Shown one piece after another: positions 1 through 64,000 of a stretch of 64,000 bases of DNA. The DNA is from Perkinsela sp. CCAP 1560/9 (lineage: Eukaryota > Protista > Euglenozoa: Kinetoplastea). The translations under genes were made by a program, and so were the position numbers. Numbering within the stretch: the first letter of the stretch is position 1; each line of letters opens with the position of its first letter. The notes beneath the pieces were generated by a model. It did not search any database and was not told the origin of the DNA. It saw only the letters and a program-made list of their open reading frames with translations. Where the stretch lies: the NCBI GenBank assembly GCA_965644495.1, contig CBFFSA010000001.1:868001-932000 (forward strand), given 5' to 3'.

Positions 1-346
1 GGCCATGCACAACGCTCACACCCGGCTAAACTTTCTGGCACACGCCAAGCTGGCTCCGCTGTATGAAAAGGTCCGGCAAGGGGTAGAGGAGCGTCAGCAC
101 AGCGTGCATGGGTTTGCCTCCTGGGGAGGGAAGTACCTGCGGACGATTAACTATTGCTACCAGCTAGCCGCGCGGAACGTTCAACACAAACTCCAGACTG
201 TGGAGTCGATGAAGCGAGACCAGCCGGTGGAACGATGGGGAAGTCCGGAGTATAAATTTAGGACGGAGAAGCCCACGCAGGAATATAAAATAGGTCCTCA
301 CGAGGCTACCCCGCCGCATGGCACAGAACACTCATGGCCTAGGTAA
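1..346 (+). CDS. 3' end of a hypothetical protein gene, probably entering from upstream of the window
   Basis: Open + frame to TAA at 346, same orientation as the whole cluster; no motif recognised. Confidence 0.5.
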   Translation, partial: AMHNAHTRLNFLAHAKLAPLYEKVRQGVEERQHSVHGFASWGGKYLRTINYCYQLAARNVQHKLQTVESMKRDQPVERWGSPEYKFRTEKPTQEYKIGPHEATPPHGTEHSWPR

Positions 347-700
347 TACCAGGCGGAATGTTCTTACGAAATTCTTCTCGCATACTATCACTCCAGACAC
401 ACTTGGATTTTCAAGACCATTGTTTTATAGTTCTATGATCTCCACATGTTGTTTTTAACGTGTAGATTCAAGTGGATTGAATGCCTCGAAAACGATGTGA
501 ATAGAAGGGAACTGATGTTTGGCATGGTCACATTCTAGGCCTTGAGGCCTAGAGGTGAGCAACATTTTTTTTCAGAAGCGTTTCGTCGAATTAATGTTGT
601 GTGTCATTACTTACCCCGCCTGTGTATCCGTACTAGTGAGCTTCATTCAATATGGTACAGATTTTCTTGTTACGTCTCTTGTTTTTTGGCTTCTTTATTT

Positions 701-1354
701 ATGACTACGAATTGGATATACCCCGAAGCAGAAGTGGAGGTGTCCGTATTTAAGCAAGGCAGACTGGCAAGTTGGGGTAATAACTTTAGGATAGCTTGCA
801 AGAACTTTTCCATAGACATATCCAAAGTAAGGGGACTGCCGGAGGCCTGGTTCGACACTTTTTCTTTACGTACGCTAGGGGCGATCCCGGACTCTTCTAC
901 CCAAAAGAATGTAGGCTCCCTACACGAAGTGGCGAACTCTCATAACTCGTGGCGACCGAATAGTGAATATACTCCATTGTCTGAAGCCCAGAAAGCTGCT
1001 CTTGATTATGAAATCATCTCGAGCTACGTTCTGGACGCTAGAAAGCATCCCACCATTAGGTTTCGCACAACAAATTTGACGGATGACACACTAGAAGGCG
1101 ATCTTTCAATGCGAGATATATCTCGTCGAATAGTATGCTTGAGGTCGAGAAATGAAGACTATGAAATGGTACACTGTCCTATTGATACTTCTTTGTTCGA
1201 TATGAAGCCATATAGTCTATATTTCGGTTATTTGGAAACGAATCCCATTGTTCAAGTTGACGTGCGGCTGAAGAGAAAAAATGACGCCTTGGCAGATGCA
1301 TCTTGGTTCACCCGATTAGGGCGAAGAGTCCGAAGTATTCTTAGATTATCTTGA
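701..1354 (+). CDS. YceI-like (lipid/polyisoprenoid-binding) domain protein
   Basis: VLDARKHPTIRFRTT..LEGDLSMRDISR..IDTSLFDMKPYS matches the YceI pattern (L.a..yP.I.F.s / G.Ltl.gv / i..sdFgi.P). First ATG after a T-rich tract is 701; the ORF track start at 542 is non-ATG. Confidence 0.7.
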   Translation: MTTNWIYPEAEVEVSVFKQGRLASWGNNFRIACKNFSIDISKVRGLPEAWFDTFSLRTLGAIPDSSTQKNVGSLHEVANSHNSWRPNSEYTPLSEAQKAALDYEIISSYVLDARKHPTIRFRTTNLTDDTLEGDLSMRDISRRIVCLRSRNEDYEMVHCPIDTSLFDMKPYSLYFGYLETNPIVQVDVRLKRKNDALADASWFTRLGRRVRSILRLS

Positions 1355-1413
1355 TGGCACGAGGCAGTCATTTAGGAGTGCAGTGACATTAACATGTTTG
1401 CTTCACTTCGTTT

Positions 1414-1483
1414 TACTGTACCCCCCCCCGTTTATAATAGCCTCGATTTTGCCCAAATGAACCTATAAAGGGGGGGGGGGGGG
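1414..1483. mobile_element. Solo terminus of the TA|CTGT-C-tract TIR element family
   Basis: TA CTGTACCCCCCCCCG...CGATTTTG...G-run has the same architecture as the left end at 18151; no matching partner end found. Confidence 0.5.
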
Positions 1484-1614
1484 CGATGGAAGATTAAAAG
1501 GAACTGAATTATACAATTTAAGACTCGGCGTCGATAAGGATGACGCTAAGTATCGCAAAGGCTTTCCTTATTGCCTTCCGGAGCTGTTTTTACTCTCTGG
1601 TTTCAAAATTTCCT

Positions 1615-3076
1615 TTACGATCGGGATCGATGACGCTGAAAGGCTTCTAATATGATGGGTTCCGTTTGTAGGTATGCCTCGAGTTCATTCAACGCGCTCG
1701 AAACGCGAGCTACTGTTGGAAACGCTGGTACATCCGAAAAATGCTTCAGAACGTCACGAATAGGTCCGCATTGCTTAAGGAATCGATGCCCTTCCACCGC
1801 GATCGCGTCAATGGCCCCCTCTTCTTTTAGAATTACCCAGTACTGTTCGATCGAAGACGGTGGAGCCCTGTTCTTGGCGCAAATTTCCACCACAAATTTT
1901 GCAATTGTCGGTGCTTTTTGCGCGATATACTCAACGGAAGTGAATTTATCGGAAATCCATCGTGCAACTCCTCCCAGTACAGGGGTAGCCCTCACCTTGG
2001 CTTGCTTGGCCCTTTCAAATTCGTCTAGCACGGCAGGAACATTTAGCGCGTTTTCTTTTTCCTGAAAGCTTTCATCCGACATAAGATGTGCAATTAGAGA
2101 CTCACCATGTTCCTGTTGAATTGACGTAACGTTTGTAAGCAACTTATCAAGGTGTTGACAACTTTTGCTTTCTCTGTTGTGCTCATACTTTGATCATCAA
2201 GAAGACCTCTGTACCAATCTAACTCCAGCTTTATCGTATTCCAAAAGTCGGACTTCGAAAACGACCCCTTTGTACTGCCCTCTTGAAGAAGTTGTTCCTC
2301 CACCCCAGAAAGCGTTCGTAAAGGACTTGTCTAATTTAAATAGTGGAGTACTTGTCCAGGGAGAGAGTGCGGTTTTAGAGACGTTGTTTAGGAAGTGACC
2401 GACGCATGGGATGAGAGCTACATGTGTACTGTATCAACCGTATTCCATCATGCGCGATCCGCAAAACTTCACTGTTAATGGCGTTGTTTAAATTGATCCA
2501 ATCTTGGTTCCCCAGAATGCACAGTGGTAAGTAGAGTTCTCGCAACTCATTCTCAGCCTCGTCCCGTGCTACGTGGTTAACGGCGGCACCGTCTACAATT
2601 ATATAGGCCCACTTCAGAAGACGTTGAACGCCGAGGTGTCGTCGCAGATCATGTACAATCGACGTTCCAATTTCCTGACCATTGAATGCACTGTGCCTGT
2701 TGTGGTACATTGGAGGTAATACCCAGTGGTCAGGTCCAGCATAAAGCACGACTAGCATAATGTGTTCACCTAGCAGTTGATCAGTACCGCCGTCCATAGC
2801 AATGCCGAAAATTTCGGAATCATCAATACTGTTCTTAATTTTACCCCACAGATCACGTGCAAGTAAGCCTATGTCATTCTCTAAATCCTCCGATGTTCTG
2901 GGGGTACCTTTGTCCATGGCTTCGATGGGAATATTCGGCGGAAGACGGTGGCGCCATTCCTCCATTTTTCCAATGACGAACGCTTCCACGGAGAGCGGAA
3001 TATTTGTTGATGCTATTATGGAAGGCACGATATGAAGCCAATATTCAAGAAGGAAGAAAGAAGAGGGAAGCCACAT
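1615..3076 (-). pseudogene. Frameshifted, truncated hAT-superfamily transposase
   Basis: Three successive minus-strand ORFs (2375-3076, 2094-2303, 1615-2142): NIPLS, FGIAMDGGTD (first Asp), IIVDGAAVN (second Asp), YTCSSH (CxxH), FWNT (RWNS-like), PIRDVLKHFS..PTV. C-terminal dimerisation region absent. Confidence 0.75.
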
Positions 3077-4313
3077 GTATTGTACTTTTGTCGGTCCGAA
3101 TTATAGAATCTAGTGTTTCATTGGGAAAGGACAATACACTCAACACAATTATTTGTGTAACGAAACACAGGAAAACGAAAATTTGTGACTTTTTTATTGT
3201 GCATCATTTTTAAAAATGGAAATTTAATTTTAATTTTTTTGCCCAAATTCTAAAATCAAAACTGTTTTTTAACCTAAACGAGGGGCCGGTTTAGAATGCC
3301 TGTGAGGGCGTGAATCATTTTAAACTTACTCTTCACGTTGCGCTGAGCGCAGTTGATAAGCGGGGGTTCTAGAACTCCATAGTGGCCTCGACAGGAATGG
3401 TTGTTTTGCATTGGGCACAACCAACAATTTTCAGTACGATCACAGGATACAGGCTCCTCGTGATAGTTTTCCTTGGCACACCATGCGTGCTGATGTTTTA
3501 GGTAATCGATATTTTAGGCATTTTGAAAATATCTAAAAATACCTACAGTCAGAGGGTTGAAACAAGTGGGTGCGTCTGGGTGCAGCTGAGTTAGGGGAGG
3601 GGTGAATTGTTTTTATATTTTTTCTCTTGTATTTTTTCTCAACACCTAGATATTGGCAAACTCTTAATTTTCTCATATATTTTTTTATACGGACGTTCCC
3701 CAAAAATGGAAAACACTTCAGAAAATAAGTATTTTCACAGTTATTCAAAAAAAGATCCGCAAACCACTTCCTCTTTTTCTCAGGAATCCACCGCGGTGCT
3801 GGTCGATAAACCAGGGGAGCAGATCAATGTTCCCCATACTTTCGGAATGACGCTTTCGATCCATTCGATAAAAAACGGTATACAATTTTCAAAAAAAGTT
3901 TCATAATTTATTCAATGAAACATTTTTTTATGAATCATATATTTTTATAAAAGTCGAAAAATGACCCAAATAAAAAAAAGAATTACCGGAGGTGCATACA
4001 TGTGAGGGGCTGCGGGTGGGGATTCGGTGCGATCTCGGTGCGGTGTACCTACTTATCTCAGTGCAAGAACAGGAATGCGGAGTGTAGAATGGGTAGGGGT
4101 GGGGGGCAGGGGCGTAGAAGGCGAAGGCGTGGCCTCATGAATCCGGACATTGTTGGAGAGTAAATCTGAATGAAATTTGCGGTTAGTAGCAAATCAATAC
4201 GGTTAGTAACAAATCTACTAAAAGGAATATACGAGTGATTTTACCAAAGAAATGGGTAACCCTGATACACTTATTTATAACTACAAAATCACCACGAGCC
4301 TTGAACATAAATA

Positions 4314-5588
4314 TTATTTAGCGCACTTACTTGATTTTTTGGGCTCATAGGCAACGCCATCTATATTTTCCTTAACCCACTCTCTGCCGCTTTCGATACC
4401 CTCAACTACACCGCACCCTTTACTACACAAACACTCACCTTCATCACTTGTAGATTTCAAACTTAAATTTATAATGGAATCATACTGCGGCTGAGTAGCC
4501 AGCAGTCCATACGCAACTACAAAAACAATTTGAAAAGCATCTCTGACCCATGGCATATCATGATCAGTACCATGAAGAAAACGAAACTTGTCGAAGTGTG
4601 CAAAACGTCGCTCAATTCGAGAGCGAATCAGTGAAATCCTTTCATTCACACGTTTTTCATCATCGGTGAGACCACGGCCACTTTTCTTATAGGATACAAG
4701 GCAGTGCACACAACCTATGTACCCTAGATCGGCCAAGAACATTTCGTCCTGTGGTGAGTGAACAGCGGAGTACGATGCACACTAGTACTCTTATAAATTT
4801 TGGCATCATGCATGCTGCCAACAACTGATCCGCGAAAAGGTTATTCTTGTCCGCAGCTTGTCTCACCATAAGCTTTTTCAGTGTCTTCACGGCAACCCCA
4901 ACGCCCTCATGAAGGCGATGCGTTAAAAGAATTGACCCCAATTTGCAGAAGAGGGTTCAGAGGCCGTCCTCCTCGATGCTCGGGAATCGCGTGTCCGGCG
5001 GCATGCTAGCCAAACGTTTGTCGTAGTGGACCATATCCAGTCTGCCCCCCACTGCGTTACAGACGCGACGCTTTACTTCTTGTGTTAGCCATGCCTCACC
5101 GCTAAACCCCGTTCGCGTTAGGCATGCGTGCAACTCCGGGCCACAACGAGGGTTCCTAGGTTCCGAACAAGGATGGGAAAGTTTCGCAGATGTCTTTTTG
5201 GGGTGCTCTTTTCCAACTCTCCGACGGGGACAGTAACGGTGCTCGGAGGGCGAAACAGAACAGATTCCTCCCCGCACAGTTCATCTCGCAGTTTGACTTG
5301 GGGCGTTATGTCCGTGCTGGAGAAATCACCTCGTTGCGAGGCACTCAAGTTACGACGAATCACTTGGGTACCGTGAATAGAGTTGTCCGCGCATGCGGAT
5401 GCGCGCTCCAGTACGGGATCAATGTTGACGAGTTCTTTAGCAAACTGAATGGCTCCGGGAAGGGCCCCAAAGATGTTCCATTGCACGGTCAAGCCAAGTC
5501 GCTTCATGGAGCAAAGCTCCATATAAGAGGCCTTTGGGGAAGGAGCGTTGTTCACCACAGGGACAAGCTCAGGAATAGTATCCACCAT
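4314..5588 (-). pseudogene. Decayed PIF/Harbinger (IS5-like, DDE_Tnp_4) transposase
   Basis: FLADLGYIG..YKK..LTDDEKRVNERISLIRSRIERRFAHF is the DDE_Tnp_4 C-terminal signature; GSMHDAKIY lies in an alternative frame near 4790-4830; several frameshifts. Upstream extent is uncertain. Confidence 0.75.
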
Positions 5589-5910
5589 AAGATTAAACTA
5601 GTGTAAGGATCGTAATTCAGATGATAGTAGTTCTGGTAAACGATGTGTCTCTCTCAACATGAGCTTATACACGCTTGTATACACGCTTGTCGTACAAGGG
5701 AGATGTATGTTCAGATCCTATCATTTTATTTTAATTCTTACTGAGATGCAATTCCTACCACAAGAACATATCCCAAATACTCATTAGGTTTCTTCTCTAT
5801 TCAGCATTCGCTTTCACCCAACACATGTTCCTGGCTTAAAACCTCCACCCACACACCTCAACCTCGAACCACACCCACACAACTCCATTCCACACATCTC
5901 CACCACCCTC

Positions 5911-7872
5911 ATGAAACCCACCACCAGCAACGACCCCGACGAACCCTGGGGCGGTGCCTCCAGTCTCGCCGACACCCTCTCCGCCGGCTCCCCCTCCTCC
6001 GCCGCCGCCTTCCTCTCCGTCGATGAGCTCGCCCTCCCCTCCGACCTCCCCTCCGGTCTCACCCTCTCCCACCACCCCCACCACCCCCACCACATCCTCA
6101 GCGGTCGTCACCCACCCCCCACCGACCCCACGGACCGCATCTACGCCCCCAGTCGCAGCTCCTCCACCGCAAGTACCACCCGGGGGAGTACCAGTGCCGC
6201 GTCCCGTCTGCTCCCCCGTCTCCCCTTCCTCTCCTCTTCCTCTTCCTCTCCCCACCACTCCACCACGCGTCGAGTCCCCTGCGCCCTCTCCGCCACGCTC
6301 CCCGGGGCTCACTCCTTTGATGATATCCTCACAGGCGGGGGAGTGCCCTCGGAGCCCCGTAGTCCACTGCTCACGGCACGCTCCGCGCTGTCGTGTGACG
6401 CGTTGGAGAGTGCGCGGATGGGGAGTGGAGGGGGGGGAGGGGTACGGATGATGGGTGGGGGAGGGATGATGGGAGGGGGTGGTGGTGGACGATCCCCGTT
6501 AGGGTCTTCGTCGTATTACCTCCCCCCCGCGGTGGGGTCGTATGGGGAGGGAAAGGGAAATGGGACGGGGGAGCAGGGGGGGAAGGGTGGGGGAGGGGAG
6601 GAGGGAGAAGGTGGTGGAAAGGGAGGGATGGTGAAAAGGTCGTGGGAGGGGGTGAAACGGGCAGTTTCCTGGTGTGGTCTGTGGTTGCCGTACTCGAATT
6701 ATGCTTTTGGGGTGTTTCTGATTGTGACGGTGGCGATTATCTGGGTTGTGTCCTCGTTGTGGATTCAGTACATCTATGGGAATTTGGAATACAACAAGCC
6801 GTACTTTTTGACCTACTTCAACACGTTTGGGTTCTCCGTGTGGAATTTCGGGTACATCTTTCGTCGCCGTTGGCGTGGGGTGCTGTGTGGTCGGCGGGAT
6901 ACGGTGGCGAAGACCCCAAAGGTGGGGGCTTGCGTGGAGGAGGAACCGGTACCGGATCCTATGGAAGAGGTCTCTACGCGAACCAACCCACCCACCTCGG
7001 AGCCCTGTACGGGGCGATCAAGTTATCCTATCGCTGAGCTGGCGACTCCACGGTCTGGGGCTCGTTGCTGGGACTCCTGTCGGGTGTGCCTGGCTCGCAC
7101 GTGTCCGGGAACGAAGGAGTACGACGCCGCGGAGGGGGAGGAGTCGGGTGTGATGCCGGACACAGAACCCTACCACATGCGTCGGCTGTGGTGGGCCACC
7201 TTGTATTTCTGTCCTCTGTGGTTTATCGCCAACTCGCTGTTCAATGCCTCGCTTACGGCCACCACAGTGTCCACAAATACGATTCTAAGCTCCACAAGCT
7301 CGGTGTGGACGCTCGTGCTGAGCTTTTTTATTCTCGGTCAGCGGGCCCGCATCCACCATTTTGGTGCCGTTCTTCTCTGTGTTGGTGGTTCCATTATGGT
7401 GGGATTTGCCACCGGGTCGAATCAAGGGCACTCCACACCATATGGCATGGCGGCCGCGAGTGTTTCTGCGTTTTTCTATGCGGCCTATACCGTCGCGCTA
7501 AAACGACAGCTTCCTGATGAACGGCACTACAGCATGGGGATGGTGTTTGGACTACTGGGGGTAGTGAACACTCTGATTTTCTGGCCCGGATTTCTGATTC
7601 TTCACTACACCGGTACTGAAACCTTTTTATTCCCGCCGAAGCACACAATATGGCCCCTTGTTGTTAACGCCCTGGTCGGTACCAGTCTTTCCGATGTATT
7701 ATGGGCCCGAGGCGTGGTGCTGACTTCACCACTCGTTGCTACTGTGGGACTATCACTTACCATTCCCCTCGCTATGGTGCTAGACTTCTTTATAAAATCG
7801 CACACATTTACGCCTCTTTATTTTGGAGGAGCGCTGACAGTAACGGCAGGGTTCGTGCTCTGCAATATTTAA
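5911..7872 (+). CDS. SLC35F5/THI74-like drug/metabolite (EamA) transporter with low-complexity N-terminus
   Basis: IIWVVSS..YNKPYFLTYFNT, FCPLWFIANSLFNASL..TTVSTNTILSSTSSVWTL, LTSPLVATVGLSLTIPLAMVLD; about 10 TM helices. Confidence 0.9.
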   Translation: MKPTTSNDPDEPWGGASSLADTLSAGSPSSAAAFLSVDELALPSDLPSGLTLSHHPHHPHHILSGRHPPPTDPTDRIYAPSRSSSTASTTRGSTSAASRLLPRLPFLSSSSSSPHHSTTRRVPCALSATLPGAHSFDDILTGGGVPSEPRSPLLTARSALSCDALESARMGSGGGGGVRMMGGGGMMGGGGGGRSPLGSSSYYLPPAVGSYGEGKGNGTGEQGGKGGGGEEGEGGGKGGMVKRSWEGVKRAVSWCGLWLPYSNYAFGVFLIVTVAIIWVVSSLWIQYIYGNLEYNKPYFLTYFNTFGFSVWNFGYIFRRRWRGVLCGRRDTVAKTPKVGACVEEEPVPDPMEEVSTRTNPPTSEPCTGRSSYPIAELATPRSGARCWDSCRVCLARTCPGTKEYDAAEGEESGVMPDTEPYHMRRLWWATLYFCPLWFIANSLFNASLTATTVSTNTILSSTSSVWTLVLSFFILGQRARIHHFGAVLLCVGGSIMVGFATGSNQGHSTPYGMAAASVSAFFYAAYTVALKRQLPDERHYSMGMVFGLLGVVNTLIFWPGFLILHYTGTETFLFPPKHTIWPLVVNALVGTSLSDVLWARGVVLTSPLVATVGLSLTIPLAMVLDFFIKSHTFTPLYFGGALTVTAGFVLCNI

Positions 7873-8326
7873 GTATAATTTCGGTAGAATTGTTTACGGT
7901 ACGTGGTAAATAATACATAGAAAAAATTTCTATAGAAAGGGGTCTACTGAAAAGGATCCAAAAAAAGGAATATGTGACGTCCCGTAGAAGACTTACGGAC
8001 AGCCAAATCGAATACTATGACAGCTTTGAATAAATTAATATCTTTAAATTCATCTATCTTTTTTGAGGCAGTTTTTACCCTAATTTAGTGTAATTAAAAC
8101 CCTAAAAGTTATAATTCAAGTTTTTGGGCTCTCTTTAAAAATAATATTTGCTTCTTTAGAGATACGCATGCGAGAGTTAGGCACATCTAGACGCTTTTTT
8201 TGTTACAAAAATTTATCACGCTCTATCAATGTGGTCTTCATGGTGAACAAAGAAATACGTTCTCCTGGACACGTTCTATTTATATCAAAAGTTTTCGATT
8301 ATTTTTTCGGTGTTTGTTCTGACTTC

Positions 8327-9079
8327 ATGTTAAAGCCTGTGCGCCAACTCTTGCTCGGAGGGCCCGACCGACGCACACGGCATCACTTTATGCTAGACGG
8401 GGAGATTAATCCGCGAGAATGGTTTAATTGGCACCCTCGAGAATTCCAGCCTTGGTATTATGATTCTCACAAGTTCGAATTTGAACAGCGTCACTGGGCC
8501 CACATGCGTCACATGTTGTGCCGACAGGTATATAAAGCGGATCTGATCCAGCTGACGAAATACCCCGAGCCCACGACGTACATAGTGGACTGTAGAATGG
8601 AGGTGGAGAAAATGCATTTCTGGATTCCCCACTCAATTTGGATTCCTCGAGACGAGATTGACTACGCCCTCCAGCTAAATGAAAAGGAATTTCGCGAAAT
8701 GTATGCCGTGGAGAAGCCCAATCGAGGATTTGACGTCATTCTTGTCTCCCACAATGGACTCATGTCCGAGCAAGCCGGTTGGGAATTCAAAAAGGCACAC
8801 TTCGAGCACGTATACAATTACCGCATGGGAACAAATGAACTTTTCGGGGAGCAATACTATGACTTCCCACCGAGACCGAAATTAAAACCCTGGAAAGGAC
8901 CCTACCCCTGGTCCGGTATATTTACGGATAATTGGTCGAAGAGGAAAGTTCTGACACGAACGGGACCCTTTGACAGAGAATATGAGCTGCAGGAATTCGC
9001 TCTCCCAGATTTAGAACTTGAGCAAAAGCGACATCCTGCAGATGGTCCACGCAGCCATATGCCATGGGGTCTACAATAA
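8327..9079 (+). CDS. Rhodanese-like domain protein, probably mitochondrial and non-catalytic
   Basis: YIVDCR..IPHSIWIP..VILVSHNGLMSEQA..VYNYRMG is a rhodanese fold with Ser at the active-site Cys position; MLKPVRQLL resembles a mitochondrial presequence. Confidence 0.75.
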   Translation: MLKPVRQLLLGGPDRRTRHHFMLDGEINPREWFNWHPREFQPWYYDSHKFEFEQRHWAHMRHMLCRQVYKADLIQLTKYPEPTTYIVDCRMEVEKMHFWIPHSIWIPRDEIDYALQLNEKEFREMYAVEKPNRGFDVILVSHNGLMSEQAGWEFKKAHFEHVYNYRMGTNELFGEQYYDFPPRPKLKPWKGPYPWSGIFTDNWSKRKVLTRTGPFDREYELQEFALPDLELEQKRHPADGPRSHMPWGLQ

Positions 9080-9327
9080 GAATACGTGCATGCCATACAC
9101 ACAAATATTATTGTGTCCTTATCTGTATCTGATTTTCTAAATATAAAATTTCTTACAATCTCCACCTACAATCTTCAAATTTAAGTTAAATTATTTAACC
9201 TTAATTTTGGGGTGACCCAAAACTCTTTGGTGTGAAGAGATTAGCGCATTCATCCTATAAATCGTGCGCATTTCTTCAACGTTATTTCCCCTTTAACTTG
9301 TCGGATAAGAAAATAATTTAGAGATCA

Positions 9328-11732
9328 ATGGACCCCGACGAGACGTACGGCATGCCTCGCTCAAGAGCCTTCGTGGACCCTTTTGACAATGTTCCACCAC
9401 CACCCATCCATGCAGAACCGGAACCAGAGTCGTACGATGTCGAGAGTCCGGGCGCCCTTCCCGATAACATGACCGTGGCGCACGGACTACCGGCCGCCGA
9501 GACTCGCACCGTCATATGGGGAACCTCCATCGATATCCAAGAACTCGAGCGTAGCTGTCGGCAGTACGCCGAGACCGCACTTCACAGCCGACTGCGAGAG
9601 CTCACACAACCCGGGTGCGGCCTGGAGGTGGACATGTCCACACTCGCGGACACCCACCCCTTTCTTCACGAATCCATGATGGAACACCCCACGACCTGTA
9701 TCCCGGTATTCGAGCTCGCCCTCGGGGAGCACTGGTATCAAATCCACACAACCCCCCCTGCCGGCGTGCGTGAGCTCCCCTCCGCGACCTCCCCCCACGC
9801 CCCCTCGGTTCGCCCCCTTGTCCTCTGCCCCTACAACGTCCCCGAGACCGCGATGAATGGGCTCTCCCACCTCCACGTGGAGCGTCTCACCGCGGTCCGG
9901 GGTATTGTCGTGCGCACCTCCACGGTGATCCCCGAGATGGCCCACGCGGAGTTCCAGTGTGAGAAGTGTGCGCTCACCACCCACTCCAGCGTGGATCGGG
10001 GTAAAATCCACGAGCCCCCGCGCTGTCCCGGGTGTGGCGCCCACGGCACCTTCCGTCTCATGCACCACCTGTGTATCTACGAGGACAAACAGGTGATTCG
10101 GCTACAGGAGACCCCCGAGGATATGCGTCCCGGGGAGACCCCGATTACGATCGCGCTCTCGGTGTACAACGCCCTCGTGGACAGTGTGGTGCCCGGGGAT
10201 GTGGTGGTGGCCACCGGGGTGTATCGCGTGCACCCTGCACGGATCCAGCAGAACCGGTATTTGTGCCATGCCGTGGTACGCTCCCATATGGATTGTATTC
10301 ACTTGAAAAGGCTGAAGAAGAGGAATGCACACGATCGTATGAATGAGGGCACGGAGAGGTTTCTGAGCTGTCTGGAGAATAAGGATACCGAGAGTGCGTA
10401 TTTTTTGGGTGAGGTGCAGCGTTTGCGGGAGATGAAGACCGGCCGGATATTTATGACCTCCTGCGACAGTCCCTGGCCCCCTCCGTGTTTGGGATGGAGA
10501 GCGCGAAAGATGGGCTACTGACCCTTCTGTTTGGTGGAACCGCAAAACAATTCTCCAACAGCTCCTGTCGTGGGGAAATTAATATTCTGCTTTGTGGTGA
10601 TCCCGGGCTGGCGAAATCGCAGCTCCTGGCGCATGTGCACCGTGTGTCCCATCGTGGGGTTTATGTGAGTGGTCGAAGTAGCAGTAGTGTCGGACTCACA
10701 GCGTACATTGTGCGCGACGCTGACACAGGGGATCGCGTACTGGAGAGCGGTGCGTTGGTTTTGTCCGACGGTGGGGTGTGCTGTATTGATGAGTTTGATA
10801 AGATGGACACGCAACAGCGAAATGTGCTAAAGGAAGTCATGGAGCAGCACACGTTAAGTATTGCGAAAGCAGGTATTGTGTGCCAGTTGAATGCGCGAAC
10901 CTCAATATTGGCCGCGGCGAATCCTCGCGAGAGTAAGTGGGATAAAAATCTTACCGTTGTTGAGAATCTAAATTTGGACCCCGGTCTACTCAGTCGATTT
11001 GATCTCATCTATCTAATGCTTGATGACCACCCTGAGGAGTTTCACCGCTCCTTAACTCGTCATCTCATTCGCATGTTCGGAGCCACAGGTCCGGAGGAGA
11101 ACGAAAAAGCAGCGGATGCGATGGACACGGATGGAATCGTCAACACGGGTGAGGAAGTTATGTCTTCCACAGACCTCACTAAATTTATTGTGTACGCCCG
11201 CTCACAGATCCATCCTGTGCTCTCGGCTGAGGCTCAGAACTCCCTTATCAATACCTACTGCACCATGCGGGGAGTGCGCTCGTTTGGTTCCATGAGCCCA
11301 ACTCTCCGTACGCTGGAGTCGCTCATACGACTGGCGGAGGCCAGGGCACGTATGCGATGGAGTGTGCAGGTGACATTACGCGACGCTGAGGACGCGCGTG
11401 ATCTAATGCACGCCGCTTGGGGAAGTGCCGGAGTGGACCTCACTGCGGGATCCGGTGACACCGGGGTAAACTTTGCTCGCGTATTTGGTGGTCACGTTTC
11501 CGAGGGCGGCGCTGATTTGCTTGTACGTCGAATCGAGGAGTATCTCCGCACCGTAAGCGAGAGAAGTACGGTGTCAATGGATGAACTTCGCCGTGTGCTA
11601 GGGCGCGGGAGGTCTACTAGTATGGAAGAGATTGCAAATGCGGTGCGCATACTGGAGGTGCGGGAAGTAGTTGTCGGGTTCGACGCTCGAAATGTGTACC
11701 TACGAAATGCATCAGAGGATGCCCGAGGTTAA
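9328..11732 (+). CDS. MCM4: DNA replication licensing factor MCM4, split by a -1 frameshift near 10436
   Basis: VIWGT, C4 zinc finger (CEKC..CPGC), DKQVIRLQETPE..GETP in ORF1; Walker A GDPGLAKSQLL, CCIDEFDKM and SRFD arginine finger in ORF2. Adding one base gives ...REMKDRPDIYDLLRQSLAPSVFG. Confidence 0.9.
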
Positions 11733-12327
11733 GAATACTGGGGTTCGAATCTATTGCTTTTAAAGGGAATAAGGTGCGTATACCACAGCTATACTGTGAC
11801 AAAGCGCATGTACTGTTTTTCTTCATGTGCATGAATATGTGTGTGCCATATTGTACGTGTGCCGATGTATACCTACCGTATGTAGTTTTACGTATGTACC
11901 TCGGTGAATAGACCGTCCCACACATTTAAGAGCATGTAGGCCATTCAACTAAGCTACTCGAGCGATTCTCGCACTGAAGTCTTCTATCCTTGGTGTGCAG
12001 TTTGCTCCCTTTAGAGTAGCGTCGTACGCTTGTGTGTAAATCTTAGACATCGAATTACTTTGACGATCTCCCGCCATCCATAATGGAAAAGTCACATTCT
12101 ATTTGACACATTTGCATCCCATTTTTAGATGCTACTTGCACATTTGCCTATCAGGTTGATCATACATACTTGTATGTAAATGTATCTAAACATCAAAGTA
12201 TCTATAGTATCAGGACTACAGTATGTAGTATCAGGACTAAAGTATGTACGCCTGTTATTTCCTCCTATTTTCTTATTTATCCGTAACAATCCATCTCTCT
12301 TTTCACTACCCTTCCACCCATTGATAC

Positions 12328-14802
12328 ATGTCCGGTAACACAACCCCTTTATCCGCCCGACCCAACACGTCCGCAAGCAATTGGGTACCCAGCTGGGTTC
12401 GCAACGACGACACACCACTTCAAACCGAGGACGCCTCCCCCCCAGATCTCGCCCTCCCCCCCACCGGAAAAGACGAAGCCCAAGATCCCACCCCCGTCTC
12501 CTCCCCCACCCCAGAAGAAGACAAACCCGTGGAAGACAAACCCGCGCTCGTCCACCAGCCCGTTCTCCCCCCCACCCCCACCTACTCCGTCCTCCCCATG
12601 TCCCCTGCCCTACGCGGGGCGCACCACATCCCGCACTCCCAGGCCAGTCGTGTCCTCGTCGACACCTCCTTTGATCTCGTCTCCCCCGATGGCCGTGTCG
12701 TCGGGCTCACCCGGGAGGACCGCAAGACACTGCGCTGCGAGATTTCGATTACCGACATCTCCCCGCAATTCCTGGGATGGTGCCTGGGGCCCAACGACCG
12801 ACTAAGTTTTAATCTAAAGTCCACACTGTCTCAGCTTGGGCTGCACAGTGTAACGGATGAGTTGGTGCTGGATAAGGAGACACGCTCGGCATCTTGTGTG
12901 ATACGGCTGGTGGCGATTGCAACCATGGGGGTGCTGGCGCTAGATTTTGTGGAGATGGGTACACAGTTGGGGAAACTGTTTGCGGTGTGTGCCGCACGCC
13001 GGGTTCACCATGAACAGTATATCCGACAGCTTAAGGGACGCACCACGCGGTTTGGAGATCCCTTGTTGGTGTATGGCGCCCAGGATGAGGAGGATTGGGA
13101 GCTTGAGGAGAGGGACGGTCGTCTTGTGGCGTTTATCAAGCTGAAACCAGGGGCCATTACGTATGATTTTGAAATCACGGGGTTTCTTCCTACCGTTGGC
13201 AAGGCACTGCGATCAAAAAGCACCACCCACATTCGTCCCATGCTACGTTTGCACCAGAACCACAAAGGGAGTAACTCTCGCTACGCCCGGGAGGGAGACA
13301 TGTTAATGGTACGTTCGAAAGCGATGCACATTCATACGATGTTCGCCCGTGTTGTCGATGAGTTGCTCCCTCCGGGGATTCACTGCACCTCCGCCAGTGT
13401 ACTCGAGCCCTACGGCTCCAGTGAGGAGGAGACGCTGTGCGGGCGCACGTTTGTGTTCTACGGGGACTCGGACAAGGAGCTTGACCGCATTCCGATTGAG
13501 TTCTACACCGTGGAGCCGTATCGGGAGGGAATTGCTTTTGAGGACCGCACCGCGCTTAACAAACTCTTGATGAACTTTGAGGAGGCCTCTGCGGCATTTG
13601 CGACGGCACCCACGGAGCACGATGTTCAGGCGTGCGTGTATATTTGCAAAGGGAGTCAAATGAGTGAGCTGACGGAATCTTCGTGGATTACGTCCCGACC
13701 TCAACCTGTGCCATACGTTGGTTCGGTTCACCCACAGCAGCAGTTGAGTCAGGCTCGACAGTATCTGGTGCAGCAATGTCAGTACGGACTTCTGAAAGCA
13801 ATTGCACAGGGCGAGATTACAAGCCAAGGCGTACTGCTCACTAAGTACTTTATCTCACCAATTCTGAAACACTTTTTACTCTCGGGGTATGTGTGCCAAT
13901 GTGTACGTGCGATCTATTTTCTCGAAGCCAGTCAGTCCACGGGCTCTTTCTTTAGCCAAAGCGATCGTGCCATGTTGCAAGATCTGATGTTGTTTGGAGT
14001 TCGAGTCTACCACGTAGATGTTCGCCGTCGACAAATCTTTCAGTACGTACATCGAATGGGCACAGACAGCGGTATGTTTGTCCCAATGGGTCGGAAAGAG
14101 GAGTATCTCCGAGCCTTCTACGTCGGAGTGTACGGCTCAAATCTTGTGGAAGGCGATTTCGAGTCCGACCTCAAAACAGTATTCAGTGGTCTTAAACAGA
14201 TCGTCACAACTTCTCCAAATCCCGAGGTATCCCAAAAAGGTCTTTGCGTCGTCACTGGTGGTGGTCCAGGCATCATGGAATTGGGAAATCGCGTCGCACA
14301 TAATCTGGGTATTTTGTCTTGCGGCTTGTTCGTGGACTTTGGTGCCGGAAAACGAAAAGCAGGTGTTGTTATTAATGAGCAGAAGCAAAATAGTTTTGTT
14401 GACGCCTGGATGACCTACCGATTGGAAAAACTTGTAGAGAGACAGTCTGACTTTAACTTAGACTTCCCGATTATTTGCGTTGGCGGAGTTGGCACTGATT
14501 TCGAATACGCCCTGGAAGAGGTCCGACGAAAAATTGGTACGACTCCTCCAAACCCCATACTAATCTTTGGGCCTAAGAAGCACTGGAAGGAGAAAATTAC
14601 GCCTCGATGGAGAGCGAATCTTGAAGCGGGGGTGGTGAAAGGTTCCGAGTGGCTTAGCAATGTTGTCTACCTTGTCCACAGTGGAGAAGACGGACTCGAA
14701 GTGTACCGACGCTTTTTCGCCGGTACTTTGCGCATTGGGGCATCCCATCCATCGAACCTTGATGGATTCATTGAGGTCAACGATGAATTTTGGGCTCAGT
14801 AG
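12328..14802 (+). CDS. Large protein with C-terminal LOG (lysine-decarboxylase-like / nucleotide phosphoribohydrolase) domain
   Basis: VGVYGS, VVTGGGPGIME, LVERQ and VGGVGTDFE (PGGxGTxxE variant) in the last ~230 aa. Confidence 0.8.
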   Translation: MSGNTTPLSARPNTSASNWVPSWVRNDDTPLQTEDASPPDLALPPTGKDEAQDPTPVSSPTPEEDKPVEDKPALVHQPVLPPTPTYSVLPMSPALRGAHHIPHSQASRVLVDTSFDLVSPDGRVVGLTREDRKTLRCEISITDISPQFLGWCLGPNDRLSFNLKSTLSQLGLHSVTDELVLDKETRSASCVIRLVAIATMGVLALDFVEMGTQLGKLFAVCAARRVHHEQYIRQLKGRTTRFGDPLLVYGAQDEEDWELEERDGRLVAFIKLKPGAITYDFEITGFLPTVGKALRSKSTTHIRPMLRLHQNHKGSNSRYAREGDMLMVRSKAMHIHTMFARVVDELLPPGIHCTSASVLEPYGSSEEETLCGRTFVFYGDSDKELDRIPIEFYTVEPYREGIAFEDRTALNKLLMNFEEASAAFATAPTEHDVQACVYICKGSQMSELTESSWITSRPQPVPYVGSVHPQQQLSQARQYLVQQCQYGLLKAIAQGEITSQGVLLTKYFISPILKHFLLSGYVCQCVRAIYFLEASQSTGSFFSQSDRAMLQDLMLFGVRVYHVDVRRRQIFQYVHRMGTDSGMFVPMGRKEEYLRAFYVGVYGSNLVEGDFESDLKTVFSGLKQIVTTSPNPEVSQKGLCVVTGGGPGIMELGNRVAHNLGILSCGLFVDFGAGKRKAGVVINEQKQNSFVDAWMTYRLEKLVERQSDFNLDFPIICVGGVGTDFEYALEEVRRKIGTTPPNPILIFGPKKHWKEKITPRWRANLEAGVVKGSEWLSNVVYLVHSGEDGLEVYRRFFAGTLRIGASHPSNLDGFIEVNDEFWAQ

Positions 14803-16040
14803 CCATGCAGAAACATTGTTTTTGGGCGATTGCTGCGTTCTTGCTTAATGTTTTTAAAACATAAAGCCTTTTGTCATATCTAACCATCAACTTTATATTG
14901 TGCTTCATTACTTTATGTGCGTGTAATCGAACGTATTTAAGTTGGAAGCGGAACATGATGACACTGTGAAACTTCATTTTCGACTTCCAAATATACATTG
15001 GGAAGCCGTTAGATTTACTCCGTATACATTATTATTATTTTGGTCATGCTTCATTCCGCAATTATTTATGGCTTCAAACCGAAGAAAGTCAAGGCACATC
15101 CACTCGTTTTGAAAAGTTTTCTTGAAGATTTCTTCAGATGCATACTGTGCAGGTATAATGTAAGTGTACATAACATATGCGCCGGAATACTCAGGTATCA
15201 TTTTTTTCTTCTTGAACTCTAAAATTTTTTGGCATTTTTACGCAGTTGAAAATTTTCAGTGAGAAAAAAAATTGTCTATCTATTTTGCAAGTACATGAAC
15301 TTTCTCTGAACAAGAAATTGCTCCCTTGCCAGTCAGACAGGTAATATTGCGGATATCATTCTCTCATCTATGCACTGCACCATAAGTCATGGGGATTGGT
15401 AGCCGTGCTTTTCGTTGCAAAACGAACCCTTTGCGGTCACAACTGCGGAGATTAATGGGTTCAATACGAGAAGATCTGACATATTGTAGTGGTCGCATGA
15501 ATCCTTTGCTGCAACTTGCTGATAGTGATTTAGAGGCAGATACAAAGAAGCCACCAAGTTCCGTTAAAATTAAACTGAAGCCAACTCGTGTTATGAAATC
15601 TGATTTCGTTACCAATCAAAAGGGGGAACGACTATCACAGAACGAATCGTACTTAGCAGAGCCCAAGTCATCTGCCCTTACTTTCAAGAATCTACACACT
15701 GTGAAAAGAGAGACCTTTGTTGAGGTAAATTCCTTCAGCAAGACACATCCTCCGTTCACTGACAACCTGAGCACTAATTCGTACAGTAACTTCAACAACA
15801 CCAATAGAGTAATATCCAGTAATTCTGCTAAGTGTAGGAGTAAGTAGGTCGAGTCCGGGAGCTCATTCAGAAACGGGCACTCGACATTTTCACATTATGG
15901 ACCGAATGAATTTCATGATTGCCACTAAAGAGAGTTTACACAAGAGCTTACAAAGGTAAGCAATTCTTGTATCACCATTTTACTATTTGAGCTGACACAG
16001 TTTTATGTTTATTTTAATACGAAAGTAAGATAATTTTATA

Positions 16041-17069
16041 ATGTGCGGCAGAGCAGCCGTCGACGTTGAAGCGCCTGTACTCATTCAATACGCTCAAAGG
16101 GTGACAGCACGTAGAAGACGAAGAGAAGCAGTGCGTCTTCAAAGCAACAGAGCTACCTCGCAAGAACAAAGTACGCATACCGTTGATTTCGCACTGAATC
16201 ATAGTTTTGCAAAATGTAATGAAACGGGTACAGTGCGACCTACAAAGAATTCTGACTCTGCAGCGAGTGAGATATCGTGGATAAATAGCGAAGCGTTTCG
16301 TCCACATTCATGTAACATCAGTCCTGGTGGCTACTTAACTATTCTTGTTTCGCCGAACACGTGCAAAAAGGCATTCGTTCTGCAGACTCTTCCATGGGGA
16401 TTTAGAGTTCCACAAATGTCTTCGCTATTGTTTAATGCTCGTTCGGATTCCGTTTCTGAACGTGCTTCTTTTCGACACCATTTACAAAATCGGTGCATAG
16501 TGTTAGTAACAGGCTTTATTGAGTGGAAGCATTTTCCCAATTCTCCGAAAACACATCCTCAACCGTACTATATATATCCAAAAAGAGAGCTAGAGCTCTC
16601 GCAGGATGATGTACTGCGCAGCGCAAACGTTCTGAATGATAATCCCATTCAATCTCGTTTGATGCCTCTTGCAGGTCTCTATGACAGTGAGCGATGCACA
16701 ATACTTACTGTGGACGCATCCGACTCGTTGAAGTGGTGTCACAATCGAATGCCCGCCATATTGGATACTCCAGAGACCGTAGATTTGTGGCTGGATAATA
16801 CTCTACCATTCCATGAAGTAAAACACGTACTCACGCCGTCTGATGAAGTGCAATGGCATCCGATTAACCCTAATTTCAGTAAGCGCGTAGAATCTAATAC
16901 CCGAGACCCGGCACGGAAATCTGCTCTGGACGAATACCGACCAAAAGACCTTATGTCATTTTTCTCAAAATCAACTAAAACAGAAAAACTTTCGCATAAT
17001 AACTCAATAACTCCGCAAAAACCACGCAAAAAGAATACTCCCGATGAAACCATTAGCTTATACAACTAA
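16041..17069 (+). CDS. HMCES: SRAP domain abasic-site processing protein (HMCES/YedK family)
   Basis: N-terminal MCGR (catalytic Cys2), PWG, FNARSD, RCIVLVTGFIEWK, HNRMPAIL. Confidence 0.92.
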   Translation: MCGRAAVDVEAPVLIQYAQRVTARRRRREAVRLQSNRATSQEQSTHTVDFALNHSFAKCNETGTVRPTKNSDSAASEISWINSEAFRPHSCNISPGGYLTILVSPNTCKKAFVLQTLPWGFRVPQMSSLLFNARSDSVSERASFRHHLQNRCIVLVTGFIEWKHFPNSPKTHPQPYYIYPKRELELSQDDVLRSANVLNDNPIQSRLMPLAGLYDSERCTILTVDASDSLKWCHNRMPAILDTPETVDLWLDNTLPFHEVKHVLTPSDEVQWHPINPNFSKRVESNTRDPARKSALDEYRPKDLMSFFSKSTKTEKLSHNNSITPQKPRKKNTPDETISLYN

Positions 17070-17132
17070 TGATGATACAGCTGGGGAAAATATAATGTGA
17101 CCTCTCCACATACAGGAGTACGCGTCAAAAGG

Positions 17133-17205
17133 CCTAAAATTCGTAAATCGTGTCCAATTTTGGAAAGTAAAAGCGCGTTAGAGAGCTATCACAGAGTTTG
17201 TGGGC
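17133..17205 (+). repeat. Dispersed intergenic repeat, similar to 61053-61125
   Basis: ctaaaattcgtaaatcgtgtccaattttggaaag..gagagctatcacagagtttg versus ctaaaattcgtaaaacttgtccaattttggaaaa..gagagctctcacaaagtttt. Confidence 0.7.
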
Positions 17206-18152
17206 TTACTCATTGACTGCTTTTAGAAGGTCATTTGAGCATGTGAAAAAAGGTATTTTTTTTGAATTCTTATTCTCAAAAGACCTAAAATATGCGAGAA
17301 CGTGCAGATCTCAAAATTTTACATGACGAAGTGGTTCTATAACCTATCCATGCCGCTGTGTGCCAAAAATAAGGTGGGGTGTTTTATTGATGAAGGGGAG
17401 TTTATAAGGGGAGTTTATAAATCCGCCATTAATAATGTTAGCAAAATCGGTGATTTTTCACCTACCTGTATTTTACAGGTGATGCGTGGTTTTAAAAAAA
17501 ATCCTTTCGATACGATTAGCTCAGGAAGTTTTACTTTTTGAAACCTCGAAAACATAACCATCTTTCCCTAACCCTTATCGTAATAAACATCGTAGCGTAG
17601 CAACGACGAATTTTCGTTTTCCTGAGTTCTTCTTTTGAGATTTCGCTGTATTTTCAGTGGCTGCGTGACCGGATCGTCGCACATTACCTTGCCCGCTTGC
17701 ATGACTCCGACTAAATTTCACATTGCGGTAGCCTCTGAATGTGAACCTCTTTAGTCGATTAGATTCTTCAAGGGGTCCATTCCGTCTTTTGTGGTATTTA
17801 GCCGTTCACGCTCAGAACAGGCGGGGGCAGTATTACTCGATCCACCTTCGGAAGAAGACCCACGTTTTCGCGGCACGCCTGTACACACTTGCCAATATTC
17901 GCTTGATCAGAGTTCGCGTTAAAAGCAAGGAAAAGAGCCTCGAGTTCAAGCAAAAAGTTATTGGCAAAAAATGATTTTCCCAAACTTATTTAAAGTTTTA
18001 AAACAGGCTAAAAGCCCCGGCACAAAGTGTATATGAGTCTAAGGGAACATTCCTTTTAGTACGTACTAAAATGCTAGTTGACTATGTATCATATTGGAAA
18101 GAATTTTGACGAATTTTGTTTTTTTATAAATTTGAGTAATCCCCTTATAGTA

Positions 18153-19190
18153 CTGTCCCCCCCTACTTAAGAGTCCGCCGATTTTGGGCATTTGGACTCT
18201 TAAGTAGGGGGGTCACAATTTTCCGGACTCTTAAGTGGAGGGGTCAGCATTTTTTCATAAAATTTCAGTATGGCCGGTTCCTTTTTTGTCTATGTTTTTT
18301 TCTCTATTTTGGTCTAATGAAGGTCGGCATCTGTACTATCGATAAGATAGCAGTGCCAGGGAAGACCACGAGGAGGTCCCGACCATACTTCCCCATTACG
18401 CACTCACATCAGGAGTGGTAAAGTTTATGAATTTGATAAAAGCTATTGTCTAGTTAAGGTGTGGAGACCAATCTTCGCATAGTGTTGATCTGCTAATATA
18501 CCCTTTTTCGACACCAAATGGAGAACATAAGTTATTTATTACGTGTAGTCCGCACGTATTTTCGCCAGGCATTTGCTGAGGGCATTTGGCAAAATACATC
18601 CAGTAAGGATCCTTTGAGCGTATTTCTAAGTGAGAAATAAGCAGGGGTCTGAAAATCTACAAAATCTATAATTATAGTACTATATAAACCCCTCCGCACC
18701 AATAAGGCACCCATCCTTAACGCAGAGATTATAATTACCCTTAACGCAGAGATTATAATTAGTATTATAATTCGGTCGGGCGGGCGGGTTGGGATGGTGG
18801 GGGTGTGAGAAGCGCTGAAGACGATCGTTACCTTGATGGGAAAATGGGGATAGAAGAGAACGGGGTTGGCTACCGGAATGGAGTAACGGAAGGTTACCGT
18901 GGTTAGGTGGGGAGATAGATGAAGGGGGTTGGTCGGCAGATTGGCATAGTTGTCTACCATGCCTGCCCGTAGTCTGCTCCTTGCTCGGTGTACCATCAAG
19001 TATAAATAGCTTGGAAATATTAAAACTAAACGCAATGGGCGGACACTATTAAAAAAAATCAAAGAAAATAAAAAGACACAAAAAAAAATCTGGCGGCGCT
19101 TCGCGCCGCAGGCAGCCCGAGGCTCCGTCAAAAAGGACTCTGAAGTAGGGGGGGTACACCGCGGACTCTTATGTAGGGGGGGGGGGACAG
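18153..19190. mobile_element. Non-autonomous TIR DNA transposon (~1.04 kb) with TA target-site duplication, Tc1/mariner-pogo(Tc2)-like
   Basis: TA|CTGTCCCCCCCTACTTAAGAGTCCGC ... GCGGACTCTTATGTAGGGGGGGGGGGACAG|TA, with subterminal GGACTCTTAAGT repeats at both ends. Confidence 0.9.
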
Positions 19191-19714
19191 TAGTTACTTA
19201 CATGTACAGTGCCGTTTGGCCAAAACTAACAACGTGTGGGGGACGGTACTATAAGGTTTATAGTACAAACGGAAATCTAGAGCTATACGAAGAGAATATT
19301 TCCAAGTAACAGAGGATTGAAGCCTTCCCACGCGCTCCGAATAGCAATCTATGGAGTCTGTACTTCGAGAAGGGCTGAGTAGGATTTTCGTTTAAAGTCG
19401 CAATTTTAGGATGGATTGGAGAATATGTGATGAGTACATTATTATTACAAGCGGATCCAATTTAACTACGGATTCGAGACATTAGTGGCACAAATCAGTC
19501 CCATGCAAAAAAAACTCCGAAATCGAACAAAATACGAGACCTGCAAGGGGGGTAAATGTTGCTGCTCAGGGGTGTATGTAACCACCACAACGTTTTCCAG
19601 TACCCTGGGAAGACACATGTTTAGGAAAGTCTACATAGCATAAAACGTTTCTGTAGTCTTATTGATAATAACTATGAAGGTTCTCATTTTACGAGTTCTA
19701 TTCTGCACAGAAAA

Positions 19715-20437
19715 ATGTTTTTTACCCGCACCACCCTTTGCTTCAACACTGCGGAAAGCTACGGCGCTACACGTCTTTCCAGGGTACGTGGAGCTCAACT
19801 CCCACCGGAGGTGCAGCTCGGACGATTCATTGCCACTGTTCGCCATCCGCACGCTTCGTGGTCCGCAGATTATCCCGCTCACGGGTGGCTCGGGGTGAAA
19901 ACTAAGGACGACGGCTCAGTAGAATCGATAGGGTGGCATTACGTCTCCCATTACGTCGGGAGCGTTCCTTGGCACCACTTGCCCGATACTCTTTTGAGCC
20001 TTGCAATCGCTGGTGCTACAATGGACGGAGGACTCCTCGCCGCTTACCTTCCTCGGACGCTTCGCCGTGTTTACTTGGTGCAAGATCACCTTTCTGGGCC
20101 CGTAGATTGGAGTGAGTTTCCGTCTTCCCTTACTCATCTGTCGCTTAATAAGAACCATTTTAATGGTACGATAAATGCAAATCAACTACCGCATACACTG
20201 AATACTCTCTCGTTGTATTCCAATAAGTTTTCGGGGGCGCTAGTCGTAGACGCGATGCCGCCGAGGATCTGCTACGTTTTTATGCAAATGAATTTGATTT
20301 CTGGTGTAGTAAAACTCGAAAATTTGCCTTCGACGTTACGGTGCCTAGATTTGTCACAAAATTTTATTCGGGAGTTCATTCCAATGTCTGTTCCCAATGT
20401 CGTCTGTATTAAAAATCAAGGCGCATCTCTAACTTGA
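19715..20437 (+). CDS. Leucine-rich repeat protein
   Basis: Repeated LP.xL..L.L..N.(F/L)SG.(V/I) units; N-terminal W.GV cap. Confidence 0.85.
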   Translation: MFFTRTTLCFNTAESYGATRLSRVRGAQLPPEVQLGRFIATVRHPHASWSADYPAHGWLGVKTKDDGSVESIGWHYVSHYVGSVPWHHLPDTLLSLAIAGATMDGGLLAAYLPRTLRRVYLVQDHLSGPVDWSEFPSSLTHLSLNKNHFNGTINANQLPHTLNTLSLYSNKFSGALVVDAMPPRICYVFMQMNLISGVVKLENLPSTLRCLDLSQNFIREFIPMSVPNVVCIKNQGASLT

Positions 20438-20711
20438 TTGATGTCCGCTACTTTGTATTTCTTCCTTCCAAAGCAAAAACAATCTTAAGGCTTACGATAA
20501 TAAATGACTGGGGTAAAGGATCAACTTCCTCATTTGGACATAAATTAGAAATTTGGTTTCCTATCGTCGAGAACTTACTCTAAGTCTCCATTTATACTGA
20601 AGCGGTATGCGTAGAATGTCTGAAAACCACTATTTGTCCAAAAGTTGCCGAAAAGCTTGAATCACCGAAGACAATTGCGATTGTATTCATCTTCCAGTTC
20701 GTCGGATTAAG

Positions 20712-20829
20712 ATTTTTCTTTTTAGGCTCTTCGTTAAACGCGGTGGTTTTCAACTTCGAAGTCACTCATGCTGCGCTCTTCGCGTTGAAAACTACCACCG
20801 CGTTTAACGAAGAGCCTAAAAAAGAAAAT
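20712..20829. repeat. Inverted repeat with ~43-bp arms
   Basis: tttttaggctcttcgttaaacgcggtggttttcaac / gttgaaaactaccaccgcgtttaacgaagagcctaaaaa; one 3-nt indel, ~29-nt spacer. Confidence 0.9.
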
Positions 20830-21604
20830 TTGGCCCGGAAAGCTAAGGAAAACGGAGAGATTATAGCCAAAAATAGCCGATTTTCGGGTAAAAATGGGGT
20901 CATATAAATGGGGTCAAATCCGATATTTGCGCGTGGGAAATCAGTCGTAGGCATGAATATAAGCCTACCGAACGTATTGGGTAGAGAATGGGACTCAAAC
21001 CACACCATTCTTTCGACACGAAAAGGCCCCTTGGGGTCCGAAAATTACTTTTTGTCGTTTTTTTCCGAATTTGGCAGACCCGTCCTGTGCATACGAGGGG
21101 GGGTCACCCCCGGGAAGGGGGGTGGAAAATGGGCGCCAAGACCTCGGCTACCCCTTCTGAGGACTTTTTTCGAAAAATAATTTTTTCAAAAAAAATTGCT
21201 CGACCATGACCCCCCCCCCCTGGACCCCCCCTAGACCCCCCATTTTTTTCAATTTGTTTTCAGAACTTTTCAATTTCTTTCACCGGAGCCCCCTTTTATT
21301 TTTTCTTCTATTATTTTACAGTGTTCCTCTTTATATTTTCACTGTTTTTGTTCACTTTCTTTTCAATAATCGAGGGTAGAGCGGTAGCTATACAACCACC
21401 GCAATAAGGGGTAATATGCAGTATAAATGTAGGCTGAAAGTTGAGAGAGATACGGTGAGTATCTAACTCGCTTACTAAGGTTAATTCCACGAGCCCAAAA
21501 TCGGCATAAAACGAGCACAAAAACGATTTTTTCAAAAAATTTAAAAACAGAGGTATGGCTCATCAATCAATGTCTGTAATTCTCCAAAAATGAAAAAAGT
21601 CGAG

Positions 21605-22295
21605 TACAGTCCGCCGTTTTTAGAACGCTTTTACCGAAAACGAGACTCGGAATGCGGCTCAGAAACGGAAATTTTCAAATCCAAAAAAAACGCGAAGATG
21701 CTTGAATTTGTTCCCAAAATTGACAGACTACAGCTGTATCAAAGCTTGGGGAATATTTTTGAACTAACTTCCAGAACTATCTTTTTTTTGAAACGCATTT
21801 CACTCGCCGACGGCATAACAAATGAACGAAAAAAAGGTATGATTTTTTCGGCGCTGAAAAAGTGGCCAGCTGGCCACACCCTGGCACAGTGGCGAGCTGG
21901 CCACCACCTGTAAAAATGGCTAGCTCACTACCAAAAAATACAGTTTGCGTTTCGTATACGCAAACCCTTTTGCCAAAAACGCGACCCGGAGTGCGGCTTA
22001 GAGACGGACATTTCAAATCCGAAAAAAACGCGAAGATGCTTGATTATGTTCCCAAAATTGACAGACTACAGCTGTTTCAAAGTTCGGGGAATATTTTTGT
22101 GCTCCTAAACTAACTTCCAGAACTATCTTTTTCTTGAAACGCATTTCACTCGCCGACGGCATAACAAATGAATGAAAAAAAAGTATGATTTTCTTGGCCT
22201 TGAAAAAGTGGCCAGCTGGCCACCCCCTGGCACAATGGTGAGCTGGCCACCACCTGGAAAAATGGCCAGCTGACTACTAAAAAATACAGTTCGCA
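21605..22295. repeat. Tandem duplication of a ~340-bp unit
   Basis: tttcaaatcc.aaaaaaacgcgaagatgcttga..cccaaaattgacagactacagctg..gaaacgcatttcactcgccgacggcataacaaatga..aaaaagtggccagctggccac occurs at ~21672 and ~22011. Confidence 0.9.
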
Positions 22296-22316
22296 TTGGA
22301 GACTGTGCAAGTCTTG

Positions 22317-22372
22317 GTTGGCATGAATTGGCACAAGTTGGCATGAATTGGCATGAGTTGGCATGAGTAGCC
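22317..22372. repeat. 10-bp minisatellite (ttggcatgar)
   Basis: gttggcatgaattggcacaagttggcatgaattggcatgagttggcatgag. Confidence 0.85.
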
Positions 22373-22787
22373 ATATTTTCGTTTTATCAGCCAATTTAAA
22401 TCTTTTTTCGGTGCGTTCTGCAAAGTTTAGGCTGGGCCGATGACGGAACTAAGTTTTTGCGGGCAGGCATTAACTACCCCAAAAAGTTCCGATTGTCTGT
22501 GAGTTCTAAAGACGAACGTGACATGGTGACAGTATTAAAAAACATTTGGAATAGCTTTGTCGGAGATTTGAATCGAAGGCGTGTGACGATTCGGTCCGAT
22601 CTAAAGTCTAGAATCATCGAGAAGCTGTCCGTGCATGAAGAGAAGTTCCGGGTACGCTTGACCTATGGCTTGACCTAAGGCCAAGGAGTACGTCGAATCA
22701 ACTTGTTGGGAAGAAGATGTTTCTTATACGTAAGATGAATAGCGACGTCTAAAAAAAGTCGCAAGCTCCCCACCTCCTGCACGAAAG

Positions 22788-23243
22788 GACAGCTGGTCAC
22801 TTTTTCAGTGGGTGGCCAGCTGGCCACTTTTTCGGGGAGTGGCCAGGTGGCCAGTTTTTCAGGGTGTAGCCAGCTGGCCCCTCTTTCTGAGGGTGGCTAG
22901 GTGGCCACTCTTTCACAGGGCGACCAGGTGGCCACTTTTTTTTAGGGTGGCCGGGTAGACACTTTTTCAGAGGGTGGCCAGGTGGCCACTTTTTCAGAGG
23001 GTGGTCAGGTGGCCCATCTTTCTGAGGGTGGTCAGGTGGCCACTCTTTCACAAGGCGACCAGGGGGCCACTTTTTCAGGGTGCGGCCAGGTGGCCCCTTT
23101 TTCAGGGTGTAGCCAGGTGGCGACTTTTTCAGGGTGTGGCCAGGTGGCCACTTTTTCTTAGGGTGGTCAGGTGGCCAGTTTTTCAGGGTGTGGCCAGGTG
23201 GCCCCTTTTTCAGAGGGTGGCCTTTTTCTTAGGGTGTTTGCCA
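22788..23243. repeat. ~27-bp tandem satellite (~17 units) with palindromic core GTGGCCAGSTGGCCAC
   Basis: Recurring gggtggccag(c/g)tggccactttttca. Confidence 0.92.
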
Positions 23244-23396
23244 CTGATCGTGAACATTGGTACCATCTAACGAACCATTGGTACCATCTAACGTTTTACG
23301 AAGTTTAAGACGAAACTGATTGATTTTACTGATTGATAAGACAAAACTGTTTTTGTAGAATCCAGGTATAAAGGGGAGAGGGAGATACGAAGCAAC

Positions 23397-23529
23397 AGAT
23401 GTAGCAGATTCCCACTGAAAAGAAATCGTATCTCCCTGCACGAAGTTGGCTCCAAGCTAGCAAGCGCATAGGTAAGCATTTCTCGTGCAGGGAGATACGA
23501 TTTCTTTTCAGTGGGAATCTGCTACATCT
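23397..23529. repeat. Perfect 47-bp inverted repeat with 39-nt spacer
   Basis: agatgtagcagattcccactgaaaagaaatcgtatctccctgcacga (23397-23443) is exactly reverse-complemented at 23483-23529. Confidence 0.95.
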
Positions 23530-23625
23530 ATATATGGTACGAGTGCGCTTTGTAATTTCGGGCGCACACCTGTGCCGTTCATTTCGTGTTATTGTTTACA
23601 ATTTTGAATTTACCCTATACAGGAT

Positions 23626-23678
23626 GAGATACGGAGTATGTAACTCGCTGTTACAACGAGTTACATACTCCGTATCTC
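23626..23678. repeat. Perfect 22-bp inverted repeat with 9-nt loop
   Basis: gagatacggagtatgtaactcg ctgttacaa cgagttacatactccgtatctc. Confidence 0.95.
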
Positions 23679-23783
23679 CCTCAATAAAAATTCTCAAATA
23701 ACAGCTCTGTATGGAGTCATGCGTGCAAGTTAATGTATTCAATCGTTCATTATACTATCGTTTTGTAAATTGCCTTTGGGCAC

Positions 23784-24821
23784 ATGCGACGTCTTGTCTG
23801 TATAGGCGGGTGGTGCGGACCCTCGCTTGCCATATCGAAACTTGCGCTGCGGAAGACAGATGATTCACTCTCCCCATATGAATTTGTTCGTTGCTCATTC
23901 GACGCAATAACTCAATATACGCGCCGCTCCAATCTTTCGGACTTTTTTCCAGAACCTGCAGTGGCAGACCCAGTTGGCATATGGTTACTTTTTCGTGGTA
24001 AGCACACATGTTTTACTCATTTCGACATAAGCAATCCAAAAATTCAAAACGATTATTTGCAACGCTTCTCAAGGTACAAAGCCCTGCTTGAAGGTCCTAT
24101 ACAGCCGCTATTATTCGTGAGAACCATAATATCGGAAAATCCTTTAGAAGAGGTTGCAGAAGCTATAGAATTTCAGAAAGTTTTGGACAACTATCCAGCA
24201 TCAAAAGACGCCCGAATTCTTCTTATCTGTCACGATCAGAAATACAATACATGTTCACGTATTCGCGTGGATGTTCCACGTATTATGCTATGGTGTCTGG
24301 AATACGATACTACCCCAGAGGCGCTCGCTGGGGGCTTATTCGGAAAATCTCACTCCGGCTACGAGAGAATATTGTCTTACGCTCTGGAGGATGCCCACTG
24401 GGAAACCGAACGCGATGCCCTGTCTTGGACCTCACCCCGTCATCATACGCACCTGTGTCACGTAGAAGGAGTTCCGATATTTACTCACAGTTGCACCGGG
24501 TACGGAACTATGCGACTACCTTCGATTCGAGATGAAACCGGGTGTGAGTGCTGCCCTCACTGCAAGGATCCCACCAGTCATGCCGTGATCGATGTCACAA
24601 AGTGGGACTCCAGTAAACCGTGGAGTGATGAAGAGGATGAAGCCCTCCGAGGAGTTCAGCTGCGCCAGACGATGCATGAGCAGGGCCTGGGCCCAAAGGT
24701 AGACGTTGTCGAGGCTGTAGAAGGCTTTGCTCAACGCTACAATCGTGGTGCCAATCAAACTTTGCGGCGCATGTACCATTTGTTGGAGACCTGTGAACCG
24801 GGTGAGCATCTCAAATCCTAG
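23784..24821 (+). CDS. DUF1796-like (putative papain-like peptidase) protein with Myb-like C-terminus
   Basis: LVCIGGWCGPSLAI.KL.LR..SPYEF resembles the DUF1796 SLG..C....L...LR....PFDW start; KPWSDEEDEAL resembles Myb helix 1. Confidence 0.55.
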   Translation: MRRLVCIGGWCGPSLAISKLALRKTDDSLSPYEFVRCSFDAITQYTRRSNLSDFFPEPAVADPVGIWLLFRGKHTCFTHFDISNPKIQNDYLQRFSRYKALLEGPIQPLLFVRTIISENPLEEVAEAIEFQKVLDNYPASKDARILLICHDQKYNTCSRIRVDVPRIMLWCLEYDTTPEALAGGLFGKSHSGYERILSYALEDAHWETERDALSWTSPRHHTHLCHVEGVPIFTHSCTGYGTMRLPSIRDETGCECCPHCKDPTSHAVIDVTKWDSSKPWSDEEDEALRGVQLRQTMHEQGLGPKVDVVEAVEGFAQRYNRGANQTLRRMYHLLETCEPGEHLKS

Positions 24822-25012
24822 CAAGACCACGTACGACGGAGCTCAATCTTTCCGGAATACCAGAATATCATCGTATTTCGGATGAATTCACTCATAATTG
24901 TGCTTCACCTCATAATTGGATTTTACCCTTCATCTTTATTCGACTCTTTTCATCCAAACTCATAAACTTTACAAACTTCTACGCACTTTTCTACCTTTAT
25001 CACTCCGTCTAC

Positions 25013-25693
25013 ATGGCTTCTGCCACCCTCGTCGTTACCGGCTTACCCGTTGACATCACCCCCCGTGAATTCTCCACCTTCTTTCGTTTCGCCAACGGTT
25101 TCGTCAACGCCGCCCTGCTACCCAGTCCCACAGGCGTCGGATGCACCGGCTACGCCCGATTCGACCGCATCGAGAACGCCTCCCGGGTACTCCAATTCCT
25201 CTCCAACCAACCCTACTGCGTGGGCTTCGTCAACACCCCCCTCACCGTCACCGTAAGCCCCGTCGAACTGGACGACCGCATGATGGCACAAAGTATCCCC
25301 GCCACCCCCGCCCTCCCCCGGGGGGCTCCCCTCCCCTCCCCCTACCCCCGTGCCGTTCCCCCGCCCCCCTACCCCGGGGGCAGCCCCGCCCCCTACCCCG
25401 GGGCCGTGGACTACGGCTACAACAAGCGCCCCCGGGCCTCGGACCCCGACCCCACGACGGTCTACGTCGCGGGCCTCCCGCACGCGATGTCGGAGAGCAC
25501 CGTGCACGGGCTGTTCGCGCCGTTCGGGGCGGTCACCCGGGTGGACGGCCCGCGGGAGGGGCGCAACCCCGCCCGGGGGCGGTACGCCTTCGTGCACTAC
25601 GCCTCCAAGGCGGAGGCCGACGCGGCGGTGGCGGAGATGAACGGGCACATGACGGAGGACGGGGCGACGCTGATGGTGCAGTCCCGGGGGTGA
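25013..25693 (+). CDS. RNA-binding protein with two RRM domains
   Basis: TLVVTGLP / TGYARF and TVYVAGLP / RYAFVHY (RNP2/RNP1) joined by a Pro/Tyr-rich linker. Confidence 0.9.
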   Translation: MASATLVVTGLPVDITPREFSTFFRFANGFVNAALLPSPTGVGCTGYARFDRIENASRVLQFLSNQPYCVGFVNTPLTVTVSPVELDDRMMAQSIPATPALPRGAPLPSPYPRAVPPPPYPGGSPAPYPGAVDYGYNKRPRASDPDPTTVYVAGLPHAMSESTVHGLFAPFGAVTRVDGPREGRNPARGRYAFVHYASKAEADAAVAEMNGHMTEDGATLMVQSRG

Positions 25694-26939
25694 GGCGGGG
25701 GGGAGAGGGGGTGGGGGGGACAAAGGGGGTATTGTATTGACGAGTACAGTACTATGGTAGTAGGGTCGTTTTAAATTGGGGTTTAGGATGGGACTTTGCC
25801 TCAGGGTTTTTTTGGGTCTACGATGTAAATCTTGTGTTTGAGAAAGAAAGGAGTTTGGAGGAAGTTTGGAAGGAGAGATAAAGCAGGATAGAACAACGTG
25901 ACGTGGAGAAGATTGAAAGGGTCAGCTAGATAAGGTACGCATGTCGTCTGTTGTGTGTGACGGAATTTTAAGAGTATGGGGTTAAGTAAATGATTTAGCC
26001 TTTCAATAAGGTGTTATGAACTTTATGTTATTTTGAGTAGCAAGTTCTTGATTGTGTGGTCCTTAAATTCGGCTCTCCAAATTTGTTTATCTCAAAGATG
26101 GTTTTCGAGTCGAGGCGGTTTTCTTACAATTTTTTATAATAATTCTGCTAATTTTTTATAAATTTCGATTTCGTATAAAAAAGTTAAATGTTCTCCCAGT
26201 TTGCTATAGTTTTCTATGAACCATATTTTTTAAACGTCTATTCTATGCACTTTCTTTTTCTGGAGTGAGTTATTTCGTTACTCGATTGTTTGATTTGGTT
26301 CTCAACGAGCCTCGATACTTCCATTTTTTTTCGATGTTATACAGACCTTTTCCGATGTTATATTGCGAAAGCCAATATAAGCTATATTGCACGTCTCGCA
26401 CTTTTTATGCAACACCGTCACTTTTGTGAGTAGTTGTGTTATTTTTTGCATTTCGTATCACTCGCTCTCAACCTTATATCTTTTGAGTCTGATTTTTCTT
26501 TCGTAGGGCTTTAATCTCGCGCCACATTCCTCTCTAGTTTTCCTATATGAACTATTTAGGTTTGCTATTCTTTCTTGCTGTGTATTTTCTAGCTTCGTAA
26601 CGTTAGCGCATGTTTGTGTTTTCACATTATCTTGATTAAACGGATTTGCACGATCGATATGATCGTTATATGGGGGTGTATAGGAAAAAGTGTCTTATCA
26701 GCGAGTTTTCAGTTGTTCTCTATTTATGAAATTTATGTGTTCTCTATTCTTCCTGTTGCGCATCACGAAATGTCCTACCTTTTTGTAAGATGCACTATTG
26801 ATATACATGCACGCACGTTGTATTACACGCATGCACATAGACATGCAAAAGTTATCAAAACATATTCTTCTATCAATAATTTGCCTTTTGTGTTCTAGTT
26901 TCTTATCAGAATCTTTACGCGTATCGGTGATTTTATGTC

Positions 26940-29900
26940 ATGACCTCAGAAAGCCCCAGTCACAAAGAATTAACTTGCGCCGACATGACGGGCTCTGCGA
27001 AGCGGCCTGAGGAACGCACTCCACCCATACGGGTTCTTAAACGTGTTACATCGAAGGACCTTGCAAAAGAACCACACACCGAGATTCCCAGTGACAGGCA
27101 ACACGATTCCGATCGACCTGAGCCGAGACGTCGGGGTGACAGACATACCTCTCGAAGTGGGCCACAACGACTGACACACTCGCGCCCTCGAGAGGGTAGG
27201 ATTTCCCGCAGGACTCAACGCGGTGGTGGCATGCCCTTTGCTCCGGAAATGGAGCACGACTCCGACTTTCTTCCCCCTTTTCTACCCTCCCCACAGCACC
27301 CTGACAGTGGACCCTACGGTCTTGTCCCCCCGTCGTTTTATCCCCCGCCAGGATTTACCGAGCACGGGTACCCCATGCCAGGCGCTCTAGGACGCGACCC
27401 GGTCCCCCACTTTTCTCGCCGTGGCAGGAACACGCGCGGACGAATGGACCGCGGGGGAATGGGCCACCCGATGGATGTTCCTTACCCTCTCCCTCCTCCG
27501 ATTTCACCTGACGTTTCGATTTCACCTGTCCATCGTGGCTCTCTTCATGGCTCGATGATGCGAGGTCGTCGTGTTCCGTACCCCCCATCTACGTCAGAAT
27601 ATGACGCAGGAAGAGTGTTTCGAGCTCGTCGCGGTATGACACCCGGATTTGAAAATTCCGCTAGTGCGCCCTATGGTGAGTACTATGCACTAGAAAATCA
27701 GGAAGCCGAAAGCAATGCACGTCTGGAAGGCACACCGATGCCGTACGAAACTGCAAACGCCCAACGTAGAAGAAATCGAAATCGGTACATACCCTCACAA
27801 GGAGATAGAATTCACGATGAAATGAATGCAACCAATGTGGACGAGTTTCGGGATCTCGCAATGTACACATCTTCAGAATTCCGGAAACAAGGTACGGGAT
27901 ACTCTGAATTTCTTGAGAGTGATGCCAATCACTCTGAGTTTCATGAAAAACGACCCTTGAGTAATTCTCCGTTTTTAAAAGTACACTTGGTGCCGCCATC
28001 CCCGGACACGATCTCGCTTGCGAGTCACATTGCTGGTTCTTGGCTGGAACTTCTTCCTGATGACGTCACTGAGCCACACACTCGTCATGAAAACAAACCA
28101 TTTGCTTTTATATCGTCTCCAGCGAAGCAGGAAATCGTACCAACTGCGATCGAAATGTCTACCAATGCCCAGAAAGAAATGTATATATTGGATGAAAATT
28201 TCCTGGAACATCAAGGCGAAATGTACAATGATATGGCCCATAAGGCGGTACATCTCGAAGAAAAAGTATTGCCACATGAAATTCGTAAGGATGATACCTT
28301 AGAAGCCGTGTATCCCCGGGTCACGATGCAACATGATGATTTCTATCACACTTTCATTGAACATGGAGACGCAACGCTTGTGGAGCTATGGAGCATGGGA
28401 TCTAACGAATCCATCCGATCACGAGCCATGACACGTGTGACTCATCACTGGTCTCTGACAGGACTACAAGCACCATTTCACTGGGCTCTGCTCACCACTA
28501 TGCACCGTACTAAAGGAAGGTCGAACATTCAAGAATTATTTACGTGGCAGCTCGTCAAAAAGATTCACCAGAGTCCGTGTTTATTCTTCAATCTGGAGAA
28601 GTATAAGTGCAACCGCAACGAAGATCACGAAACACAGGGCTTTCATTTTTGTTTGTGCTGTGGCCGTGGTGATCACGGTGCTCATATTTGTCCAAGTCTA
28701 AACAAATTGGAACGTCTTCTGCGTGACTTAGGGGTCCTTTTGAAAGTATCTGAAGAGACTCTCATGCAATTCTTCGGGTTGCAAGAAAGTGAACCTCCTC
28801 CAACAATCGTGGTGCTATTAAACGAAACTGCCATGCCACTTCACGCGCACGGAAATACTAAAAGCCAGGTGATTAATAATGTGTCATCATCTGAGAGCGT
28901 AGAAAATCATCGGGCACAGCCTTCAGCGCGCACGAGATCATGCTCTCCGGCTTCTCGCCTTACACCGTTAAACAGATTTCGAGATGTTTTTCTTATGAAA
29001 GATATGGATAAACATCCTTCACTTTCGAAAACTCGACTAACTGCCTCTAAACAAGACATCTACCAAAATTTTGTTGCATCAAACTTAAAATTGCGCGATA
29101 TTTGGAAAATGGGGAACAATTCGAGATTGAGAAAGAAGGCTTTCGCATTGTTAAGAGAATGTCCGTCATCTATGCCGTTCTTTTGGACCCTCCTGGCTGC
29201 TGTATGGACAGAGTCTGTTGTTACGCCGTTTTGGGTGAAATTGGACTACTCCATATCAGAAACTCCTTGCTTCGCTTACAACACGGGAAACTGTGTTAAC
29301 AAGAATGTTCAACATATTCAGAATAAACATTTTTGTCTTTGCTGTGGGCATTCTCACCACGATGCGGCAAACTGTTCCACAATGAAAGGCTTGCGGAGTG
29401 CAATACAACAATTCGCGCACGATCTGGGAACATCGGTAGCCGCTGTAGCGGAAATCTTTGGGACGGAAAAAATAAATGATCGTTTTTCTATCTCTGTTAC
29501 GATAGCAGTGACAAAAAGGAATGCCGACATAACACCATCGACATCAAAGAATACTATTAGTGATGATTCAGGTGCGGGCGAAGAAAGTGATGAATCATCT
29601 TTTCGCAGAAATTTTATGTTAGATGAAGTCCAAAAAGTGATTTCGATTTCTAGAACTCGATTTTACGACGTGTTTGTGACTTCGGAAGATGATCTTCGCA
29701 GTCTTTGGTTTGTGACCTCTAGTGATGATGCTCAAAGTTGCGCTGAGACGGTAATGACACGTCATTGGTACAAGACGTCGTTTCGAGACGTGCCTCGTCT
29801 ATGGGCCATATTAACTGCAGCGCATTGGGTAAGGTTTTTAAAGCCACACACATTCAATTGGCAACGTCGTAAGCATCCTCAAGGCTACCCTTGCCTCTAT

Positions 29901-30917
29901 TTCAACAAGGCTGACAACATGTGTGCTCTTTCGGAAAGGCACGTCCCGGCGGGTTTTCATTTTTGTTTGTGTTGCGGCGAAACTGATCATGGAGCCCGAA
30001 CTTGTCGAAATCTAAAAAGATTGGAAAAGAGGCTTATCCACTTTTCGCAACAGTTCGGCCTCACGCGTGATGGATTTGATCGACTATTAGGCATTACAGG
30101 CCCTCCATCACGCTCAGTATTTTACATTCGAGACCTTAACAATACGGAGTACTCTCGGTCCCGTTCCACTTCCAACACTGCGGCGCAGAAAAGTTTGGCA
30201 GTCCCTGCTGCTCAAGGAGGAGTAGACCCAACTTTGAATGAAGTGTTGAATACATCAAATGGTACTTCAGAGGATAACTCATTCTATGCTTTCGAACATG
30301 ACGTTGTTCACAAACAAGAAGCGTTGGACAGGGCCTATGATGAAGAGCGACTAGCCTTCGCACAACATGAGCTTCATCGTCAACAATATGAGCGTGCGCA
30401 GAGTATTCTAAAGCTAGATGAATTTTCAAATTCGGAGGATCAAGCGCACTTTCAAATTCTAGAAAAGAGTTTTCAAATATCGAAAGATTCGCATCTCCGC
30501 AAGCAGCAGGATCTAGAGTCAATTCGTCGCGATTTAAGCTCTTTAGAACAGAAGCGGTATGCGGAATCTCTAAACGACACTGAAGAATTCAAGACTCCTA
30601 TGGTCTGCGAAGCAATGGAAAGCTTTGAGCAGAGCGAAACTGCTCACAAACGAACAACTTCAGATATTGTCGACGAAAAAGCAAATCAGGTTTCACATAT
30701 TCATCAGAAACAAATAAATCGCCACTCACAGGAGAAAGCGACATCTCCTTTCAGTAAAATACACAGCAAGTCATATTCTGATTTACTACATGAAGCTTTT
30801 GCATCACTCCTTATCGGACTTCATGATCACTTACGTTTGTTCGGAAACATCCCCTATATGGTGTTTTGCATTACAGTATGCGTTTTCGTTCTACTCGTAT
30901 TGTATCATATGCTGTAA
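26940..30917 (+). CDS. 1325-aa protein: Arg/Gly/Pro-rich N-terminus, three Cys/His + CCHC knuckle modules, coiled coil, C-terminal transmembrane anchor
   Basis: Three PC..(Y/F)N..C.....H....HFCLCCG...H....C repeats; ends YMVFCITVCVFVLLVLYHML. Confidence 0.85.
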   Translation: MTSESPSHKELTCADMTGSAKRPEERTPPIRVLKRVTSKDLAKEPHTEIPSDRQHDSDRPEPRRRGDRHTSRSGPQRLTHSRPREGRISRRTQRGGGMPFAPEMEHDSDFLPPFLPSPQHPDSGPYGLVPPSFYPPPGFTEHGYPMPGALGRDPVPHFSRRGRNTRGRMDRGGMGHPMDVPYPLPPPISPDVSISPVHRGSLHGSMMRGRRVPYPPSTSEYDAGRVFRARRGMTPGFENSASAPYGEYYALENQEAESNARLEGTPMPYETANAQRRRNRNRYIPSQGDRIHDEMNATNVDEFRDLAMYTSSEFRKQGTGYSEFLESDANHSEFHEKRPLSNSPFLKVHLVPPSPDTISLASHIAGSWLELLPDDVTEPHTRHENKPFAFISSPAKQEIVPTAIEMSTNAQKEMYILDENFLEHQGEMYNDMAHKAVHLEEKVLPHEIRKDDTLEAVYPRVTMQHDDFYHTFIEHGDATLVELWSMGSNESIRSRAMTRVTHHWSLTGLQAPFHWALLTTMHRTKGRSNIQELFTWQLVKKIHQSPCLFFNLEKYKCNRNEDHETQGFHFCLCCGRGDHGAHICPSLNKLERLLRDLGVLLKVSEETLMQFFGLQESEPPPTIVVLLNETAMPLHAHGNTKSQVINNVSSSESVENHRAQPSARTRSCSPASRLTPLNRFRDVFLMKDMDKHPSLSKTRLTASKQDIYQNFVASNLKLRDIWKMGNNSRLRKKAFALLRECPSSMPFFWTLLAAVWTESVVTPFWVKLDYSISETPCFAYNTGNCVNKNVQHIQNKHFCLCCGHSHHDAANCSTMKGLRSAIQQFAHDLGTSVAAVAEIFGTEKINDRFSISVTIAVTKRNADITPSTSKNTISDDSGAGEESDESSFRRNFMLDEVQKVISISRTRFYDVFVTSEDDLRSLWFVTSSDDAQSCAETVMTRHWYKTSFRDVPRLWAILTAAHWVRFLKPHTFNWQRRKHPQGYPCLYFNKADNMCALSERHVPAGFHFCLCCGETDHGARTCRNLKRLEKRLIHFSQQFGLTRDGFDRLLGITGPPSRSVFYIRDLNNTEYSRSRSTSNTAAQKSLAVPAAQGGVDPTLNEVLNTSNGTSEDNSFYAFEHDVVHKQEALDRAYDEERLAFAQHELHRQQYERAQSILKLDEFSNSEDQAHFQILEKSFQISKDSHLRKQQDLESIRRDLSSLEQKRYAESLNDTEEFKTPMVCEAMESFEQSETAHKRTTSDIVDEKANQVSHIHQKQINRHSQEKATSPFSKIHSKSYSDLLHEAFASLLIGLHDHLRLFGNIPYMVFCITVCVFVLLVLYHML

Positions 30918-31853
30918 TGCGGCTGTTTAAACTTTACTTGTACGCTGGGGGGTATACGGTATACAAAAGTATACCGTATTATTCCTTCAAAAGATTTCTA
31001 CACGAACAAAGAGAGAGGTAAAATGGAAATATGTTCTCTTAACGAAGAGATGTTGTATTGAAACCGGGGGGATCATCTTTCCCAATGGAGTACAAAATTA
31101 CGTTTTGCAGCGTAAAGTCAACAAAATTAACACTGCGGATATTTTCTACTCACCGCACATATTGATACTAACCATTGCATTTGATTTATTCCCGGAATAA
31201 TGAGTAGATCGTAAAATGGCATTGCTTGTTTTAAGTAAATGTTTTATATGAAATATTTAAACACATTGTGAATTCACTGTCTCTCAGTTTTTTCCTATCG
31301 GATTTCAGTTATCTCTGGAGTGGCGTAGAGCGTTGCTCCAATGCACAAATATATTCTACGTACATGCATATTACGTACATGTATGTACGTATGATTTCGT
31401 ACACATTTTATTTTTTGAGAAAAGAAGTTATTGTATATTTTTCTGGTGAAGGAGAGTGTAACTTCGGTTAGGTTCAACCTTTTATGATTATAGTGTACCA
31501 CTTTTGTCTAGTCGATGCAGATACTATAGTACTGTGTCGATAGTCCAGATGTATTTACGTGAATGATAGCCGCTGAAAGAGCAATTTTATTAATTGAATT
31601 AATTACATAATAGTGAAGGCAATAATAGCTCCATCCTGCTCCGGTAATTTACTTCATTGACAAATGTACACCACAGGGTGAATACATTTTCAACGTATTA
31701 GAGCGTAAACTTAAACCACTTCATCTGTTTCTTTTTTGAATGTGAATAACGTACTCAGTAGAGTAGCTAATTTGTCGTACACAACATATTTCATTTCAAT
31801 TTAGGTTGTTTGTTATTTCCTTTTTGACGTAGTGTCCAAGTAACGTCAAGCTA

Positions 31854-34800
31854 ATGCAACCTTATGTGTTGGACGGGAGCCAGCGAGAGCGACTTCACAA
31901 AACCATTCTCACAGTAGCCAAACTTTCATCAGTCGCTGCGATATGGAAAATGGCATGTGAAGTGAAAGATGACATCCAAGCTCATGTGAAAAATGCGGGT
32001 CTCTCAGTTCGGCGCAACGTGTACATTTCAGGTCAATCTCTAGCTCTTGGATATTGGGATCCAACTTCTCCACTTGAACTAACGGCATTATCCCCGGAAG
32101 ATCAAACATTGGCATCTCAAATGGGATCTAAATCTAGGCTACGAATGTCAGCAGAAATCGATGCGGTACAGTTTAGTCGGTATTTTTCTACTTTGTCTCT
32201 CTCAGAGAAAGGAACGATTTTACTTTGTCGCGGCACCGAGAGTCAAAGGAACGACTGCATTCAGTACCGTGCCAAAGGCATGCATCCCTCTCGGGTAGAT
32301 CAAACGAGTAGATACACGAACATCAATTTTAATCTTAAGTTCGGTGGGACAGATGTGTTTGAAGCTGTTCTCCACAGATTATACTTCACACAACATCCAA
32401 TGATTTACTTGGGCGCTCGAGTTCTTTTAAAGCTCGCTCATTCAATGGAATTCTTCACGTGCCGTAAGTCAAGCTTACGATCCGAAGTTATCATGAAGAT
32501 GTGGACATATTTTGTTTGTCAGACGCGTAAGAATTTGGTTCAATTCGTTCCTCCGCAAGTTGCATTAGATGAATTTCATAAGCTCTCGTTGCAACTGGAG
32601 CTTTTGCGACTGAGTTATCAGCTACAAAGCGAAGTAAGCTCAACACTTGAGATTCTAGTTCAATTCTATGAATTTTACTCCTCAAAGTTTCTGTTTGAAG
32701 AACACGCCTTGTCACTGTCCAAACCGGGGACCACGTACAAGCCCAAAAGTGTAGAAGAAATTACTCCAACTGATAAAGAATATTGGGCTACGCCGGGTGT
32801 CATATGGCTCTATGACTGCTTCGAGAGAAATTTTTATCGCTTGAAATCTCCAGCGTTCACTATTTCCCAACTCCGACGGCTGTTTCGTGATACTGTTTCC
32901 CATCTAATGCCACCTCCGTGGGCTTCATATCCACAAGGCTCAAATCCGGCCATGCCCCCCCAGTACAATGAGGACATATTTTCACCACCGCTTCCAGGTA
33001 TGAATGAATTACCGATGCATGATGGCGGCCAGTTCATGGGACATCCAGCTAACCCTTTGGAAATGATACCCCGCAACATTTCGGCACCCCACGGATCTTC
33101 CGACTTCAGCATGCGCTCGAATATGTATAACCCATTAGCCACACCTTACCACCCCAATCTACCTTCCAGTTCTACCGGGGGACACACACAGAAATTTCAT
33201 AAGGGACATGCAGTCCTACCATTTGAATCCCATCAAGGCTTGAAAGCCAGCGCTCGTCTCAAAAACGCGGCTATAAGTGACCCCATTGCTTCAAAGTTGA
33301 TGAATCCGCAAGATTTGGAGCAACACGATGAAGCTTCTCTCCAAAAGGACGTAACAAATGTCCTGCAGCCTTTACTAGAAAGTATGCGTTCAAAAAATAC
33401 TGAAGATGAACCAGAATCGCCGAATTCTTTGCTGCGTCGTCCCATGTTTGGATTTAATATAGATGCGGGGCCCGAAGATGCCCTGAATCTAGAGAATCCT
33501 TCGGGTGTAGATACAGTCTTTGAAAAGCTTCGGATTGCTGAGCCTACGACTACCCCAATACAAGGATCCTTGCTTGACTCCATGCAATTTTTAAACGAAT
33601 TTCAAACGTTCGAAGCTGACTCCCCCATTCCTTCAAACGAGCGAGCATCGTTCACCCCGGATCGGGAAATAATCAGCATTCATGACGTTCGTTCACCACC
33701 CGAACGTCTTACTCCCCAGGTGGAAGCCCAACAGAGCGGTTTACGCAAATCTGTACCTTGGACACGCCCGGGAGATCACGCCACCTCACCTAGCAAAGCA
33801 TTTTCTCGCTCTGAAACAGGTTTGCAGCTTACAAAGAAGGATTTTTATCAAACCTATGTAGACTGCTCAGATGAAACTATGCGAGATTTATGGTACATGG
33901 GTTCACAGGAACTTATCCGGACCCGTGCGATAGACCTTTCTGACAATCACTGGGCTCAAATATCAGTATCGGCTTCCTTTTTTTGGGCTCTTCTTGCAGC
34001 ATCACACGGTTGTCGCTCGGGTAGAAATGCCGCCCACACGTCTACTCGGTCTTTGGTCTGGCATGTCGCAAAAAGGACACAGCACACACCTTGCTTGTTT
34101 TATAATCATGCCGTTGGCGGATGCAAGCAAAATGCTAAGCACGGTACTGCTGGATTTCATTTTTGCTTGTGCTGCGGTGCTGAAGAACACGGAGCGTCAA
34201 ATTGCTTAGCACTCCAGCGCTTACAATCTCGAATTCGGGAGCTTGCTGTTACCCTAGAAGTTGATCTTGAGGTGCTTCAAAAGTTCATGGGATTTACACG
34301 TTTGACTCCGCCTCAAATAATTGTTCTTCCGGTTAAACACCCGCAAACTTCGATTAAATCTCCGATGAGAACAATCATAGGTAACTCCGATGGTCTAGAA
34401 GCATCACTTTCGCCTGATCCCATAGACGAGCTTACTATTCCGGGTAAAGTTGAATTACCGACAACTAAGAAAACTGATGACGATCCGAATCTTAGGTTGC
34501 TAGACGATGTGAGCTCCGTTACCGGTATTAAAGACCTCAAAATGGACGAAGGCCGTATTTCTAGAAACGAATTCTTCAAAGAATGGATCGTAAGTGACAT
34601 CTACTTAAGTGACGTATGGCATTTGTGTAGCGAAGGTGCCGTTCGAACGAGCGCCGAGGACATGTGGTCAAATCATTGGTCTCGTACGGCACTCACATTG
34701 CCTTATTTTTGGGCCCTATTAGCGTCAGCACGCGGATCGGGAATAAGAGGCTTAGTATGGCAGAAATCTTCTGACAAGAACTCAACAAGTCCTTGTCTGT

Positions 34801-37800
34801 ACTATAACTCCAAGGAAAATTTGTGTAAGAAGGTAACTGCTCATCGAGAGGCGGGGTTTCACTTTTGCCTTTGTTGTCTACTTCGAGATCACGGTGCATG
34901 CGCCTGCCCAGAGTTGCGAGAGATTTCGCGTCGCGTAAAAAGTCTGTCCCGCGTACTGTCTATATCAGAACACCAGCTTTCACAGTTCGTTGGAATGCAA
35001 CGCACTCCGAAACTTCCGAATGCAATTCATCTACGTACACCACCACCGCCGAAGCGAGCTTCTATCACTAGTACGCCGAACCATGTTTCTGCATCCAACG
35101 AGAATGGTTCATCCAGTGGCTCGCAGCAGACGATTAACGTATCCACTTCAAAAACTAGTGTACGTAGTACTGCGGGTAGTCGGGATCCCACCGCAACAGA
35201 AATTTCTCGAGATCTGTTTTACCGATCGTACGTTGCAGATGAAGAGGATTTAAATAGCTTATGGTATCTCACATCGAATGGAGATGTTCGCGAATGTGTC
35301 CAAGATCTTCTTGTTACACACTGGGAAAAAACCACTATCCGCAATATTCCACATTTGTGGGCAATTCTTACTGCAGCTCACTGGGTGCGCTTCACAAAAG
35401 CACCCAAACTAGGATGGCAAAAAATTAAGCATACACACCGCTACCCTTGCTTGTATTACAACAATTCTGAGAATAATTGTAACCAGCAGGAGCGCCACCG
35501 AACAGCCGGATTTCATTATTGCTTATGTTGTGGAGAAGAGCATGGAGTGTATCATTGTAAAGTTATGCGTAGGCTACAGAAGAGGATGGATTACTTTGCT
35601 ATGCAATTCGGCATGTCGAAGGGTGAATTAGAAAAAATAATTGGAATCAATAACGAGTCCGTTCCCCAATTCATTCACATAAATAAGCGAACTCACATTA
35701 ATGGGGAAATCGACAACATTCCCGAACCAGAAAAAAGCAAAAAGACACCCACTTTTTCACCAAAGAATGAGACGCAAGTTTCCTCGTCAAGTGGAGTGAA
35801 AGAAAAGGGAACAATTGCTACTGATTTATCCGCGCGCAAGGAGAAAAAGACCGAAACATCTGAAACGAAATCGAATCGGACAGTGTCACAGACCGACAAG
35901 GGACGCAACGCAGATCGAAATGCGCGACAGGACACATCAGCCGAGCAGATAGAACTACTCTGTGGTACAAAAGAGAGTAAGACAAAGACTAAGAAAGCGC
36001 GTCCCAGTCTTGACATCGGCGATGATCTGACTGTCATGCTTGATATTCGCAAAAACAAAGGGAACAAAAAAGGTATACGTTCCTCCGCTCAAGGCCGTCG
36101 AGCTCTGGATCTAACGAGCGCCGAGACGGAGTGGCTTCTTAGGTCACCAGTCACCGATGAACTTGTTGCGTCTATGGAATTGTGGTCTTCTGGACGACAT
36201 GATTCGAAGGGATGCTCCTGTCATATTGACACTGAAGAGACCACTGTGGAAGATGCGGAAATATCGAGCAATCTTGATCTGTCACTTACCGATTCTGAAG
36301 AACAAATTGAGACCACAGGAAAGTCGAAAAGCAAACCTGCGACTGCATCGGAATGGAAGCGCAAGGGAAACGAGGCTTTTCAGTCAGGCGATTACAATCG
36401 CAGTATACAGTGTTATTCAAGCGGCATACAGGCGGAGCCACAGTTAGCATCGCTGTACTATAATCGCGCCATTGCGTATCTACGCTTGGAGAAACATAAG
36501 AAAGCCCACGAAGATGCTACTGCTTGCGTCGTTCTCGCCCCACAATGGGCTCGAGCTCATCTTTGTCTTGGTGAATGTCTACGACTTCTCGGAAAATGGC
36601 ATGCCGCAAGCGATGCTCACCGACGAGCGTTGGAGGTAGACCCGAGTAGTAAATTGGTCAAGAGTAGGTGCAATCAGCTGGTAAGTCAAGCGAGTCTAAC
36701 TGCGATTCGAACTTGCGTCACATTTCTCGACAGTTCCGCATTTGACCCCGAGGTAATGGCTCAGGCCACGTGTCGTATTCTCTATATTTTGGATCAAAGT
36801 CACCCCGAAAACGAAACGCAGTCCATCAGACCATTACCGTCTTCATATGACTTTATCTTTGAGAAGATTATGGACCTGCTACAAGATCGAAGTATTAAGC
36901 ATGTAAATTTACTTGGCGATTGTCTCTGCATTTTAGGCTATTTTGCTCCGAAGAACGCCAATTACGTTGTTGCAAAGGTTGCTGCGCACTTTCGCTGTAT
37001 GGCGGAAAACGACACTCGGCTCTGGCCTCTCATTTATAGAGGGTGTTGTGGAGATTTTGCCGAACTTTCACGGCAATGCTACCCGCGTGATCTCGCTGAA
37101 CTTTATCGTCGATTGTGTCTTGATGAGCTAGACGTGTTCATAACGACAGGTACCAAGCTAGTTTCGCGTCGACAGTACGATGCCATCTGGTGGCTCATGC
37201 TGCTACTTTACTACATGATCCGTACTCGACAATCTCGCACAGCCACTAGTGAAACACCTCGTGAGACGAACACGGTGGAGGACGTTAAATGGGAGCACTT
37301 CAAAGTTTTATTAGATGGCGTGCAATATATTTTCAATGCTCTCCCCCAGAAAAACCAACTGGAATGTATCGAGGCCGTAACGGGTATTTTGTGTCGTGCA
37401 CTACTGTGCGGGCATGTGCAACGTGTCCTGAAGTATGGTATCCTACAGCAAATTTTCTCTATCCTCCCGCGTCATACGCCTTTTCAGTTAGGAGTGGCTC
37501 CACTTACGGCTTCCGAAGGACGTGCCGCGAACATGCTGTTTTCGACTTTGCTCACGTTGACGAAGTATCACAACACACCCTTGATCAAGGTGGCTCATTC
37601 GGAAGATCTACTTCTGCTAAATCTGGCCTGTTGGTATGTCCCAACACGACGCCAGTGGCATTTGGCGGTGGATCCCCTTCGTTTCATGATGCAAACAGAC
37701 GAGAATCTGACACGCTCCTTCATGCAGGACTCCCACATGATCGCGATGGTTACGCACATCCTGTACACTGACACACACTGCTCCCATTTGCGCTGCATGA

Positions 37801-38387
37801 CACGACTGGTCTCACAATGTTGTGCGGCTAATGAAACCTATTTGCAAGCATTTGTGCGCTCAGGCGCACTTTTGGCGATTTGTATGCGGGCAAATATCTG
37901 TTGGGCAATGCTCGAACTTCTGCACCGTGCCGCGGCACCGTACTCTTTAGATACATTCTTTAAGGTTTCAGAAGAGAACGCAACAGTGGAAGTGGTAACG
38001 CGACCGATTGAACTTTATCCTGATATTCGAGGCTTGTTCTCAGTGTTTCGCAAAGCCTCCAAGGAGGATGAACCGGTACGCCGTAGTCTGGGACTCCAGC
38101 TCCGGACGTTCGGCTTACTACCGATGCTCTGTGATACGTTCGAGCGCGCCGCAAGTACGCTTCCAAGTACTTCGTGTCCATTCTGTGGCTCACCGAGAAG
38201 CGTAAGTAAGAAAGAAAACAAACAAAATCTGGCGAAAAATGTTGCTTTCGAGCATCACAAGAAAGGCCTTGAGATGGAAGCCAAGCAAGTGCGAGATGCT
38301 GTGAACAGTGCAATCGGACCTCTGATTTATGACGATACAGAAGACGAAGAGGCGGCGCATATTTCTGATCGTAGCTTCGCAGGATAG
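31854..38387 (+). CDS. 2177-aa protein: degenerate TUTase/PAP-like domain, three Cys/His + CCHC knuckle modules, TPRs, helical (ARM-like) C-terminus
   Basis: VYISGQSLALGYWDPTSPLELT (GS..G...SDxD-like), LVQFYEFYSSKFLFEEHALSL and IWLYDCFE (PAP-associated-like); WKRKGNEAFQSGDY..LYYNRAIAYLRL..RALEVDP is a three-TPR block. Confidence 0.85.
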   Translation: MQPYVLDGSQRERLHKTILTVAKLSSVAAIWKMACEVKDDIQAHVKNAGLSVRRNVYISGQSLALGYWDPTSPLELTALSPEDQTLASQMGSKSRLRMSAEIDAVQFSRYFSTLSLSEKGTILLCRGTESQRNDCIQYRAKGMHPSRVDQTSRYTNINFNLKFGGTDVFEAVLHRLYFTQHPMIYLGARVLLKLAHSMEFFTCRKSSLRSEVIMKMWTYFVCQTRKNLVQFVPPQVALDEFHKLSLQLELLRLSYQLQSEVSSTLEILVQFYEFYSSKFLFEEHALSLSKPGTTYKPKSVEEITPTDKEYWATPGVIWLYDCFERNFYRLKSPAFTISQLRRLFRDTVSHLMPPPWASYPQGSNPAMPPQYNEDIFSPPLPGMNELPMHDGGQFMGHPANPLEMIPRNISAPHGSSDFSMRSNMYNPLATPYHPNLPSSSTGGHTQKFHKGHAVLPFESHQGLKASARLKNAAISDPIASKLMNPQDLEQHDEASLQKDVTNVLQPLLESMRSKNTEDEPESPNSLLRRPMFGFNIDAGPEDALNLENPSGVDTVFEKLRIAEPTTTPIQGSLLDSMQFLNEFQTFEADSPIPSNERASFTPDREIISIHDVRSPPERLTPQVEAQQSGLRKSVPWTRPGDHATSPSKAFSRSETGLQLTKKDFYQTYVDCSDETMRDLWYMGSQELIRTRAIDLSDNHWAQISVSASFFWALLAASHGCRSGRNAAHTSTRSLVWHVAKRTQHTPCLFYNHAVGGCKQNAKHGTAGFHFCLCCGAEEHGASNCLALQRLQSRIRELAVTLEVDLEVLQKFMGFTRLTPPQIIVLPVKHPQTSIKSPMRTIIGNSDGLEASLSPDPIDELTIPGKVELPTTKKTDDDPNLRLLDDVSSVTGIKDLKMDEGRISRNEFFKEWIVSDIYLSDVWHLCSEGAVRTSAEDMWSNHWSRTALTLPYFWALLASARGSGIRGLVWQKSSDKNSTSPCLYYNSKENLCKKVTAHREAGFHFCLCCLLRDHGACACPELREISRRVKSLSRVLSISEHQLSQFVGMQRTPKLPNAIHLRTPPPPKRASITSTPNHVSASNENGSSSGSQQTINVSTSKTSVRSTAGSRDPTATEISRDLFYRSYVADEEDLNSLWYLTSNGDVRECVQDLLVTHWEKTTIRNIPHLWAILTAAHWVRFTKAPKLGWQKIKHTHRYPCLYYNNSENNCNQQERHRTAGFHYCLCCGEEHGVYHCKVMRRLQKRMDYFAMQFGMSKGELEKIIGINNESVPQFIHINKRTHINGEIDNIPEPEKSKKTPTFSPKNETQVSSSSGVKEKGTIATDLSARKEKKTETSETKSNRTVSQTDKGRNADRNARQDTSAEQIELLCGTKESKTKTKKARPSLDIGDDLTVMLDIRKNKGNKKGIRSSAQGRRALDLTSAETEWLLRSPVTDELVASMELWSSGRHDSKGCSCHIDTEETTVEDAEISSNLDLSLTDSEEQIETTGKSKSKPATASEWKRKGNEAFQSGDYNRSIQCYSSGIQAEPQLASLYYNRAIAYLRLEKHKKAHEDATACVVLAPQWARAHLCLGECLRLLGKWHAASDAHRRALEVDPSSKLVKSRCNQLVSQASLTAIRTCVTFLDSSAFDPEVMAQATCRILYILDQSHPENETQSIRPLPSSYDFIFEKIMDLLQDRSIKHVNLLGDCLCILGYFAPKNANYVVAKVAAHFRCMAENDTRLWPLIYRGCCGDFAELSRQCYPRDLAELYRRLCLDELDVFITTGTKLVSRRQYDAIWWLMLLLYYMIRTRQSRTATSETPRETNTVEDVKWEHFKVLLDGVQYIFNALPQKNQLECIEAVTGILCRALLCGHVQRVLKYGILQQIFSILPRHTPFQLGVAPLTASEGRAANMLFSTLLTLTKYHNTPLIKVAHSEDLLLLNLACWYVPTRRQWHLAVDPLRFMMQTDENLTRSFMQDSHMIAMVTHILYTDTHCSHLRCMTRLVSQCCAANETYLQAFVRSGALLAICMRANICWAMLELLHRAAAPYSLDTFFKVSEENATVEVVTRPIELYPDIRGLFSVFRKASKEDEPVRRSLGLQLRTFGLLPMLCDTFERAASTLPSTSCPFCGSPRSVSKKENKQNLAKNVAFEHHKKGLEMEAKQVRDAVNSAIGPLIYDDTEDEEAAHISDRSFAG

Positions 38388-38709
38388 AAACAGATATTTG
38401 TAATTCAGAATCTCCTTTTAAAAGAGTCTTTTAGTTTTTACATCATTGCGTATTGATTAATTGGGCAAGCGTATGCTCGGGAGTAATTGTATTTTTAATA
38501 TAAAAGATCATAATCTCAGCTTACGATACAGTAAACGATTCACTTTGAAAATCGTCTAGTACTAGACCGTATTGAACTAGCATATTACGTATACTTTTAA
38601 AAATTTACTCTTCTGAAGGTTAACACTGATATCTGAGGGACTAATCTGAGTATTTTAGAAGCAAAGTATTTTTAGGCATTAGAGATTTATTTGGCGTAAA
38701 AAATATTTT

Positions 38710-39681
38710 TTGACTTGCCTTAATCTCTACGCGATGTTAACGTCCCTGCTTATAATGACGCTCCTGGGGTATTGCTTTACCCAGAATGAGATGGGGAACG
38801 GTGAAGAGCGAGAGGTATCACCCAAAAATGCTGAGGCTGATTCTGATATGCGAGATTCGTACGAAAAAATGGAAGAAAAGGAAGATTTGGAAGGGCATAA
38901 AATCTCTGATTTTCAACATTTTCGAAACACGTGTGTGCAAACTTTGTCTCGCATATTGACATTTTTTGCGCGAGTCTTTCGTTGCGACCGCTCGTTTATG
39001 TTTCTCGGTTCCAAGCCCAATGAGTCCCCTGAAATGCCATCAGAGGTCTCATTACAGTCTCATGCTATTCTTGACGCACGCCGATGTACTGTCCACTCTT
39101 ACGTCAGGGTCACAAAAGAATCTCTTTCGGAGTACGTTCGACCGGAGTATGTATACGAAGACTTGCGACGCCCTGGACTCGTTGAAGAAGTTATTGAGAC
39201 AGGCGCTAGCCCCGCAGCTCGCCTGCATGAGACCCTTCACGCGCGGGAACTGGCCACATTGGATGCTTTTCCTACACTACGGAGAACTCTTTTGGATGGT
39301 AAATATCCCAGACACGTTGGGGAAACTGTTCGTATCGAACCTTGCTCTTATGACCAGCGCTGCTACGACTTACACGACGCTAGTTCCGAAGTTAATTGGG
39401 ATGAGGCGTACGGCACTACGAAGGTATGCGCCGTACAAGGCACAGACGACATGAAAGCTCTCGCAGTTGATCTCGAGAATTGGTTCCACTCGAACTCTAC
39501 AACAGAGACGGCTCACCCCTCCATGATGGTAGTGCGTGAGGTGGACAATGGGCGCTACGCGTGGAATCGCGTCTCCTCAGGACACACCGAGGCGAAGAAG
39601 AATGCCCCATTGAACGCCCAAAATAATTTTCTCGTATGCCCCTGCGTCGAGAGAGGCATTCGAAAGCATGTGCGTACATGA
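38710..39681 (+). CDS. Hypothetical protein (start uncertain)
   Basis: ~320-codon + ORF in cluster orientation; no motif recognised. Confidence 0.6.
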   Translation: MTCLNLYAMLTSLLIMTLLGYCFTQNEMGNGEEREVSPKNAEADSDMRDSYEKMEEKEDLEGHKISDFQHFRNTCVQTLSRILTFFARVFRCDRSFMFLGSKPNESPEMPSEVSLQSHAILDARRCTVHSYVRVTKESLSEYVRPEYVYEDLRRPGLVEEVIETGASPAARLHETLHARELATLDAFPTLRRTLLDGKYPRHVGETVRIEPCSYDQRCYDLHDASSEVNWDEAYGTTKVCAVQGTDDMKALAVDLENWFHSNSTTETAHPSMMVVREVDNGRYAWNRVSSGHTEAKKNAPLNAQNNFLVCPCVERGIRKHVRT

Positions 39682-39867
39682 GGGAAATCAGGTGATAAAT
39701 AATATATGGGGCGGTCTATTCTACGATTCTATTTTTTTCTATCGTTACATGATCCTGCTTTTATACCGTCAGGCTGTATTGGGCATGAAGTTCTCTCTCA
39801 AGATATAAGAGATAAAAACTATTTTTCGCACTCATTATACTCTCAAAAATAATCGTTTCGCAGTCTC

Positions 39868-39930
39868 ACTTCTTTACCCCTATATCTTTACCTCTATCTC
39901 TCTTTCTTTCCATCGGATTTTCTTACTACA
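39868..39930 (+). promoter_or_regulatory. Polypyrimidine tract upstream of CNOT9 (example of a putative trans-splicing signal)
   Basis: cttctttacccctatatctttacctctatctctctttctttc; similar tracts precede ATGs at 12328, 25013, 45787 and 47143. Confidence 0.5.
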
Positions 39931-39952
39931 TCACCCACCGACTCGCATCTCC

Positions 39953-41056
39953 ATGAGCCAGTTCGGCACCTCTCCTTTCCACGCCCCTCCTCCCCACCCC
40001 CGCGGGGTCCCACCCGGTCCTCCCTACCCTCCCCCCACCAGCACCCACCCCCTTCCCCACCCCCCTCTCCCCCCTACCCCCGTCCCCCGGGTCAGTCCCC
40101 TCTCCGGACTCAACCCCTCCCCCACCCCCGTGACCCCCTCCCACGGTCCTCTCCCCCCACCCCCACCCCCTCCCCTTCCCCCTCCCTCCTCCTGCGAAGA
40201 CCCCAAAATCTGGTCCCTCGTCAGCCAACTCCTCGAGCCACAGACCCGCGAATCCGCCCTCTACGAACTCTCCAAAGTCCGCGAGCGCCACCCCGACCTC
40301 GCCCTCACCCTCTGGCACGCCACCGCGGTCATCGCGCTCCTCCTCCAGGAGCTCACCGCGGTCTACCCCCGCCTCCTCACCACCCCCCCCGACCTCCCCC
40401 CCGCCGCCTCCAACCGCGTCTGCAACGCGCTCGCCCTGCTCCAGTGCGTCGCCTCCCACCCCGACACCCGCCCCCCCCTCCTCCGCACCCACCTCCCCCT
40501 GCTGCTCTACCCCCTCCTCTCCACCACCCACCCCGCCCGCGCCCTCGACTACCTCCGCCTCACCAGCCTCGGCGTCCTCGGCGCCCTCGTGAAGTCCGAC
40601 GAGCCCGAGGTCATCCGCTTCCTCCTCGCCACCGACCTCATCCCGCTCTGCCTCAAGACCATGGACCGCGGCGTCGAGCTCACCCGCACCGTCGCCACCT
40701 TCGTCCTCCAGAAGATGATCCAGCCCGACCACGGGCTCCGGTACGTCTGCGCCACCCCCGAGCGGTTCACCGCCGTCAGCAACACCCTCCGCACCATGGT
40801 CGCGGACGCCCCCACCGCCCGCCTGCTGCGCCACATCATACGGTGCTACCTGCGGCTCTCGGACCACCCCCAGGCCCGGGAGGTGCTGCAGCAGCAGCTC
40901 CCCGCCCCGCTGCGGGACACCACGTTTAGTAAGTTTCTAAACGAGGACGTGAACATGCGGAAGTGGCTGTATCAGCTTTTGCTGAATATCGGGGACCCCT
41001 TTGTGACGCAGCTGCACCAGCAGCAGGCGGGGCCGCTGATGCCGCTGTCCACGTAG
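39953..41056 (+). CDS. CNOT9: CCR4-NOT subunit CNOT9/Rcd1/CAF40 with Pro-rich N-terminus
   Basis: RESALYELSK.RE..PDLA..LW, SNRVCNALALLQCVASHPDTR, YLRLTSLGVLGALVK, RLLRHIIRCYLRLSD. Confidence 0.97.
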   Translation: MSQFGTSPFHAPPPHPRGVPPGPPYPPPTSTHPLPHPPLPPTPVPRVSPLSGLNPSPTPVTPSHGPLPPPPPPPLPPPSSCEDPKIWSLVSQLLEPQTRESALYELSKVRERHPDLALTLWHATAVIALLLQELTAVYPRLLTTPPDLPPAASNRVCNALALLQCVASHPDTRPPLLRTHLPLLLYPLLSTTHPARALDYLRLTSLGVLGALVKSDEPEVIRFLLATDLIPLCLKTMDRGVELTRTVATFVLQKMIQPDHGLRYVCATPERFTAVSNTLRTMVADAPTARLLRHIIRCYLRLSDHPQAREVLQQQLPAPLRDTTFSKFLNEDVNMRKWLYQLLLNIGDPFVTQLHQQQAGPLMPLST

Positions 41057-41418
41057 GTAAGTAGGGAGGGAGGATGGGGGTGCTGGGGTAGGTTTGTTTA
41101 TAGAGGGTCAATACGTTTTAAAGGAAGAGAAAGCCGAGTTTTTTATTTTGATATACTGGTGTTGATCCTATTGGAATTGATTCATATGATGAAACCATAG
41201 AAGATATATGATTTTGATGGGTTCCATTTGTTTAATCAGTCTTTAGTGATCTATATCGGAGGGTGTGCATGATGCACATGGTTTGTTAAAATCGTAGAAA
41301 ACGGACACGTGATAGTATTACCTCGGAGATTAATGCGTCAAAACAAGATTGGCTTTAGTACGAATTGTCTTTAAGTGGAACATGCGTGCACAATAACGAT
41401 TCTGAAGGTGTTCCTCTC

Positions 41419-42681
41419 ATGAACTTCGTTTATTGCCTTGCTGTAGCTCTTCTGGTCTTCTCCCCCGTTCCTTTGAAATGTTCTACAACTCGTGGAGTTT
41501 CACCCGAGCGCAGACATTTATATTCGGGACCAAGCTTCCTGTGCGGGGACGGTACATCCATTGCAATACAAAACGTCAACGATTATTACTGTGACTGTGA
41601 GGATGGAACGGACGAACCTGGGACCTCGGCATGCAGTCACGTAAATGCAGCAGAAAAGGAATTCTATTGTCCCAATGAGGGTCACATCGCGAAATGGATC
41701 TTTCGCAGTCATGTGGATGACGGTGTGTGTGATTGCTGCGACGGCTCCGATGAGCAAGAAGGGTTCTGTCCTCGAAATTGTGCAGCTTTAGCTGCAGCTC
41801 AGGCAGCGCAAGAGCAACAGGAGACTGACGTCCGTCGTCAAGGACTACAACAGAAACGAGACTTAATAGAGCGTGCCTTGCAAATTCGGAAGGAACGCAA
41901 GATAGAGCTTGAGGCAGCGAAAGAACGGTACACCGTTAAACAGCGTGAGCTTGAAGAATTCGAAATGAAAAAGAAAGAACAGGAAATGCTGGAGGACAAA
42001 GAAAGGGAAGCCTTGGAAGAAAGCAAAAAAAGAAACGCAAGCGTCTCTGGGGATTGGGAGCATGATGCGGCATCTTTCCATGAAGAATACATTCATGACT
42101 TGCAAGACCAGATTTCTCCTGATAGGCATAGAAGATATAGAGATAAAGATGATATCAACATTTATGATGAAATAGATGACTATGGGTACGATTCTAAACC
42201 GAAATACGAGCGTCCAGAGGCCAAGGTAGCTAGAGAAATCTATCAGTCGCAACTACGCGAAAAGTGGGCAACTCAACGTGAGGTTGAGACGCTGCAACGG
42301 GAACTTGGCACTCCTTTCGGTGAGCAGGATGCGTTTCTCCCACTTCACGGAAAATGCTACTTCAAGATTCACAAGGGATTGAACCACACACTCTGTATGT
42401 TTCACGATGTCACACAGGAAAATCCCGACAGGCCAGATCGCGGAATATCTCTTGGTCGGTGGACTGACTTTGGTGAAGCCGGTACAGCTGAAGAAGATGA
42501 GGAGTATCAGCGAGACTTTTCAACAATGTGGTATGAACACGGTGATAGCTGCTGGTCCGGACCTATGCGACATACTGTCGTGCGTGCAGTGTGTGGAAAT
42601 ACAACCGAAATATCGGATATATCAGAGCCTTCAGTTTGCAACTATGTGATTACCTTACGAACGCCCGCAATATGCACGTGA
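41419..42681 (+). CDS. PRKCSH: Glucosidase II beta subunit (PRKCSH-like)
   Basis: Signal peptide, VNDYYCDCEDGTDEPGTSAC, VDDGVCDCCDGSDE, coiled coil, MRH domain (YEHGDSCWSGPMR..EPSVCNY..TPAIC). Confidence 0.93.
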   Translation: MNFVYCLAVALLVFSPVPLKCSTTRGVSPERRHLYSGPSFLCGDGTSIAIQNVNDYYCDCEDGTDEPGTSACSHVNAAEKEFYCPNEGHIAKWIFRSHVDDGVCDCCDGSDEQEGFCPRNCAALAAAQAAQEQQETDVRRQGLQQKRDLIERALQIRKERKIELEAAKERYTVKQRELEEFEMKKKEQEMLEDKEREALEESKKRNASVSGDWEHDAASFHEEYIHDLQDQISPDRHRRYRDKDDINIYDEIDDYGYDSKPKYERPEAKVAREIYQSQLREKWATQREVETLQRELGTPFGEQDAFLPLHGKCYFKIHKGLNHTLCMFHDVTQENPDRPDRGISLGRWTDFGEAGTAEEDEEYQRDFSTMWYEHGDSCWSGPMRHTVVRAVCGNTTEISDISEPSVCNYVITLRTPAICT

Positions 42682-42794
42682 ATAACTCTGCCCTCTCACT
42701 TATTGTGCCTCTCTCTTTCGTTTGTATAATTTCGACTGTATGTCTAATTTATTGACTTGTGTGCAACATGAGTTTTAGATGAAAATATAGGGTA

Positions 42795-43811
42795 CTGTCC
42801 CCCCCTACTTATGCGCAACCGTTTGACCCGGCCACTTAAGCGCAATTTTGACGCATCGTTCAGAAGAACAGCGCCGCAAAGCGGCGCAATTTTTTTTTTG
42901 TGGTACGAATTTTTGTACAGATTTTCGCCGCTCTTGAAATGGAGAGTCCCTTTGGGCGTTCAAAAATGATCTCCAGCGATCTCCTCTGATCCACACTGAT
43001 CTTCACCGGTCTGTACGGCGAGTCTTTGCATACTATACTGTACTGTACATCAGAGGAACTCTCCTGCCACGTACTGTACGCTTTTGAAATGATCAGCGCA
43101 CCAGCGTGCGGCACCGCCTAGATGTGGGGCGGGTAAAGATAACGTGGGTAATTGCACTACAAGTGCATGATAAACTAAACTTTAATTTATAAATTTATTT
43201 CGGACCCACGCTCTTAAAAGTCCGTTCTTTTCCTACAATTGATCGGGTGCTCGCAAAAAAGGCACTTACCTCGTGATGTGGTCATTTGCAGGCATAAGTA
43301 ACCATACAAGCGAAGTACTGTACCTCCTCCCTAGTTATCTCTCACACGTCACCCCCTGTCCGACTGATCTTCCAATGAATCGGTAAACACTTCGAACCTC
43401 GAAAAAATATCCACAGCGTTCGCAACCGGTCGCGATCTGTCGTTACCGATCGCGATTGGTTGCCACCGTTCGACAACGAGCTACAGGTACCGTCTGCACC
43501 CCTCCACTGATGGTACTAACGCCGACGAACTACCATTTTCATTAATTATTTTTTATAGATATAAAAATGGGCGAAGTATAAAGGGGGGGTCACAGTAATA
43601 ATAACTCATTTTTTTTATAAAATATAATTTATAGAAATTAGAGGGGGAGTATATAAAAAGCAGCCCCCCGGGGCACCCCGCGTACATAACTCATGATTAA
43701 AACACGCGCCGCGAAGCGGCGCGCAAATTTTTTTTCACCCCTTTTTTTGACCCGCCTACTTATGCGCAATTTTAGGCCAAAACCTGGTTGCGCTTAAGTG
43801 GGGGGGGACAG
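42795..43811. mobile_element. Non-autonomous TIR DNA transposon (~1.02 kb) with TA target-site duplication
   Basis: TA|CTGTCCCCCCCTACTTATGCGCAACC ... GGTTGCGCTTAAGTGGGGGGGGACAG|TA, with subterminal ACTTAWGCGCAA repeats. Confidence 0.9.
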
Positions 43812-44271
43812 TAAGTACTTCATCGTGAATCAGAATTTTACTGAAAAATATTCCCTTCGTGCCCTTGCAGGCGCTTACCCGAACGTTTGAAAAGTGGTAC
43901 GATGCTCGACATGTGAATACGATCGGGAAGGGGATATTTGCAGTGCTTGTCACCCACCTGCATGTCATCAATTCCATTGAATGCTCTGGTCAAATTGGCC
44001 CTCGTAATGGTTCACAGATTACATACTGGATATGGTACAGTAAAATCTTGTACACTGCTTATCTCAGCGAAAGTTTTCTGAAGGTAAAGTAAGGATTTAC
44101 AGATGCCTCTTATCTTTTTTGCAGGCGCGTACCCTCTACTAGAGGGAACACCTACACTAATGATTAAATTTTGATAATAATAATAATTATGACTAATGAT
44201 ATGTCTTTACATCTGTTTTATATGAGTTGCATATTTTAAGTAGGGAACTTCGTATTTGCATAATTTTCTTC

Positions 44272-45168
44272 ATGACTGCAGCCTTGCGAAGAACGTACAG
44301 CATAGATGAGATGTATGCGATCGAACGTTCTATGAAATCGAAAGAAGGTACATCCGATGTCCAAACGGAATTGTCTTATTTTTATAATCCTTCCCGCGGC
44401 GTGCCAGTGAACAAGGTTCAATTACAGAAAACGCGATCTGTTGCTTCAAAAGATCACGAAACGTTTGAAATTGGAATGCAATACGAAGCTAATCAGCGCC
44501 AGAAATCCGAGAAAAAAGCTTTGAACCAAAGTCAGTCAGAAACGCATCCAGTAAATGAAGTTGATGCTCTTTTTTCGGGTACCCTTGAGGAAATCACGAA
44601 AGGCGTTCAGGACGCATCTTTAAAATCATTCGCGAAGGAGAAAGACACGATAGAGGATCGATTAAACGGCGATGTACCTTATTCTAATGTGTTTGAAGGC
44701 TCTTCTGAAACAATGTCCCCGAAGCAACTTTCACATAGAGAGCCATTTTCGAACACCGCTTCACCTCTGACGGCTGAGACTAAGTCTGCTGTTCAGGAAT
44801 TCGTTATTTATTCATCCATTCGAAATCTTCCAGGCCGCGTGCCAAAGCCAGATGCGGGTAAATCTCCGAAATTACTGTCTGAAGAAAGTGTTAACGCAAC
44901 ACATAAGCACGATTCTAATCCTCCTAAAAGCAGACAGAATCTTAGTTTTACTCAAGCCATAAAGAATTCAAGTACCTATCGAAAAGAAGGTGACAGAACA
45001 ACACCAGACGCATCACGTCTTTGTAATGAAGAACAGGTGCAGAAATCTATGACAAAGGCTGCAAACTCAACCACAGGTACACCAGCAGGTATTCCATTGT
45101 ACCAGCAGAACTCAAAGAAGACTGGAGGTTTTAACGTCTCCATGTTAAACACACTTTTAAAGAAATAA
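44272..45168 (+). CDS. Hypothetical, largely disordered protein with a possible N-terminal eIF4E-binding-like motif
   Basis: RRTYSIDEMYAI resembles YxxxxL-hydrophobic; Ser/Thr/Lys-rich remainder. Confidence 0.65.
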   Translation: MTAALRRTYSIDEMYAIERSMKSKEGTSDVQTELSYFYNPSRGVPVNKVQLQKTRSVASKDHETFEIGMQYEANQRQKSEKKALNQSQSETHPVNEVDALFSGTLEEITKGVQDASLKSFAKEKDTIEDRLNGDVPYSNVFEGSSETMSPKQLSHREPFSNTASPLTAETKSAVQEFVIYSSIRNLPGRVPKPDAGKSPKLLSEESVNATHKHDSNPPKSRQNLSFTQAIKNSSTYRKEGDRTTPDASRLCNEEQVQKSMTKAANSTTGTPAGIPLYQQNSKKTGGFNVSMLNTLLKK

Positions 45169-45786
45169 TTTGCCTAATCGCCTGCGCACTTGCATTTGAG
45201 TATCCTTCATTTTTGCAATTTTCAACGTCATTACTATTTGTCGGAGAATTCTAGGTAGTTATCGTGGTATCTAAAAACCGTTTCTCGGCTTAACGCATCA
45301 CAATATTTATGAAATAAATATTTGTTGTGAGATAATGTAAATGAGCTATGCATTTTAACCAAACCAATTTTGCTATTGGAACGACTGTTTTGTTAATGTT
45401 TCGACGAATTTGGCCAATGTGGGTTCTAACCATACAAGGGAGTTATCAACCCCTTATGCCATGGCCTATTTACTGTTCATCTTGCTTGTGTACCTGACAT
45501 GCAATTAGTCTGTCATGAACTACCTAGGACATTCCTTGCTTTTTCGCGGTATTTGTAGTCTTTCACTCTACCATAATGGTTATTCGTCACAGCAACAGGG
45601 ATACTAGAATCTCGGTGCGAGATATTTGATAAGTCTTTGATAACATTTTATATAAAAATGCGTGAAATAGAAATGGATTGTATAATTTAGTTTGAACGTT
45701 GAAGTACTCTCCTTAGCATTGATGCACACAGTTTCCCAAATTCCTATCTTTTCTTATCTTTATGATGCCTCTGTTCTTAGGTTAGT

Positions 45787-46752
45787 ATGTCTAACAGTAA
45801 ATTTTCTGGCGAAACTATCGCATCGTCCGGTGAGGTATTAGACTATTGGGAACAACGTCGAGTCGAGCAGAAATTGCGAAGACGCGAAGCGCAGGAACGT
45901 AAGAAGGAAACCATTATGAAGCGTTGGGAGGCCTTAACAGAGGAAGAGCGGAAGCACAAACGGGAAGCTCTTAGTCGCACTCGAGAAGAGCGCATCGCTA
46001 GGGAAGCTCAGAAAAAGCTTTCTTGTGACGCGAATATTGCTAAGAATGGTGAAATAGGGATTGTAGTTGATTTAGAATTCGAAGAGTTCATGACGGAGCA
46101 ACAGTGTAAATCCACAGCCTATCAAGTGCGCTCCGTATACGCCCTATGCCGTGCGACCGATTTCCGTTTGTGGCCATATTTCGTCGGGTTTACGAAGGAT
46201 GGTGCTCTGCACAAACAAATTTTGAATCAAAATCCGCATCATCTCCAGTGGCCCTGTGAGTTTCGACAGGAAACTCTTTCTCAAATTTGGCGTACCAATT
46301 TTTCTCGATTAATTTACTTGACGGCTGACAGCGATGCAATTCTTATAAATGTCAAATCAGGGCGAACAAGCAATGATGTAGAGGATGTTATCGATGACGC
46401 ATCCATCCATGAAGCTGGGAAGACTTCTACATATCATACTCGTCCGGATTCAGGCGCTGGCTATTGCAATCAAACATCACGTTTGGACATGTCACCTATT
46501 TATGTCGTGGGTGGCTTTGTGGACCGTAATCGACACAAGGGAGCAACACTTTCTAAGGCACGAGCGCTCGGAATCAGACATGCACGTCTACCCTTACAAG
46601 AGAATCTTCCACCGGGGGGATCCAACATGTGCAGAGTTCTTACCATAAATCACATAGTAGATACCCTGGCTCGAGTACTTCAAGGATCTTCCTGGACTGA
46701 TGCTTTCGACGGTGCACTTCCCCAGCGGTGTCGCTTGGACTTAACGGACTGA
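45787..46752 (+). CDS. TRM10: tRNA (purine-9-N1)-methyltransferase Trm10 (SPOUT family)
   Basis: IVVDLEFEEFM, LIYLTADS, YVVGGFVDRNRHKG, ARLPL, VLTINH, ALPQR. Confidence 0.93.
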   Translation: MSNSKFSGETIASSGEVLDYWEQRRVEQKLRRREAQERKKETIMKRWEALTEEERKHKREALSRTREERIAREAQKKLSCDANIAKNGEIGIVVDLEFEEFMTEQQCKSTAYQVRSVYALCRATDFRLWPYFVGFTKDGALHKQILNQNPHHLQWPCEFRQETLSQIWRTNFSRLIYLTADSDAILINVKSGRTSNDVEDVIDDASIHEAGKTSTYHTRPDSGAGYCNQTSRLDMSPIYVVGGFVDRNRHKGATLSKARALGIRHARLPLQENLPPGGSNMCRVLTINHIVDTLARVLQGSSWTDAFDGALPQRCRLDLTD

Positions 46753-47142
46753 GAAGCTTTGCACCGTTCAAACAAATACATATGATGCATACTGCAGTAT
46801 TCAGTATACTGCATACTGCATACAGTATATGCATACTGTATGTCCCCCCTGTATGAAGGAATACCAAGATATTCCTTATTGATGAGGGCTCTCTAGAGTT
46901 TCATGCATTCTTTTTTGTCATGCTTTTAGTGGATTTCTTCTTCCGTCAAGATGTTCATCGTGTAACACTTTTTTGTCGGCATGCTGGGATCTACACTGTA
47001 TTTTACCCTTCTCTTGCTGCACGTGAAGTATGCACGAAGTATTCACTCTGATAGAACTTCAATTTTTTAATTTTTCAAGTAGCCTTTCAAAAATTTCTCT
47101 TTTTATTTTTCATCTTTTTCTCTTCTTCGAACTTACAATTTA

Positions 47143-49047
47143 ATGAGTGAGGAGAGAGGAAGTCTTTTGGACGAAAGTATTGGTGATATTTTTCAGCATA
47201 CCGAAGAAGTATTTGAAGAATATGAAATTGATCCGGAAACCTCGGGAACTCAGCAGGAAATGAGATACATGAATGATGCACACCATGGTATGGAAGGAGA
47301 AGACTTACAAACTAACCTCGCACGAGATGTAAAAACTAGTCCTTTTGCCAGGGAACCGACTTTTACACCGGCATCTGTCTTAATGGCACAGGGTCCTCCT
47401 AGCCCCCCCGAAGAGTTGTGTGCAGTCTCCGTGTCACTTGCTGTAACGGAAGTAGAAGACGTCCAGACGCCAACCTCACAGAGACCAACCATTCTTAATG
47501 ACGAGCGTCACGTACATTTTTCGCCACAATTGGAAAAAGGGTCAATTTCTTCGTACGCGAGCAATCTATCTCCCGAAGACGCCTCTACCGGTTCCTCTTA
47601 TCCGTATTATTCTGCGGGCGAAACGCCGCGTCGGTCCTATGCGCGCGGTGATCTAGGTTTTCTTGATTCTCACCTTACGCACAATTCAGGTTCTCCAGAA
47701 TTCAAGCAGAAATACGATGAACTGCAAGCTAAATGTGAAATAATTTTGGGACGAATGAAAGACGCTGAAACTGCTTTGTATGAGAACGAAAATCACTGTG
47801 CTCTGTTAAAAGAACAGGGTGAGAATCGATTGCGTGATCATAAACTTCGTTTGGAGTACGAACTGCAGCCCACGATGAGTCGGTGTGAAGCAGAAGTTAC
47901 TGTCATGAGCAAACAAATATTATCCCGGCATGAAGAGGCTGTACAACTCGAACAAACAATTGCAAATCTGAAGACTTCTATTGAACAATCGAAAACTTAT
48001 GCAATTGAAGAAAACAGTCGCCTACTAAATGAAATAGATCAATGTTGCACTACTCTCTGTGTATTGCAACAGCAACAAGAAGAAAACGAGAGATGTGAGG
48101 GAAACGCGTTACAAGAATTATCCGAATTGCAAAAGAAATGCTCGATCTTGCTAGAAACACCCGGTTACGCATTGCCATATGCTGAGGTAGCGCGTTCCTA
48201 CGTGGAAGGGAAAACTTCTCATTGGGACAAAACTGAGCAACAGTTAAACAAAATTGTCGCCTCATGCGCTGAGCGATTAACCGCTTGTGACAAGGCACAA
48301 ATCGAGAAGAGAGCCAGAATTAAGGCATCTGTAAAACAAACGAAATTTCATCGAAAATCTGAAAATAGTCAATGTGCCGAACAGTTGAAGCTGATCCTGA
48401 TGGCGAAGGAAGATTTCGAAGGGCGCCTCAGAGACGTCCAAAAAAGAACTTTGAAAGTCACAGAGCATTTATCGGACTTGCGAGCGCAGCATGTTGAGAG
48501 CATAGAGCATCTAGAGGAAGAGCTTTCAGCCCGTTCACGAGAACGAATCGCTTTACAAGAATCATTAGATCAATCATCTCAGACGGAGAATTACTCTCTC
48601 TTGCATCTACCACAAATAAATACCGAACCCAGTATCACACACCTAGATTTTGGTTCCACTGCAGAAATGCCCACCGTACCTCAGAGCATGCAACCAAGAG
48701 TCCAAGAGGAGAGCCAAATGCTGCAAACTTCGATTATGAATGCCGAAAAAGAGAAAAAAACTCTTGAAGAATCTCGTAACGAGCTGGGTTTGAAGCTGGC
48801 GGAAGCAAAGGCCGCGCTTCGCCGCGAAAAGGCCTTCGCTTGTTTGCATAACGTAGAGGGCGTGACAATGACACCTCATCGCCCGACACAAATCGAGAGT
48901 TGTGGGTCACCTATCAAATCCGCCCGTAAAGAATCATCTTCGGAAGAAATTAGGTTGCCATCGCCAGAGGAAATGAAGACCCCAACGCGTAAGCGTCGCA
49001 CTGCTCAGCGGGAGGGCAAAAAGAAACCTCGAAAAAAACGTCGTTAG
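47143..49047 (+). CDS. Coiled-coil protein with basic C-terminal tail
   Basis: Long E/Q/K/L heptad region; ends KKKPRKKRR (NLS-like). Confidence 0.75.
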   Translation: MSEERGSLLDESIGDIFQHTEEVFEEYEIDPETSGTQQEMRYMNDAHHGMEGEDLQTNLARDVKTSPFAREPTFTPASVLMAQGPPSPPEELCAVSVSLAVTEVEDVQTPTSQRPTILNDERHVHFSPQLEKGSISSYASNLSPEDASTGSSYPYYSAGETPRRSYARGDLGFLDSHLTHNSGSPEFKQKYDELQAKCEIILGRMKDAETALYENENHCALLKEQGENRLRDHKLRLEYELQPTMSRCEAEVTVMSKQILSRHEEAVQLEQTIANLKTSIEQSKTYAIEENSRLLNEIDQCCTTLCVLQQQQEENERCEGNALQELSELQKKCSILLETPGYALPYAEVARSYVEGKTSHWDKTEQQLNKIVASCAERLTACDKAQIEKRARIKASVKQTKFHRKSENSQCAEQLKLILMAKEDFEGRLRDVQKRTLKVTEHLSDLRAQHVESIEHLEEELSARSRERIALQESLDQSSQTENYSLLHLPQINTEPSITHLDFGSTAEMPTVPQSMQPRVQEESQMLQTSIMNAEKEKKTLEESRNELGLKLAEAKAALRREKAFACLHNVEGVTMTPHRPTQIESCGSPIKSARKESSSEEIRLPSPEEMKTPTRKRRTAQREGKKKPRKKRR

Positions 49048-49337
49048 ATGGTTCCAAACGTATATGATATACGGAGAGATATAATATCTCTCCGAACGTG
49101 TATATCTCTATTTTTCGGTGCCGCTTCAGTTGCACTTGTCTTTTGAGAAACGGCTTGTAAGTATGAAATCATTGTCTTCTGTCTCCAATTTCATCTAGGG
49201 TACTCTTTCTTGTATCCTAGGATAAGAATATCTATTTGGAGCTTCACAAAATGAAACAGGTCATCTTTAAATTATACGCTATCTTCAATCATTACCTCAA
49301 AATCCTGAATATATTCATTCTAGTTCGTACTCCTGTG

Positions 49338-50864
49338 ATGGATGTTGATGAATTTGGTTCCGAAAGCGTCGCACCCTGTGTGGAGCAACCAGCCCATTTC
49401 AATGAGACGTTGCCCACTGTGATGTGCTGTCTTTGTGGGATAGCGATCCCAAGTAATCCAACAAATATGTGTGCCAATTGCATCCGATCCAACATTGACA
49501 TAACCTCTGGCTTCCCCAAGGAGAGCACCCTATCCTACTGTCGCAGCTGTGAGCGCTATTTGCAACCCCCCAAGTTTTGGATGAAAGCCCCTTTCGAGTC
49601 CAAAGAAATGATGGGACTATGTCTCAAACGAGTCAAGGGTCTGGCAAAGGTTAAACTCGTCGACGCCACCTTTTTGTGGACCGAGCCTCACTCCAAGCGC
49701 GTTAAACTTCGCCTGACCATTCAAAAAGAGCTCTTTGACGACGCTGTCGTGCGCCAGGGCTTCGTGGTGGAATACACCATCCACAACCAGCAATGTGAGA
49801 TGTGTCAACGCATTGCCACGGGACAACCTCAGTGGGACGCTGTCGTGCAGCTCAGGCAGAAGGTTCCCCATCGTCGTACCTTTCTCTACCTCGAGCAAAT
49901 CATTTTAAAACATGAAATGCACCGGGAGTGTACCCGCATCGAGATGCAGCCTGATGGGCTGGATTTTTTCTTTGCGCACCGTATGCACGGGCTGCGGTTT
50001 CTGGAATTCGTCCAGGGTCAGGTCCCACTGCAGCGTAAAGACTCCGTGCAGCTGGTGACTACGGATGTGAAAAGTAACACCGCGGAGACCCACACAACGT
50101 ACTCTGCAGAAATTGCTCCGATATGTCGTGAGGATCTGGTGTTTCTCCCAACTAAGATATGCCGAGCTCTCGGGGGGCTCGGTCCCCTGGTGCTTTGTCA
50201 TAAAGTTCACTCCCATCTGGTGTTCCTGGAACCGCTGTCGTTACGGGTAGGGGATATGATGGGTACGCGGTTTTGGAAAATGCCGTTTCGATCGGTCGCC
50301 TCCTCGAGACAACTGGTAGAGTTCTATGTTATTGATCTGCGAATCCTCCCTGGGCGTGAGCACGGTAAACTACAGCTTGCGGACGCTACGGTGTGTTTGG
50401 CGAGTGAGATTGGACAAGGACGTGAGTGGATTACCAAAACCCACCTGGGACATCAGCTTCGTCCCGGGGATAGCGCGATGGGATATTTGTGTTCCGCGTT
50501 GAATAGCAACCACGAGGAGTTTGCACAGTATATGAACTCTTCGAAGGCACAGACGGACGTGATTTTGGTGCATAAATTTTATCCGGATTACGCCGCCAGA
50601 CGACGAAGACGAAAGTGGAAGCTTCGTTCGCTTCGCAAAGAGAAGACAACGGGAAATCCGGAGGAACATCAGGAAGAGCTAGATGAATTCATGGATGACT
50701 TGGAAAGAGATCAAGAGTATCGAAAAGATGTGCAAATCTTTATGCGATCACGGCAAGCAGACGTACCTCCAGAAAATCAAAATGTTGAACTAGACGAGGA
50801 GGAAGACCTTAGCATTTGCTCTGACATCGAGGCCTTAAAAATAGATGAAGAAGATATGCCATGA
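49338..50864 (+). CDS. NMD3: 60S ribosomal export adaptor NMD3
   Basis: CCLCG..I.SNPTNMCANC, CRSCERYLQPP, LVDATFLWTEPHSKRVKL, AVVQLRQKVPHRRTFLYLEQ. Confidence 0.97.
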   Translation: MDVDEFGSESVAPCVEQPAHFNETLPTVMCCLCGIAIPSNPTNMCANCIRSNIDITSGFPKESTLSYCRSCERYLQPPKFWMKAPFESKEMMGLCLKRVKGLAKVKLVDATFLWTEPHSKRVKLRLTIQKELFDDAVVRQGFVVEYTIHNQQCEMCQRIATGQPQWDAVVQLRQKVPHRRTFLYLEQIILKHEMHRECTRIEMQPDGLDFFFAHRMHGLRFLEFVQGQVPLQRKDSVQLVTTDVKSNTAETHTTYSAEIAPICREDLVFLPTKICRALGGLGPLVLCHKVHSHLVFLEPLSLRVGDMMGTRFWKMPFRSVASSRQLVEFYVIDLRILPGREHGKLQLADATVCLASEIGQGREWITKTHLGHQLRPGDSAMGYLCSALNSNHEEFAQYMNSSKAQTDVILVHKFYPDYAARRRRRKWKLRSLRKEKTTGNPEEHQEELDEFMDDLERDQEYRKDVQIFMRSRQADVPPENQNVELDEEEDLSICSDIEALKIDEEDMP

Positions 50865-51208
50865 AGTACGAAAAATATAGTGTCCTGACCATGCGAAAGA
50901 CCATGCGAAACGATAAACCTACTCAGTATGTTAACCTTACTTTGCAAGTTACAGTGGATACTCAGACTAACACGCTCAGTAAGCTACATTGCTTGTGTAA
51001 CTCTCGGAATATGCAAGGGAGGGGTAGGGTGGGAAGCCAAAGAAGGCACCAAGAGATAAGAATTTTCCTTTAAACGAAAGTTTCGCTTTGAATCGTAAAT
51101 CCCCCTCAATACTTTCGAAGTTGTTTTTTTAATTTGGAGGGAGGCCCTTGCTTCCTGCAGATGTGCGAATCACTACAATCACGTTTTGTCTATAGTTTTA
51201 TTGTACTA

Positions 51209-51841
51209 ATGTCAGTTCCAAGTAATGAAATGGAGTATACTCCGCCAATTATCCCTAAAACAAACGAAGAACGTTTCAAAGAACTTCTCGTCATGCGGCA
51301 ACAGTGTCTTCAAAAAAACATTGAATCAGCCGAACTTCTTGCCAAAAATGTAGGGAGAGATAAACAAAGAGCAGAACAAGCAGCAACAAATTCAGTCGTC
51401 ATACAACTTGAAGATATCCCCACCACAGCGAGCGACAAAGAAAAAACAAATAAAAATGAGAAACCCAAGTTGAGTGCTACAAACTGGGAACGCCTACGTG
51501 GTTCAAAGGAAGCTCCTAAACGACTTCACCCGGTAGACCGCGAGAGACTCATGAGCTCCACATTATTGGCCTCCGAAGCTGCGTCGGAGGAATATTCCAA
51601 AGCTCTCCGTAGATTATACGCCTCTGTGAAAGTATCCGACCTGCGCCAAAGTACTCTTGAGGCAGCGAGCAACAGAGTCAAGGAGGAAGCGCTACGTGTA
51701 GAAGAGAAGCGTGACAAGGAGCGCGATGCCAAGAAGAGTGCCCATGCCCTAGGTGATGGGGATATATTTGTCCGCAATTCGAACCAAGGATTTGCTCAAA
51801 AGATATTGCGTGAATATGGTAGCGCGCTTCAACCCTCATGA
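51209..51841 (+). CDS. SYF2-like splicing factor (divergent)
   Basis: ERFKELLVMR..N at the N-terminus and DIFVRNSNQGFAQKILREYG resembling the SYF2 D.yINerN..FnkKl.R.Yg motif. Confidence 0.55.
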   Translation: MSVPSNEMEYTPPIIPKTNEERFKELLVMRQQCLQKNIESAELLAKNVGRDKQRAEQAATNSVVIQLEDIPTTASDKEKTNKNEKPKLSATNWERLRGSKEAPKRLHPVDRERLMSSTLLASEAASEEYSKALRRLYASVKVSDLRQSTLEAASNRVKEEALRVEEKRDKERDAKKSAHALGDGDIFVRNSNQGFAQKILREYGSALQPS

Positions 51842-52655
51842 GTTCCAATTTTGCAAGGATGTCAAACAAATTTGTTTCGAGGGGACATTCACATAGCAGG
51901 TCTGTTATAAACGCAAGCTGCTCTTTACAAAAAAAATCCCGATCAGGAGCCCAATGTAACATCCCAATGAATCGCAGGATTAGATATAATGTACGATTGA
52001 GGAACTTGGGAGTGTATCATCAGACGAAGTGCGATGAAGAGATGAGACCGAGGTTTTCGTACATTCGTACTTGTAGCCTCCGTCTCAACGCGTGTCAAGA
52101 CTTTTTTGATCTATACTCACTGTTTAAACCGCCGAATACCCCCCGAATGCCTTCTGCAGTGCACTGATTTGGAAGAATATTCTATTCTCAGGTGTGTTAC
52201 TGTGATGGGTTGTTGTTGCGATTGTTTGTAGTTGTCGGGATATGGCAACATGGCCGATGCTTGTAGTAGAAGCATTGCTATGTAAATTCTACAACTTTGA
52301 TAGAGAGACTTTGATAGAGAGAGAAGTTGGAGCATGAAAATTGTTTCCGGCATGCTTATTATGCTTTGATGCCGATTACTTTTTTTGCCCTCCTTTTTTA
52401 CCAAGGAGTTTTTAGCGTCGCTTTGTCAAAACGGTCAGCATTAGGATGGGGAGGAGATGGGGGATTACTTTAGGAGTATGGCGTGTGCTGGCGAATTCAT
52501 TCGTGAAACCTTTTCCTGATAGTGATAGATTATCCTGATAATGACAGTGATAGATTATCTGTATGCATCGTAGTAAATACACGTCATTCACGAATTCATA
52601 TCAAATACGTATGATTCATTATTCTGCTACATGCAATTTCTAGAAACTTTTTTAA

Positions 52656-55600
52656 ATGAGCGTGCTGACTGTAAATAAACACGGCAGTTGGATTCCTCTT
52701 CATAACGAAAAAAAGCGCGCAAAAGAGCGTAGATACATGGTTGGTTACGCTCCGTCTAGTCGAGCACGTTGTCGCAAGTGTAGTGAGGCAATCGAAAAAG
52801 GATGTCCCCGATTCGGGGTTCCAATTCGAGATCCTCGAGGAGAGCACGGGTATATTTCAGCATGGCAGCATTTTCAGTGCACTCGAGTTGAGGACGAAGA
52901 TCTTGATTTCGATCTCCACGTTTATGGATTTGATCAGTTAACGGATGAACACCAGGCGCTTCTCCGTACCGAGGCTCTTAATCCTACTCAACCAGCACAT
53001 TTTCACGAACTTGATCCTGATGAAATTGTAAAAAGAGGGCCACTGCGTGCGCGAGAACCCCCACCGACACTTACACAGCACTTGTTGCCGTATCAAAAGG
53101 AAGGCTTTGGTTGGATGTGCGAACAAGAAGAAGCCGCTGAGTCGGCAGATCTTTCAACCGCGCGTTCTGCTGTTCGTGGAGGACTGCTGGCCGACGAAAT
53201 GGGAATGGGAAAAACGATTCAAACTGTGGCACTCCTTTTAGAGCGACGAGGCTACGGTCCCACTCTTGTTGTGTGTCCTCTTTCTTCAATGTTACAATGG
53301 AAGGAGGAAATAGCGAATTACACGGAACCAGGTTCTCTGCGAGTTCTTGTTTTTCATGGAAGTGAGAAAGTTTTACCTTCCTCCGAAGATATACTTCGCG
53401 CAGATGTGGTTCTCACGACATACCATACAATTGAAGCACAATGGCGTAAACTGACGGCAGAGAAAAAAATAAAGTGTTCCTACTGTGGGAAAGCCTTTCT
53501 GCCTCGAAAGATGGCTGTTCATTTGAAATATTACTGCGGCCCCGACGCTGCCAAAACACTGAAACAACGCAAACAAGAGAAAAAACAAAGCTCGCAGACT
53601 GTACAGAAGGGTTTGCGCTCGCTGAAGGTTGTTGGAGAAAACGAAGCGATAGTAGAGGCATCGCGCGAAGTTGATGGTAGAAGTCTTGCTTCAAATTATG
53701 AAAGTGATACTCTTGTACAGCGGTTCCTTACCCGTAGAAAAAACGTTGTCAGCCATCTAACCAAAAACGAAACTACGAATAGCGCAAAAGAATCGGTGAA
53801 ATCAGAAAATATCGAAAACATTCAGAAAAAGATGGGAACACCTATGGCAATATATCGAGAACTGATGGCAGATGCTGGTCGGCGAGCATACAGTCGTTTC
53901 GATCGCCGAGATTATATCATGAAGGCCGAAAATGAGAACAGCCAAAAGGAGGGAAGCGAGTTGCTCAAGCATTCAAATTCATCCCCTAAAACTAAAGTTA
54001 AAGGGCTTAAAAGTGCTCAGGGAAAACCTGCAAGCCTAACAGCAAAAGAAATTATTAAAAATGAAGGACAAAACTCACTTTGCGAAGATACCAACTCTGT
54101 TGCAGTAAAATCCGAAGAAGAACCATTGGAGATAGTTGAATGTAATGACGTTGAGACTGAAGCTTGTCTGAGAAGTTCTGCAAAATCTAAGCCTTCACAG
54201 AAGCGATTACCGGAACCCACTTTCAGAGTATCTGACTGTCTCAAAGATTCAACCGATTCTGACGATGATAAGCCATTTCTTCAAAGGGTGAAGACAAACT
54301 TTCGCAAGGATTGGGAATTCAAACAGGCGGAAGACCGTGATAATGCACCTTTGCCAGAAGATGAAGCTGACATAGAAGGATTTGAAGGTGTCCCACTAGA
54401 TTTCTCACGAAGTGTAGTACATGGGATTCAATGGTACCGTATTGTCTTAGATGAAGCACACAAGATTAAGAGCAAGACCACATCAACAGCGCGCGGAATC
54501 TTTGCACTTCGGGGATCCTTTAAGTGGTGTCTGACTGGTACTCCTTTACAGAACCGAGTTGGAGAGCTATACAGTCTTATTCGATTTATTAGAGTGCCAA
54601 AATTTTCACGATACTACTGCCAGGCAAGCGACTGTAAATGTACCACACTGGCTTATCCGTTTACGTGGAAACAACACCGGCGATGCATTCAATGCGGGCA
54701 TGGTCCTTTGCAGCATTATGGCTATTTCAACAAGCATGTACTGAATCCGATTCGTCGTTACGGATACATAGGTGATGGACGCAAAGGTCTTCTTACGCTT
54801 AAGGAGAAGGTTTTAGATCAGGTAATGCTTCGGCGCACAAAGAGCGAACGAAGCGCTGATTTAAATCTTGATGCTTTACAAGTGAGTGTTTCTTATGTAG
54901 AATTGCGTCTTGAGGAACGTGATTTTTATGAATCCCTTTACAAGCGCAGTGAGGCCAAATTTGATACTTTCGTAAAGAAGGGAACGCTACTGAATAATTA
55001 TGCTCATATTTTTGATCTTCTGTCAAGCCTTAGGCAGGCGCTTGATCATCCTTATATCGTACTGTACCGTGCAGGCAGTGCAGAGCTGCCAGAGAAAGGA
55101 ACTGCAACATCAAATCCCGCGCTTGACATTTGTGCGTTATGTCAAGACCTGGTTTCTCCTTCGCATGTAACATCAACGAAGCCTTGCCTTCATACGTTTC
55201 ACCGTAACTGTCTTTATGAGTACATATCACAAGCTCCACAAGGAGATATTGGATGCCCTCGTTGTTTTTCACCTTTGACATTAGATCTTAACTCTATTCG
55301 AGCTTCTAAAGAAGAGGAAAGTAATTCAAGTAGTAGTGAAGACGAAGAAATTCGTCCCATTCCGCCCCCGCAACTACCTCAGGAAAACGAACCTCAAGGA
55401 CTTCCATCCCTACCAAAGAGTGGTGAATCCAAAGCACTTCTGCGGGGACGCAGGAATATCTTGCAACGAGTAGACACATCAAAATTTGAGTCATCATCCA
55501 AGCTTGAGAAAATAACATCACTGATTTTAAGACTTCCAGATCAGGATAAAGCTATAATATTCTCTCAATATGCCAATATGTTAGACCTCGTTGAGTGGAG

Positions 55601-56009
55601 ACTTCAGAAAGAGAAAGTGCAAACGACGAAGCTCCTTGGTTCAATGCCTTTGGTAATGCGGCAATCAATGCTTTCCAAGTTTCGAAATCCGGAAAGCAGT
55701 GTTAAAGTAATGCTAATATCCCTGAAGGCTGGTGGCGAAGGACTAAACTTACAGGTTGCAAATCATGTATTTCTCATTGACCCATGGTGGAATCCTGCGG
55801 TTGAAATGCAGGCCGCACAGAGAGTGCACCGTATAGGACAATGTAAGAAAGTGTACGTCACGCGTTTTATTACTCGGGATACGATCGAGGAGCGCATGCT
55901 GGAGCTTCAACAAAAGAAACAGCTTGTGTTTGAGGGTACTATAGATGCACAGCGAAATTCTATTGCGAAGCTTACAGAAGAAGATTTACGTTTTCTGTTC
56001 AGTCGATAG
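52656..56009 (+). CDS. RAD16: RAD16-like SNF2 helicase with N-terminal PARP-type zinc finger and RING
   Basis: YAPSSRARCRKC..WQHFQC; GGLLADEMGMGKT; LDEAH; LTGTPLQN; RING CALC..CLHTFHRNC..CPRC; SLKAGGEGLNL, DPWWNP, RVHRIGQ. Confidence 0.92.
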   Translation: MSVLTVNKHGSWIPLHNEKKRAKERRYMVGYAPSSRARCRKCSEAIEKGCPRFGVPIRDPRGEHGYISAWQHFQCTRVEDEDLDFDLHVYGFDQLTDEHQALLRTEALNPTQPAHFHELDPDEIVKRGPLRAREPPPTLTQHLLPYQKEGFGWMCEQEEAAESADLSTARSAVRGGLLADEMGMGKTIQTVALLLERRGYGPTLVVCPLSSMLQWKEEIANYTEPGSLRVLVFHGSEKVLPSSEDILRADVVLTTYHTIEAQWRKLTAEKKIKCSYCGKAFLPRKMAVHLKYYCGPDAAKTLKQRKQEKKQSSQTVQKGLRSLKVVGENEAIVEASREVDGRSLASNYESDTLVQRFLTRRKNVVSHLTKNETTNSAKESVKSENIENIQKKMGTPMAIYRELMADAGRRAYSRFDRRDYIMKAENENSQKEGSELLKHSNSSPKTKVKGLKSAQGKPASLTAKEIIKNEGQNSLCEDTNSVAVKSEEEPLEIVECNDVETEACLRSSAKSKPSQKRLPEPTFRVSDCLKDSTDSDDDKPFLQRVKTNFRKDWEFKQAEDRDNAPLPEDEADIEGFEGVPLDFSRSVVHGIQWYRIVLDEAHKIKSKTTSTARGIFALRGSFKWCLTGTPLQNRVGELYSLIRFIRVPKFSRYYCQASDCKCTTLAYPFTWKQHRRCIQCGHGPLQHYGYFNKHVLNPIRRYGYIGDGRKGLLTLKEKVLDQVMLRRTKSERSADLNLDALQVSVSYVELRLEERDFYESLYKRSEAKFDTFVKKGTLLNNYAHIFDLLSSLRQALDHPYIVLYRAGSAELPEKGTATSNPALDICALCQDLVSPSHVTSTKPCLHTFHRNCLYEYISQAPQGDIGCPRCFSPLTLDLNSIRASKEEESNSSSSEDEEIRPIPPPQLPQENEPQGLPSLPKSGESKALLRGRRNILQRVDTSKFESSSKLEKITSLILRLPDQDKAIIFSQYANMLDLVEWRLQKEKVQTTKLLGSMPLVMRQSMLSKFRNPESSVKVMLISLKAGGEGLNLQVANHVFLIDPWWNPAVEMQAAQRVHRIGQCKKVYVTRFITRDTIEERMLELQQKKQLVFEGTIDAQRNSIAKLTEEDLRFLFSR

Positions 56010-56622
56010 CGGATGGCATAATTGTGAATTCGCTATATTTAATAAACACCGAAAATAACAATCAAAGGTGGAAATGTATTGTTCGGGGTTTAGGCGAATG
56101 GTGCTTTTCAACCCGCAACCAAACCAAACGAAAAATGTAATGGCAGGATTCGAGCACTCCTACGTATTGTACACCCCCCCCCCACGTACACGGGGTGACC
56201 GCCCCATAACACGTACACTATACTGTCGCGGGGCGCCCCCCAGTTTTAGTTTTTCCGGATTTTTGGTTTCAGATTTTTCAGGCGTGTGGTAAAAATTGGG
56301 GAAATACGCATGTTTTGCTTGATTTGCGAGTAGCACTCCTAAAGCTTTCTATTAAATTTATAGTCAGAAACTACGTTTTACCACTTTTCTTTCCAAACTT
56401 TTAATTAATTTTGATGAACGCATCTTTTCTTGTAAATTCGAGTAACCCCCACTTATGGTGCCGTTTGGCCAAAGTCCGTCGCACTATGCAGTAACTTGTA
56501 GCGTATCATATAAATTTACATGTATGAATTATACGCAAGGATGAACTGGGTATCAACTAGTGAATGTAATGATATCTTGGATTAGCAATACACAAATACT
56601 GTGTTCTACATATTTTTTTGTC

Positions 56623-58587
56623 ATGGATGAACTGGAAAACGACACGCAACTGAATCCAGCAGTACTTACAGCATGCGCTGTCGTTTTCGGTGAATTAGAA
56701 AGTCTTACTTCGGGTGCCGAAAGAATGTCCCGTGTTGCAGAAGAGAAAGTTTCAGAAGGGACAGGTGATTCACAGGATTGCATCCGGATCAACTTAGATG
56801 ACGAAAAACGCAAGATCGGAGAAATTTTATGTAAATTTTCTACTCAAGAAAAGCGAATAAAAGTGTTTTCATCCAAAGTTGCTGAACTACATGAGATGAA
56901 ATCCACTAAACTACACCTTGAAAGACTTGCTCAAATACTGAGGTTACTAAATGAAACAAAAGATTTCTTAAGCAACGATTCCATTTTTGCTGCTTCCAGG
57001 CTGCTACATGAAGTATGTCTACTATGGAAGAATATCGGAGTTTCCCAGTTTGGCGCTGACAAGATAATTAATTGGATAGAGCATACGATACGTAGTGTCC
57101 GCCAAAATATTTTACAAGCGCTAACTATGGAATTAGAAACTTGGATTAGGTATCAACGCCAAGAAGAAGAACGAATAGGTGTTGACGTTTTTGGTTCCAT
57201 ACGGGAGTCAATATCACAGGCTACAGAAAATTCGATGGTGACCAATGCAGGTGGCAGAAACAATAAAGCGCACTGCACACAGAACATTTTGATAGCACGA
57301 AACTCTTTAAGGTCCGCTTTTCGAAAGTGTTTTTTGTTTGAAGATTGTTACGAATTGTTAGATGCTCGTTCACAGCTAATAGAGTATGTACGCATGTCAG
57401 AGAGGGAGTACGCTGAACTTGTGTGTTCTACTATTACAAAAGAATTTTCCACAGATCCAGAAAAGTGTTGTCAAAAGCTATTCGGTCTTCTGTTTCGCCT
57501 TCAATGCTGGACTCAAAAGGGGTTTCGGTTTTCGCCCATTGATCTTTCATTGTTTTATTTCATTTTTGAACTTGCTGTGTTACAGCTTGAAATCACAGTA
57601 AATCTAATTCTCAGATCCCAAACTAAACGTGAGTTATTGGAAGATGCGCTGAAGTCTGCTCACATTTTTGTGAAGTCTTTAGACTTATTTATAGCAAGTA
57701 CGCCGAATATGATTATACGCACCATATTTTTCAAATTGGAAGATCACGTTCTCGCAGTACTAAGCCAAGAACTATTAGAAAAAATACAGAGTATTTTAGA
57801 GGTAGATAATAGTGTATTCTTTGCTCCTTTTCACGTGAAATCTCCCGCTGAATTTGAAACCAACATTGCCGAATCATTTTTAAACCAGCATCCTCTCTAT
57901 CCAGCTCTCTCTTTCAAGTCACAGGAAAGTACGACTGAAAATTGTTCAGATGTTGTTCGAGATGGGCTTATGCCTTTTAGCGAACACGTCGCAATGATAG
58001 GTTTACGTCTCCTCAAGTTTTTAAGCGACGTAAAGCCTCTTCTGCAATGGAACATAGATTCTGTTTTAAATCTGAGAAAGTACATAGCCAATATCTTTAG
58101 AATAATTCTTCGAGAATTGCACAAAAAGTATCGTAAAGTGGATACAACCGAGCCAACGCTACATGCGCTGCTCAGCATCAATACGTCCTTTTATTTGCTT
58201 CTTCTCGGGGGTGTGGAGTTCTATCTAATGAGAATCATCCATCCAAATAAAGACCAAAGCCCTTGCTTACTTGCTCCTGGTCCACTCTTGTCGGATGAAT
58301 TTCATCTGCTGCATACTGCAGCGAAAACGTTTCAGAATCGCGCACTTGAAAGTATTAAAAGTAAGTTAGTCAAGCGTCCGAGTACTGGATCTGTAAGTCC
58401 TCTTAGATGGTTGAAAGAAAAAACCGGTAATACTTTGCAAAGGAAATCTGTGCTTGAGAAGCTAGAGGCCTCGCTCAGTCCGATTATTCATAGGATTGGT
58501 GATCGAGCCATCGTGTCAGAGATGCGCTCAGAGTGTTTATCATTAATAGATTCTATCTATAGTGCGGACATAGATGTCAAGCCATAA
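56623..58587 (+). CDS. Exocyst Sec15/EXOC6-like helical protein (divergent)
   Basis: ELETWIRYQRQEEERIG, YELLD....IEYVR..R and PFS motifs resemble Sec15; all-helical. Confidence 0.5.
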   Translation: MDELENDTQLNPAVLTACAVVFGELESLTSGAERMSRVAEEKVSEGTGDSQDCIRINLDDEKRKIGEILCKFSTQEKRIKVFSSKVAELHEMKSTKLHLERLAQILRLLNETKDFLSNDSIFAASRLLHEVCLLWKNIGVSQFGADKIINWIEHTIRSVRQNILQALTMELETWIRYQRQEEERIGVDVFGSIRESISQATENSMVTNAGGRNNKAHCTQNILIARNSLRSAFRKCFLFEDCYELLDARSQLIEYVRMSEREYAELVCSTITKEFSTDPEKCCQKLFGLLFRLQCWTQKGFRFSPIDLSLFYFIFELAVLQLEITVNLILRSQTKRELLEDALKSAHIFVKSLDLFIASTPNMIIRTIFFKLEDHVLAVLSQELLEKIQSILEVDNSVFFAPFHVKSPAEFETNIAESFLNQHPLYPALSFKSQESTTENCSDVVRDGLMPFSEHVAMIGLRLLKFLSDVKPLLQWNIDSVLNLRKYIANIFRIILRELHKKYRKVDTTEPTLHALLSINTSFYLLLLGGVEFYLMRIIHPNKDQSPCLLAPGPLLSDEFHLLHTAAKTFQNRALESIKSKLVKRPSTGSVSPLRWLKEKTGNTLQRKSVLEKLEASLSPIIHRIGDRAIVSEMRSECLSLIDSIYSADIDVKP

Positions 58588-58973
58588 AGTAACAAGCGAA
58601 GAAAGCAAAAAGCGCTTGCACTGATGCATAATTAGAAATACGATGTCAGGTGTACATAGGGGACTGCCTTGGTGCGCTTAAACGGAAAATTGTTTTGAAG
58701 AGATTTTAAAAATGAGAGTATCTTCAGATGCAGTTTTGAAAAGCAAGTTTTTGGCGTGGAGAATGCATCAACTTCAAAAAAAGAGCCGAGCATTAGGATT
58801 TATGCTCGTTCTATTAAGTTTAATCATTGCTTGTCACACCCTGCGCATTCCCCCCTCATTTACCGATAAGGGTGCGTTTATGACAGATAAGGGTGCGGAT
58901 GCCCCCCTTTTTTTTAAGCGCACTTTTCACGGAAAACGAGGTACATACAAACATAAAGTTGAACTGAAGTTTA

Positions 58974-59151
58974 CTGTATCCCTTCCGTTTAAGAGCACCC
59001 GGTGAGACCCCCACAATTAAGTGCACAGACTTTTGAGATGTTGACTTTGGCACCGCTTCAAAATTAGTTTTATGTACTGTAGTGATTCAGACCCCCCCCC
59101 GTTTAAGCGAACTTTTGAAGAAAAACGTGGTGCGCTTAAAGAGGGGAACAG
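58974..59151. mobile_element. MITE (~180 bp) with TA target-site duplication
   Basis: TA|CTGTATCCCTTCCGTTTAAGAGCACC ... GGTGCGCTTAAAGAGGGGAACAG|TA; related motifs also at 58670-58925. Confidence 0.7.
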
Positions 59152-59410
59152 TATTTTTAAACTGCTCCTAAAGCTTATAATTGTTCTCTTTTTTGATTTT
59201 TTCTATTAAAATGCAACCACAGCTTTCGATTGTTTCTATAGGTTGTGGTTTCAAGGAACATGGAACACTGTAGTGTGCTTGTTGAACGGTGTTTGTGTGA
59301 GTTTAGAGAAACAGTTTCTTTAAAAATGTCTTATTCATGATAAAGGATTATTTGTACATTTTGGTGTAGTTTGTTTGTAGGTATTCAATATCGCTACTAA
59401 ATACACTGGC

Positions 59411-60073
59411 ATGTACAATCACGTAGGGAACCGCACACACCGTGGTACTGCATCGAGCGGATACGTCTCTCGCAATCTTGCTCATCGTAAGCGTGCAGAT
59501 GATCGCCTGAAACCAAATTATCGAGACCGTGCAGGCGACTCTTTTACTCTTGAAGAAGAATTAAATGCGGAATTGCAAGACTACGAAAAAGAGAGGGATA
59601 TCGAGAGTCAAATAGCTACCTTACGTGCAGAACTAGAAAAAGACGATGCACTGACACCGCTTGAAGTTGACAAAAAAGTGGAAGCATTTTCCTGTGAGCT
59701 TCATGAGTCCCTCAAGTGTCAAAATCAAGAATGGAACAAGGGGTCAAAACGCTCACGTAGGCATCGCGCCGACGAATTAGCCACAGCGTTTGATATTGAC
59801 AAAAATTCGTATCTTGGGGATCTTACTACCTACAATCGGGGTAGACATCCCTTTCGAGAGCGACTGCAAACTGCATTTGACGCTGAGCACTCGGAGCTGC
59901 AAAAAGAGCAGCACAAGAGGAGACGGATGATCAAACTATGGGCCAACGAGGCTTTGATTGCTCAGCTCCGCAAAGAGATATATGACGAGGAGTACACGAA
60001 GCTTATGGAACGCAAAGCGGCAAGAAGAGCTAAAAGGGACGAGAAGCTGAAACACGCGAAAGATTTTGAGTAA
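59411..60073 (+). CDS. CWC21: CWC21/SRRM2 N-terminal-like splicing factor
   Basis: MYNHVGNRTHRGTASSGYVSRNLA matches MYNGIGL.T.RGSGTNGYVQRN, followed by a cwf21-type helix (EKERDIE....LR..LE). Confidence 0.85.
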   Translation: MYNHVGNRTHRGTASSGYVSRNLAHRKRADDRLKPNYRDRAGDSFTLEEELNAELQDYEKERDIESQIATLRAELEKDDALTPLEVDKKVEAFSCELHESLKCQNQEWNKGSKRSRRHRADELATAFDIDKNSYLGDLTTYNRGRHPFRERLQTAFDAEHSELQKEQHKRRRMIKLWANEALIAQLRKEIYDEEYTKLMERKAARRAKRDEKLKHAKDFE

Positions 60074-60363
60074 TCTTGGGTGACCGTGTGGGTGTTCTCT
60101 ATCCATTTAATATACTTGTGTCTGTCACAGAAATACCTACAGACAGTATAGGTACTTGTCTCGCGCAGCACGTACAACATTCTTAATTTGTTTATGTGTT
60201 TATCCCTACAAGAAAGGATCTAAATACTGCTCCAGATTCATTTCCTTTCTGTTTTTTTTTCTGAAAGAATATGTTTGTTTTAACTTTATTTATTCTTGCC
60301 TTATTTATGCCCATGGCATTCGTAGTTCTTACTGTTTAAATCGAAAAATTAATCATAGTTTCT

Positions 60364-60981
60364 ATGAATCCTTTCATGAATAGCAGCATATCCAAGAACT
60401 CAAAATCTAGCTCAGTGGAATCAATTCACCCGGAAGTTCACCATATTTGGAAGGAAATGCATCGATTCAATGCACATTATTATGATGGCACCGGTGAAGA
60501 AAAGAAAGAATTCCTGATGTCGAAAGGAATTAATACAGACGGTGCCGAATCCTGGTGGGATTTTGCAGATGATAATGAAAACAGTAGTGAGGCATGGGGA
60601 GTACTGGACATTGAGAGCAACGCAACATATTTCTGTGATGCAGATTCTCCGTCAAGACATCACGTTGCGTCTACGAGTGGCATCACAGAAGCTGAAGAAA
60701 GAGGCTTACTAATAAAGGAACGATTCGATAATGATCAAAAAGAAGTTAACGACTCCCAGCTAAACTATGAGAACATTAAAAAGGCGACCTTGGAAAAATC
60801 TAAAGAATATTATAACAGGTTACCCTTGTCGTGCCGTCTAGTGTGGGACGCATATGAAATTCTAACAGATCCTAAACGGAGAGAACTTAGGCACCCGAAG
60901 GATAAATCAGTGGTTCAGCGCGCATGCTTGGTTGCGAAAATACCATTACGTGGTACTCTTGTTGATTCTACAAATGTATGA
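60364..60981 (+). CDS. Hypothetical protein
   Basis: 205-aa + ORF; AYEILTDPKRR resembles a J-domain C-terminal helix but there is no HPD motif. Confidence 0.6.
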   Translation: MNPFMNSSISKNSKSSSVESIHPEVHHIWKEMHRFNAHYYDGTGEEKKEFLMSKGINTDGAESWWDFADDNENSSEAWGVLDIESNATYFCDADSPSRHHVASTSGITEAEERGLLIKERFDNDQKEVNDSQLNYENIKKATLEKSKEYYNRLPLSCRLVWDAYEILTDPKRRELRHPKDKSVVQRACLVAKIPLRGTLVDSTNV

Positions 60982-61333
60982 GTGAAACAGATCGTCATCG
61001 TACTGTTGGTTCCTTGACTTGATACAGGAGGGTAAATCAGATGCTGCGGGGGGTCTAAAATTCGTAAAACTTGTCCAATTTTGGAAAACAATAGCATGTT
61101 CGAGAGCTCTCACAAAGTTTTGTGTTTTTGCGCTGTTTTCACACTAAAAGAAAGCAAAGTTGGGTACGCCACCTCTTTAAAGGCTTTTTACCGTTTATGA
61201 TTCTGTCTAATTTCGGTTACTACTTTGTACAGGGAGGAAAGAAGAAAAACTTTCCATTACAGGAGTATAGGAGTCCGTTAGTATAGGAATCAGATGTATC
61301 CTCACACGTATCGTACTCCTCTCCACCTTGATC

Positions 61334-62488
61334 ATGTCTTTTTTCTCATTGGCTGGCGGTCACCTTCTTCTAGAGGACTGTGGTGTCACAAAATTCTTAA
61401 CATTGAACCGTCCCGGTGCATTGAATGCTCTTTCTTGGTCTATGGTACGTTCCCTTCGTACTCTGTACCAAACATGGTCCACCCAGAGCCAACGCTGTGT
61501 CGTAGTCCTCCGTAGTTCCTGTCCTCGGGCTTTTAGCGCGGGTGGGGATGTCGTTGCCATCAGCACGGACACCCCGCGTGGTACCCGACCGCACTACTTC
61601 AAAGATCAGTACTGTTTGAATTACACCATTGGAACCCTCTCTCGGGCACATGCCATCCCGCATCTCGCTTTGCTGGATGGGATCACCATGGGAGGCGGGG
61701 CGGGGCTTGCGATGCATGGCTCACACCGCGTGTGCACGGAGAATACAGTGTTTGCAATGCCCGAGTGTGCGATAGGGCACTTTCCGGACTCCGGTGCAAG
61801 TCTTTTTCTTCCGCGTGTGAAGCCTTTGGCCTTGGGTCGCTGTCTTGGGCTCACGGGGCGGCGGCTGTACGGGCGTGATGTGATAACTTCCGGGTTGGGT
61901 ACTCATTTCGTGCCACGTGCACGTCTACCTGAGCTAGTTGAGTCGTTGCGTCGCGTAAAGGAGCCAGCGGAAGTGGATGGCTTGATTACAAGTTACCACG
62001 AACCTGTAAACGCTCCGACTGAGCTCCAGGAGTGGAGTCCTTCCCAATTACAATGCCTGCATCGAGCCTTTTGTGACGCACAAACCGTAGAAGATGCACT
62101 TAATGCTCTGTCCGCCGAGCCCACTTCCGAATTTGTGGATGCGATACTTCAATCACTACTTCGTAATGCTCCACTCTCAGTGAAAGTAACCTGGGAAATG
62201 TTTCGACGTGTACAGAGTCTACCTACACCACAAGAAAACTTCCGTTTGGAATATCGTCTTAGCCAAGGATTTTTATGTCGTTCACCGGATTTTGATGAGG
62301 GCGTGCGCGCTCAGTTGCGGGAAAAAACCAAAGATCCCCGTTGGGTTCCCTCTGCTTTGGCAGACGTGAGCGATACCGCAGTACAAAACTTCTTCGATAC
62401 CGTTCCTGAGGATGGTGACCTGGATGTTGACTCGCAAATGATTGATTCATCTTCACAAGACTCGAATATAGCTATATCAAAGCTATAG
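61334..62488 (+). CDS. HIBCH: 3-hydroxyisobutyryl-CoA hydrolase (crotonase family)
   Basis: LNRPGALNAL, RAFSAGGDV, DGITMGGGAGL, FAMPECAIGHFPD, DFDEGVRA.L..K..P.W. Confidence 0.93.
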   Translation: MSFFSLAGGHLLLEDCGVTKFLTLNRPGALNALSWSMVRSLRTLYQTWSTQSQRCVVVLRSSCPRAFSAGGDVVAISTDTPRGTRPHYFKDQYCLNYTIGTLSRAHAIPHLALLDGITMGGGAGLAMHGSHRVCTENTVFAMPECAIGHFPDSGASLFLPRVKPLALGRCLGLTGRRLYGRDVITSGLGTHFVPRARLPELVESLRRVKEPAEVDGLITSYHEPVNAPTELQEWSPSQLQCLHRAFCDAQTVEDALNALSAEPTSEFVDAILQSLLRNAPLSVKVTWEMFRRVQSLPTPQENFRLEYRLSQGFLCRSPDFDEGVRAQLREKTKDPRWVPSALADVSDTAVQNFFDTVPEDGDLDVDSQMIDSSSQDSNIAISKL

Positions 62489-62705
62489 AGAATTCAGTTT
62501 GTTATTAAGCTATTTGTTTATGCTTTGTCACGTTGAACGTTACATTTTCGTATCCTCGGTATTATTCGTACATTGGATATTTACAATGATCTAAATAACG
62601 CCTACTCTTCCAAATACATTCCTTCTTTTTATTCCAAATATACTAGTATTTTTCAACGAATGTTACTATCATGACTACTCAGCTGTAATCGAAAAGGTGC
62701 TCATA

Positions 62706-64000
62706 ATGGTTACGGCCTCTGTATCGCATACGAATAAATTAGAATCTCCAGAATCTCTCAAAACCCCGAATAGGCGACGCAGAACAGTTGCGAGCGACTC
62801 TCCAAACCAACCCCTCTTAAATGTTCCCGAGGAAAGAACACCCGAGACTCCCTTTTTTGAGTCTTTGCGTGTGTCACAGTCAGCTCAAAAATCCAAAGCA
62901 AGGAATGATGTACGAGGAACTCGTGGTCGCAGAAAATCTTTGGGTGACGCGATTCTGGCGATAAAAGCGGCTACTCCTGAACCTGAGAGAAAGTCCACCA
63001 GTGTTTCCTCAATATCCACAACAAAAAGTACACACCCCAATACTGACCCTCTGTGTTTTTCTGCTGAATTTCCGAAACTGGAGCCCAAATCAATGACCCA
63101 CGGAAAGGAGAAAAAACAGAAAGCATCTCCCAAAAGAGACACCAAGAAAACCCTTTCCCCTGCAAAAAGTACCACATCTCCGACCCTACGATCTACCCAC
63201 CGTAAACCCGTCCCCCACGAAGAGGACGCCGCCAGCCCTCCTCTTCTCCCCGACATCGACGCCGCCAACATCCCACTTCACGACCCCCTCACCACCTTAA
63301 CTCTACCCTCCACCTCCCCTTCCCCTCTCACCCCCTCCCCCGAAATCGTCCCCACCTCCCCCTCCTCTTCCTCCTTTGAAACCGCCCCCACCCCCCCTAC
63401 CCCTACTCTCTTCTCCACCCCCACCACCCCCTCTCCCTTCCCCCCCCATGACACCTCCACACGGCCCACCACCACCCCCCTCACCTTCTCCCCCTCCCTT
63501 GACCCCTCCAAGGTACTCCCCTGGCTCCACCAACTCGTGTCCTACCTCGACACCCTCCGTGGGAGTGACATCAAGCAACACCTGGAGGCCTACCCCCGGC
63601 AGGTGACCACCGCCGAGGAGGGAACCCCCACTCCCCGCCGGAGTCAGTCCCACGAGACCCACTTCACCGAGGATAACGTAAAGCTGAACGCGGAGCTCTA
63701 CCGAAGGCTGTTTGAGTACGGGCGGTTCTGTAGGGTGAAAGGCGTCGCGGAGGGGTGCCGGTTGGGGTACCAGGCCGCGGATTACCTGATGCAGAGTCGT
63801 ACGAGACGGGTGTATGGGACCCTATTGCGGACTCAGTTTTGGTCGTTTCTGGAGTTGCTGGAGGGGGGGACGCCGCAGGGGTTTGTGCCGCATGTGGAGC
63901 GGTGCTGGGCAAGGAAAACGAGGTTTGGGATTAAGCTGAGCGCGAGTACGGAGAGAGAGGTGCATCATGTTTTGAATATTACGTACCTGTATGAGTGTGT
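62706..64000 (+). CDS. Hypothetical protein running off the window end (not in the supplied ORF track)
   Basis: Manual translation from ATG 62706 (MVTASVSHTNK...) shows no stop to the window end: Ser/Pro/Thr-rich N-terminus, then a globular segment (LPWLHQLVSYLD..LYRRLFEYGRFC). Confidence 0.75.
   Translation, partial: MVTASVSHTNKLESPESLKTPNRRRRTVASDSPNQPLLNVPEERTPETPFFESLRVSQSAQKSKARNDVRGTRGRRKSLGDAILAIKAATPEPERKSTSVSSISTTKSTHPNTDPLCFSAEFPKLEPKSMTHGKEKKQKASPKRDTKKTLSPAKSTTSPTLRSTHRKPVPHEEDAASPPLLPDIDAANIPLHDPLTTLTLPSTSPSPLTPSPEIVPTSPSSSSFETAPTPPTPTLFSTPTTPSPFPPHDTSTRPTTTPLTFSPSLDPSKVLPWLHQLVSYLDTLRGSDIKQHLEAYPRQVTTAEEGTPTPRRSQSHETHFTEDNVKLNAELYRRLFEYGRFCRVKGVAEGCRLGYQAADYLMQSRTRRVYGTLLRTQFWSFLELLEGGTPQGFVPHVERCWARKTRFGIKLSASTEREVHHVLNITYLYEC

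What the first reader, a model, noticed from the sequence alone, without database searches (positions are those of the whole stretch)
26940..38387. Adjacent giant genes sharing an apparently novel triplicated zinc-binding module: candidate two-component RNA-handling system
Seen: each protein has three ~150-aa repeats (gene 1 ~28330-28785, 29050-29465, 29650-30100; gene 2 ~33835-34300, 34565-35000, 35210-35650). Each repeat has a helical part F(Y)..F(V)....L..LW......R..A.....HW......FWALL...W, then PC..(Y/F)N-x-C-x5-H-x5-H, then C-x2-C-x4-H-x4-C (x3-H in the last copy of gene 2), then a helix ending F.G. The repeats are collinear between the genes (repeat 1 LW.MGS.E.IR.RA; repeat 3 LWAILTAAHWVRF.K...WQ..KH..YPCLY), so the cassette was duplicated as a block and fused to different partners. 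Known: CX2CX4HX4C knuckles bind single-stranded RNA and accompany TUT4/7-type uridylyltransferases. Inference: a lineage-specific RNA recognition system with one membrane-tethered and one scaffold subunit. I do not recognise this composite module as a named family.
Basis: partly seen in the sequence, partly recalled or inferred. Interest (0 to 1): 0.85.

Follow-up and report, generated by a model that had tools for sequence, protein, structure and literature searches.

The report
New zinc domain with dead TUTase
A trypanosome relative of the amoeba-endosymbiont Perkinsela type has two neighbouring genes, each with three copies of an undescribed zinc-binding protein domain; one gene adds a membrane anchor, the other a disabled RNA-tailing enzyme, and elsewhere the domain sits on RNA helicases and kinases, so it is a plausible but untested RNA-recognition module.

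Summary
Observation confirmed. Two intact genes (1325 and 2177 aa) in a Perkinsela-like kinetoplastid each carry three ~160-aa modules: a helical bundle, a C-x7-11-C-H-H site, a CCHC knuckle and two closing helices. The block was triplicated, then duplicated (independent triplication rejected, p-AU 0.002). There is no Pfam, NCBIfam or PDB match; a confident model (pLDDT 91) has no fold match (best Z 2.7). The module is not locus-specific. Four Perkinsela relatives have one single-module, tail-anchored orthologue of gene 1; in the three with known genomic context it is syntenic and has no gene 2 beside it. Distant copies sit on a UPF1-like helicase, on kinases with a KEN/HEPN-like RN-x3-H tail, and alone in virus-like contigs. 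Gene 2 starts with a RET1-type TUTase domain lacking all three catalytic aspartates (also noted by this scan, s1-711594), then modules, TPR and a helical tail. Best reading: an RNA/RNP-recognition adaptor domain, with gene 2 working like TUT4's inactive nucleotidyltransferase module (~0.45). RNA binding is inferred from fusion partners only; the knuckles lack the usual base-stacking aromatic. A two-component complex is unsupported: tandem duplication explains the adjacency. Expression could not be checked.

The parts
26940..30917 (+). Gene 1 (1325 aa): disordered Pro/Arg-rich N-terminus, conserved SPFLK..PPSP motif, three modules, coiled-coil-like segment, C-terminal membrane anchor. Syntenic orthologue of the single-module Perkinsela protein KNH05566.1.
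27966..28004 (+). SPFLK..PPSP motif (aa 343-355) shared with all four Perkinsela orthologues; possible phosphorylation or linear interaction motif (inferred)
28317..28793 (+). Gene 1 module 1 (aa 460-618)
29025..29480 (+). Gene 1 module 2 (aa 696-847); degenerate helical part, metal ligands kept
29628..30107 (+). Gene 1 module 3 (aa 897-1056); the copy closest to the single Perkinsela module
30858..30914 (+). C-terminal transmembrane segment (aa 1307-1325, mean hydropathy 2.63); a C-terminal anchor is also present in the four Perkinsela orthologues (2.25-2.55)
31854..38387 (+). Gene 2 (2177 aa): pseudo-TUTase, three modules, TPR, helical C-terminal region, lone CxxC. No membrane anchor and no obvious mitochondrial presequence.
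31896..32888 (+). Catalytically dead RET1-type terminal uridylyltransferase domain (aa ~15-345). RET1 D310/D312/D473 correspond to P73/E75/N160; N483, T522, Y524 and R477 to E170, R209, E211 and G164; nucleotide-recognition D654/E657 are kept as D321/E324. No RET1 C2H2 finger; middle domain about half length.
   Evidence: PDB 5HZD/5IDO, E 1e-7; PMC5159558
33807..34307 (+). Gene 2 module 1 (aa 652-818)
34554..35018 (+). Gene 2 module 2 (aa 901-1055)
35190..35663 (+). Gene 2 module 3 (aa 1113-1270); modelled at pLDDT 91, pTM 0.87; no fold match
36345..36653 (+). Three TPR repeats (aa 1498-1600) of the Hsp70/Hsp90 co-chaperone type; carboxylate clamp partly kept (K, N, N, K>R, R>C; clamp positions from memory)
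36654..38186 (+). Hydrophobic, probably alpha-solenoid C-terminal region (aa 1601-2100) ending in a CxxC at aa 2108-2111; no homologue found

Best explanation
The repeat is one compact, undescribed domain of ~160 aa that probably binds two Zn ions: an N-terminal four-helix part, a CCCH-like site in which His replaces the third Cys (C-x7-11-C-x3-8-H-x2-7-H), a CCHC knuckle, and two closing helices (shown at sequence and model level). It is a mobile module of kinetoplastid-type protists. Here a three-module block was duplicated in tandem (shown). One copy is gene 1, the orthologue of a conserved tail-anchored Perkinsela protein (shown); it most likely sits on the cytosolic face of the ER (inferred from the hydrophobic anchor and the non-basic tails). 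The other copy is fused between a dead RET1-type TUTase domain and a TPR plus helical solenoid (shown). Inferred mechanism: the modules recognise single-stranded RNA or an RNP, three copies giving avidity. Gene 1 would tether such RNA to a membrane. Gene 2 would be a non-catalytic adaptor working like the inactive nucleotidyltransferase half (LIM) of TUT4: it holds RNA or RNP without adding nucleotides and passes it, through TPR and solenoid, to Hsp70/90 and to active tailing or decay enzymes, of which the genome has many. The two proteins are best seen as paralogues in one RNA-surveillance theme, not as proven subunits of one complex.
For: Metal ligands: five Cys and the knuckle His are invariant in the 25-row alignment; in 23 distinct modules the finger-closing His is kept in 21 and a middle His/Cys in 22. 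The distant homologues are real: a profile built without window sequences recovers each window repeat at 57-80 bits, and the Cys-free helical part alone links both sets. Fusion partners lean towards RNA enzymes: dead RET1-type TUTase; UPF1-like SF1 helicase with one or two modules (P0018/P0025, UPF1 E 4e-35); kinases with an invariant RN-x3-H tail in 3 of 3 complete members, the HEPN/KEN motif of PMC3710099. The only PDB neighbours of the zinc part are RNA-bound CCHC knuckles, MLV nucleocapsid and Lin28 (non-significant, E 5-9.5). Most modules are mildly basic. Precedent for a dead NTase acting as RNA/RNP adaptor: TUT4 NTD1 (PMC6488673). The genome holds 11 other PAP_assoc nucleotidyltransferase loci and Piwi genes.
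Against: The knuckles lack the base-stacking aromatic (aromatic in 4/23) and the Gly before His (2/23), and distant members have a 7-19 residue insert before the last Cys, so canonical guanine reading is not expected. The commonest partners are protein kinases and membrane anchors, which do not require RNA. The KEN-like tail is a motif-level call only: Pfam HEPN_Swt1 E 0.2, no IRE1/RNase L hit. The pseudo-TUTase has also lost most UTP and RNA contacts (N483, Y524, R477), so it may bind nothing.
Confidence: 0.45

Rival explanations
1. The module is a protein-protein interaction or oligomerisation domain with structural zinc; genes 1 and 2 are a membrane scaffold and a chaperone-linked scaffold with no direct RNA contact.
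For: Knuckle aromatic and Gly-His signature missing; conserved Trp residues fit a hydrophobic core; frequent fusion to kinases and anchors; some modules are neutral, pI 6.6-7.2; TPR and solenoid in gene 2.
Against: Independent fusions to a TUTase, a UPF1-like helicase and a KEN-like tail are hard to explain without RNA.
Confidence: 0.3
2. The module is the sensor of an innate anti-virus/anti-transposon network: kinase-KEN ribonucleases (RNase L/IRE1-like), a UPF1/MOV10-like helicase and a pseudo-TUTase share it, and virus-like elements carry stand-alone copies as decoys or captured RNA chaperones. This is a sharper version of the best explanation.
For: The module lies N-terminal on kinase + RN-x3-H proteins, where RNase L and IRE1 have their sensors. 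A stand-alone copy lies next to a HUH-Rep/SF3-helicase-like gene in an all-unknown 25-kb contig (P0016, L052), another in a virus-like contig (P0021, L055). Fast divergence and variable copy number.
Against: KEN homology not confirmed by profile; no such kinase tail found in this genome; no hit in IMG/VR; the origin of most distant contigs is unknown; gene 1 behaves like a single-copy syntenic housekeeping gene in Perkinsela.
Confidence: 0.2
3. One reading: genes 1 and 2 form one two-subunit complex, one membrane-tethered and one scaffold.
For: Adjacent genes, collinear cassettes, complementary architectures; paralogous domains sometimes heterodimerise.
Against: Adjacency is the expected result of tandem duplication; kinetoplastid polycistronic units are not functional operons (established knowledge); the three Perkinsela orthologues with known genomic context have no gene 2 at the locus and no second module protein of Perkinsela appeared in the profile search.
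Confidence: 0.15
4. Gene 2 is a neutral chimera or decaying by-product of duplication.
For: No homologue found for its N- or C-terminal parts; catalytic residues lost.
Against: A 6.5-kb frame is intact although the DNA has diverged far from gene 1 (best blastn stretch 66% over 193 nt); all metal ligands are kept; gene 2 repeat 3 has the shortest branch among the window repeats (0.22-0.25).
Confidence: 0.05

Closest known systems
Trypanosome RET1 (KRET1) 3' TUTase, PDB 5HZD/5IDO
   Same: Gene 2 aa ~15-345 is homologous (E 1e-7; E 3e-13 to this genome's own RET1-like gene); nucleotide-recognition D/E pair kept.
   Different: All three metal-binding Asp, plus N483, T522, Y524 and R477, replaced; no C2H2 finger; shortened middle domain; no presequence; fused to three modules, TPR and a solenoid. 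The genome keeps an intact RET1-like gene elsewhere.
Human TUT4/TUT7 (ZCCHC11/6): inactive NTD1 (LIM) plus CCHC knuckles
   Same: Dead nucleotidyltransferase domain and three CCHC knuckles in one chain.
   Different: No second, active NTase domain; the knuckles are embedded in a larger fold and lack the aromatic; the dead domain is of kinetoplastid RET1 type, so the resemblance is convergent.
Retroviral nucleocapsid / Lin28 CCHC zinc knuckle (Pfam zf-CCHC)
   Same: C-x2-C-x3-4-H-x4-C spacing in the window and Perkinsela copies; weak fold similarity over 26 columns.
   Different: No Pfam hit; Leu at the aromatic position; no Gly before His; long insert in distant members; packed against helices in the model.
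CCCH (TTP-type) zinc finger
   Same: C-x2-aromatic start and C-x7-9-C spacing; a weak language-model neighbour with 10% zf-CCCH.
   Different: Third ligand is His, spacing to the last His is usually 4-5, and the aromatic after the second Cys is absent.
Perkinsela sp. CCAP 1560/4 KNH05566.1 (annotated 'aminodeoxychorismate lyase')
   Same: Syntenic orthologue of gene 1: same neighbours, SPFLK..PPSP motif, module and tail anchor.
   Different: One module instead of three; 555 aa; no gene 2 beside it. The annotation has no support here (no Pfam hit) and no paper in the library mentions the accession.
IRE1 / RNase L kinase-KEN ribonucleases (concerns distant homologues only)
   Same: Sensor-like N-terminal module, kinase, then an RN-x3-H motif in a helical tail.
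   Different: No profile-level match to KEN; not found in this genome.

Membership tests
Active kinetoplastid TUTase (RET1/RET2/TUT4 type) | Homology to the Pol-beta NTase plus PAP-associated bi-domain | tested here: met
   PDB 5HZD E 1e-7; own RET1-like E 3e-13; PAP_assoc weak, below cut-off
Active kinetoplastid TUTase (RET1/RET2/TUT4 type) | Metal-binding triad D310/D312/D473 | tested here: not met
   P73/E75/N160
Active kinetoplastid TUTase (RET1/RET2/TUT4 type) | UTP contacts N483, T522, Y524, D654, E657 | tested here: not met
   Only D654/E657 kept; E170, R209, E211 at the other positions
RET1 orthologue | N-terminal C2H2 finger and full RRM-like middle domain | tested here: not met
   No finger; 85 versus 161 residues between the second and third catalytic positions; exact parent among the RET1-like paralogues unresolved in the tree
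TUT4/TUT7 (ZCCHC11/6) | Inactive NTD1 plus active NTD2 in one chain | tested here: not met
   Only one, inactive, NTase domain
zf-CCHC zinc knuckle | C-x2-C-x4-H-x4-C spacing | tested here: met
   5 of 6 window copies exact, one with x3
zf-CCHC zinc knuckle | Pfam profile match and base-stacking aromatic / Gly-His signature | tested here: not met
   No zf-CCHC hit in 25 members; aromatic 4/23, Gly 2/23
zf-CCHC zinc knuckle | Single-stranded nucleic acid binding | not testable with these tools
   Needs a binding assay
zf-CCCH finger | C-x8-C-x5-C-x3-H ligand set | tested here: not met
   His at the third position and different spacing; no Pfam hit
Tail-anchored membrane protein (gene 1) | Single hydrophobic segment at the C-terminus, none elsewhere | tested here: met
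   aa 1307-1325, hydropathy 2.63, next best 1.21; conserved in four orthologues
Kinase-KEN (IRE1/RNase L) ribonucleases, for the distant kinase homologues | R-N-x3-H motif after the kinase domain | tested here: met
   P0011, P0013, P0019
Kinase-KEN (IRE1/RNase L) ribonucleases, for the distant kinase homologues | KEN/HEPN profile or fold match | tested here: inconclusive

The most novel reading that the evidence does not exclude
The module is a new-fold RNA sensor shared by an unrecognised kinetoplastid RNA-defence network: RNase L/IRE1-like kinase-ribonucleases, a UPF1/MOV10-like helicase, a membrane tether and a pseudo-TUTase adaptor, with stand-alone copies carried by virus-like elements. 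Gene 2 would also be, as far as my searches show, the first dead RET1-type TUTase, convergent on the TUT4 LIM.
Probability: 0.2. Interest if true: 0.85.

Novelty: new variant of a known kind. Interest (0 to 1): 0.55.

Why it matters
Kinetoplastids regulate genes almost entirely at the RNA level, and uridylation is central to their biology, so a new candidate RNA-binding fold and a dead RET1-type TUTase are directly testable leads. The module is small, models with high confidence, has no structural neighbour, and is kept as a single-copy membrane protein even in the 9.5-Mb Perkinsela genome (PMC5601477), which suggests a function that resists genome reduction. The locus also captures domain gain or loss within one endosymbiont lineage: six modules in two genes here against one module in smaller relatives. 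Without binding data it remains an uncharacterised domain family rather than a system.

Tried and rejected
Pfam, NCBIfam, PHROGs and PDB sequence searches of the module gave nothing significant; weak Elf1, ClpX and TIM hits are Cys-pattern or chance matches. Fold searches of the whole module and of the zinc part alone gave no match. The word-index search found only the two window proteins. Searches for the gene 2 C-terminal region and N-terminal domain were blank, but one search also missed known RET1 proteins, so these blanks are weak. Profile hits P0008, P0017, P0020, P0023 and P0024 were rejected as repeat or plain-knuckle artefacts. Scans of viral and metagenome contigs found no further loci (some searches were turned back because the alignment was too variable and were rerun with closer queries). 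An origin from a DIRS/Ngaro-type gag CCCH-CCHC pair was considered from memory; the paper search gave nothing usable and it was not tested. A frameshift or intron joining genes 1 and 2 was rejected: gene 1 ends in a conserved tail anchor and Perkinsela genes lack cis introns (PMC5601477). For that reason the pseudo-TUTase and the gene 2 C-terminal region were not folded.
Full report
Setting. All long genes of the window lie on the + strand without introns. Their order (EamA, rhodanese, MCM, SRAP, DUF1796, RRM, [locus], Rcd1/CNOT9, PRKCSH, NMD3, SNF2, enoyl-CoA hydratase) is shared, with some genes missing, by Perkinsela sp. CCAP 1560/4 and two unnamed long contigs (orthologue identities mostly 40-84%). 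The organism is therefore a Perkinsela-like kinetoplastid, with a 21-Mb assembly against about 9.5 Mb for CCAP 1560/4 (PMC5601477).

Observation. Both genes are intact, and a public contig is identical over 10.5 kb of the locus (possibly the same reads). Gene 1 aa 461-1052 and gene 2 aa 657-1265 align collinearly (31%, E 8e-104) with similar linker lengths (78/50 versus 83/58 aa). Repeats 1 and 3 are reciprocal best matches; repeat 2 is not, and gene 1's repeat 2 is degenerate. A tree forced to hold gene 1's three repeats together is rejected (p-AU 0.002), while r1+r1, r2+r2 and r3+r3 are not. Triplication therefore came first and block duplication second. DNA similarity is nearly gone, so the event is old.

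The module. A profile search of 1.84 billion representatives gave 24 hits. After removing artefacts and duplicates, 23 distinct modules remain, 17 of them outside the window. They are true homologues: a profile of the distant set alone recovers each window repeat at 57-80 bits, and the Cys-free helical part links both sets. One Trp, five Cys and the knuckle His are invariant; the finger-closing His is kept in 21 of 23 and a middle His/Cys in 22 of 23. This fits two zinc sites, C-C-H-H and C-C-H-C (inferred; no metal was modelled). No Pfam, NCBIfam, PHROG or PDB family matches. AlphaFold2 gives one compact domain (pLDDT 91, pTM 0.87) with no neighbour: Foldseek best E 2.3, VIA-align best Z 2.7, Atlas TM at most 0.41. 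The zinc part folded alone (pLDDT 80) finds only RNA-bound CCHC knuckles of MLV nucleocapsid and Lin28, at non-significant E 5-9.5, and best Z 2.1. A missing match does not prove a new fold. The knuckle is atypical: the base-stacking aromatic and the Gly before His (signature from my own knowledge) occur in 4 and 2 of 23 modules and in none of the window copies.

Gene 1. Four Perkinsela proteins of 496-555 aa carry one module, the SPFLK..PPSP motif and a C-terminal hydrophobic anchor, as gene 1 does. Three have genomic context: each lies alone between the RRM and Rcd1 genes, with about 70-90 nt to Rcd1, and no part of gene 2 other than the module matches these loci. Gene 1 is their orthologue. 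Their module is closest to repeat 3 and nests with the repeat-3 pair (97/99; 94/98). This favours loss of two modules and of gene 2 in the smaller genomes, but a gain in this lineage is not excluded (p-AU 0.09). The very hydrophobic anchor with a short non-basic tail suggests the ER rather than the mitochondrial outer membrane (established rule of thumb; untested).

Gene 2. Residues ~15-345 match T. brucei RET1 (PDB 5HZD/5IDO, E 1e-7) and, among this genome's nucleotidyltransferases, the intact RET1-like gene best (E 3e-13). Six paralogues that could be aligned all keep G-S...D-x-D and the third Asp; gene 2 has G-Q...P-x-E and Asn. With RET1 numbering (PMC5159558), the metal triad D310/D312/D473 reads P73/E75/N160, N483/T522/Y524/R477 read E170/R209/E211/G164, and only D654/E657 survive. 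It is a pseudo-enzyme. The tree places it on a long branch among the RET1-like paralogues without resolving the parent. After the modules come three TPRs with a partly kept chaperone clamp and about 500 hydrophobic residues without a detected homologue (weak negative).

Other carriers of the module. These are a UPF1-like SF1 helicase with one or two modules; four kinases, one from Neobodo designis, that share a pre-kinase Cys motif, of which the three complete ones end in an RN-x3-H motif, the HEPN/KEN signature of PMC3710099, although no profile match to KEN was obtained; a module ORF directly ahead of a kinase ORF; and stand-alone copies, one beside knuckle genes and a HUH-Rep/SF3-like gene in an all-unknown contig and one in a virus-like contig. 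Only the Perkinsela and Neobodo proteins have usable taxon labels, so the range 'kinetoplastid-type protists' is inferred.

Mechanism. Shown: the domain, its ligand set, the duplication history, the tail anchor, the dead TUTase and the TPR. Inferred: RNA or RNP recognition by the module, from three independent fusions to RNA enzymes or RNA-enzyme-like domains; membrane tethering of RNA by gene 1; and a non-catalytic adaptor role for gene 2 like that of TUT4's inactive NTD1 (PMC6488673), feeding active tailing, small-RNA or decay machinery, which the genome has. I put this at about 0.45. A protein-interaction domain (0.3) is the main rival because of the atypical knuckle and the kinase and membrane partners. 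The defence-sensor reading (0.2) is a sharper form of the first. A physical gene 1-gene 2 complex has no evidence (0.15).

Limits. The pseudo-TUTase and the C-terminal region were therefore not folded. The virus-like contigs were only described.

Verdict. The feature is real. It is an undescribed zinc-binding domain family with no structural neighbour found, plus a dead RET1-type TUTase fusion. It is not a TUT4/7, not an active TUTase, not a standard zf-CCHC or zf-CCCH protein, and not shown to be a two-component system. New variant of a known kind; interest 0.55.

Noticed in passing
window 9328-10521 and 10485-11732: The MCM gene is split into two overlapping frames; it is one ORF of 787-825 aa in the syntenic Perkinsela-like contigs. 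Assembly indel or pseudogene.
   Followed up: partly
window 38710-39681: A 323-aa ORF between gene 2 and Rcd1 has no counterpart in the Perkinsela syntenic loci and no Pfam hit; weak START-domain hint from the Atlas, low recognition.
   Followed up: partly
window 39953-41056: Rcd1/CNOT9 has GC3 0.90 against 0.36-0.55 for the four other genes measured.
   Followed up: no
L052:7407-17359 (JGI 3300002143): Virus-like contig, all called genes on one strand: two small CCHC-knuckle genes, the module gene P0016, a HUH-Rep/SF3-helicase-like ORF, then ORFs without Pfam hits. Described only.
   Followed up: partly
L055:1893-2363 (JGI 3300050211): Stand-alone 156-aa module in a compact, virus-like contig next to a beta-repeat fibre-like ORF.
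   Followed up: no
P0011, P0013, P0014, P0019: A family of module-kinase proteins with a shared pre-kinase W/F-C-x-C-x1-2-C motif and, in the three complete members, a KEN/HEPN-like RN-x3-H tail; P0013 also has a C-terminal membrane anchor. Possibly an undescribed RNase L/IRE1-like family.
   Followed up: partly
P0007 (KNH05566.1); P0009 (RMG58605.1): The 'aminodeoxychorismate lyase' annotation of P0007 has no domain support. P0009 is labelled as a Bacteroidetes MAG protein on a 1-kb contig and is probably eukaryotic contamination.
   Followed up: no
L018:2505-4790: A second RET1-type TUTase (761 aa) with an intact catalytic triad but no obvious presequence or zinc finger; a candidate active partner for the gene 2 pseudo-enzyme.
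   Followed up: partly
G000:C11 and C21; C7:656178-681371: RET2-like and Piwi matches occur with identical scores on contigs C11 and C21 (possibly duplicated haplotypes), and three identical-scoring Piwi copies lie within 25 kb on C7.
   Followed up: no
window 19715-20437: The LRR/FNIP ORF is absent from two syntenic contigs but matches a 272-aa ORF in the Perkinsela CCAP 1560/4 locus (27%); it lies in a gene-poor 17.1-23.7 kb stretch.
   Followed up: no
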